Positions 1 through 64,000 of a stretch of 64,000 bases of DNA are shown piece by piece (position 1 is the first letter of the stretch; the number at the start of each line of letters is the position of its first letter). The stretch comes from Escherichia coli (GTDB lineage Bacteria > Pseudomonadota > Gammaproteobacteria > Enterobacterales > Enterobacteriaceae). Location of the stretch: NCBI RefSeq assembly GCF_029227855.1, contig NZ_CP074356.1. One strand, written 5' to 3'. The position numbers and the translations under genes were made by a program. The notes under the pieces are model-generated. The model searched no databases. It worked only from the letters and a program-made list of their open reading frames with translations, and was not told where the DNA came from.

Positions 1-12295: not shown

Positions 12296-13044
12296 GTGCC
12301 ATTGAAGTTAAAAACCTGGTGAAAAAATTCCACGGTCAGACGGTGCTGCACGGTATCGACCTTGAGGTGAAGCCTGGCGAAGTGGTGGCAATTATCGGTC
12401 CGAGTGGTTCCGGCAAAACCACGTTGCTACGCAGCATAAATCTGCTGGAACAACCGGAAGCGGGAACCATCACCGTTGGCGATATCACCATTGATACTGC
12501 ACGTTCATTAAGTCAGCAAAAATCGCTGATTCGCCAGTTGCGTCAGCACGTCGGGTTTGTCTTCCAGAACTTTAATTTGTTTCCGCATCGTACGGTGCTG
12601 GAAAACATTATTGAAGGGCCGGTGATCGTCAAAGGCGAACCCAAAGAAGAGGCCACGGCGCGCGCTCGCGAGCTGCTGGCGAAAGTTGGGCTGGCAGGTA
12701 AAGAAACCAGCTATCCACGTCGTTTGTCTGGCGGTCAACAGCAGCGTGTCGCGATTGCGCGAGCGCTGGCTATGCGTCCTGAGGTGATTTTGTTTGACGA
12801 GCCAACGTCGGCGCTGGATCCAGAGCTGGTGGGCGAAGTCCTGAACACCATCCGCCAGCTGGCGCAGGAAAAGCGCACGATGGTGATTGTGACGCACGAA
12901 ATGAGCTTTGCCCGGGATGTTGCGGACCGGGCGATCTTTATGGACCAGGGGCGGATAGTCGAGCAGGGGGCCGCAAAAGCGTTATTTGCCGATCCCGAGC
13001 TGCCTCGCACCCGCCAGTTCCTCGAGAAGTTTCTGCTGCAATAA
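12292..13044 (+). CDS. tcyN: Cystine ABC transporter ATP-binding protein
   Basis: 250-aa ORF with Walker A GPSGSGKTT and signature LSGGQQQRVAIARAL; 4-nt overlap with tcyL. Confidence 0.9.
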   Translation: MSAIEVKNLVKKFHGQTVLHGIDLEVKPGEVVAIIGPSGSGKTTLLRSINLLEQPEAGTITVGDITIDTARSLSQQKSLIRQLRQHVGFVFQNFNLFPHRTVLENIIEGPVIVKGEPKEEATARARELLAKVGLAGKETSYPRRLSGGQQQRVAIARALAMRPEVILFDEPTSALDPELVGEVLNTIRQLAQEKRTMVIVTHEMSFARDVADRAIFMDQGRIVEQGAAKALFADPELPRTRQFLEKFLLQ

Positions 13045-13273
13045 TAAGAAAAAATCAGCCCCGACGATTTACCAGTCGGGGCGGTGCGCCACTTCAAACG
13101 TGATAAAACTGCTTAACAAATCAGCATAACTCATTAATAACATAAGAGAATGCGATGGCTTGCAAAAGTAATTCATTGCCTGAATAATATAAATTATATA
13201 TAAATCTTATTTATGTGATAGTTTGAATTATCATTATAAATGATACTCACTCTCAGGGGCGTTGCGGTTTACT

Positions 13274-13996
13274 ATGCAGGATACGGATTTTTTCAGCTGG
13301 CGTCGCACGATGCTGTTGCGTTTTCAGAGGATGGAGGCCGCAGAAGAGGTCTACCATGAAATAGAGCTTCAGGCTCAGCAGCTGGAGTACGATTACTATT
13401 CGTTATGTGTTCGCCACCCGGTACCATTCACGCGACCTAAAGTGGCTTTCTACACCAATTACCCTGAGGCGTGGGTTAGTTATTATCAGGCAAAAAACTT
13501 TCTCGCAATTGATCCGGTGCTGAATCCTGAAAACTTTAGTCAGGGCCATTTAATGTGGAATGATGACTTATTCAGCGAAGCTCAGCCGTTATGGGAAGCC
13601 GCGCGCGCGCATGGTTTACGCCGCGGTGTCACTCAGTATTTAATGCTGCCAAATCGGGCGCTGGGCTTTTTGTCCTTTTCCCGTTGCAGCACGCGCGAAA
13701 TACCCATTCTTAGTGATGAACTGCAATTAAAAATGCAGTTACTGGTGCGCGAAAGTCTGATGGCTCTAATGCGTTTAAATGATGAAATAGTGATGACGCC
13801 AGAGATGAATTTCAGCAAGCGCGAAAAAGAAATTCTGAAATGGACGGCGGAAGGGAAGACATCAGCAGAGATAGCGATGATTTTGTCAATCTCTGAGAAT
13901 ACGGTCAATTTCCATCAGAAAAACATGCAGAAAAAAATCAATGCACCAAATAAGACCCAGGTGGCCTGTTACGCGGCCGCTACTGGCTTAATTTGA
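13274..13996 (+). CDS. sdiA: LuxR-family quorum-sensing regulator SdiA
   Basis: 240 aa from MQDTDFFSWRR; C-terminal LuxR HTH. Confidence 0.9.
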   Translation: MQDTDFFSWRRTMLLRFQRMEAAEEVYHEIELQAQQLEYDYYSLCVRHPVPFTRPKVAFYTNYPEAWVSYYQAKNFLAIDPVLNPENFSQGHLMWNDDLFSEAQPLWEAARAHGLRRGVTQYLMLPNRALGFLSFSRCSTREIPILSDELQLKMQLLVRESLMALMRLNDEIVMTPEMNFSKREKEILKWTAEGKTSAEIAMILSISENTVNFHQKNMQKKINAPNKTQVACYAAATGLI

Positions 13997-14027
13997 TCGC
14001 TTTTCTTTCTGCGTGCCAGATGCAAAA

Positions 14028-14062
14028 ACCGGCTGAAAGGCACGCTCTCAGCCGGTTTTATA
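14028..14062. terminator. Bidirectional terminator between convergent sdiA and yecF
   Basis: aaaaccggctga-loop-tcagccggtttt hairpin. Confidence 0.5.
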
Positions 14063-14287
14063 TTACTGACGGTAGGCTTGTTTAATTTGCTTAACCGTTT
14101 TGGAAAATACTGCAGCCTGGGTTTCGTCTTCGATCAGCGCAAGCTGTTTTTCCATCTTTAACATCACGCGGCCCGCGTCAGCTTGTCCCATCGCCTGCAG
14201 CATCAGCGTCAGCATCGCTTTCAGGCAGGAGACTTCATTTGCCAGTTCTTGATTATTCTCGGCAGTAGAAAAATCAGGCGTACTCAT
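14063..14287 (-). CDS. yecF: DUF2594 protein YecF
   Basis: 74-aa ORF in conserved position between sdiA and uvrY. Confidence 0.8.
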
Positions 14288-14745
14288 TTATTTTCCTCGT
14301 CATGTTGCAATGAAAATTTGCGGTGAAAAATGTTAAGGCGGCGGAGTATACCATAAGCTTTGCTAAAAATATCAGTGGTTGTTTTTTGAGCGTGATATCG
14401 GCAGTGCTATAAAATACGTTAATATAATGACCAATAAATATTTTTATCATGAATGTTTTTTGCCCGTATTGTTCGGGTTAATTAATGTTACATATTCAGC
14501 GGGCTGATTTTCATTTTTGCTGAATAAAGTCAATTTTTGTCACATTTCATCGTAGGGCTTACTGTGAAACGATCCCGGAAGCCGTTGGTGACGGGCGTGA
14601 CCATAACTGTGGACAATCGAATTGACAAAAACGAGAGAAAAATCGAATACCCACCATTTTTAACGTTTCAAAGTTGCAATAAAAACCGCTAATATACGAA
14701 TGACTAACTATCAGTAGCGTTATCCCTATTTCTGGAGATATTCCT

Positions 14746-15402
14746 TTGATCAACGTTCTACTTGTTGATGACCACGAACTGGTGCGCGCAGGGATACGAC
14801 GCATTCTGGAAGATATAAAGGGTATAAAAGTCGTCGGTGAGGCATCGTGCGGTGAAGACGCCGTTAAATGGTGCCGGGCAAATGCCGTTGACGTGGTGCT
14901 AATGGACATGAGTATGCCGGGCATTGGCGGTCTTGAGGCGACGCGTAAAATCGCGCGTTCCACAGCTGATGTCAAAATCATCATGCTTACCGTCCATACA
15001 GAAAACCCTTTACCAGCGAAAGTCATGCAGGCCGGTGCTGCTGGCTACCTCAGCAAAGGCGCGGCTCCGCAGGAAGTCGTGAGTGCGATCCGTTCTGTCT
15101 ATTCAGGGCAGCGTTACATTGCTTCTGACATCGCTCAACAAATGGCGTTAAGCCAGATCGAACCAGAAAAAACAGAAAGCCCATTTGCCAGTTTGTCTGA
15201 ACGTGAATTGCAGATTATGCTGATGATCACCAAGGGCCAGAAGGTCAATGAGATCTCAGAACAGCTCAATCTCAGTCCGAAAACGGTGAACAGCTACCGC
15301 TATCGTATGTTCAGTAAACTAAACATTCATGGCGATGTTGAGCTGACTCACCTGGCAATTCGCCATGGTCTGTGTAATGCGGAGACATTATCAAGTCAGT
15401 GA
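14746..15402 (+). CDS. uvrY: Response regulator UvrY (BarA partner)
   Basis: 218-aa ORF, TTG start, receiver domain plus LuxR-type HTH. Confidence 0.9.
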
Positions 15403-17231
15403 GTGATCAGTTTGACGCAAAAGCGTTTTTAAAAACCGTAACCAGCCAGCCAGGCGTTTATCGCATGTACGATGCTGGTGGTACGGTTATCTATGTCGGC
15501 AAAGCGAAAGACCTGAAAAAACGGCTTTCCAGCTATTTCCGTAGCAACCTCGCTTCGCGCAAAACCGAAGCGCTGGTCGCCCAGATCCAGCAAATTGATG
15601 TAACGGTTACTCATACAGAAACCGAAGCGCTGTTGCTGGAACACAACTACATCAAACTCTATCAGCCGCGTTACAACGTTTTGCTACGCGATGATAAATC
15701 TTATCCTTTTATCTTCCTGAGTGGCGATACCCATCCGCGTCTGGCGATGCATCGTGGCGCGAAGCATGCCAAAGGTGAATATTTCGGCCCGTTTCCGAAT
15801 GGCTATGCCGTACGTGAAACACTGGCGCTACTGCAAAAGATATTCCCCATTCGCCAGTGCGAAAATAGTGTTTATCGCAATCGCTCGCGTCCGTGTCTGC
15901 AATATCAGATAGGGCGCTGTCTGGGACCGTGCGTTGAAGGACTGGTGAGTGAAGAAGAATACGCTCAGCAGGTCGAGTATGTGCGCCTGTTTTTGTCTGG
16001 CAAAGATGATCAGGTGCTTACGCAACTCATTAGCCGTATGGAAACTGCCAGCCAGAATCTGGAGTTTGAAGAAGCGGCACGTATTCGCGACCAAATTCAG
16101 GCGGTGCGACGCGTCACCGAAAAACAGTTTGTGTCCAATACCGGCGACGACCTTGACGTTATTGGTGTGGCGTTCGATGCGGGCATGGCTTGTGTCCACG
16201 TATTGTTCATTCGTCAGGGTAAAGTGCTCGGCAGCCGCAGCTATTTCCCGAAAGTGCCTGGCGGTACGGAACTGAGCGAGGTGGTGGAAACCTTCGTAGG
16301 TCAGTTCTATTTACAAGGCAGCCAGATGCGCACCTTACCGGGTGAGATCCTGCTCGATTTTAATCTTAGCGATAAAACGCTGCTCGCCGATTCCCTTTCA
16401 GAACTGGCGGGACGCAAGATTAATGTTCAAACTAAACCTCGCGGCGATCGGGCGCGTTATCTGAAACTCGCGCGCACCAATGCGGCGACGGCCTTAACCA
16501 GCAAACTTTCGCAGCAATCTACCGTTCACCAGCGACTGACCGCACTTGCCAGCGTGTTGAAATTGCCGGAAGTGAAGCGGATGGAGTGCTTTGACATCAG
16601 CCATACCATGGGTGAACAAACCGTCGCTTCCTGTGTGGTGTTTGATGCTAACGGCCCGCTGCGTGCGGAGTATCGGCGCTATAACATTACTGGCATTACG
16701 CCGGGCGATGATTATGCGGCGATGAATCAGGTGCTGCGTCGGCGTTATGGTAAAGCCATCGACGACAGTAAGATCCCGGATGTGATCCTTATTGACGGCG
16801 GCAAAGGCCAGCTTGCGCAGGCGAAAAATGTCTTCGCCGAACTGGATGTCTCATGGGATAAAAATCATCCGCTGCTACTTGGCGTTGCCAAAGGAGCAGA
16901 TAGGAAGGCTGGGCTGGAAACGCTGTTCTTTGAGCCGGAAGGTGAGGGATTCAGTTTGCCGCCAGATTCTCCCGCGCTGCATGTTATCCAGCATATTCGC
17001 GACGAATCACACGATCACGCGATTGGTGGGCACCGTAAAAAACGGGCGAAGGTCAAAAATACCAGTTCCCTGGAAACCATTGAAGGCGTCGGGCCAAAAC
17101 GTCGGCAAATGTTGTTGAAATATATGGGCGGTTTGCAAGGTTTACGTAACGCCAGCGTTGAGGAAATTGCAAAAGTGCCGGGTATTTCGCAAGGTCTGGC
17201 AGAAAAGATCTTCTGGTCGTTGAAACATTGA
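15399..17231 (+). CDS. uvrC: Excinuclease ABC subunit C
   Basis: 610-aa ORF; GTG start overlaps the uvrY TGA stop (GTGA); GIY-YIG N-terminus. Confidence 0.9.
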
Positions 17232-17287
17232 TGTCTCTGTAGCAACATAGGGGTAATCTTACTGACAACAGATAGTTACCCGTCATT

Positions 17288-17836
17288 ATGCAATTTAATA
17301 TCCCTACGTTGCTTACACTGTTCCGTGTCATCCTTATCCCATTCTTTGTATTGGTCTTTTATCTGCCTGTCACCTGGTCGCCGTTTGCCGCCGCGCTCAT
17401 TTTCTGCGTCGCGGCGGTGACTGACTGGTTCGATGGTTTTCTGGCACGCCGCTGGAACCAGAGTACCCGGTTTGGTGCTTTCCTTGACCCTGTAGCAGAT
17501 AAAGTTCTCGTGGCTATCGCCATGGTGCTGGTAACCGAGCATTATCACAGCTGGTGGGTGACCTTACCGGCAGCAACGATGATCGCCCGTGAAATTATTA
17601 TTTCTGCGCTACGCGAATGGATGGCGGAGTTGGGTAAACGCAGTAGCGTGGCTGTCTCCTGGATTGGGAAAGTGAAAACCACTGCCCAGATGGTGGCGCT
17701 GGCCTGGCTGCTGTGGCGTCCGAACATTTGGGTTGAGTACGCCGGTATTGCACTTTTCTTTGTGGCTGCGGTACTGACTCTGTGGTCAATGTTGCAATAT
17801 TTGAGCGCTGCGCGTGCAGATTTGCTTGATCAGTGA
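17288..17836 (+). CDS. pgsA: Phosphatidylglycerophosphate synthase
   Basis: 182-aa ORF with CDP-alcohol phosphotransferase motif. Confidence 0.9.
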
Positions 17837-17886
17837 TCGTTTCGGCGCAATTTTCAGCAAACGATCAAAAGTGGTGAAAAATATCG

Positions 17887-17914
17887 TTGACTCATCGCGC
17901 CAGGTAAGTAGAAT
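17887..17914 (+). promoter_or_regulatory. Candidate sigma70 promoter of the glyW-cysT-leuZ tRNA operon
   Basis: TTGACT-N16-TAGAAT about 75 nt upstream of tRNA-Gly. Confidence 0.45.
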
Positions 17915-17987
17915 GCAACGCATCGAACGGCGGCACTGATTGCCAGACGATAATAAAATCAAGTGATTAACTGATTGCTTGATGAAT

Positions 17988-18063
<76 letters not shown>

Positions 18064-18117
18064 GTTTAAAAGGCATCGGCGTCAAGCGGATGTCTGGCTG
18101 AAAGGCCTGAAGAATTT

Positions 18118-18191
18118 GGCGCGTTAACAAAGCGGTTATGTAGCGGATTGCAAATCCGTCTAGTCCGGTTCGACTCCGGAACGCGCCTCCA
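18118..18191 (+). tRNA. cysT: tRNA-Cys (GCA)
   Basis: ggcgcgttaacaaagcggttatgtagcggattgcaaatccgtctagtccggttcgactccggaacgcgcctcca. Confidence 0.92.
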
Positions 18192-18203
18192 CTTTCTTCC
18201 CGA

Positions 18204-18290
18204 GCCCGGATGGTGGAATCGGTAGACACAAGGGATTTAAAATCCCTCGGCGTTCGCGCTGTGCGGGTTCAAGTCCCGCTCCGGGTACCA
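18204..18290 (+). tRNA. leuZ: tRNA-Leu (UAA)
   Basis: 87-nt class II tRNA gcccggatggtggaatcggtagacacaagggatttaaaatccc...ccgggtacca with long variable arm. Confidence 0.92.
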
Positions 18291-18329
18291 TGGGAAAGAT
18301 AAGAATAAAATCAAAGCAATAAGCAGTGT

Positions 18330-18361
18330 CGTGAAACCACCTTCGGGTGGTTTTTTTGTAC
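18330..18361 (+). terminator. Rho-independent terminator of the tRNA operon
   Basis: gaaaccacc-ttcg-ggtggtttttttg. Confidence 0.7.
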
Positions 18362-18485
18362 CTGCAACTTGTCGTTACACCCTCCTTAATTATTAATCAC
18401 CAGCAAAGCCACTCAAAAAGTATCTCTGATACGGACCGGCATGTAAGATAGGTGCTGGCGAGTTGAGAACCACAAGGAAAAGCGT

Positions 18486-19151
18486 ATGAAAACGGGACCG
18501 TTAAACGAAAGTGAGTTGGAATGGCTGGACGATATTCTGACCAAATACAACACTGACCACGCCATCCTTGATGTGGCGGAGCTGGACGGTTTATTGACGG
18601 CGGTGTTGAGTTCTCCGCAAGAGATTGAACCGGCACAGTGGCTGGTTGCCGTGTGGGGTGGGGCTGACTATGTGCCACGCTGGGCGTCAGAGAAAGAGAT
18701 GACGCGCTTTATGAACCTGGCTTTTCAGCATATGGCTGATACCGCAGAGCGTCTGAACGAATTCCCGGAGCAGTTTGAGCCGTTATTCGGCTTGCGAGAA
18801 GTCGATGGCAGCGAGCTGACGATTGTTGAGGAGTGGTGCTTTGGCTATATGCGGGGCGTGGCACTTTCTGACTGGTCAACGTTGCCCGATTCGTTAAAAC
18901 CAGCGCTGGAGGCGATTGCGCTGCACGGTACTGAGGAAAACTTCGAGCGGTTAGAGAAGATGTCGCCAGAAGCGTTTGAAGAGAGCGTAGATGCCATTCG
19001 ACTGGCGGCGCTTGATCTACATGCGTACTGGATGGCGCATCCGCAGGAAAAAGCTGTTCAGCAACCGATCAAAGCAGAAGAGAAACCGGGGCGTAATGAT
19101 CCTTGCCCGTGCGGTAGTGGTAAGAAATTTAAGCAGTGCTGCCTGCATTAA
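18486..19151 (+). CDS. yecA: YecA (UPF0149 domain with C-terminal SEC-C metal-binding motif)
   Basis: 221-aa ORF ending [13 protein letters not shown]. Confidence 0.85.
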
Positions 19152-19212
19152 GAGATCAAATTGGGTGTCAGCGTTAATTCTGGCACCCAATAAGGAATTT
19201 GAGGCTATCTGA

Positions 19213-20424
19213 TCACCCCACTTCTGGTAACAAGCCTGCCGCAATCAAAAATTGCACGCTAATCACAGCAATACCACAGAGAAACACCACCACCAGCGCC
19301 GGACGACCACCTTTCACCCGGTAACCCGCCTGAGGATTGTGCTTTCTGCTTTGCCAGGTCAACAGCGAAGGGATAATCAATGCCAGTACCGCCAGCGCCA
19401 CACCGGCGTAACCCAGCGCCATCACAAATCCTCGTGGATAAAACAGTGCAAACGCCAACGGCGGCAGAAAGGTAATTGCACCAGTTTGCAATCGTCCACC
19501 AACGGTATTTGAACGCTGAAACAAATCTGCCAGATAATCAAATAAACCTAACGCAACGCCGAGAAATGACGTGGCGAGGGCTAAATCAGCAAATAAATGC
19601 ACCGCCAGCTCAACATGCGGAGAGGCCACCATTTCGCGTAATGCCTGTAACAGCCCGTTTAATCCGGCATGATTAGCCAGCAATCCCATAAAGGTTGTTG
19701 AATCAATGCTGCCAAGCGTCGCCACCTGCCAGAAAATATATGCCACCAGGGGGATCGCACTACCGATTATAAACACCCAGCGTAGCTTACGAATGTTGCC
19801 ATCCATATAGCTGACAATACTCGGCACGCTACCGTGAAAACCAAACGACGTAAAAATCACCGGGATTGCAGATAGTGCGAGCCCCTGTTGCAACGGCAGG
19901 GTTAAAAGATTCACTTTGTGAATATGCGGCAGCAGTAGTACCAGCATTACCACCAGAAAAATAATCTTGGCGCTGAACAGAAAACGGTTAAACAAATCGA
20001 CCAGCGATGTCCCGACACAAACCACGCCACCGGCAACAAAAGTGAACAACAGCACGCCAGCGGTTGCCGACATTGAAATACCTGTCCAGTCGCTGATGCT
20101 GGAGGCCAACAATTCACCGGCACCGCTGATGTATGCCGCAGTTAGAGCATACATTAAGAACATCATACTGAAGCCCGTCAGCCACTGACCGTAGCGTCCC
20201 AGATAGCGTTTTGCCAGCGTGCCCAGGCCGGTATCTGCCGGGACATGCTGGTACACCTCCAGCAGTAATAGCGCCGTGTAGCACATCAACGCCCAAAGCC
20301 CAATCAACAAGATTAACGTGACGCTAAAACCAACACCTGCAGCAGCCAGCGGCATTGCCAGCATGCCTGCGCCAATTGTGGTTCCCGCCACGATAAAAAC
20401 ACTTCCCAGAGTTCTGTTTTTCAC
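19213..20424 (-). CDS. tyrP: Tyrosine-specific permease
   Basis: 403-aa polytopic membrane ORF of the aromatic amino-acid permease family. Confidence 0.9.
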
Positions 20425-20515
20425 GCTTTCTTCTGTCCTGACGATCTTTATGAGTGATATCTGCGGCGCAGGTTAAGGCATAACGGCTGCTTCGTCAAAC
20501 CGGCGTTACATATGA

Positions 20516-20533
20516 TGTAAATATAAATGTACA
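20516..20533. promoter_or_regulatory. tyrP: TyrR box in the tyrP promoter
   Basis: TGTAAA-tataaa-TGTACA, close to consensus TGTAAA-N6-TTTACA, about 90 nt upstream of tyrP. Confidence 0.55.
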
Positions 20534-20614
20534 ATAAAATGCGTTCAGGCCTGCGCTGGCGCAAAGTCTTGGTAAGCGGCAATCGCTACGCTAGCCTTTT
20601 TTTGAGGAGGAACG

Positions 20615-20854
20615 ATGGACTCTATTCACGGTCATGAAGTGTTAAATATGATGATTGAATCAGGTGAGCAATATACGCATGCCAGTCTGGAAGCTGCGAT
20701 TAAAGCGCGTTTTGGTGAACAGGCACGTTTTCACACCTGCTCGGCAGAAGGGATGACTGCGGGAGAGCTGGTAGCGTTTCTGGCAGCAAAAGGCAAATTT
20801 ATACCTTCGGAAGAAGGTTTTTCGACCGATCAGAGTAAGATTTGCCGTCACTGA
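20615..20854 (+). CDS. yecH: DUF2492 protein YecH
   Basis: 79-aa ORF in conserved position. Confidence 0.75.
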   Translation: MDSIHGHEVLNMMIESGEQYTHASLEAAIKARFGEQARFHTCSAEGMTAGELVAFLAAKGKFIPSEEGFSTDQSKICRH

Positions 20855-20891
20855 TTTGAAACGGCGGCAGTAAACCTGCCGCCGGAGAACA

Positions 20892-21389
20892 TTAGTTTTG
20901 TGTGTCGAGGGTAGAGAGTTCTTTGTCGATAAAATACAGACCTTCGCCGCTTTTGCCTGCCAGGCTTAATTTATCAATAATCGATTTGAACAGTTTCTCT
21001 TCTTCATGCTGCTCAGAAACATACCATTGCAGGAAATTAAATGTTGGGTAGTCCTGATTGGTCATTGCAGCATGAGCCAGTTCGTTAATTTTCTGGGTGA
21101 TTAATTGTTCGTGTTTATAGGTTTCCTGGAATAATTCATCAAGTGAGGAATATTCAGCAAACGGAGATTCAACGGTATTAATACGCGGTAAGTTGCCGGT
21201 ATCAGTCAGATAATCAAACAGACGCTGCATATGCGTCATCTCTTCCTGGGCGTGGCGGCGCAGGAACGCGGCAGCACCTTCGAAGGTATGATAGCTGCAC
21301 CAGGCGCTCATTTGCTGATAAAGCAGTGAAGAGTACAGTTCCAGGTTCATCTGCTCATTAAGTTTTTCAATCATTTCTGGTTTCAGCAT
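20892..21389 (-). CDS. ftnA: Ferritin FtnA
   Basis: 165 aa from [13 protein letters not shown]; ferritin-like four-helix bundle. Confidence 0.9.
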
Positions 21390-21559
21390 GATAGTGCTCC
21401 ACAAAGGTTATATTTGTTGCTGTGGCGTCACTATAATTTGTTATTTTATTATTTGCAAAAGGTAAAATATAAACTTCAATTATTAAAAATACGAATGGGA
21501 ATAAAACGCATTACCGCTATTTATTTAATCAGCGAAGATCCCCTCGCTGATTAAAACAT

Positions 21560-21883
21560 TTAGAGAAAGACAGGGAAGGCGGAATGATGGCACTGATATG
21601 ACAAAGTGAATTCCGTATTCAAACATAAGGAACCCGCAAAGAGGCTACAGTTGCCTACTGGCTGACCAAAGGGGATCGCGTGGGTATAGCCTTCCTGCTG
21701 GCATGCGCGATCGGCGATCCCGCGACTGACATAACGATCGGTATGGGCATGCTGCAAAAAAGCCTGGTCATAAACCAACCGTACAATACCTGTTGCCGCG
21801 TCAACTTCGCTCACATGGGCCTGGCGAGTAACCGTACACCCCGCCAGCGTTATTAATGAAAGAGTCAGAATCAGAAGTCTCAT
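21560..21883 (-). CDS. yecR: Lipoprotein YecR (flagellar regulon member)
   Basis: 107-aa ORF with lipobox LITLAGC. Confidence 0.8.
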   Translation of the reverse strand: MRLLILTLSLITLAGCTVTRQAHVSEVDAATGIVRLVYDQAFLQHAHTDRYVSRGIADRACQQEGYTHAIPFGQPVGNCSLFAGSLCLNTEFTLSYQCHHSAFPVFL

Positions 21884-22144
21884 GGTCCAGCCAGAAGAGT
21901 AAGAGAAAGCACTATTTTACGTGTTACAGCGCTGCGACAATGGCCGAAAAAGACGCCTGGCAGGCGCTATTTCTTGCCATCTGTAGGTGTCAGAAATGGG
22001 GGGCTGCTTTTTGATTATCATTTTTATAACATTAAAGGGGTATTTATGTGATTTGCATCACATAAAGATTGATTTTTGTGATGGTTGTCATATTATAAGT
22101 GCAAAGACAATAACACCTGTATAACAAATGGTCGGAGTGCCGCG

Positions 22145-22231
22145 ATGAAACTGCGCAAAATCCTGAAAAGTATGTTCAATAACTATTGCAAGACGTTCAA
22201 AGACGTACCGCCAGGCAATATGTTCCGATAA
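22145..22231 (+). CDS. azuC: Small membrane protein AzuC (28 aa)
   Basis: atg aaa ctg cgc aaa atc ... ttc cga taa = MKLRKILKSMFNNYCKTFKDVPPGNMFR; followed immediately by a terminator; below ORF-track size cut-off. Confidence 0.8.
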   Translation: MKLRKILKSMFNNYCKTFKDVPPGNMFR

Positions 22232-22232
22232 C

Positions 22233-22260
22233 AAAAAACCTGCTCCGGCAGGTTTTTTTG
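22233..22260 (+). terminator. azuC: Rho-independent terminator of azuC
   Basis: aaaaaacctgc-cgg-caggtttttttg. Confidence 0.7.
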
Positions 22261-22345
22261 TGTCCTGATGACGGTGGATGTGACTATCGCTGAAGATGTG
22301 AAGCCGCTACTATAACGGCTTTCAAAATGCTATCAGGAGTTTACG

Positions 22346-22597
22346 ATGTCCCAGCCGCTGAATGCCGATCAGGAACTGGTTTCTGATGTGGTTGCTTGCC
22401 AGTTGGTTATCAAACAAATTCTCGACGTTCTGGATGTAATCGCGCCCGTTGAAGTTCGCGAAAAAATGTCCAGCCAGCTGAAGAATATCGACTTTACTCA
22501 CCATCCCGCCGCCGCAGACCCGGTCACCATGCGGGCAATCCAAAAAGCCATCGCGCTGATTGAACTCAAGTTTACCCCACAGGGCGAATCCCATTAA
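22346..22597 (+). CDS. yecJ: DUF2766 protein YecJ
   Basis: 83-aa ORF in conserved position between azuC and ftnB. Confidence 0.75.
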
Positions 22598-22675
22598 AAA
22601 ACCGCTGCTTCAAAAAGATGAGGCAGCGGTTTCTCAAAAACTTCTTCGGCGCAATTGCATTAGCGCCGATGACGA

Positions 22676-23179
22676 TCAATGCAGCTGATGCGACACGACA
22701 TTCAGAACATGTTGGTCGGTCTGCACAGGGCACATACCAGCAAGTTTCGCACTGCGCACTTCATCAAGAATGGTTTGCAGCAACAGGCCATCATGCTGCT
22801 GTTCTTTTTCCAGATCGCGCAGGAAATTGACGGTTGAATCATCATTCAGTTCTTTCGCTTCATCGGCTAACTGTGCCAGCGTGCTTGAACGTTGCTCGTA
22901 TTCTTCCATCGTTTTTTGGAAAAGTTCTTCCAGTGAGTTCAGTTTTTCACCGGGAACATCAATGGCTTTAACGATGGGAGTAGCGCCGACACTCTTCATA
23001 AAGTTAAACATGCGCATCATTTGGGTCACGTTACTCTGTGCCTGGGCGCGAAGGAAAGTGGCGGTGCCGTTCAGACTCTGTTCAGAACACCAGTTACTCA
23101 GGTGAAGGTAGAGATTGGATGCGTAAAACTCGCGGTTCATTTGAGAGTTGAGTTTGAGAAGCATTCCAGCGGTTGCCAT
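22676..23179 (-). CDS. ftnB: Ferritin-like protein FtnB
   Basis: 167-aa ferritin-family ORF. Confidence 0.85.
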
Positions 23180-23699
23180 ACCTAATATCCTTATATCCAG
23201 AAGTGGAGAGGTGCAAGATAAATCAAAACACCATAATTACTGTTTGCAGAATAATTCCTTTCTGCCGGTCCGAAATGTGATCGTGGAGTCAATTCTGACG
23301 ATGATCTGAAATAAGAATAACGTCTGAATGGGTATAAGAAAATGCTTAAATCATCAAGTTTATATATTTTTACATTTCATTGATGAAATCAATGTAACTG
23401 CAATGAATTTTAATGATAGTGCTTTTTGTATCTTGTTGATATTAATCGGTGAATTTGAATTCATGATGAAGCAATGATTTTTTAAAACGTTTTTTCATTT
23501 TTGCGATATGGCTCTCAGTATACGTGTTCTGTTAATTAATGAACACAGTGATAATTAATGGCGAAATGAATGACGCGCTTTTTCCACATCTTTGAGTTGC
23601 GGTTATTACACCATTTCAAAAACTCAACGCCAGGTAATGTGGCCTATTGACTGGTTAAAAAAAAGACATCCCGCTGGGTACTAAAGACAACAAGGATTT

Positions 23700-23770
23700 C
23701 CAGGCTAATCTTATGGATTAATCTGCTGTGCACTAGACAATTTGTCAGACAAATTGGCTTTTCCTTATGT
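23700..23770 (+). promoter_or_regulatory. araF: araFGH control region (AraC half-site-like TATGGAT and promoter)
   Basis: AT-rich 795-bp intergenic region; cttatggattaatc resembles an AraC half-site; exact sites not resolved. Confidence 0.35.
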
Positions 23771-23974
23771 CTTTTCCCGCTAAATTTATGCACGTTCTCA
23801 CTGTAATTCTGCGATGTGATATTGCTCTCCTATGGAGAATTAATTTCTCGCTAAAACTATGTCAACACGGTCACTTATCTTTTAGTTAAAAGGTAATGCT
23901 TTGTTTTCCGATTAATTTAACGAAAGTCATTCGTTTTTGCCCTACACAAAACGACACTAAAGCTGGAGAGAACC

Positions 23975-24964
23975 ATGCACAAATTTACTAAAGCCCTGGC
24001 AGCCATTGGTCTGGCAGCCGTTATGTCACAATCCGCTATGGCGGAGAACCTGAAGCTCGGTTTCCTGGTGAAGCAACCGGAAGAGCCGTGGTTCCAGACC
24101 GAATGGAAGTTTGCCGATAAAGCTGGGAAGGATTTAGGGTTTGAGGTTATTAAGATTGCCGTGCCGGATGGCGAAAAAACATTGAACGCGATCGATAGCC
24201 TGGCCGCCAGTGGCGCAAAAGGTTTCGTTATTTGTACTCCGGACCCCAAACTCGGCTCTGCCATCGTCGCGAAAGCGCGTGGCTACGATATGAAAGTCAT
24301 TGCCGTGGATGACCAGTTTGTTAACGCCAAAGGTAAGCCAATGGATACCGTTCCTCTGGTGATGATGGCGGCGACTAAAATTGGCGAACGTCAGGGCCAG
24401 GAACTGTATAAAGAGATGCAGAAACGTGGCTGGGATGTCAAAGAAAGCGCGGTGATGGCGATTACCGCCAACGAACTGGATACCGCCCGCCGCCGTACAA
24501 CGGGTTCTATGGACGCACTGAAAGCGGCCGGATTCCCGGAAAAACAAATTTATCAGGTACCTACCAAATCTAACGACATCCCGGGGGCATTTGACGCTGC
24601 CAACTCAATGCTGGTTCAACATCCGGAAGTTAAACATTGGCTGATCGTCGGTATGAATGACAGCACCGTGCTGGGCGGCGTACGTGCGACGGAAGGTCAG
24701 GGCTTTAAAGCGGCCGATATCATCGGTATCGGTATTAACGGTGTGGATGCGGTGAGCGAACTGTCTAAGGCACAGGCAACCGGCTTCTACGGTTCCCTGC
24801 TGCCAAGCCCGGACGTACATGGCTATAAATCCAGCGAAATGCTTTACAACTGGGTAGCAAAAGACGTTGAACCGCCAAAATTTACCGAAGTTACCGACGT
24901 GGTACTGATCACGCGTGACAACTTTAAAGAAGAACTGGAGAAAAAAGGTTTAGGCGGTAAGTAA
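23975..24964 (+). CDS. araF: L-arabinose-binding periplasmic protein
   Basis: 329-aa ORF with signal peptide. Confidence 0.9.
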   Translation: MHKFTKALAAIGLAAVMSQSAMAENLKLGFLVKQPEEPWFQTEWKFADKAGKDLGFEVIKIAVPDGEKTLNAIDSLAASGAKGFVICTPDPKLGSAIVAKARGYDMKVIAVDDQFVNAKGKPMDTVPLVMMAATKIGERQGQELYKEMQKRGWDVKESAVMAITANELDTARRRTTGSMDALKAAGFPEKQIYQVPTKSNDIPGAFDAANSMLVQHPEVKHWLIVGMNDSTVLGGVRATEGQGFKAADIIGIGINGVDAVSELSKAQATGFYGSLLPSPDVHGYKSSEMLYNWVAKDVEPPKFTEVTDVVLITRDNFKEELEKKGLGGK

Positions 24965-25033
24965 TTTGCCGGAAAAATTCCCCTCTGCATGATGCAGAGG
25001 GGGTGTGAACGACCAGTGATTCACGGAGACGTT

Positions 25034-26548
25034 ATGCAACAGTCTACCCCGTATCTCTCATTTCGCGGCATCGGTAAAACATTTCCCGGCGTTAAGGCGC
25101 TGACGGATATTAGTTTTGATTGCTATGCCGGTCAGGTTCATGCGTTGATGGGTGAAAATGGCGCAGGAAAATCAACTCTCTTAAAAATCCTCAGCGGCAA
25201 CTATGCGCCAACCACGGGTTCTGTAGTGATTAATGGGCAGGAAATGTCCTTTTCCGACACGACCGCAGCACTTAACGCGGGGGTGGCGATTATTTACCAG
25301 GAACTGCATCTCGTGCCGGAAATGACCGTCGCGGAAAACATCTATCTCGGCCAGCTGCCGCATAAAGGCGGCATTGTGAATCGCTCATTGCTGAATTATG
25401 AGGCGGGTTTACAACTTAAACATCTTGGTATGGATATTGACCCGGACACGCCGCTGAAATATCTCTCCATTGGTCAGTGGCAGATGGTTGAAATTGCCAA
25501 AGCCCTGGCGCGTAATGCCAAAATTATCGCCTTTGATGAGCCAACCAGCTCCCTCTCTGCCCGTGAAATCGACAATCTTTTCCGCGTTATTCGTGAACTG
25601 CGAAAAGAGGGGCGGGTGATCTTATACGTTTCTCACCGTATGGAAGAAATATTTGCCCTCAGCGATGCCATCACCGTCTTTAAAGATGGGCGTTATGTCA
25701 AAACCTTTACTGATATGCAGCAGGTTGACCACGACGCCCTGGTGCAGGCGATGGTCGGGCGCGACATCGGTGATATCTACGGCTGGCAACCGCGTAGTTA
25801 TGGCGAGGAGCGCCTGCGTCTTGATGCTGTGAAAGCACCAGGCGTGCGTACGCCAATAAGTCTGGCGGTTCGCAGTGGAGAAATTGTCGGTCTGTTTGGT
25901 CTGGTCGGGGCAGGGCGTAGCGAATTAATGAAAGGCATGTTTGGCGGTACGCAAATTACCGCCGGTCAGGTTTATATCGACCAACAGCCGATCGATATTC
26001 GTAAACCGAGCCACGCCATTGCCGCAGGCATGATGCTCTGCCCGGAAGATCGCAAAGCCGAAGGCATTATTCCTGTGCACTCCGTTCGCGACAATATCAA
26101 CATCAGTGCCAGACGTAAACATGTGCTCGGCGGTTGTGTAATCAACAACGGTTGGGAAGAAAACAATGCCGATCACCACATTCGTTCGCTCAACATCAAA
26201 ACGCCGGGCGCGGAGCAACTGATCATGAATCTCTCAGGCGGAAATCAGCAAAAAGCCATTCTGGGCCGCTGGTTATCGGAAGAGATGAAGGTCATTTTGC
26301 TGGATGAACCTACGCGCGGCATTGATGTTGGCGCTAAGCACGAAATATATAACGTAATTTATGCGCTGGCGGCGCAGGGTGTGGCGGTGCTGTTTGCCTC
26401 CAGCGACTTACCTGAAGTCCTCGGCGTTGCCGACCGGATTGTGGTGATGCGGGAAGGTGAAATCGCCGGTGAATTGTTACACGAGCAGGCAGATGAGCGT
26501 CAGGCACTGAGCCTTGCGATGCCTAAAGTCAGCCAGGCTGTTGCCTGA
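25034..26548 (+). CDS. araG: Arabinose ABC transporter ATP-binding protein
   Basis: 504 aa from [12 protein letters not shown]; two ABC cassettes. Confidence 0.9.
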
Positions 26549-26562
26549 GTAAGGAGAGTATG

Positions 26563-29915
<3,353 letters not shown>

Positions 29916-29921
29916 GTGCGG

Positions 29922-30350
29922 TTAATCTCCCGTAAGTGGAACTAACAGCACATCGACCTCACTTGAGGCAATCACTCTTTTCGCCGAGCAGGATGCTCGC
30001 GAAAAGAAACTGTGATTGTGATTACCGCAAATCACCAAATCGAAATGATATTTGCGACAAACTTCCAGAATATGTTCGCTTAACTCACCGTAGGCAATAA
30101 ACGTCTTGTCAACGGGATACCCCGCATCCTGAATTAACTTATCAAGAAAGCTTTGCGTTTCTTCCTGCATCACGCTGCGTAAATCTTCAAGCATCGGCGC
30201 AGCTAATTGATTGTACATTTCCGGGTCGGACGCGAGAGTAATTAAACTGATGTGTCCCTTTACTGGCCTGGCGATAGATACCGCTTTTGCCAGCAGTTGC
30301 TGACTTTCCGGTGTAACCGCAACGGCGACAAGAATATTGCTATAGCTCAT
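29922..30350 (-). CDS. uspC: Universal stress protein C
   Basis: 142-aa UspA-family ORF convergent with otsA. Confidence 0.85.
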   Translation of the reverse strand: MSYSNILVAVAVTPESQQLLAKAVSIARPVKGHISLITLASDPEMYNQLAAPMLEDLRSVMQEETQSFLDKLIQDAGYPVDKTFIAYGELSEHILEVCRKYHFDLVICGNHNHSFFSRASCSAKRVIASSEVDVLLVPLTGD

Positions 30351-31130
30351 AACCTGTTCCTTATTCTGTGAACTTCAGGTGACATTAAAGCTTTACTCCT
30401 AATGGAGAAACGACGCAATCCCAACTCAGTCAAACAGGTAAATATTAGTCTGATTATTAGTAAAGACAATTAATCAATCACTCTCGGTGATCATATGATT
30501 TCAACTGTAATTATAAGAAAATAATGTACTGATTCTCCATGTTAAACAAGTGGTTAATATATGTAAAACATTTTATTAACATTAAGTTGATTGTTGCCTT
30601 TCTTTGTATTTAATTAGTTTGTTGTGCGGTAAGTATCTGTTTAAAAATAGCTTATCTGGTATTGCATTAAAGCAATTATTTATGGCAGATGATTATTTAC
30701 GGTGAGTTATTTTAACTGTGCGCAACATCCCATTTCGATTATTCCTGTTTCATTTTTGCTTGCTAGAGTCGCGAAAAACTTTTTAACAGATTGAAATACA
30801 CCCAAAACAAAAGTATGACTTATACATTTATGTTAAGTAATTGAGCGTTTTGTGTGATCTGTATCACACATTATTGAAAATCGCAGCCCCCCTCCGTTGT
30901 ATGTGAGTGTAGTGACGAGTAAAGTTGCGTCGATTTAGGAAAAATCTTAGATAAGTGTAAAAAACCCCTTCTATTTGTGAGGACTTATTAAATCCAAAAA
31001 AGGGGCTCTGCCTGTTGCAGCTTATCGCAACTATTCTAATGCTAATTATTTTTTACCGGGGCTTCCCGGCGACATCACGGGGTGCGGTGAGACCGCATAA
31101 AAATAAAGTTGGTTATTCTGGGTGGGAATA
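30351..31130 (+). promoter_or_regulatory. flhD: flhDC master-operon control region and long 5' leader
   Basis: 780-bp AT-rich intergenic region between divergent uspC and flhD; contains the CRP site; no IS element. Confidence 0.7.
30853..30868. promoter_or_regulatory. flhD: CRP binding site of the flhDC class 1 promoter
   Basis: TGTGA-tctgta-TCACA, exact match to the CRP half-sites, about 270 nt upstream of flhD ATG. Confidence 0.75.
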
Positions 31131-31481
31131 ATGCATACCTCCGAGTTGCTGAAACACATTTATGACATCAACTTGTCATATTTACTACTTGCACAGCGTC
31201 TGATTGTTCAGGACAAAGCGTCCGCAATGTTTCGTCTCGGCATAAATGAAGAAATGGCGACAACGTTAGCGGCACTGACTCTTCCGCAAATGGTTAAGCT
31301 GGCAGAAACCAATCAACTGGTTTGTCACTTTCGTTTTGACAGCCACCAGACGATTACTCAGTTGACGCAAGATTCCCGCGTTGACGATCTCCAGCAAATT
31401 CATACCGGCATCATGCTCTCAACACGCTTGCTGAATGATGTTAATCAGCCTGAAGAAGCGCTGCGCAAGAAAAGGGCCTGA
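31131..31481 (+). CDS. flhD: Flagellar master regulator FlhD
   Basis: 116 aa from [17 protein letters not shown]; track ORF starts 3 codons earlier at GTG. Confidence 0.85.
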
Positions 31482-31483
31482 TC

Positions 31484-32062
31484 ATGAGTGAAAAAAGCAT
31501 TGTTCAGGAAGCGCGGGATATTCAGCTGGCAATGGAATTGATCACCCTTGGCGCTCGTTTGCAGATGCTGGAAAGCGAAACACAGTTAAGTCGCGGACGC
31601 CTGATAAAACTCTATAAAGAACTGCGCGGAAGCCCACCGCCGAAAGGCATGCTGCCATTCTCAACCGACTGGTTTATGACCTGGGAACAAAACGTTCATG
31701 CTTCGATGTTCTGTAACGCATGGCAGTTTTTACTGAAAACCGGCTTGTGTAATGGCGTCGATGCGGTGATCAAAGCCTACCGTTTATACCTTGAACAGTG
31801 CCCGCAAGCAGAAGAAGGACCGCTGCTGGCATTAACCCGTGCCTGGACATTGGTGCGGTTTGTTGAAAGTGGATTACTGCAACTTTCCAGCTGCAACTGC
31901 TGCGGCGGCAATTTTATTACCCACGCTCACCAGCCTGTTGGCAGCTTTGCCTGCAGCTTATGTCAGCCGCCATCCCGGGCAGTAAAAAGACGTAAACTTT
32001 CCCAGAATCCTGCCGATATTATCCCACAACTGCTGGATGAACAGAGAGTACAGGCTGTTTAA
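31484..32062 (+). CDS. flhC: Flagellar master regulator FlhC
   Basis: 192-aa ORF with zinc-binding Cys cluster. Confidence 0.9.
31993..32019 (+). promoter_or_regulatory. motA: sigma28 promoter of motA-motB-cheA-cheW, embedded in the 3' end of flhC
   Basis: TAAACTTT-N11-GCCGATAT inside the flhC coding sequence. Confidence 0.65.
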
Positions 32063-32120
32063 CTGATACGGTGTGGCGCAACATTCCAGCAGCGGTAACG
32101 ACGTACCGCTGCTTTTTTTT
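32026..32120 (+). ncRNA. motR: MotR sRNA (motA 5' UTR-derived)
   Basis: Transcript from the sigma28 promoter above to the hairpin agcagcggta-acgacg-taccgctgct plus T8 gives about 95 nt, the reported MotR size; boundaries approximate. Confidence 0.5.
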
Positions 32121-32188
32121 GCCCCAATCGCGCGTTAACGCCTGACGACTGAACATCCTGTCATGGTCAACAGTGGAAGGATGATGTC

Positions 32189-33072
32189 GTGCTTATCTTA
32201 TTAGGTTACCTGGTTGTTCTCGGTACAGTTTTCGGCGGTTATTTGATGACCGGTGGAAGCCTTGGAGCACTCTATCAACCCGCTGAACTGGTGATTATTG
32301 CCGGTGCAGGGATTGGGTCGTTTATCGTCGGCAATAATGGCAAAGCGATTAAAGGCACGCTGAAGGCGCTGCCGTTGCTGTTTCGTCGCTCCAAATATAC
32401 CAAAGCAATGTATATGGATCTGCTGGCTCTGCTTTATCGGTTGATGGCGAAATCGCGGCAGATGGGGATGTTTTCGCTGGAACGTGATATTGAAAATCCC
32501 CGTGAGAGCGAGATCTTCGCCAGCTACCCACGCATCCTTGCGGATAGCGTCATGCTTGATTTTATCGTCGATTATCTGCGTCTGATTATCAGCGGTCACA
32601 TGAACACCTTCGAAATCGAAGCCCTGATGGATGAAGAGATTGAGACGCACGAAAGCGAAGCAGAAGTCCCGGCGAACAGTCTGGCGCTGGTCGGGGACTC
32701 ACTTCCGGCGTTTGGTATTGTCGCGGCTGTGATGGGGGTCGTTCACGCGTTAGGTTCAGCCGATCGTCCTGCCGCCGAGCTGGGGGCGCTTATCGCACAT
32801 GCGATGGTGGGGACTTTCCTCGGTATTTTATTGGCTTACGGATTTATTTCCCCATTAGCGAGTGTTTTACGTCAGAAAAGCGCCGAAACCAGCAAAATGA
32901 TGCAGTGCGTCAAAGTCACACTGCTTTCTAATCTGAACGGTTACGCACCGCCTATCGCCGTTGAGTTTGGTCGCAAAACGCTCTATTCCAGCGAACGTCC
33001 GTCGTTTATTGAACTGGAAGAGCATGTGCGTGCGGTGAAAAATCCGCAACAACAGACGACAACCGAGGAAGC

Positions 33073-33076
<4 letters not shown>
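32189..33076 (+). CDS. motA: Flagellar motor stator protein MotA
   Basis: 295-aa ORF, GTG start, four TM segments. Confidence 0.9.
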
Positions 33077-35968
<2,892 letters not shown>

Positions 35969-35988
35969 ATGAGTAAAAAGGTAACAAT

Positions 35989-36492
35989 ATGACCGGTATG
36001 ACGAATGTAACAAAGCTGGCCAGCGAGCCGTCAGGCCAGGAATTTCTGGTATTTACCCTTGGTGATGAAGAGTACGGTATTGATATCCTGAAAGTGCAGG
36101 AGATCCGTGGCTACGATCAGGTAACACGGATTGCGAACACGCCAGCGTTTATCAAAGGCGTCACGAATCTGCGCGGCGTTATTGTGCCGATTGTCGACTT
36201 ACGAATTAAGTTCAGCCAGGTGGATGTGGACTATAACGACAACACGGTAGTTATCGTCCTGAATCTCGGACAGCGGGTGGTCGGCATCGTGGTTGACGGC
36301 GTTTCAGACGTGCTTTCATTGACGGCGGAGCAAATTCGTCCGGCACCGGAATTTGCCGTGACGCTTTCAACAGAATATCTCACTGGACTGGGCGCACTGG
36401 GCGACCGGATGTTGATTCTGGTGAACATCGAAAAACTGCTGAACAGCGAAGAGATGGCGCTGTTAGATAGCGCGGCGTCAGAAGTGGCGTAA
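35989..36492 (+). CDS. cheW: Chemotaxis coupling protein CheW
   Basis: 167-aa ORF. Confidence 0.9.
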
Positions 36493-36520
36493 TTCTCCTG
36501 ATTTCCTCAATTGAAATGAA

Positions 36521-36549
36521 CCCGATGATCTGCGCATCGGGTTTTTTAT
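36521..36549 (+). terminator. Rho-independent terminator after cheW
   Basis: cccgatg-atctgcg-catcggg followed by TTTTTT. Confidence 0.7.
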
Positions 36550-36578
36550 TTCAATTTCGCGGCGGGTGGCATCAGCAA

Positions 36579-36605
36579 TAAAGTTTCCCCCTTCCTTGCC
36601 GATAA
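36579..36605 (+). promoter_or_regulatory. tar: sigma28 promoter of tar-tap-cheRBYZ
   Basis: TAAAGTTT-N11-GCCGATAA, perfect consensus, about 30 nt upstream of tar ATG. Confidence 0.8.
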
Positions 36606-36636
36606 CGAGATCAACTTGTTTTCAGGAAGGTGCCTT

Positions 36637-38298
36637 ATGATTAACCGTATCCGCGTAGTCACGCTGTTGGTAATGGTGCTGGGGGTATTCGCACTGTTAC
36701 AGCTTATTTCCGGCAGTCTGTTTTTTTCTTCCCTTCACCATAGCCAGAAGAGCTTTGTGGTTTCCAATCAATTACGGGAACAGCAGGGCGAGCTGACGTC
36801 AACCTGGGATTTAATGCTGCAAACGCGCATTAACCTGAGTCGTTCAGCGGTGCGGATGATGATGGATTCCTCCAATCAACAAAGTAACGCCAAAGTTGAA
36901 TTGCTCGATAGCGCCAGGAAAACATTGGCCCAGGCCGCGACTCATTATAAAAAATTCAAAAGCATGGCACCGTTACCTGAAATGGTCGCTACCAGTCGTA
37001 ATATTGATGAAAAATATAAAAACTATCACACAGCGTTAACTGAACTGATTGATTATCTTGATTATGGCAATACTGGAGCTTATTTCGCTCAGCCAACCCA
37101 GGGAATGCAAAATGCAATGGGCGAAGCGTTTGCTCAGTACGCCCTCAGCAGTGAAAAACTGTATCGCGATATCGTCACTGACAACGCAGATGATTACCGA
37201 TTTGCCCAGTGGCAACTGGCGGTTATCGCGCTGGTGGTTGTATTGATTCTGCTGGTGGCGTGGTACGGCATTCGCCGTATGTTGCTTACACCGCTGGCAA
37301 AAATTATTGCTCACATTCGCGAAATCGCCAGTGGTAACCTGGCGAATACCCTGACCATTGACGGGCGCAGTGAAATGGGCGACCTGGCGCAGAGCGTTTC
37401 ACATATGCAACGCTCTTTGACTGACACCGTCACTCATGTGCGTGAAGGTTCAGATGCCATCTATGCCGGTACCCGTGAAATTGCGGCGGGCAACACCGAT
37501 CTTTCCTCCCGTACTGAACAGCAGGCATCCGCGCTGGAAGAAACTGCCGCCAGCATGGAGCAGCTCACTGCGACAGTGAAGCAAAACGCCGATAACGCCC
37601 GCCAGGCCTCGCAACTGGCGCAAAGTGCCTCCGATACTGCCCAGCACGGCGGAAAAGTAGTGGATGGTGTAGTGAAAACGATGCATGAGATCGCCGATAG
37701 TTCGAAGAAAATTGCCGACATTATCAGCGTTATCGATGGTATTGCCTTCCAGACTAATATCCTCGCGTTGAATGCCGCTGTTGAAGCCGCGCGTGCGGGT
37801 GAACAGGGCCGTGGTTTTGCCGTGGTGGCGGGCGAAGTGCGTAATCTTGCCAGTCGCAGCGCCCAGGCGGCAAAAGAGATCAAAGCCCTCATTGAAGACT
37901 CCGTCTCGCGCGTTGATACCGGTTCGGTGCTGGTCGAAAGCGCCGGGGAAACAATGAACAATATCGTCAATGCTGTCACTCGCGTGACTGACATTATGGG
38001 CGAGATTGCATCGGCATCGGATGAACAGAGCCGTGGCATCGATCAAGTCGCATTGGCGGTTTCGGAAATGGATCGCGTCACGCAACAGAACGCATCGCTG
38101 GTGCAGGAATCAGCTGCCGCCGCAGCTGCGCTGGAAGAACAGGCCAGTCGTTTAACGCAAGCGGTTTCCGCGTTTCGTCTGGCAGCCAGCCCACTCACCA
38201 ATAAACCGCAAACACCATCCCGTCCTGCCAGTGAGCAACCACCGGCACAGCCACGACTGCGAATTACTGAACAAGATCCAAACTGGGAAACATTTTGA
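36637..38298 (+). CDS. tar: Methyl-accepting chemotaxis protein II (aspartate/maltose)
   Basis: 553 aa from [15 protein letters not shown] and MCP signalling domains; C-terminal NWETF pentapeptide. Confidence 0.9.
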
Positions 38299-38343
38299 CG
38301 AGTTTTTACTAACGCGGTCATTGCCGCCTGATGGGGAGCGTTG

Positions 38344-39945
38344 ATGTTTAATCGTATTCGAATTTCGACCACGCTGTTTTTAATTTTGATTCTCTGCGGG
38401 ATCTTGCAGATTGGCAGTAACGGCATGTCTTTTTGGGCATTTCGCGACGATTTGCAACGACTGAATCAGGTCGAGCAGAGCAATCAGCAACGTGCGGCAT
38501 TAGCGCAAACTCGGGCGGTAATGTTACAGGCCAGTACCGCGCTGAACAAAGCGGGCACTCTGACGGCGCTCAGCTATCCGGCGGATGACATTAAAACGTT
38601 GATGACGACGGCGCGCGCCAGTCTGACGCAATCCACCACGCTGTTTAAAAGTTTTATGGCGATGACTGCGGGCAATGAGCACGTCAGGGCGTTGCAAAAA
38701 GAGACGGAGAAAAGTTTTGCCCGCTGGCACAACGATCTCGAACATCAGGCGACCTGGCTTGAAAGTAATCAACTTTCGGATTTCCTTACTGCGCCGGTGC
38801 AGGAATCACAGAATGCGTTTGACGTTAACTTTGAGGCCTGGCAGCTGGAGATCAACCATGTGCTGGAAGCCGCCAGTGCGCAAAGCCAGCGTAACTATCA
38901 GATTTCGGCGCTGGTGTTTATCAGCATGATTATTGTTGCGGCGATCTACATCAGCAGTGCGCTGTGGTGGACGCGCAAGATGATTGTTCAACCACTGACC
39001 ATTATCGGTAGCCATTTTGACAGCATTGCTGCGGGTAATCTGGCGCGTCCGATTGCGGTGTATGGTCGCAATGAGATCACCGCCATTTTTGCCAGCCTGA
39101 AGACCATGCAGCAGGCTTTGCGTGGGACGGTAAGTGATGTGCGTAAGGGAAGCCAGGAGATGCACATTGGTATCGCGGAGATTGTCGCAGGCAATAACGA
39201 TCTCTCAAGTCGTACCGAACAGCAGGCGGCATCGCTGGCACAAACGGCCGCCAGTATGGAGCAATTAACCGCCACAGTAGGGCAAAACGCCGATAACGCA
39301 CGACAGGCGTCGGAACTGGCAAAAAATGCCGCGACAACGGCGCAGGCGGGCGGTGTTCAGGTCAGTACCATGACTCACACCATGCAGGAGATCGCCACCA
39401 GCTCGCAAAAAATTGGCGACATTATCAGCGTTATCGACGGCATTGCTTTCCAGACCAATATTCTGGCCCTGAATGCGGCAGTGGAAGCGGCTCGCGCCGG
39501 AGAGCAGGGGCGTGGTTTTGCGGTAGTGGCAGGTGAAGTGCGCAATCTTGCCAGCCGTAGCGCCCAGGCAGCAAAAGAGATCAAAGGGCTGATCGAAGAG
39601 TCAGTCAATCGTGTCCAGCAGGGTTCGAAACTGGTGAATAACGCCGCCGCGACCATGACCGATATTGTCAGTTCGGTAACCCGCGTGAACGACATTATGG
39701 GAGAAATTGCTTCGGCGTCGGAAGAACAACGTCGGGGGATTGAGCAGGTTGCGCAGGCTGTCAGCCAGATGGATCAGGTGACACAGCAGAACGCCTCGCT
39801 GGTAGAAGAAGCGGCGGCGGCAACGGAACAACTGGCGAACCAGGCTGACCATCTTTCGTCGCGTGTGGCGGTATTTACCCTTGAAGAACATGAAGTAGCA
39901 CGACATGAGTCGGCGCAGTTACATATTGCGCCAGTGGTATCCTGA
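38344..39945 (+). CDS. tap: Methyl-accepting chemotaxis protein IV (dipeptide/pyrimidine)
   Basis: 533 aa from MFNRIRISTTLF; MCP signalling domain near-identical to tar; no NWETF. Confidence 0.9.
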   Translation: MFNRIRISTTLFLILILCGILQIGSNGMSFWAFRDDLQRLNQVEQSNQQRAALAQTRAVMLQASTALNKAGTLTALSYPADDIKTLMTTARASLTQSTTLFKSFMAMTAGNEHVRALQKETEKSFARWHNDLEHQATWLESNQLSDFLTAPVQESQNAFDVNFEAWQLEINHVLEAASAQSQRNYQISALVFISMIIVAAIYISSALWWTRKMIVQPLTIIGSHFDSIAAGNLARPIAVYGRNEITAIFASLKTMQQALRGTVSDVRKGSQEMHIGIAEIVAGNNDLSSRTEQQAASLAQTAASMEQLTATVGQNADNARQASELAKNAATTAQAGGVQVSTMTHTMQEIATSSQKIGDIISVIDGIAFQTNILALNAAVEAARAGEQGRGFAVVAGEVRNLASRSAQAAKEIKGLIEESVNRVQQGSKLVNNAAATMTDIVSSVTRVNDIMGEIASASEEQRRGIEQVAQAVSQMDQVTQQNASLVEEAAAATEQLANQADHLSSRVAVFTLEEHEVARHESAQLHIAPVVS

Positions 39946-39963
39946 AGTGATTGAGAAGGCGCT

Positions 39964-40824
39964 ATGACTTCATCTCTGCCCTGTGGGCAAACGTCTTTAT
40001 TGTTACAGATGACCGAGCGCCTGGCGCTTTCCGACGCGCATTTTCGGCGGATAAGTCAATTGATCTATCAACGAGCCGGGATCGTTCTGGCTGACCATAA
40101 ACGCGACATGGTTTACAACCGACTGGTTCGTCGTTTGCGTTCGCTGGGACTGACGGATTTCGGCCATTACTTGAACTTGCTGGAATCTAACCAGCACAGC
40201 GGTGAGTGGCAGGCGTTTATCAATTCGCTGACCACGAATCTGACGGCATTTTTCCGTGAGGCGCATCATTTTCCTCTGCTCGCGGATCACGCCCGGCGTC
40301 GTTCTGGCGAGTATCGCGTATGGAGCGCGGCGGCTTCGACCGGCGAAGAGCCGTACAGCATTGCGATGACGCTGGCTGACACATTGGGCACCGCGCCCGG
40401 ACGCTGGAAAGTGTTTGCCAGCGACATTGACACCGAAGTGCTGGAAAAAGCCAGAAGCGGTATTTATCGCCATGAAGAGTTGAAAAATCTGACGCCGCAG
40501 CAACTGCAGCGGTACTTCATGCGAGGGACGGGACCGCATCAAGGGCTGGTACGCGTGCGTCAGGAACTGGCGAATTATGTTGATTTTGCCCCGCTGAATT
40601 TACTGGCGAAACAGTACACCGTGCCGGGGCCGTTTGATGCGATCTTCTGTCGTAACGTCATGATCTACTTCGATCAAACTACCCAGCAGGAGATTTTGCG
40701 CCGCTTTGTTCCGCTCCTTAAACCCGACGGATTGCTGTTTGCGGGTCACTCTGAAAACTTTAGCCACCTTGAGCGCCGCTTCACGCTGCGCGGTCAGACG
40801 GTGTATGCGCTAAGTAAGGATTAA
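39964..40824 (+). CDS. cheR: Chemotaxis methyltransferase CheR
   Basis: 286-aa ORF, SAM-dependent methyltransferase. Confidence 0.9.
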
Positions 40825-40826
40825 CG

Positions 40827-42280
<1,454 letters not shown>

Positions 42281-42290
42281 GGATGCGACT

Positions 42291-42935
42291 ATGATGCAAC
42301 CATCAATCAAACCTGCTGACGAGCATTCAGCTGGCGATATCATTGCGCGCATCGGCAGCCTGACGCGTATGCTGCGCGACAGTTTGCGGGAGCTGGGGCT
42401 GGATCAGGCCATTGCTGAAGCGGCGGAAGCCATCCCCGATGCGCGCGATCGTTTGTACTATGTTGTGCAGATGACCGCCCAGGCTGCGGAGCGGGCGCTG
42501 AACAGTGTTGAGGCGTCACAACCGCATCAGGATCAAATGGAGAAATCAGCAAAAGCGTTAACCCAACGTTGGGATGACTGGTTTGCCGATCCGATTGATC
42601 TTGCCAACGCCCGTGAACTGGTAACAGACACGCGGCAATTTCTGGCAGATGTACCCGCGCATACCAGCTTTACAAACGCGCAACTGCTGGAAATCATGAT
42701 GGCGCAGGATTTTCAGGATCTCACCGGACAGGTTATTAAGCGGATGATGGATGTCATTCAGGAGATCGAACGCCAGTTGTTGATGGTGCTGTTGGAAAAC
42801 ATCCCGGAACAGGAGTCGCGTCCAAAACGTGAAAACCAGAGTTTGCTTAATGGACCTCAGGTCGATACCAGCAAAGCCGGTGTGGTAGCCAGTCAGGATC
42901 AGGTGGACGATTTGTTGGATAGTCTTGGATTTTGA
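42291..42935 (+). CDS. cheZ: CheY-P phosphatase CheZ
   Basis: 214 aa from [13 protein letters not shown] within the track ORF. Confidence 0.9.
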
Positions 42936-42943
42936 TTTGTATT

Positions 42944-43006
42944 GCCTGATGTGGCGTGACTACGTCATATCAGGCGGTCGGATAACGCGATGACGCTGCA
43001 TCCGAC
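42944..43006. repeat. REP-type palindromic units downstream of cheZ
   Basis: gcctgatgtggcgtgactacgtcatatcaggc and gtcggataacgcgatgacgctgcatccgac inverted repeats. Confidence 0.55.
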
Positions 43007-43136
43007 AAACGCATACTATGCTTGATGTGTGGCAGCAAAAGCCCTAAATCCCGCCTGTTTTGCCCCTTACTCAAACCATTGAACGCTTTGCGCTCTGGCA
43101 TCATTTACGCTTAATACTCTTTCCAGGATTGGCGAC

Positions 43137-64000: not shown

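Follow-up and report, generated by a model that had tools for sequence, protein, structure and literature searches.

A 28-codon gene between yecR and yecJ in Escherichia coli is azuC, carried on the known AzuCR transcript

The 64,000-nt stretch of Escherichia coli DNA analysed here (the window) carries, on its plus strand at 22145–22231, an open reading frame (ORF) of 28 codons and a TAA stop that reads ATG AAA CTG … TTC CGA TAA and is translated as the 28-residue peptide MKLRKILKSMFNNYCKTFKDVPPGNMFR. The ATG start follows, at a distance of 7 nt, a Shine-Dalgarno sequence read from the letters as GGAG (22134–22137, plus strand). Its neighbours in the RefSeq annotation are yecR on the minus strand (21560–21883; Pfam YecR, 1.4e-30) and yecJ on the plus strand (22346–22597; DUF2766, 2.7e-55), the latter separated from the ORF by a gap of 114 nt. 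RefSeq places azuC at exactly the coordinates of the ORF, in agreement with a preliminary description of the window, which had proposed a 28-codon azuC between yecR and yecJ. The same description had regarded the gene as missed by the ORF track, and this is a fair statement: the mechanical ORF list was made with a default cutoff of 60 amino acids (aa), at which nothing would be shown in the azuC frame, and with the cutoff lowered to 20 aa the frame is listed solely in a 48-aa form that begins at TTG 22085, one of 27 ORFs of 20 aa or more in 1.4 kb.

The peptide is letter-for-letter identical to UniProt AZUC_ECOLI and WP_010723106.1 in an exact-sequence look-up, and it scores 75.9 bits against the NCBIfam equivalog NF033642 (stress_AzuC; cutoff 30, E = 1.3e-21), with residues 2–27 aligned to profile positions 1–26 of 26. 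Together with the RefSeq coordinates, these matches confirm the earlier identification as AzuC. In the annotation of strain K-12, azuC (b4663) occupies 1987873–1987959 on the minus strand and is overlapped by the ncRNA azuR (b4434, formerly isrB; 1987843–1988001, minus strand), which corresponds to window positions 22103–22261, so that the transcript alias IsrB given in the preliminary description is also correct. Between 22030 and 22290, window and K-12 differ only at 22056 (C for T), which falls in the spacer of a distal CRP site and also within the FNR and PhoP sites known from the literature, and at 22100 (T for C), at position −3 from the transcription start site (TSS). Both differences lie in the promoter region upstream of the TSS and leave RNA and protein unchanged, the whole 164-nt transcript (22103–22266) being 100% identical to K-12 azuR/azuC. 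Peptide, transcript, the neighbours yecR and yecJ, promoter, CRP sites, FnrS site and terminator are thus those of K-12 AzuCR. Among complete E. coli genomes, the stretch 21900–22350 is present in 5419 of 5426, annotated as azuC and yecJ, and the 87-nt azuC coding sequence (CDS) in 5418 of 5426, nucleotide-identical in 3542. The transcript was first found as a small RNA (sRNA) candidate, IS092/IsrB (PMC8915982), and translation of AzuC in K-12 has been published from SPA tagging and ribosome profiling (summarised in PMC8915982). The locus is the already characterised azuC/AzuCR, and nothing in it is new for E. coli biology.

To follow the gene beyond E. coli, yecJ was used as a synteny anchor, and 80 species-level loci from a genome collection were searched with tblastn for an AzuC-like ORF. 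Such an ORF was found in 58 of the 80 yecJ-bearing species, belonging to more than 12 Enterobacteriaceae genera, including Escherichia, Citrobacter (the C. amalonaticus/sedlakii group), Enterobacter, Lelliottia, Huaxiibacter, Leclercia, Silvania, Kosakonia, Pseudescherichia, Pseudenterobacter and Pseudocitrobacter; in loci with a full 2-kb flank it lies 65–122 nt upstream of yecJ. All 58 orthologues have 27–29 codons, an ATG or GTG start and a stop codon, and all are preceded, 6–10 nt upstream of the start, by a Shine-Dalgarno GGAG (GGGG in one species). The GTG starts occur in the Enterobacter/Lelliottia group (loci L019, L032, L038–L041 and L044), residue 11 is W instead of F in much of Enterobacter, and the AzuC N terminus is two codons longer in Pseudocitrobacter (L081 and L082; MKQRMRKILK…).

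Linkage to yecJ holds in all 58 azuC-bearing species (L004–L082), with a variable gene on the other side; yecR was detectable upstream at only 17 of the 58 loci, and a yecR-azuC module, suggested by a deletion at locus L003, was not supported. An AzuC-like ORF near yecJ was not found in Salmonella enterica subsp. arizonae and diarizonae, the Citrobacter freundii group, C. koseri, Buttiauxella or Escherichia sp. MOD1-EC7003 (L003); absence was assessed near yecJ and does not prove absence from the genome. The yecJ of L003 is 100% identical to that of the window, the yecR-azuC segment is missing (L003 1600–2000), and the ftnA promoter region runs directly into a degenerate azuC terminator (…CACAAAAAAACTGTTCCGGCTGGTTTTTTG…). 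Since the ftnA promoter region abuts this terminator-like remnant, yecR and azuC appear to have been deleted, in what looks like a lineage-specific event.

Transcription of AzuCR (IsrB/IS092) runs on the plus strand from A22103 to 22266, giving a 164-nt RNA with a 42-nt 5′ UTR, in line with the published K-12 TSS (1988001) and transcript length (164 nt; PMC8915982). A promoter scan placed a −35 hexamer, TTGATT, at 22069–22074 and a −10 hexamer, TATTAT, at 22091–22096, ending 6 nt before the TSS (both plus strand); the sequence around the −10, GTCATATTAT, is conserved in nearly all orthologues. A distal CRP site, TGTGATTTGCATCACA (22047–22062, plus strand), has perfect consensus half-sites and is centred at −48.5 from the TSS, and a proximal one, TGTGATGGTTGTCATA (22077–22092, plus strand), has one mismatch, is centred at −18.5 and overlaps the spacer and the −10 hexamer, a position that would fit repression by occlusion of RNA polymerase. 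Both CRP sites and both hexamers are conserved across genera in 58 distinct orthologous promoters, in which the distal half-sites are invariant or nearly so. The pattern TGTGAN6TCACA, with at most one mismatch allowed, occurs three times in the 64 kb, twice at the azuC promoter. The third match, TGTGATCTGTATCACA (30853–30868, plus strand), also has perfect half-sites and lies ~270 nt ahead of the start codon of flhD (31131); we take it to be the known CRP activator site of flhDC.

The two CRP sites of the azuCR promoter and CRP-mediated repression have been described (PMC8915982, PMC12266141), and a 2025 study adds repressor sites for FNR, NarP and PhoP (PMC12266141). The K-12 coordinates of the latter study were converted as window position = 2010104 − K-12 position, the alignment being gapless here, which puts the published NarP, PhoP and FNR sites at 22028–22044, 22041–22058 and 22046–22065, respectively. 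They form a composite upstream operator at 22028–22065, to which no strand is assigned, and overlap the distal CRP site.

At its other end, the gene runs straight from its stop codon into an intrinsic terminator (22231–22261, plus strand) that consists of an A-run, the stem CCTGC/GCAGG, the loop TCCG and seven T, the sequence after the stop being AAAAAACCTGC-TCCG-GCAGGTTTTTTT. The core stem is formed by 22239–22243 and 22248–22252 and is followed by the T-run at 22253–22259. Folded alone, 22229–22266 reaches −16.0 kcal/mol, versus −5.25 ± 2.2 kcal/mol for dinucleotide shuffles (z = −4.9, 0 of 200 as good), and the strong terminator that had been noted directly after the gene is therefore real. 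Its stem is invariant, with a variable loop, in the 58 species. A consensus terminator scan passed over it, probably since pairing between the upstream A-run and the T-run leaves the hairpin without an unpaired T tail. At the azuC locus, no Rfam family reaches its gathering score; weak matches to STnc370 (minus strand, 33.4 versus 54) and rsmX (23.4 versus 56) were rejected, their alignments resting on the terminator hairpin only.

AzuC carries a net charge of +6, and the helical hydrophobic moment of its residues 1–20, computed at 100 degrees, is 0.53, a value reached by 1% of shuffles. No transmembrane segment was found in the peptide, the best 19-residue Kyte-Doolittle mean being −0.32 versus the ~1.6 expected of one. 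AzuC is a cationic amphipathic helix on the membrane, peripheral and not transmembrane. In published fractionation experiments, the protein was membrane-associated through its amphipathic helix, and this association was lost in an I6L7-to-EE mutant (PMC8915982). The term ‘small membrane protein’ used in the preliminary description accordingly holds for the identity of AzuC and for its membrane association, but not in the sense of a membrane-spanning protein. AzuC also binds and stimulates GlpD, with which it co-purifies (PMC8915982). After the helix, the peptide ends in a C-terminal tail with the invariant pattern YCxTFKDVPPGxMF, which would be a natural candidate for the contact with GlpD.

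The same RNA has published activities of its own. By pairing directly with the cadA and galE mRNAs, the AzuCR transcript represses both genes, with compensatory mutations restoring repression, and cadA-gfp expression is higher in a chromosomal azuCR deletion; the AzuR pairing region lies inside the azuC ORF, so that translation and pairing compete (PMC8915982). On the target side, pairing is located near the cadA ribosome-binding site (RBS) and inside the galE CDS (review PMC12612679). Within the window, the predicted pairing region spans 22183–22220 (plus strand), with 22183–22203 assigned to cadA and 22203–22220 to galE, limits that come from predicted duplexes with the K-12 targets. In a windowed local search, AzuCR nt 81–101 pair with cadA −3 to +19 at −19.6 kcal/mol and nt 101–118 with galE +12 to +29 at −15.9 kcal/mol, alternative local duplexes of similar energy existing. 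Duplex prediction over whole lengths had imposed pairing from end to end and told nothing about galE or FnrS, which is why local windows were used. In their location, on the AzuCR side as well as on the two targets, the predicted duplexes are consistent with the published pairing.

[quoted passage not shown] The target site, CACCUGU, is found at 22114–22120 (plus strand), 25–31 nt upstream of the ATG, and is complementary to the 5′ end of K-12 FnrS, GCAGGUG, with six Watson-Crick pairs and one G·U pair. Of 59 orthologues, 42 have CACCTG near −31, mostly in the fully complementary form CACCTGC.

These elements suggest how the locus would work as a whole. A sigma-70 promoter (−35 at 22069, −10 at 22091) would start the 164-nt RNA at 22103, and the RNA would end at the terminator at 22231–22261. 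Ribosomes would load at the GGAG at 22134 and translate the 28-aa AzuC, and the AzuR stretch at ~22183–22220 would repress cadA and galE by pairing around the start of the former and early in the coding sequence of the latter; the mRNA and sRNA roles would compete because the nucleotides read by ribosomes are also those bound by target mRNAs. Transcription would be repressed by cAMP-CRP at 22047–22062 and 22077–22092, with FNR, NarP and PhoP acting as further repressors immediately upstream, and under anaerobiosis FnrS would pair with CACCUGU at 22114–22120 and block AzuC synthesis. All elements, the identity with K-12 and the purifying selection described below were derived from the sequence here; translation, GlpD binding, target repression and the effects of the regulators are known from K-12 experiments in the literature, made on a sequence identical to this one.

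The locus is, with high confidence, the azuCR dual-function gene, serving both as the mRNA for AzuC and as the base-pairing sRNA AzuR, under the control described. Were it instead a small-protein gene only, with no role as a regulatory RNA, the reported pairing would have to be an overexpression artefact, and much of the published repression data does come from plasmid overexpression (PMC8915982). The substitution pattern across genera could be read in the same direction: among 52 distinct orthologous ORFs, synonymous third-position entropy is 0.97 in the pairing half (codons 14–25/27) versus 0.49 in the N-terminal half (codons 2–13), the residues encoded by the pairing region being invariant while their synonymous sites vary freely, and outside Escherichia the cadA-pairing stretch has 1–6 changes. 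Within Escherichia, however, nucleotides hardly vary in the 3′ half of the ORF, with three variable sites in 42 nt versus 11 in the first 39 nt, a contrast that is only suggestive in so small a sample (six species-level representatives). More directly, repression of cadA and galE was restored by compensatory mutations and cadA-gfp rises on chromosomal deletion, as cited above, and the RNA in the window is identical to the one tested in K-12. A locus that encodes AzuC and nothing else is therefore very unlikely.

The opposite reading, that this is the non-coding sRNA IsrB and that the 28-codon frame is open by chance, can appeal to the discovery of the transcript as an sRNA candidate, to the ncRNA annotated here in K-12 and to the abundance of chance short ORFs in the region (the 27 counted above). 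It is refuted by the codon-position pattern. In 54 distinct nucleotide sequences, the third codon position is variable at 26 of 27 codons, the first at 10 of 27 and the second at 11 of 27, and dN/dS (Nei-Gojobori) is 0.105 in the annotated azuC frame versus 3.9 and 1.0 in the shifted sense frames. Y14, C15, T17, F18, K19, D20, V21, P22, P23, G24, M26 and F27 are invariant despite variation of their codons. This is a textbook signature of protein-level purifying selection on the azuC ORF. The preliminary description had made its ORF stand or fall with translation and with conservation across Enterobacteriaceae; translation is published, as cited above, and the gene is conserved there, in the 58 species and more than 12 genera given above. 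Further evidence against a non-coding locus comes from the Shine-Dalgarno sequence, start and stop conserved in those 58 species, from the NF033642 equivalog match, and from the tagged protein, ribosome profiling and GlpD co-purification (PMC8915982), leaving the chance-frame explanation with hardly any credibility.

Least credible is the idea that the real gene is either a 48-aa antisense ORF (22088–22234, minus strand), which 53 of 54 distinct orthologues keep open and which was once annotated as c2317 in strain CFT073 (PMC3141248) but has a dN/dS of 2.06, or the 48-aa sense extension from TTG 22085, with which the mechanical ORF list starts the frame but which begins upstream of the TSS at 22103 and in most orthologues has no in-frame start between the upstream stop and the ATG; neither is in the current RefSeq annotation, and both were rejected. 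Another antisense frame, frame 1, has a low dN/dS (0.185) and is not coding either, with stop codons in 54 of 54 sequences, the low value being an expected artefact of third positions shared with the sense frame. The 48-aa antisense frame stays open because its stops would require the sense codons TTA, CTA or TCA, which are rare, and it serves as an example of a misleadingly ‘conserved’ ORF.

For the dual-function azuCR gene, the comparison across genera also bears on the age of its two activities. Because the pairing half of the ORF is without extra synonymous constraint across genera, the RNA function may not be family-wide. Several azuC-bearing groups, namely the Enterobacter cloacae complex, Citrobacter and Leclercia adecarboxylata, are classically lysine-decarboxylase negative, and may for this reason lack the cadA target. 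It is quite possible, if tentative, that AzuC, its linkage to yecJ and its control by CRP and FnrS are ancestral across many Enterobacteriaceae genera, and that AzuR pairing is a recent, Escherichia-specific addition on codons 14–26. Part of this reading is a spread of azuC wider than the ‘limited number of enteric bacteria’ of the literature. It is favoured by the 58 of 80 species with the ORF, by the conserved promoter operators and FnrS site, and by synonymous sites in the pairing region that drift between genera but hardly change within Escherichia. That the peptide and its regulatory sites are far more widespread in Enterobacteriaceae than sRNA-like constraint is the one mildly new point; it bears on the origin of dual-function RNAs, here as a coding gene that would have acquired a riboregulatory role.

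Among other dual-function RNAs, SgrS/SgrT of E. coli resembles AzuCR in that one short transcript provides both a small protein and pairing with mRNAs, both arms acting on carbon metabolism. The two share no sequence similarity, and the pairing region of AzuCR overlaps its CDS, so that its activities compete, unlike in SgrS (PMC8915982). VcdRP of Vibrio cholerae and Spot 42/SpfP of E. coli are, like AzuCR, CRP-repressed dual-function RNAs, but are unrelated to it in sequence and differ from it in their targets (PTS transporters, citrate synthase) and in what they require of chaperones (PMC12612679).

As a 28-codon gene that is hidden by a 60-aa cutoff and yet recoverable by careful reading, azuC can serve as a positive control for genome scans. 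It also illustrates that small genes can be confirmed by comparison without experiment, from the codon-position substitution pattern and from conservation of the Shine-Dalgarno sequence, stop codon and terminator. That functional genes of less than 60 aa exist in the window, as had been stated from azuC, is correct, and azuC is not the only small gene that such a cutoff hides, as RefSeq also annotates yobI (62283–62348, plus strand; 21 aa, ‘stress response small protein’) and yecU (14274–14450, minus strand; 58 aa). The preliminary description had further found no short ORF that it could support in the intergenic regions 23180–23974 and 50077–50461. This agrees with the first region, which is unannotated in K-12 and RefSeq, but the second begins with the 3′ part of the sRNA MicL (49848–50155, plus strand; Rfam RF02654, 365 bits, full length), which starts inside cutC and extends ~80 nt into the intergenic region. 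Two other Rfam matches in the window lie above their gathering scores: C0465 (36512–36589, minus strand; 111.6 bits), between cheW and tar, and ES036/CssrF (8062–8103, minus strand; 42.1 bits), between the flagellin gene and fliA.

Follow-up and report, generated by a model that had tools for sequence, protein, structure and literature searches.

The uninterrupted flhDC control region of a natural Escherichia coli isolate compared with the insertion-activated and insertion-free alleles of K-12

Introduction

The region upstream of the flagellar master operon flhDC of E. coli is bound by the activator CRP and by the repressors H-NS, LrhA, OmpR, Fur, IHF, MatA, YjjQ and RcsAB (PMC5493358). It is also a target of insertion sequences. 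IS5 inserts recurrently at the TTAA that occupies -99 to -96 relative to the start site of flhD (PMC5100188; PMC1174868), IS5 insertions at -166 and -315 have been reported (PMC5100188), CTAG is a listed IS5 site (PMC5493358), and a motile MG1655 stock has IS5 at TTAG, about -311 to -319 (PMC1174868). The described K-12 alleles thus include IS-activated ones, with IS1H in MG1655 and IS5 at -99 to -96 in W3110, MC1000 or RP437-type strains, and IS-free ones, such as those of BW25113 and poorly motile MG1655 stocks.

Downstream of the start site, the flhD leader is the target of small RNAs. ArcZ pairs with positions -23 to -7 and -63 to -47, and McaS with -61 to -52 and -86 to -77, relative to the flhD ATG (PMC11331407). 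On the opposite strand, the antisense RNA AsflhD begins 22 nt into flhD and extends across the entire leader (PMC9600491; MG1655 annotation b4839).

Here, the corresponding region of a further E. coli genome is compared with these alleles and with the complete genomes of the species. The window referred to below is the whole 64-kb stretch of DNA that was analysed, and its features are listed in Table 1.

Results and discussion

Organisation of the uspC-flhD locus

The open reading frames of the window, together with the annotation of colinear genomes, give the gene order araFGH, otsBA, uspC, flhD, flhC, followed by motAB and cheAW. The ATG of uspC on the minus strand ends at 30350 and that of flhD starts at 31131. 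The intergenic region between them therefore measures 780 bp, exactly the length given for the flhDC control region in the original prediction, and has a GC content of 34.7%. With uspC and flhD as divergent flanks and flhC, motAB and cheAW downstream, the gene context is that of the flhDC control region. Homology to the K-12 region extends over the full length, and the 780-bp sequence matches 5,421 of 5,426 genomes, with a median of one place per genome. UspC differs from its K-12 counterpart in three residues. A homologue of the MotR small RNA (b4828 in MG1655) spans the 3' end of flhC and the flhC-motA spacer at approximately 32026-32120 and differs from K-12 by one substitution at 32074 (G in place of A).

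Table 1. Features of the flhDC control region and its flanking genes in the window. Numbers with a sign are relative to the flhD start site at 30932 unless otherwise indicated.
Feature	Coordinates	Strand	Remarks
uspC (universal stress protein C)	29922..30350	-	Divergent neighbour; 142-aa ORF; annotated uspC in colinear genomes
uspC-flhD intergenic region, flhDC class I control region	30351..31130	+	Colinear with K-12 once IS elements are taken out
AT-rich upstream zone (about -476 to -96)	30456..30836		Range of reported activating IS insertions; unoccupied; PMC5100188
IS5 target TTAG (about -318 to -315)	30614..30617		Intact; read from sequence
IS5 target CTAG (-169 to -166)	30763..30766		Intact; read from sequence
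CATTTATG, duplicated around IS1H in MG1655	30825..30832		Single copy, empty in the window (alignment)
IS5 hot-spot target TTAA (-99 to -96)	30833..30836		Intact; occupied by a 1195-bp IS5 in W3110; PMC5100188
CRP site TGTGATCTGTATCACA	30853..30868		Centred at -71.5 (class I position) relative to the start site transferred from K-12
Inferred -35 hexamer TTGTAT	30897..30902	+	3/6 consensus matches; placed via 17-bp spacing to -10
Inferred -10 hexamer TAAAGT	30920..30925	+	Position inferred relative to the transferred start site
flhD 5' leader	30932..31130	+	199 nt; start site transferred from K-12
Antisense RNA AsflhD, by homology	30932..31152	-	MG1655 annotation b4839; PMC9600491
Variable leader stretch (+31 to +83)	30962..31014	+	12/15 variable leader columns among 8 alleles; includes the private 30962 G-to-A
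Distal sRNA pairing block	31045..31084	+	McaS -86 to -77 and -61 to -52, ArcZ -63 to -47 (from ATG); identical to K-12
Proximal ArcZ pairing site (-23 to -7 from ATG)	31108..31124	+	Overlaps ribosome-binding region; identical to K-12
flhD	31131..31481	+	116 aa, intact; FlhD 100% identical to K-12
flhC	31484..32062	+	192 aa, intact; FlhC 100% identical to K-12

An intergenic region of 780 bp is unusually long, and four promoter-like sites were found on its minus strand; both features might be taken as signs of an unannotated small gene, a structured RNA or the scar of an IS element concealed in the interval. Such a hidden element is hardly credible. The four minus-strand sites correspond to the chance level (3.5 +/- 1.8 in shuffled sequence), and a search of Rfam over 29000-33000 returned no match at E<=1. 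The sole ORF of at least 40 aa is a 40-aa TTG ORF overlapping the uspC start, and PGAP annotates no feature within the homologues of 30351-31130 across the 5,421 matching genomes. IS termini and long inverted repeats are absent from the region, and the antisense RNA AsflhD is already counted among its features.

Insertion hot spot and its occupancy

The original prediction described the region as free of IS elements and as a hot spot of IS1/IS5 insertion that is occupied by IS1 in MG1655. Both statements agree with the alignments. MG1655 aligns in two blocks, positions 1-482 and 475-780 of the region, with the 768-bp IS1H lying between two copies of CATTTATG. W3110 aligns in blocks 1-487 and 483-780, which flank its IS5 at TTAA. 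After removal of IS1H or IS5, the alignment with either strain runs from end to end and the sequences are colinear. The hot spot itself is documented in published work as well (PMC5100188; PMC1174868). No IS1 terminal repeat (up to 3 mismatches) and no IS5 terminal repeat (up to 2 mismatches) occurs anywhere in the 64-kb window, and the inverted repeats detected within the region are short and imperfect, none resembling IS ends.

The IS-activated alleles thus share with the window the sequence around the insertion points and the targets themselves; however, they carry an IS, whereas in the window the IS1 target at 30825-30832 and the IS5 targets at 30614-30617, 30763-30766 and 30833-30836 are all empty and in single copy. 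An IS element with a target-site duplication at about -96 to -476, as in an IS-activated flhDC allele, is absent from the window. Upstream of the CRP site, A and T strongly predominate, the GC content being 24-27% over 30450-30700 and 28% between -500 and -100.

The uninterrupted state is common in the species. The segment from -500 to -1, used as a query, matched 5,419 complete genomes in 5,583 places, and in 5,328 genomes a single place accounted for 80% or more of the query. As judged by the place counts (two places in 164 genomes, no single place reaching 80% coverage in 91), approximately 164 genomes (3%) are estimated to have the segment divided by more than 750 bp of inserted DNA, and approximately 97% of the 5,419 to be uninterrupted. 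The lowest-ranked example genomes break at query positions 400-408, which are the IS1/IS5 sites of K-12. Laboratory stocks of K-12 are not alone in having the region interrupted by IS elements: in the natural isolate O55:H7 DEC5B, the uspC-proximal part of the sequence upstream of flhDC has given way to an IS3-family transposase.

Start site and promoter

The start site was transferred from K-12 to the G at 30932. The assignment was cross-checked against the published position of the IS5 target, since the TTAA at -99 to -96 then falls on 30833-30836, which is also the position of IS5 in W3110. With +1 at 30932, the centre of the CRP palindrome is located at -71.5 and the leader is 199 nt long. 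The leader of roughly 200 nt anticipated in the original prediction is thereby given a more exact length. Given the transferred start site, the CRP site has the spacing of class I CRP promoters, in which a 22-bp site with a TGTGA-N6-TCACA core is centred near -61.5, -71.5, -82.5 or -92.5.

The predicted -10 hexamer TAAAGT is common to the window and to strains CFSAN018748 and JNEC-KY178, whereas TACAGT is found in K-12 and in the five further alleles sampled. A consensus promoter and terminator scan, which is blind to weak activator-dependent promoters, gave no match on the flhD (plus) strand. The weak hexamers and the empty plus-strand scan fit an activator-dependent promoter. Dependence of this allele on cAMP-CRP would be carried over from K-12 by homology.

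The CRP site

The sequence TGTGATCTGTATCACA, read at 30853-30868, is an exact TGTGA-N6-TCACA palindrome, and the perfect CRP site of the original prediction is thus present at precisely the expected place. Two sites of this form occur in the 64 kb, as compared with 0.02 expected from shuffled sequence. The second, TGTGATTTGCATCACA, at 22047-22062, precedes azuC (22145-22231), a small-protein gene that is presumably CRP-regulated, by approximately 85-100 bp.

The right half-site is TCACA in the window and TCACG in K-12. A closer match to the CRP consensus would be expected to give tighter binding of CRP, and the comparison with the imperfect K-12 half-site could therefore be read to mean that the consensus site is an up-mutation for motility that sets the strain apart and confers stronger cAMP-CRP activation than in the wild type. 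A survey of genomes with a 35-mer covering the CRP site (270 exact matches, 4,237 genomes with one mismatch and 880 with two) makes this very improbable. All three one-mismatch genomes sampled (DEC5B, SF-468 and MRE162) have TGTGATCTGCATCACA, in which both half-sites are perfect, and those of ABU 83972 are likewise perfect. From these counts and samples, both CRP half-sites appear to be perfect in approximately 84% of genomes; K-12, with its TCACG, is the exception and has a minority form. The only lineage-specific base in the site of the window is the spacer T, found in approximately 5% of genomes, and spacer bases lie outside the half-sites. Hence the perfect half-sites, like the absence of IS elements, are the norm of the species and do not distinguish this strain.

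The flhD leader

The leader of the window is longer than that of K-12 by one base (199 and 198 nt, respectively), which the alignment places at 30993. By identity with the K-12 sequence, it contains the sites at which ArcZ and McaS have been mapped to pair, and the AsflhD promoter, which lies within nucleotides 1-69 of flhD, is unchanged from K-12. The GGA motifs at 30938-30940 and 30981-30983 are presumably CsrA sites, and the sequence at about +5 to +18 resembles an RcsAB box.

Among the eight alleles compared, the part of the leader carrying the sRNA sites and the ribosome-binding site is nearly invariant, unlike the stretch from +31 to +83, in which the window has CCCCUU/AAGGGG and K-12 has CCAUUU/AGGUGG. 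Compensatory change within this cluster was considered and rejected, as RNAalifold analysis of the eight alleles revealed no pair (0) changed on both sides. The change at +31 that is private to the window (see below) breaks one base pair of the predicted leader fold. Folding of the leader of the window and of that of K-12 gave z values of about -1, and neither is stabler than shuffled sequence.

Divergence from K-12 and from the nearest alleles

After removal of the IS, the K-12 region comprises 779 bp and differs from the window by 35 substitutions and one indel (approximately 95.5% identity); the divergence is 4.5% in the intergenic region as compared with 1.1% in flhDC. The IS-free K-12 allele matches the window in the flanking genes, the IS targets, the CRP position, the sRNA sites, the AsflhD promoter and the FlhD and FlhC proteins, but differs in the CRP right half-site, the CRP spacer (C in K-12, T in the window), the third base of the predicted -10 hexamer (C in K-12, A in the window) and the +31 to +83 cluster. 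Since the 35 differences include the -10 third base, the +31 to +83 cluster and the private change at +31, the quantitative output of flhDC may differ from that of K-12.

The IS-free alleles of SF-468, ABU 83972, MRE162, 504838 and CFSAN018748 are 778-780 bp long and colinear with the window. No complete genome is identical to it over the 780 bp, the best match being 99.7%. The nearest complete genome is that of JNEC-KY178, a clinical isolate from Japan, with 8 SNPs and one 1-nt indel over 64 kb. JNEC-KY178 and the group of CFSAN018748 and porcine O139:H1 strains are 99.6-99.7% identical to the window over the 780 bp and share its T-spacer CRP site, its TAAAGT hexamer and its leader haplotype. 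JNEC-KY178 differs from the window within the region at 30360, 30541 and 30962, and CFSAN018748 at 30635 and 30962, the A at 30962 being unique to the window.

Over the 24 kb from 20000 to 44000, the CFSAN018748 and porcine O139:H1 group shows 98.9% identity to the window, and over the intergenic region 99.4-99.7%. Most E. coli are only approximately 95-96% identical to the window over the intergenic region. The pattern of shared alleles suggests that the flhDC control region may exist as distinct haplotypes common to several lineages, as in a recombination mosaic. Outside the region, at approximately 62260 and just 5' of yobI, a gene for a small stress protein, an A run differs by one base between the window and JNEC-KY178; the difference may be genuine or an error in sequencing the homopolymer.

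Three of the eight SNPs that separate the window from JNEC-KY178 (30360, 30541 and 30962) fall within the 780 bp, for which the binomial P is 1e-4 at a uniform rate of change and 6e-3 at a four-fold faster rate. The G-to-A change at 30962 (+31 in the leader) is private to the window, with its 34-mer found in none of 5,384 complete E. coli genomes (0/5,384). At 30360 it is JNEC-KY178 that has the derived base, and the Shine-Dalgarno sequence of its uspC is weaker as a result. Position 30541 is G in the window and CFSAN018748, and A in JNEC-KY178 and the other strains sampled.

This clustering, the private leader change and the effect on the uspC Shine-Dalgarno sequence would be expected if point mutations were under ongoing selection here, with regulatory SNPs rather than IS elements tuning the expression of flhDC and uspC. 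We regard this as unlikely. The counts are tiny, and the three changes are divided between two lineages; AT-rich intergenic DNA evolves faster in any case, as the comparison with flhDC given above indicates; and the leader shows no compensatory pattern. A short recombination patch or base-calling errors would also explain the changes, and that at 30962 extends a run of A. Recurrent point-mutational tuning of the flhDC/uspC control region in natural lineages, with the three SNPs and the private +31 change adaptive, is likewise an unlikely proposal. Weaker constraint, recombination in a patch or errors of sequencing could each account for the SNP cluster and the variability of the leader, which hint but faintly at selection.

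Conclusions

The region upstream of flhD in the window is most probably (a probability of about 0.93) the native, uninterrupted control region of the flagellar master operon in a natural E. coli isolate. The original prediction had further called flhDC expression wild-type and tightly regulated. As regards the architecture, the description wild-type is borne out by the absence of IS elements, the colinearity with K-12 and the intact FlhD and FlhC, whereas tight regulation is what such an architecture would lead one to expect.

By homology with K-12, from which the start site, the promoter hexamers and the protein and sRNA binding in this strain are carried over, transcription would begin at 30932 from a weak sigma-70 promoter, TTGTAT-17-TAAAGT, that depends on the binding of cAMP-CRP at the -71.5 palindrome, a class I activation position. 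The complete 400-500 bp of AT-rich DNA upstream would provide the platform on which H-NS and the other repressors hold the operon low. In laboratory strains this repression would be broken by IS1 or IS5 inserted between about -96 and -476, and no such insertion is present here. The 199-nt leader has the pairing sites mapped for ArcZ and McaS and would be covered by the antisense RNA AsflhD, all of them unchanged from K-12. From the start site, CRP dependence and repression so transferred, we infer that motility would probably be low and condition-dependent.

An IS-free flhDC control region has been described before and is what the species carries by default, and the significance of the finding is accordingly limited, adding little beyond correct annotation. 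It serves as a corrective to the use of K-12 as the reference, for the IS insertions and the imperfect TCACG half-site are particular to K-12 and to the laboratory strains derived from it. The genome examined here carries the ancestral IS-free flhDC region together with an intact master regulator, and its motility should follow normal control by CRP, H-NS and small RNAs.

Follow-up and report, generated by a model that had tools for sequence, protein, structure and literature searches.

How is the motAB-cheAW operon driven by a class 3 promoter when none is visible between flhC and motA, and why does an intrinsic terminator stand in front of its first gene? The window analysed here, a stretch of 64,000 nucleotides of Escherichia coli DNA, holds the enterobacterial flhDC-motAB-cheAW junction, with motB and cheA next after motA, and its genes are laid out as follows:

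31481: end of flhD
31484–32062, + strand: flhC, 192 codons and a stop codon (open reading frame list; named flhC in annotated E. coli genomes)
32121–32188, + strand: the rest of the motA 5′ leader, present in readthrough transcripts only
32189–33076, + strand: motA, GTG start, first gene of motAB-cheAW (open reading frame list and annotation)

The last 70 nt of flhC hold a promoter, and its last 37 nt are at the same time positions +1 to +37 of the small RNA MotR. We put the probability that the locus combines the motA class 3 promoter of E. coli with the motR gene at about 0.95. This arrangement, an intragenic sigma-28 promoter and the MotR sRNA, is already published, and the finding is correct but not new. 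Of 5426 complete E. coli genomes, 5368 carry the region at an identity of at least 95%. Nothing in the sequence of the window is at odds with this explanation.

The promoter consists of two elements within the coding sequence:

31993–32000, + strand: sigma-28 (FliA) −35 element, TAAACTTT, 7 of 8 positions to consensus
32012–32019, + strand: sigma-28 −10 element, GCCGATAT, 7 of 8 positions to consensus, encoding Ala177-Asp178 of FlhC

The preliminary description of this DNA had placed the motif TAAACTTT-N11-GCCGATAT within the last 70 nt of flhC, and it is indeed there, exact to the base, at 31993–32019, starting 70 nt before the end of the gene at 32062. With the two elements 11 nt apart, it matches TAAAGTTT-N11-GCCGATAA at 14 of 16 positions (two mismatches). 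Sites with three or fewer mismatches are commoner in the 64-kb window than by chance, with five observed against 0.62 expected, a count that none of 100 shuffles reached. Among the remaining ones are, going by location and sequence, the tar promoter (36579, which fits the consensus perfectly) and the divergent promoters of fliD and fliC (6313 and 6413). The 126-nt spacer between flhC and motA holds neither a sigma-28-like site at three or fewer mismatches nor a sigma-70-like site on the + strand, on which grounds we rejected a separate motA promoter in the spacer.

That a class 3 promoter nevertheless drives motAB-cheAW, as had been claimed from the sequence, is in line with this empty spacer and with published work on K-12. 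In Fitzgerald et al. (2014; PMC4183435), the sequence TAAACTTTCCCAGAATCCTGCCGATATT is a FliA ChIP-seq site assigned to “(flhC)motAB-cheAW”, with a fold-above-threshold of 101, one of the top values in the portion of the table covered here, and the window is identical to the published motif over all 27 nt. RNA-seq values from the same study fall in a ΔfliA strain from 302 to 1 for motA, while flhC, at 320 in the parent, still stands at 107. By its identity to the K-12 site, the promoter in this strain would be expected to bind FliA and to give a FliA-dependent start. Relative to the intragenic FliA promoter of Fitzgerald et al. (2014) and of bioRxiv 10.1101/188474, the 27-nt motif is the same and the promoter shows no difference; these papers discuss neither the terminator nor the frozen transcribed segment +2 to +19 described below.

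A motif that is also coding could be conserved for the sake of the protein. We therefore compared the flhC loci of 80 species and of 12 more from other Enterobacterales families, 92 altogether, and, because the motif is coding, tested synonymous sites. The end of the best sigma-28 match lies at one and the same distance from the flhC stop, exactly 43 nt upstream, in all of the 80 loci, and the N11 spacing is kept in all except one frameshifted locus. Of the 11 additional loci in which motA follows flhC, 10 likewise carry the promoter (in Rahnella, Yersinia, Dickeya, Xenorhabdus, Photorhabdus, Edwardsiella, Proteus, Providencia and Chimaeribacter), and Moellerella has a degenerate form with four mismatches. 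The synonymous-site set comprised 134 degenerate flhC codons whose amino acid is at least 95% conserved, read in 71 ungapped loci. Thirteen of them use a single codon in all 71 loci, and 12 of these 13 fall within 31982–32044, where they read, in order, GTA AAA. CGT AAA CTT; GCC GAT; CAA CTG CTG GAT. CAG. The background rate of invariant codons is 1 in 120 and codon entropy averages 1.30 bits; the probability that all five promoter codons (CGT AAA CTT and GCC GAT) should be invariant in 71 of 71 loci is 3.9e-6. Two of the frozen codons lie outside the recognised elements:

31982–31990, + strand: GTAAAAAGA, just upstream of the −35 element, with GTA and AAA codons invariant across 71 species

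From this conservation, GTAAAAAGA is possibly an upstream extension of the promoter.

The explanation that the motif is kept merely for the FlhC residues RKL...AD, without being a selected promoter, and that motA is reached by readthrough from flhDC, draws on the fact that the motif is coding and that the R-K-L and A-D residues it encodes are themselves invariant. We consider it highly improbable and rejected protein constraint as the cause of the conservation on several grounds. The promoter codons are frozen synonymously, whereas equally conserved residues elsewhere in the protein use two to six codons, and the residues that flank the motif vary freely. A Sodalis flhDC copy that is not followed by motA has lost the motif (CGT AAG ATT ...), the FlhC variant D178A is fully functional (10.1101/188474), and, in the ΔfliA data cited above, motA RNA all but disappears while flhC RNA persists. 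The codon pattern thus argues that the DNA motif is selected beyond its coding constraint, which matches the published conclusion that the promoter constrains FlhC (10.1101/188474).

Downstream of the promoter, the transcript and its 3′ end are delimited as follows:

32026–32120, + strand: motR, the 95-nt MotR sRNA, which doubles as the initial 95 nt of the motAB-cheAW leader
32088–32113, + strand: terminator hairpin AGCAGCGGUA-ACGACG-UACCGCUGCU, 10 bp
32113–32120, + strand: U8 tract, the tail of the terminator; the T-run is kept across 66 species

The cloning primer SM001 (5′P-ACAACTGCTGGATGAACAGAGAGTAC), which marks the published +1, matches the window in 26 of 26 positions at a single site, 32026, and MotR is therefore 32026–32120, 95 nt. 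RefSeq NC_000913.3 lists an ncRNA of the same length, motR (b4828), at 1977208–1977302. The window agrees with K-12 in 220 of 221 positions over 31980–32200, and in 94 of 95 within motR. The strong hairpin with T8 that had been noticed in the flhC-motA spacer is found at 32088–32113, with the T8 at 32113–32120, and the suggestion that the promoter-to-terminator product fits the size of MotR holds to the nucleotide, with exactly 95 nt from +1 at 32026 to the end of the T8. Compared with K-12 MotR (motR b4828; Melamed et al., 2023, eLife 12:RP87151), locus, strand, promoter, +1, length and terminator are the same, and the sole difference is one base, U instead of A at +49 (32074).

In K-12, MotR was described as deriving from the motA 5′ UTR, with a promoter in the flhC coding sequence that is the motAB-cheAW promoter too (Melamed et al., 2023; PMC10578931). 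The Northern and fliA-dependence checks that the preliminary description called for are thus already carried out in K-12: the RNA appears as a band of ∼95 nt that is enriched by Hfq co-immunoprecipitation and lost in ΔfliA, accompanied by longer bands ascribed to readthrough of the MotR terminator (PMC10578931), and it was detected on Northern blots by a second laboratory (PMC10654059). The prerequisites for MotR, namely the promoter and the hairpin with U8, are intact in the window, and by identity to K-12 a fliA-dependent, Hfq-bound transcript of ∼95 nt would be expected in this strain. A 3′ poly-U of the U8 type is the kind bound by Hfq. An Rfam 15 scan of 29000–36000 at E ≤ 1 gave no match; MotR is without an Rfam family.

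The terminator ranks first among the terminator-like sites in 30300–33200. Its stem has 10 pairs, 6 of them G-C, around a 6-nt loop, and the folding energy of the hairpin is about −22 kcal/mol. In the 66-species alignment 98.1% of the cells are paired, against 19–80% in slid controls; double-sided changes occur in the three pairs nearest the loop (23 cells), a result that none of 500 shuffles matched, while the seven lower pairs of the stem are essentially invariant. The hairpin, in the form CCAGCAGCGG-loop-CCGCUGC-U8, is found in the loci of Enterobacteriaceae and Erwiniaceae and is confined to these two families; Pectobacterium, Brenneria, Dickeya, Serratia, Yersinia, Rahnella, Edwardsiella and Morganellaceae lack it or carry a replacement. 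A bidirectional terminator was rejected by inspection, since no T run follows the hairpin on the reverse strand.

Lying 26 nt past the flhC stop, the hairpin should, from its position, double as the terminator of the flhDC operon. From the ΔfliA values of 107 for flhC and 1 for motA in PMC4183435 it follows that flhDC-initiated readthrough is about 1% or less, and from these values together with the 95-nt RNA we infer that termination occurs at the U tract.

The locus would then work as follows. FliA (sigma-28) RNA polymerase would bind TAAACTTT-N11-GCCGATAT in the 3′ end of flhC and start at the A at 32026. Part of the transcripts would stop at the hairpin and U8 (32120), giving the 95-nt, Hfq-binding MotR, and the remaining ones would pass the terminator into motAB-cheAW. 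MotR would act in trans through a seed at about +43 to +54, pairing inside the coding sequences of rpsJ and fliC and promoting flagella synthesis, and the same hairpin would also end the class 1 transcript of flhDC. What is shown of FliA binding, of the dependence on FliA, of the Hfq-bound 95-nt RNA, of readthrough and of target effects comes from K-12 experiments by others; our own analysis covers anatomy, identity and conservation.

Some of these observations would also fit a simpler explanation, in which the hairpin is just the flhDC terminator and the 95-nt RNA a by-product of attenuation in cis, with no role in trans. Its distance from the flhC stop and the ΔfliA values make it a hairpin that must end flhDC transcripts in any case. 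Pectobacteriaceae, Yersiniaceae, Morganellaceae and Hafniaceae lack the E. coli-type terminator and keep the promoter, and the sRNA is therefore dispensable for the basic motA arrangement. The chromosomal motR-M1 mutant, which has fewer flagella and lower motility (Melamed et al., 2023), carries a change that affects the motA leader in cis as well, and the published phenotype could in part stem from this. We nonetheless judge this explanation improbable. K-12 MotR raises S10 and flagellar gene expression (PMC10578931); the RNA co-immunoprecipitates with Hfq, forms RIL-seq chimeras with rpsJ and fliC and was footprinted in vitro, and MotR overexpressed from a plasmid, that is in trans, has phenotypes that are lost in MotR-M1 (Melamed et al., 2023). 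In addition, GGUGUGG in the seed region is conserved among Enterobacteriaceae beyond the needs of the terminator.

For MotR acting in trans, the single base by which the window departs from K-12 may be of some consequence, since it falls in the seed:

32071–32074, + strand: seed GUG (+46 to +48) changed in MotR-M1, and the polymorphic site +49

The GTG changed in MotR-M1 (primers SM467/468) is present at 32071–32073, and the only difference between window and K-12, at 32074, lies directly 3′ of this GUG. The 61-nt haplotype of K-12 is found exactly in 2948 of 5371 complete E. coli genomes, and that of the window in 586 of 5374, O157:H7 included. Most other genera carry GGUGUGG, and U is therefore probably the ancestral base. 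The best predicted duplex between MotR and rpsJ lies at positions +140 to +152 of the rpsJ coding sequence, in agreement with the published “∼+150”; with A49 it has 12 contiguous pairs and −22.7 kcal/mol, and with U49 a central U·U mismatch and −19.0 kcal/mol, which is 3.7 kcal/mol weaker. The rpsJ segment itself is identical in 5299 of 5425 genomes, including an O157:H7 strain with the MotR haplotype of the window. Because U49 weakens the predicted duplex, the function in trans may differ in strength, and the link between MotR and S10 seen in K-12 may, by this modelling, be weaker or lineage-specific in strains like that of the window. The K-12 allele is the one used in all experiments, whereas the window, O157:H7 and most other genera carry the mismatch allele.

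How sigma-28-initiated transcripts pass the terminator is the remaining part of the question, and here the frozen codons extend further than the promoter. Codons 181–186 of flhC, which are MotR +2 to +19, are synonymously frozen though they lie downstream of it, and they contain one of two complementary segments:

32030–32037, + strand: CUGCUGGA, MotR +5 to +12, candidate anti-terminator strand
32085–32092, + strand: UCCAGCAG, MotR +60 to +67, candidate anti-terminator partner

CUGCUGGA is the exact complement of UCCAGCAG, allowing a helix of 8 bp, and UCCAGCAG spans the lower five pairs of the 5′ arm of the terminator and three flanking bases. The predicted minimum free energy (MFE) fold of the nascent RNA (+1 to +70/76) includes this helix, at −20.4 to −22.3 kcal/mol, and does so in 66 of 66 species although the sequence between the two strands has diverged. 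For the complete 95-mer, the terminator fold (−28.7 kcal/mol) and the anti-terminator fold (−25.5 kcal/mol) differ by 3.2 kcal/mol; over the 66 species the median gap to the terminator fold is −2.7 kcal/mol. Among 576 synonymous recodings, the native codons rank 12th by duplex strength. The helix is 99.4% paired in the 66 species, with six of its eight pairs never varying and none changing on both sides; as both strands are invariant, a covariation test is uninformative. The lower stem of the terminator is invariant while its top covaries, a pattern that fits a three-way constraint. In the motA leader, CAUCC at 32154–32158 is complementary to MotR +10 to +14, and the Shine-Dalgarno sequence GGAAGGA lies within the same leader segment, 32121–32188.

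On the basis of these folds we tentatively propose, as a possibility that we ourselves regard with some doubt, that a conserved cis anti-terminator gates the MotR terminator, with CUGCUGGA pairing with UCCAGCAG before the 3′ arm is made. The terminator would then be leaky for untranslated, sigma-28-initiated RNA, and the ratio of MotR to motAB-cheAW would thereby be set; as a speculative corollary, ribosomes finishing flhC would mask +5 to +12 on the flhDC mRNA, which would leave the terminator tight. If true, this would explain 1) why a terminator with a 10-bp stem and U8 sits between a promoter and its own operon, 2) the six synonymously frozen flhC codons, and 3) the higher abundance of MotR*. 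It would also offer a testable mechanism by which a single terminator keeps class 1 (flhDC) transcription apart from that of class 3 (motAB-cheAW) and yet lets the class 3 promoter through. In the open-access literature searched, we found no existing proposal of a cis anti-terminator for MotR; for the readthrough, Melamed et al. (2023) speculate on S10-NusB anti-termination and propose no RNA switch.

We nevertheless think it probable that readthrough is ordinary leakiness of the terminator, perhaps boosted by S10-NusB, and that something else keeps the frozen 5′ segment conserved. Reasons that can be named for the segment are a second target-pairing region, a 5′-end stability element, or pairing with the motA leader. 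The terminator fold is favoured at equilibrium by about 3 kcal/mol, and the top 5 bp of the terminator, being free, can nucleate and displace the competing helix, whose pairs never vary and so lend it no covariation support. MotR and MotR* both raise motA-operon mRNA in a nusB-dependent manner (Melamed et al., 2023). Furthermore, 13 of 20 terminator-less loci (Pectobacterium, Brenneria, Yersinia, Xenorhabdus and Photorhabdus) keep CUGCUGGA intact, so that some constraint other than pairing with an E. coli-type terminator must act on it, and the MFE folds of terminator-less loci pair CUGCUGGA with a CAUCC/UCCGC element ∼30 nt upstream of motA. It is broken in the other 7 of these 20 loci and in 0 of 66 terminator-bearing ones, a comparison between groups that are clades and not independent samples.

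Ordinary leakiness accounts less readily for the difference between the two kinds of transcript. By the values of PMC4183435, flhDC-initiated readthrough is at the level of about 1% or less given above, yet sigma-28-initiated motA RNA is as high as that of tar. The comparison gene, tar, has no leader terminator. Both strands of the helix are invariant in 66 species where other synonymous sites are saturated. Moreover, MotR*, a derivative found by chance and reported as “more abundant” (Melamed et al., 2023), carries TGC>GAG at +6 to +8, a change predicted to abolish the helix, with a nascent MFE of −11.4 kcal/mol and a gap of 13.4 kcal/mol. The insert of pZE-MotR reaches the motA start (primer SM002), and better termination would therefore raise the 95-nt species.

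For the locus as a whole, the intragenic promoter has been repeatedly predicted and mapped, its constraint on FlhC is published, and MotR is named, annotated and functionally studied. The finding as such brings nothing new to this; it serves as a positive control, in which a real sigma-28 promoter inside a gene, together with its sRNA, was recovered from raw sequence. The anti-terminator proposal and the polymorphic seed are side leads of modest weight that can be tested.

Among known systems, the closest to hand is UhpU, which, like MotR, is an Hfq-binding sRNA made from an intragenic sigma-28 promoter (in uhpT) and ended by an intrinsic terminator (PMC10578931). The uhpU promoter is poorly conserved, whereas that of motR is the best conserved FliA promoter (10.1101/188474). 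UhpU is a 3′ UTR product of its host gene with no operon downstream, in contrast to MotR, which is a 5′ UTR product and whose terminator, unlike that of UhpU, must be read through for motAB-cheAW to be expressed. Terminator/anti-terminator leaders that release a trans-acting small RNA are represented by rnTrpL, from the trp attenuator, and by SreA and SreB, from SAM riboswitches of Listeria. In these, the balance between short and full-length RNA depends on alternative leader helices, a likeness that for MotR is at the level of prediction, its competing helix having 8 bp, lying ∼3 kcal/mol below the terminator fold in strength and being without covariation support. What they share with MotR is that the product of premature termination in a leader acts as an sRNA.

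Synonymous sites are frozen in six flhC codons 3' of the sigma-28 promoter of MotR, corresponding to MotR +2 to +19 (window 32027-32044; 66-71 species). Within these codons lies CUGCUGGA, the complement of 32085-32092 at the base of the 5' arm of the MotR terminator. The two segments may form a cis anti-terminator; the frozen segment also encompasses positions +6 to +8, altered in MotR*, a published chance mutant. Directly 5' of the -35 element, synonymous sites are likewise nearly invariant in GTA AAA AGA (31982-31990), of which GTA and AAA are found in 71/71, and this stretch could represent an A-rich upstream extension of the promoter. A natural control for promoter-driven constraint is provided by the flhDC copy of Sodalis sp. 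C49 (L092:1201-1767), which has no motA downstream and in which the sigma-28 motif is lost (CGT AAG ATT ..., no GCCGAT) while the RRK residues are kept.

Over 221 nt, the only difference from K-12 is at MotR +49 (window 32074), which is U here and A in K-12 and immediately adjoins the seed triplet mutated in the published M1 variant. The position is commonly polymorphic within E. coli: the K-12 haplotype around it has an exact match in 2948 of 5371 genomes and that of the window in 586 of 5374. In most other genera, the base is U. In the predicted 12-bp MotR-rpsJ duplex, U49 produces a central U.U mismatch that changes the energy from -22.7 to -19.0 kcal/mol.

Other sigma-28 sites in the window, with one overlapping RNA, are:

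36579-36605, + strand: sigma-28 promoter with perfect consensus
36512-36589, - strand: Rfam family C0465 RNA (111.6 bits), opposite to and overlapping the promoter at 36579-36605
6313-6339, - strand, and 6413-6439, + strand: divergent sigma-28 promoters with 1 and 2 mismatches, respectively
14395-14421, - strand: sigma-28-like site TAACGTAT-N11-GCCGATAT with 3 mismatches, between sdiA-like and uvrY-like ORFs

The perfect-consensus promoter differs from the K-12 tar promoter by one spacer base. The spacers of the divergent pair also differ from those in K-12. On either side of this pair lie an ORF of 471 aa (4855-6270, -) and one of 500 aa (6495-7997, +), which are, by position, fliD and fliC. 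The antisense FliA site detected in otsA by ChIP-seq in K-12 is present at 28759-28786 (-), but its -10 element has changed from GCCGATAA to GGCGATAA, and it is probably weakened or inactive in this strain. The site at 14395-14421, which the text of the K-12 FliA ChIP-seq study (Fitzgerald 2014, PMC4183435) does not mention, could be a chance match.

The uspC-flhD interval of the window (30351-31130) contains no insertion sequence, in contrast to K-12 MG1655, where IS1H lies between the two genes; AsflhD, an antisense RNA of K-12, would lie at about 30933-31152 (-). Matches to Rfam and from ARAGORN elsewhere in the window are:

49848-50155, + strand: MicL sRNA (365 bits)
8062-8103, - strand: ES036/CssrF, within the region from which FliX arises, directly 3' of the fliC-like ORF
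17988-18290, + strand: tRNA-Gly/Cys/Leu cluster

About 30 nt 5' of the motA start, CAUCC (32154-32158) is complementary to GGAUG at MotR +10 to +14. In whole-leader minimum free energy folds from Pectobacterium, Brenneria, Dickeya, Xenorhabdus and Photorhabdus (flhC loci L073-L079 and L084-L086), the 5' end of the leader pairs with a CAUCC/UCCGC element that is equally far from motA. Such pairing could close the motA leader as a conserved 5'-3' helix. The flhC-motA leaders of Yersinia enterocolitica (L083) and Y. pestis (L093) carry AGCAGCGGUA...ACCG hairpins similar to the stem of the E. coli terminator, but forming part of a longer helix and lacking a U tract. These hairpins may be related to the MotR terminator or represent a precursor of it.

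Follow-up and report, generated by a model that had tools for sequence, protein, structure and literature searches.

Hybrid chemoreceptor genes in which the 5' part of tar is joined to the 3' part of tap exist in nature, and their junctions fall inside a segment that the two neighbouring genes have in common. Very probably, the two genes are tandem paralogues of long standing with a common segment constrained at the protein level, and natural in-frame hybrids arise from rare in-register exchange between the two copies. The locus was read in a window of 64,000 nt of Escherichia coli chromosome, in which the tar and tap regions are 100% identical to those of strain C4. It includes the following features.

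36518-36544: terminator hairpin of cheW, from a terminator scan
36579-36605, + strand: site upstream of tar resembling a sigma-28 (FliA) class-3 promoter, TAAAGTTT-N11-GCCGATAA, from reading of the sequence and presumably of that class by its consensus
36637-38298, + strand: tar, aspartate/maltose chemoreceptor (methyl-accepting chemotaxis protein II), from the ORF, Pfam and identity with strain C4
38344-39945, + strand: tap, dipeptide chemoreceptor (methyl-accepting chemotaxis protein IV), from the ORF, Pfam and the annotation of strain C4

Gene order is cheA-cheW-tar-tap-cheR-cheB-cheY-cheZ. The naming of the two genes as tar and tap in a preliminary description was right, as judged from Pfam domains, the identity with strain C4 (the annotation of which matches) and the order of the operon. 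Both proteins carry Pfam TarH, HAMP and MCPsignal domains; PF02203 (TarH) scores 142 bits in Tar and 145 bits in Tap (cutoff 25.2), and PF00672 (HAMP) and PF00015 (MCP signalling domain) are present with 211 and 191 bits. TarH is the N-terminal four-helix-bundle ligand-binding domain between two transmembrane helices. Tar, of 553 aa, ends in ...QDPNWETF, and Tap, of 533 aa, ends in ...IAPVVS without the NWETF tail, a pentapeptide confined to high-abundance receptors, where it tethers CheR and CheB. A terminator scan of the 45-nt tar-tap spacer found none, and an Rfam search found no RNA family within 37480-39700, its sole match (C0465) lying upstream of tar.

A self dot-plot of 36600-40000, in 40-nt windows at 75% identity or more, gave one diagonal only; its offset is 1701 nt and its blocks extend between 37485 and 38120. 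The two copies and the core of the first are:

37480-38130, + strand: repeat copy 1, in the cytoplasmic signalling domain of tar, spanning methylation helix 1, the hairpin tip and methylation helix 2
39181-39831, + strand: repeat copy 2, in the signalling domain of tap, in frame with copy 1 at the offset of 1701
37711-37887, + strand: core of copy 1, the hairpin tip, Tar residues 359-417, with its partner in tap at 39412-39588

The offset equals 3 x 567 nt, which keeps the two direct copies in one reading frame and agrees with the direct orientation and spacing of about 1.7 kb first described. DNA identity between tar and tap is 83.9% over 37720-37880 and 73.1% over 37480-38100 (about 620 nt), far above chance as set by shuffled controls (26%, maximum 30%). 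The tar interval just named is that of the preliminary description, and its partner in tap is 39421-39581, one base away from the 39420-39580 quoted there. A repeat search returned 37678-37977 against 39379-39678 at 77% and 37468-37652 against 39169-39353 at 74%, and in 60-nt windows the identity peak is sharp (83-87%). Across the core the protein is 97% and the DNA 84% identical. "Near-identical", as the segment had been called, therefore fits the protein (57 of 59 core residues) but not the DNA (84% in the core, 73% over about 620 nt). Among the strings quoted as common, attatcagcgttatcga and ttccagac occur in both genes, but gcgggcgaagtgcg occurs in tar only, tap having gcaggtgaagtgcg. A dot-plot had been proposed as the check, with identity below about 80 percent or only short runs to count against the claim. 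The core, at 83.9%, lies just above that limit, but the runs are indeed only short, because the longest exact ones are just 21 nt (37716-37736), 18 nt (37581-37598) and 16 nt (37870-37885). The shared segment as first observed is thus partly confirmed.

The repeat also explains, as had been proposed, a pair of similar antisense ORFs, which are reverse-strand shadows of the two signalling domains and 79% identical over 106 aa.

37461-38039, - strand: shadow ORF of 192 aa over the tar signalling domain, from the ORF list, not a gene
39375-39695, - strand: shadow ORF of 106 aa over the tap signalling domain, from the ORF list, not a gene

The interpretation of the repeat as a substrate for unequal recombination that gives hybrids is supported by a census of genomes. 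With an 800-nt probe of the flanks only, a tar5'-tap3' hybrid was found in exactly 3 of 5,386 complete E. coli genomes (ET474, PEC389 and ETEC4088), with junctions inside the shared segment. In all three the flanks are joined by a 1701-nt in-frame deletion, and an intact hybrid gene of 1608 nt (535 aa) stands between cheW and cheR. The hybrid proteins end in ...IAPVVS, as Tap does, without NWETF, and are annotated in databases as plain Tar. A synthetic tar5'-tap3' query of 1,820 nt also ranked the three true fusions at the top, but was unfit for counting, wild-type genomes being merged at 100% coverage as well. Proteins exactly matching the hybrids are found on 71 and 28 contigs; 24 contigs were read for each protein and have the same neighbours, all those shown being cheA-cheW-hybrid-cheR-cheB-cheY-cheZ. 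For the reciprocal product, no single-piece match to a synthetic tap5'-tar3' probe was present among the matches listed. The best match of that probe is an IS1 truncation and not a hybrid. No genome has more than two copies of the tar-tap spacer, and on chromosomes just two surplus places were counted. A limited literature search found no earlier report of natural tar-tap hybrids, and a prior report is possible.

The three hybrids in complete genomes comprise two alleles, with crossovers inside the 21-nt and 18-nt runs, and a wider protein search added two further junction classes. All four classes lie within 37516-37736.

37716-37736, + strand: class A crossover, 21-nt run, partner 39417-39437 (ET474, PEC389; P0002)
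37581-37598, + strand: class B crossover, 18-nt run, partner 39282-39299 (ETEC4088; P0001 and variants)
37546-37553, + strand: class C crossover, 8-nt run, partner 39247-39254 (P0023, locus L016)
37516-37526, + strand: class D crossover, 11-nt run, partner 39217-39227 (P0026, locus L017)

A Shigella flexneri protein (P0025) belongs to class C at the protein level. The crossovers fall in comparatively long stretches of perfect identity (21, 18, 11 and 8 nt), longer than a position-uniform model predicts (expected mean 5.7 nt, P ~0.003). Class B is present on several tar/tap haplotypes. The protein-database survey that brings the classes to four favours early crossovers, since at 90% identity the products of late ones fall into the Tar cluster; the census free of this bias therefore counts two events.

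In the mechanism that best fits these observations, tar and tap would be old tandem paralogues within a sigma-28-driven tar-tap-cheRBYZ operon. Because the copies lie in direct orientation and in frame, 1701 nt from each other, exchange between them would delete that length. Its rare product would be a single in-frame tar5'-tap3' gene with the promoter and start of tar, followed directly by cheR. The exchange may proceed by RecA-mediated homeologous recombination or by RecA-independent short-homology slippage. If slippage or template switching at identities of 8-21 nt were the whole of it, the extended 73-84% homology would be incidental, and this alternative is a serious one, though with rather less than an even chance. 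Two of the classes use just 8 and 11 nt, a poorer fit to classical homologous recombination, and several deletions at the locus occurred at microhomologies outside the repeat register. Against this, all four in-register classes hold the exact 1701-nt register and favour the longest runs, a register and a preference that homology-guided alignment predicts as well; the in-frame products are perhaps just the survivors.

The deletions outside the repeat register are several. In the B2 lineage, tap was lost through a deletion of 1,374 nt within the gene at a microhomology of 4 nt, CAGG; tar is intact, a tap remnant is left and no hybrid is formed. Loss of tap is found in roughly one-fifth of complete genomes, and the commonest natural loss is unrelated to the tar-tap repeat. 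Further deletions of 81 nt in tap and 222 nt in tar were likewise at microhomology outside the register, as was a tar-tap junction in E. fergusonii, and out-of-register Tar-Tap fusions were found. Loss of Tap and Trg is common in UPEC and B2 strains (PMC3559539, PMC12623472).

The segment encodes the cytoplasmic signalling domain of methyl-accepting chemotaxis proteins. Under the preferred reading of rare exchange between old paralogues, strong purifying selection holds the protein almost invariant across all five E. coli receptors, and synonymous sites have drifted near saturation. CheA and CheW dock at the hairpin tip, which also makes the trimer-of-dimers contacts. The sequence of the tip is common to all five receptors, and Tar and Tap have 56 consecutive identical residues there (Tar 361-416, Tap 359-414). 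Ongoing conversion between the tandem copies could instead maintain the near-identity. The copies are tandem and direct, as such concerted evolution would need, identity peaks sharply (83-87% in 60-nt windows), and there is a small surplus of common codons over independent draws. That surplus (for tar-tap, z = 2.4 for the core and z = 3.3 for the full domain) is matched by the unlinked gene tsr, tar-tap and tar-tsr core codon sharing both standing about 2.3-2.4 sd above independent codon draws. Where core residues are identical, the codon itself is shared at 54% of positions between tar and tap and at 54% between tar and tsr, at core protein identities of 97% and 95%, and over the whole signalling domain the same-codon fractions are 0.49 and 0.50. 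In this test of gene conversion, synonymous similarity of tar-tap is therefore not above that of tar-tsr. No long tract of perfect identity occurs between tar and tap; the longest, of 21 nt, is close to a back-of-envelope 19 nt for 84% identity over about 180 nt, and other receptor pairs, unlinked ones among them, have longer runs (tap-aer 29 nt, tar-tsr 28 nt, tar-trg 22 nt). With the core protein common to all five receptors as well, concerted evolution is very improbable. The segment is homeologous (73-84%) without sign of gene conversion. Since tar-tap shares codons to the same extent as tar-tsr, purifying selection is indicated, and neither gene conversion nor recent duplication; the DNA similarity is a by-product of protein constraint. 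Very old conversion, or a common position-specific codon preference, may lie behind the small codon excess.

The shortness of the runs bears on the hybrids too. A conserved segment in both genes, together with the draft status of many of the carrying assemblies, could suggest that two similar genes were collapsed in assembly. Assemblers typically use k-mers much longer than 21 nt, and the exact runs of at most 21 nt are far shorter than that. Moreover, hybrids are carried by three assemblies of complete-genome level, every junction is precise and in frame, and the same proteins turn up, without change, on 71 and 28 contigs. One allele is identical base for base over 4.8 kb between a frog isolate from China and a pig isolate from South Korea. 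An assembly artefact is, on these grounds, scarcely credible. Least plausible of all, and refuted, is that the similarity is the remnant of a young tandem duplication: the genes are tandem, in the same orientation and of the same domain architecture, but residues 1-212 (the periplasmic ligand-binding and transmembrane part) are 21% identical in protein and 39% in DNA, synonymous sites are near saturation, and the signalling domain of tar is nearer to that of unlinked tsr (82% protein identity) than to that of tap (71%).

As predicted from engineered Tar-Tap chimeras, the hybrids should respond to aspartate and maltose, show no dipeptide taxis and have no NWETF to tether CheR and CheB; they would then behave like a receptor of low-abundance type that needs Tsr for adaptation. 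The chimeras of 1998 reportedly underlie the expectation that aspartate would be sensed, with poor clockwise signalling and poor adaptation where NWETF is missing. It is conceivable, though on balance doubtful, that the hybrids form a recurrent and heritable class of natural alleles in E. coli, Shigella and possibly another enterobacterium (P0084), tolerated or advantageous. If so, they would arise repeatedly at a few short runs of identity and persist in lineages, the swap removing Tap and giving the aspartate sensor a tether-less module of low-abundance type, hidden in databases under the name Tar. Natural hybrids make up about 0.06% of complete genomes, and their annotation as Tar could mislead surveys of chemoreceptor repertoires. 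The locus also offers a natural series of deletions at identities of 4-21 nt, a small data set on short-homology rearrangement in wild E. coli. The homology of tar and tap and their fusion in the laboratory were published as early as the 1980s; the shared segment is therefore known and ordinary, and what the natural hybrid alleles add is modest.

Several known systems invite comparison. Slocum, Halden and Parkinson are said to have obtained, in 1987, spontaneous laboratory tar-tap fusions by recombination in K-12. The hybrids described here involve the same genes in the same orientation and give the same product, a Tar N-terminus with a Tap C-terminus joined through homologous 3' parts. A passage of one later paper cites Slocum, Halden & Parkinson 1987 for functional chimeric receptors (PMC2229510). 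Unlike the laboratory fusions, the present hybrids come from isolates of wild and clinical origin (three complete genomes out of 5,386), fall into at least four crossover classes with junctions mapped to the nucleotide, and bear the plain database label Tar. Weerasuriya, Schneider and Manson, for their part, reportedly engineered Tar-Tap and Tap-Tar chimeras in 1998 with joints in the linker after TM2. Those chimeras likewise combine the Tar sensing domain with the Tap signalling domain, but the natural joints are further downstream, at Tar residues ~294-367, in methylation helix 1 or the hairpin tip.

Loss of Tap and Trg in B2 and UPEC strains (Lane et al. 2006; Borziak et al. 2013) is similar in that the receptor set varies at the same locus. 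In contrast to the hybrids, tap in the B2 lineage was lost by the 1,374-nt intra-tap deletion at 4 nt of microhomology, with tar intact. Finally, Lepore-type fusions are known for delta-beta globin and for red-green opsin hybrids. As in those cases, tandem paralogues in the same orientation give one in-frame hybrid by unequal exchange, the intervening DNA being lost. Two differences stand out: the reciprocal duplication was not seen at tar-tap among the matches listed, and divergence between the bacterial repeats is much greater (73-84% identity), which accounts for the rarity of tar-tap fusion events.

Segment 36600-40000 matches E. coli strain C4 at 100% identity; there it is annotated as tar and tap within the order flhDC-motAB-cheAW-tar-tap-cheRBYZ-flhBA. 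The relevant features are as follows.

36518-36544, 5' of tar: cheW terminator hairpin, from the terminator scan
36579-36605, 5' of tar: TAAAGTTT-N11-GCCGATAA site, read from the sequence
36637-38298, plus strand: tar, named from strain C4; ORF listing, with Pfam TarH, HAMP and MCPsignal
38344-39945, same strand as tar: tap, named from strain C4; ORF listing, with Pfam TarH, HAMP and MCPsignal

The site upstream of tar fits the sigma-28 consensus. No terminator was found by the terminator scan in the 45-nt tar-tap spacer. An Rfam match to the C0465 sRNA family in the cheW-tar spacer (111.6 bits, 36512-36589, minus strand) overlaps the cheW terminator hairpin and adjoins the sigma-28-like tar promoter.

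A self dot-plot of 36600-40000 gives only one diagonal, from about 37485 to 38120, at an offset of 1701, so that the tar and tap copies are in frame. DNA identity to the tap copy is 83.9% for 37720-37880 and 73.1% for 37480-38100, against 26% in shuffled controls; the repeat is thus real and non-random. The preliminary description called the segment near-identical, which holds for the core protein (57/59 residues identical, 56 of them in a row) but not for the DNA, in which the three longest perfect runs measure 21, 18 and 16 nt. Its paired similar antisense ORFs, 79% identical, are indeed shadows of this repeat. The shared segment is the signalling domain of chemoreceptors, a function presumed here from established chemoreceptor knowledge.

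When the window's tar and tap were aligned with K-12 tsr, trg and aer, the hairpin-tip core proved common to all five receptors. Core DNA identity is 84% for tar-tap and 81% for the unlinked pair tar-tsr, and identical core residues use the same codon in 54% of cases in both pairs, each 2.3-2.4 sd above the approximately 39% predicted by independent codon draws. The periplasmic halves of Tar and Tap are only 21% identical. Judged from these comparisons, the tar/tap duplication is old, with synonymous sites near saturation; the tandem pair appears to be under no homogenising process, with gene conversion signal absent, and its DNA similarity is a by-product of selection on protein. Among unlinked pairs, the longest exact runs are 29 nt for tap-aer, 28 nt for tar-tsr and 22 nt for tar-trg (K-12 loci L003, L004 and L005), all exceeding the 21 nt of the tandem pair. 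By sequence, distant receptor genes are thus no less open to ectopic exchange than the tandem pair.

Natural hybrids were sought with a probe of unique flanks only (37080-37479 joined to 39850-40249), which gives one joined match only in genomes that lack about 1.5-2.4 kb between the flanks. Among 5,386 complete E. coli genomes, exactly 3 have such a locus: ET474 (frog, China), PEC389 (pig, South Korea) and ETEC4088 (pig, Belgium). Between cheW and cheR, all three have an intact gene of 1608 nt annotated tar, and informative-site mapping gives a clean switch from tar-type to tap-type. The crossover lies within the 21-nt run 37716-37736 in ET474 and PEC389, whose loci are identical across 4.8 kb, and within the 18-nt run 37581-37598 in ETEC4088. 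With in-frame hybrids joined inside shared runs, the suggestion that the repeat is a recombination substrate is borne out. The exact hybrid proteins are recorded on 71 and 28 contigs; in the 24 contigs inspected per protein the neighbour genes are the same, and gene order is constant at every place shown.

One protein-database search with a hybrid as query returned further 535-aa hybrids and two more crossover classes; DNA mapping places these in runs of 11 nt (37516-37526) and 8 nt (37546-37553). The crossover runs of 21, 18, 11 and 8 nt compare with 5.7 nt expected under a position-uniform model (P ~0.003), the unbiased crossover sample being two events; the protein survey misses late crossovers, since at 90% identity such hybrids fall into the same clusters as Tar. 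The ETEC4088 class (class B) is present on several tar and tap haplotypes, which suggests recurrence or later recombination. No reciprocal tap-tar hybrid was seen among the top matches to a tap5'-tar3' probe. A 535-aa enterobacterial receptor (P0084; L019, Logan run SRR11450272), followed by a cheR-like gene, is Tar-like in its N-terminal part up to the tip, turns Tap-like at about KEIK|GLIEES and has PVVS as its end; another genus may thus have acquired an in-register Tar-Tap fusion independently.

The hybrids could arise by RecA-dependent homeologous recombination or by short-homology slippage. Slippage is a serious alternative for the exchanges, favoured by junctions of only 8-11 nt and by the many microhomology deletions at the locus. 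Judging by engineered Tar-Tap chimeras, the hybrids are expected to sense aspartate and maltose, to lack dipeptide taxis and to be without the NWETF tether.

Other fusions and receptor variants were also encountered. In L018 (P0072, a 74-sequence cluster; P0073, named Escherichia fergusonii, is near-identical), tar continues to the equivalent of 38186, then through the last five tap codons (39928 onward) into cheR. The junction lies at a microhomology, out of register; tap is absent, and Tar ends in ...AFRLTAPVVS, without NWETF. P0017, P0018, P0027 and P0028 are out-of-register, in-frame Tar-Tap fusions of 656-771 aa with two signalling or two sensing domains; in P0027 the junction coincides with the 17-nt direct repeat CGC(T/C)GGTGCAGGAATCA (38096-38112 / 38792-38808). 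P0029 (578 aa; also P0031 and P0032) is a Tar with a 25-residue tandem duplication precisely at the hairpin tip. L020 (P0051) encodes a Tar-Trg hybrid, in which cheW and the 5' part of tar are joined to the 3' part of trg and ydcI, with the crossover inside the 22-nt tar/trg run (window 37541-37562); its contig is only 2,872 nt, and either an assembly chimera or a large rearrangement joining distant loci could account for it.

About one-fifth of complete E. coli genomes cover only 60% of the region and carry a 1,374-nt deletion within tap. In IHE3034 (L001), tar is intact and this deletion (38471-39844), at a CAGG microhomology in an imperfect 12-nt repeat (38463-38474 / 39837-39848), leaves a frameshifted remnant. 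This deletion is the known Tap loss, described as frequent in UPEC and in phylogroup B2 (PMC3559539, PMC12623472), and makes no use of the tar/tap repeat. LD39-1 and at least four other strains (L010) have an in-frame 81-nt tap deletion (about 39229-39309) between two CAGGCG copies, which shortens methylation helix 1 by about 27 residues; the gene is still annotated as an intact chemoreceptor of 506 aa. Strains 472, 673 and PI24 (L011) have an in-frame 222-nt tar deletion (37815-38036) between GTGAACAGGGCCGTGG and ATGAACAGAGCCGTGG, which form an imperfect repeat (EQGRG and EQSRG motifs), with half of the hairpin gone. In strain 2023CK-01509 (L009), tap is cut off within the signalling domain by an IS1A insertion and argS follows directly, with cheRBYZ and the downstream flh genes missing.

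Homology between tar and tap has been known since the 1980s, and laboratory tar-tap recombinant fusions were reportedly described by Slocum et al. in 1987. The repeat and its fusion potential are, for these reasons, already known. Slocum et al. 1987 is among the references of PMC2229510. To this is added, modestly, that tar-tap hybrids circulate in wild isolates, labelled Tar.
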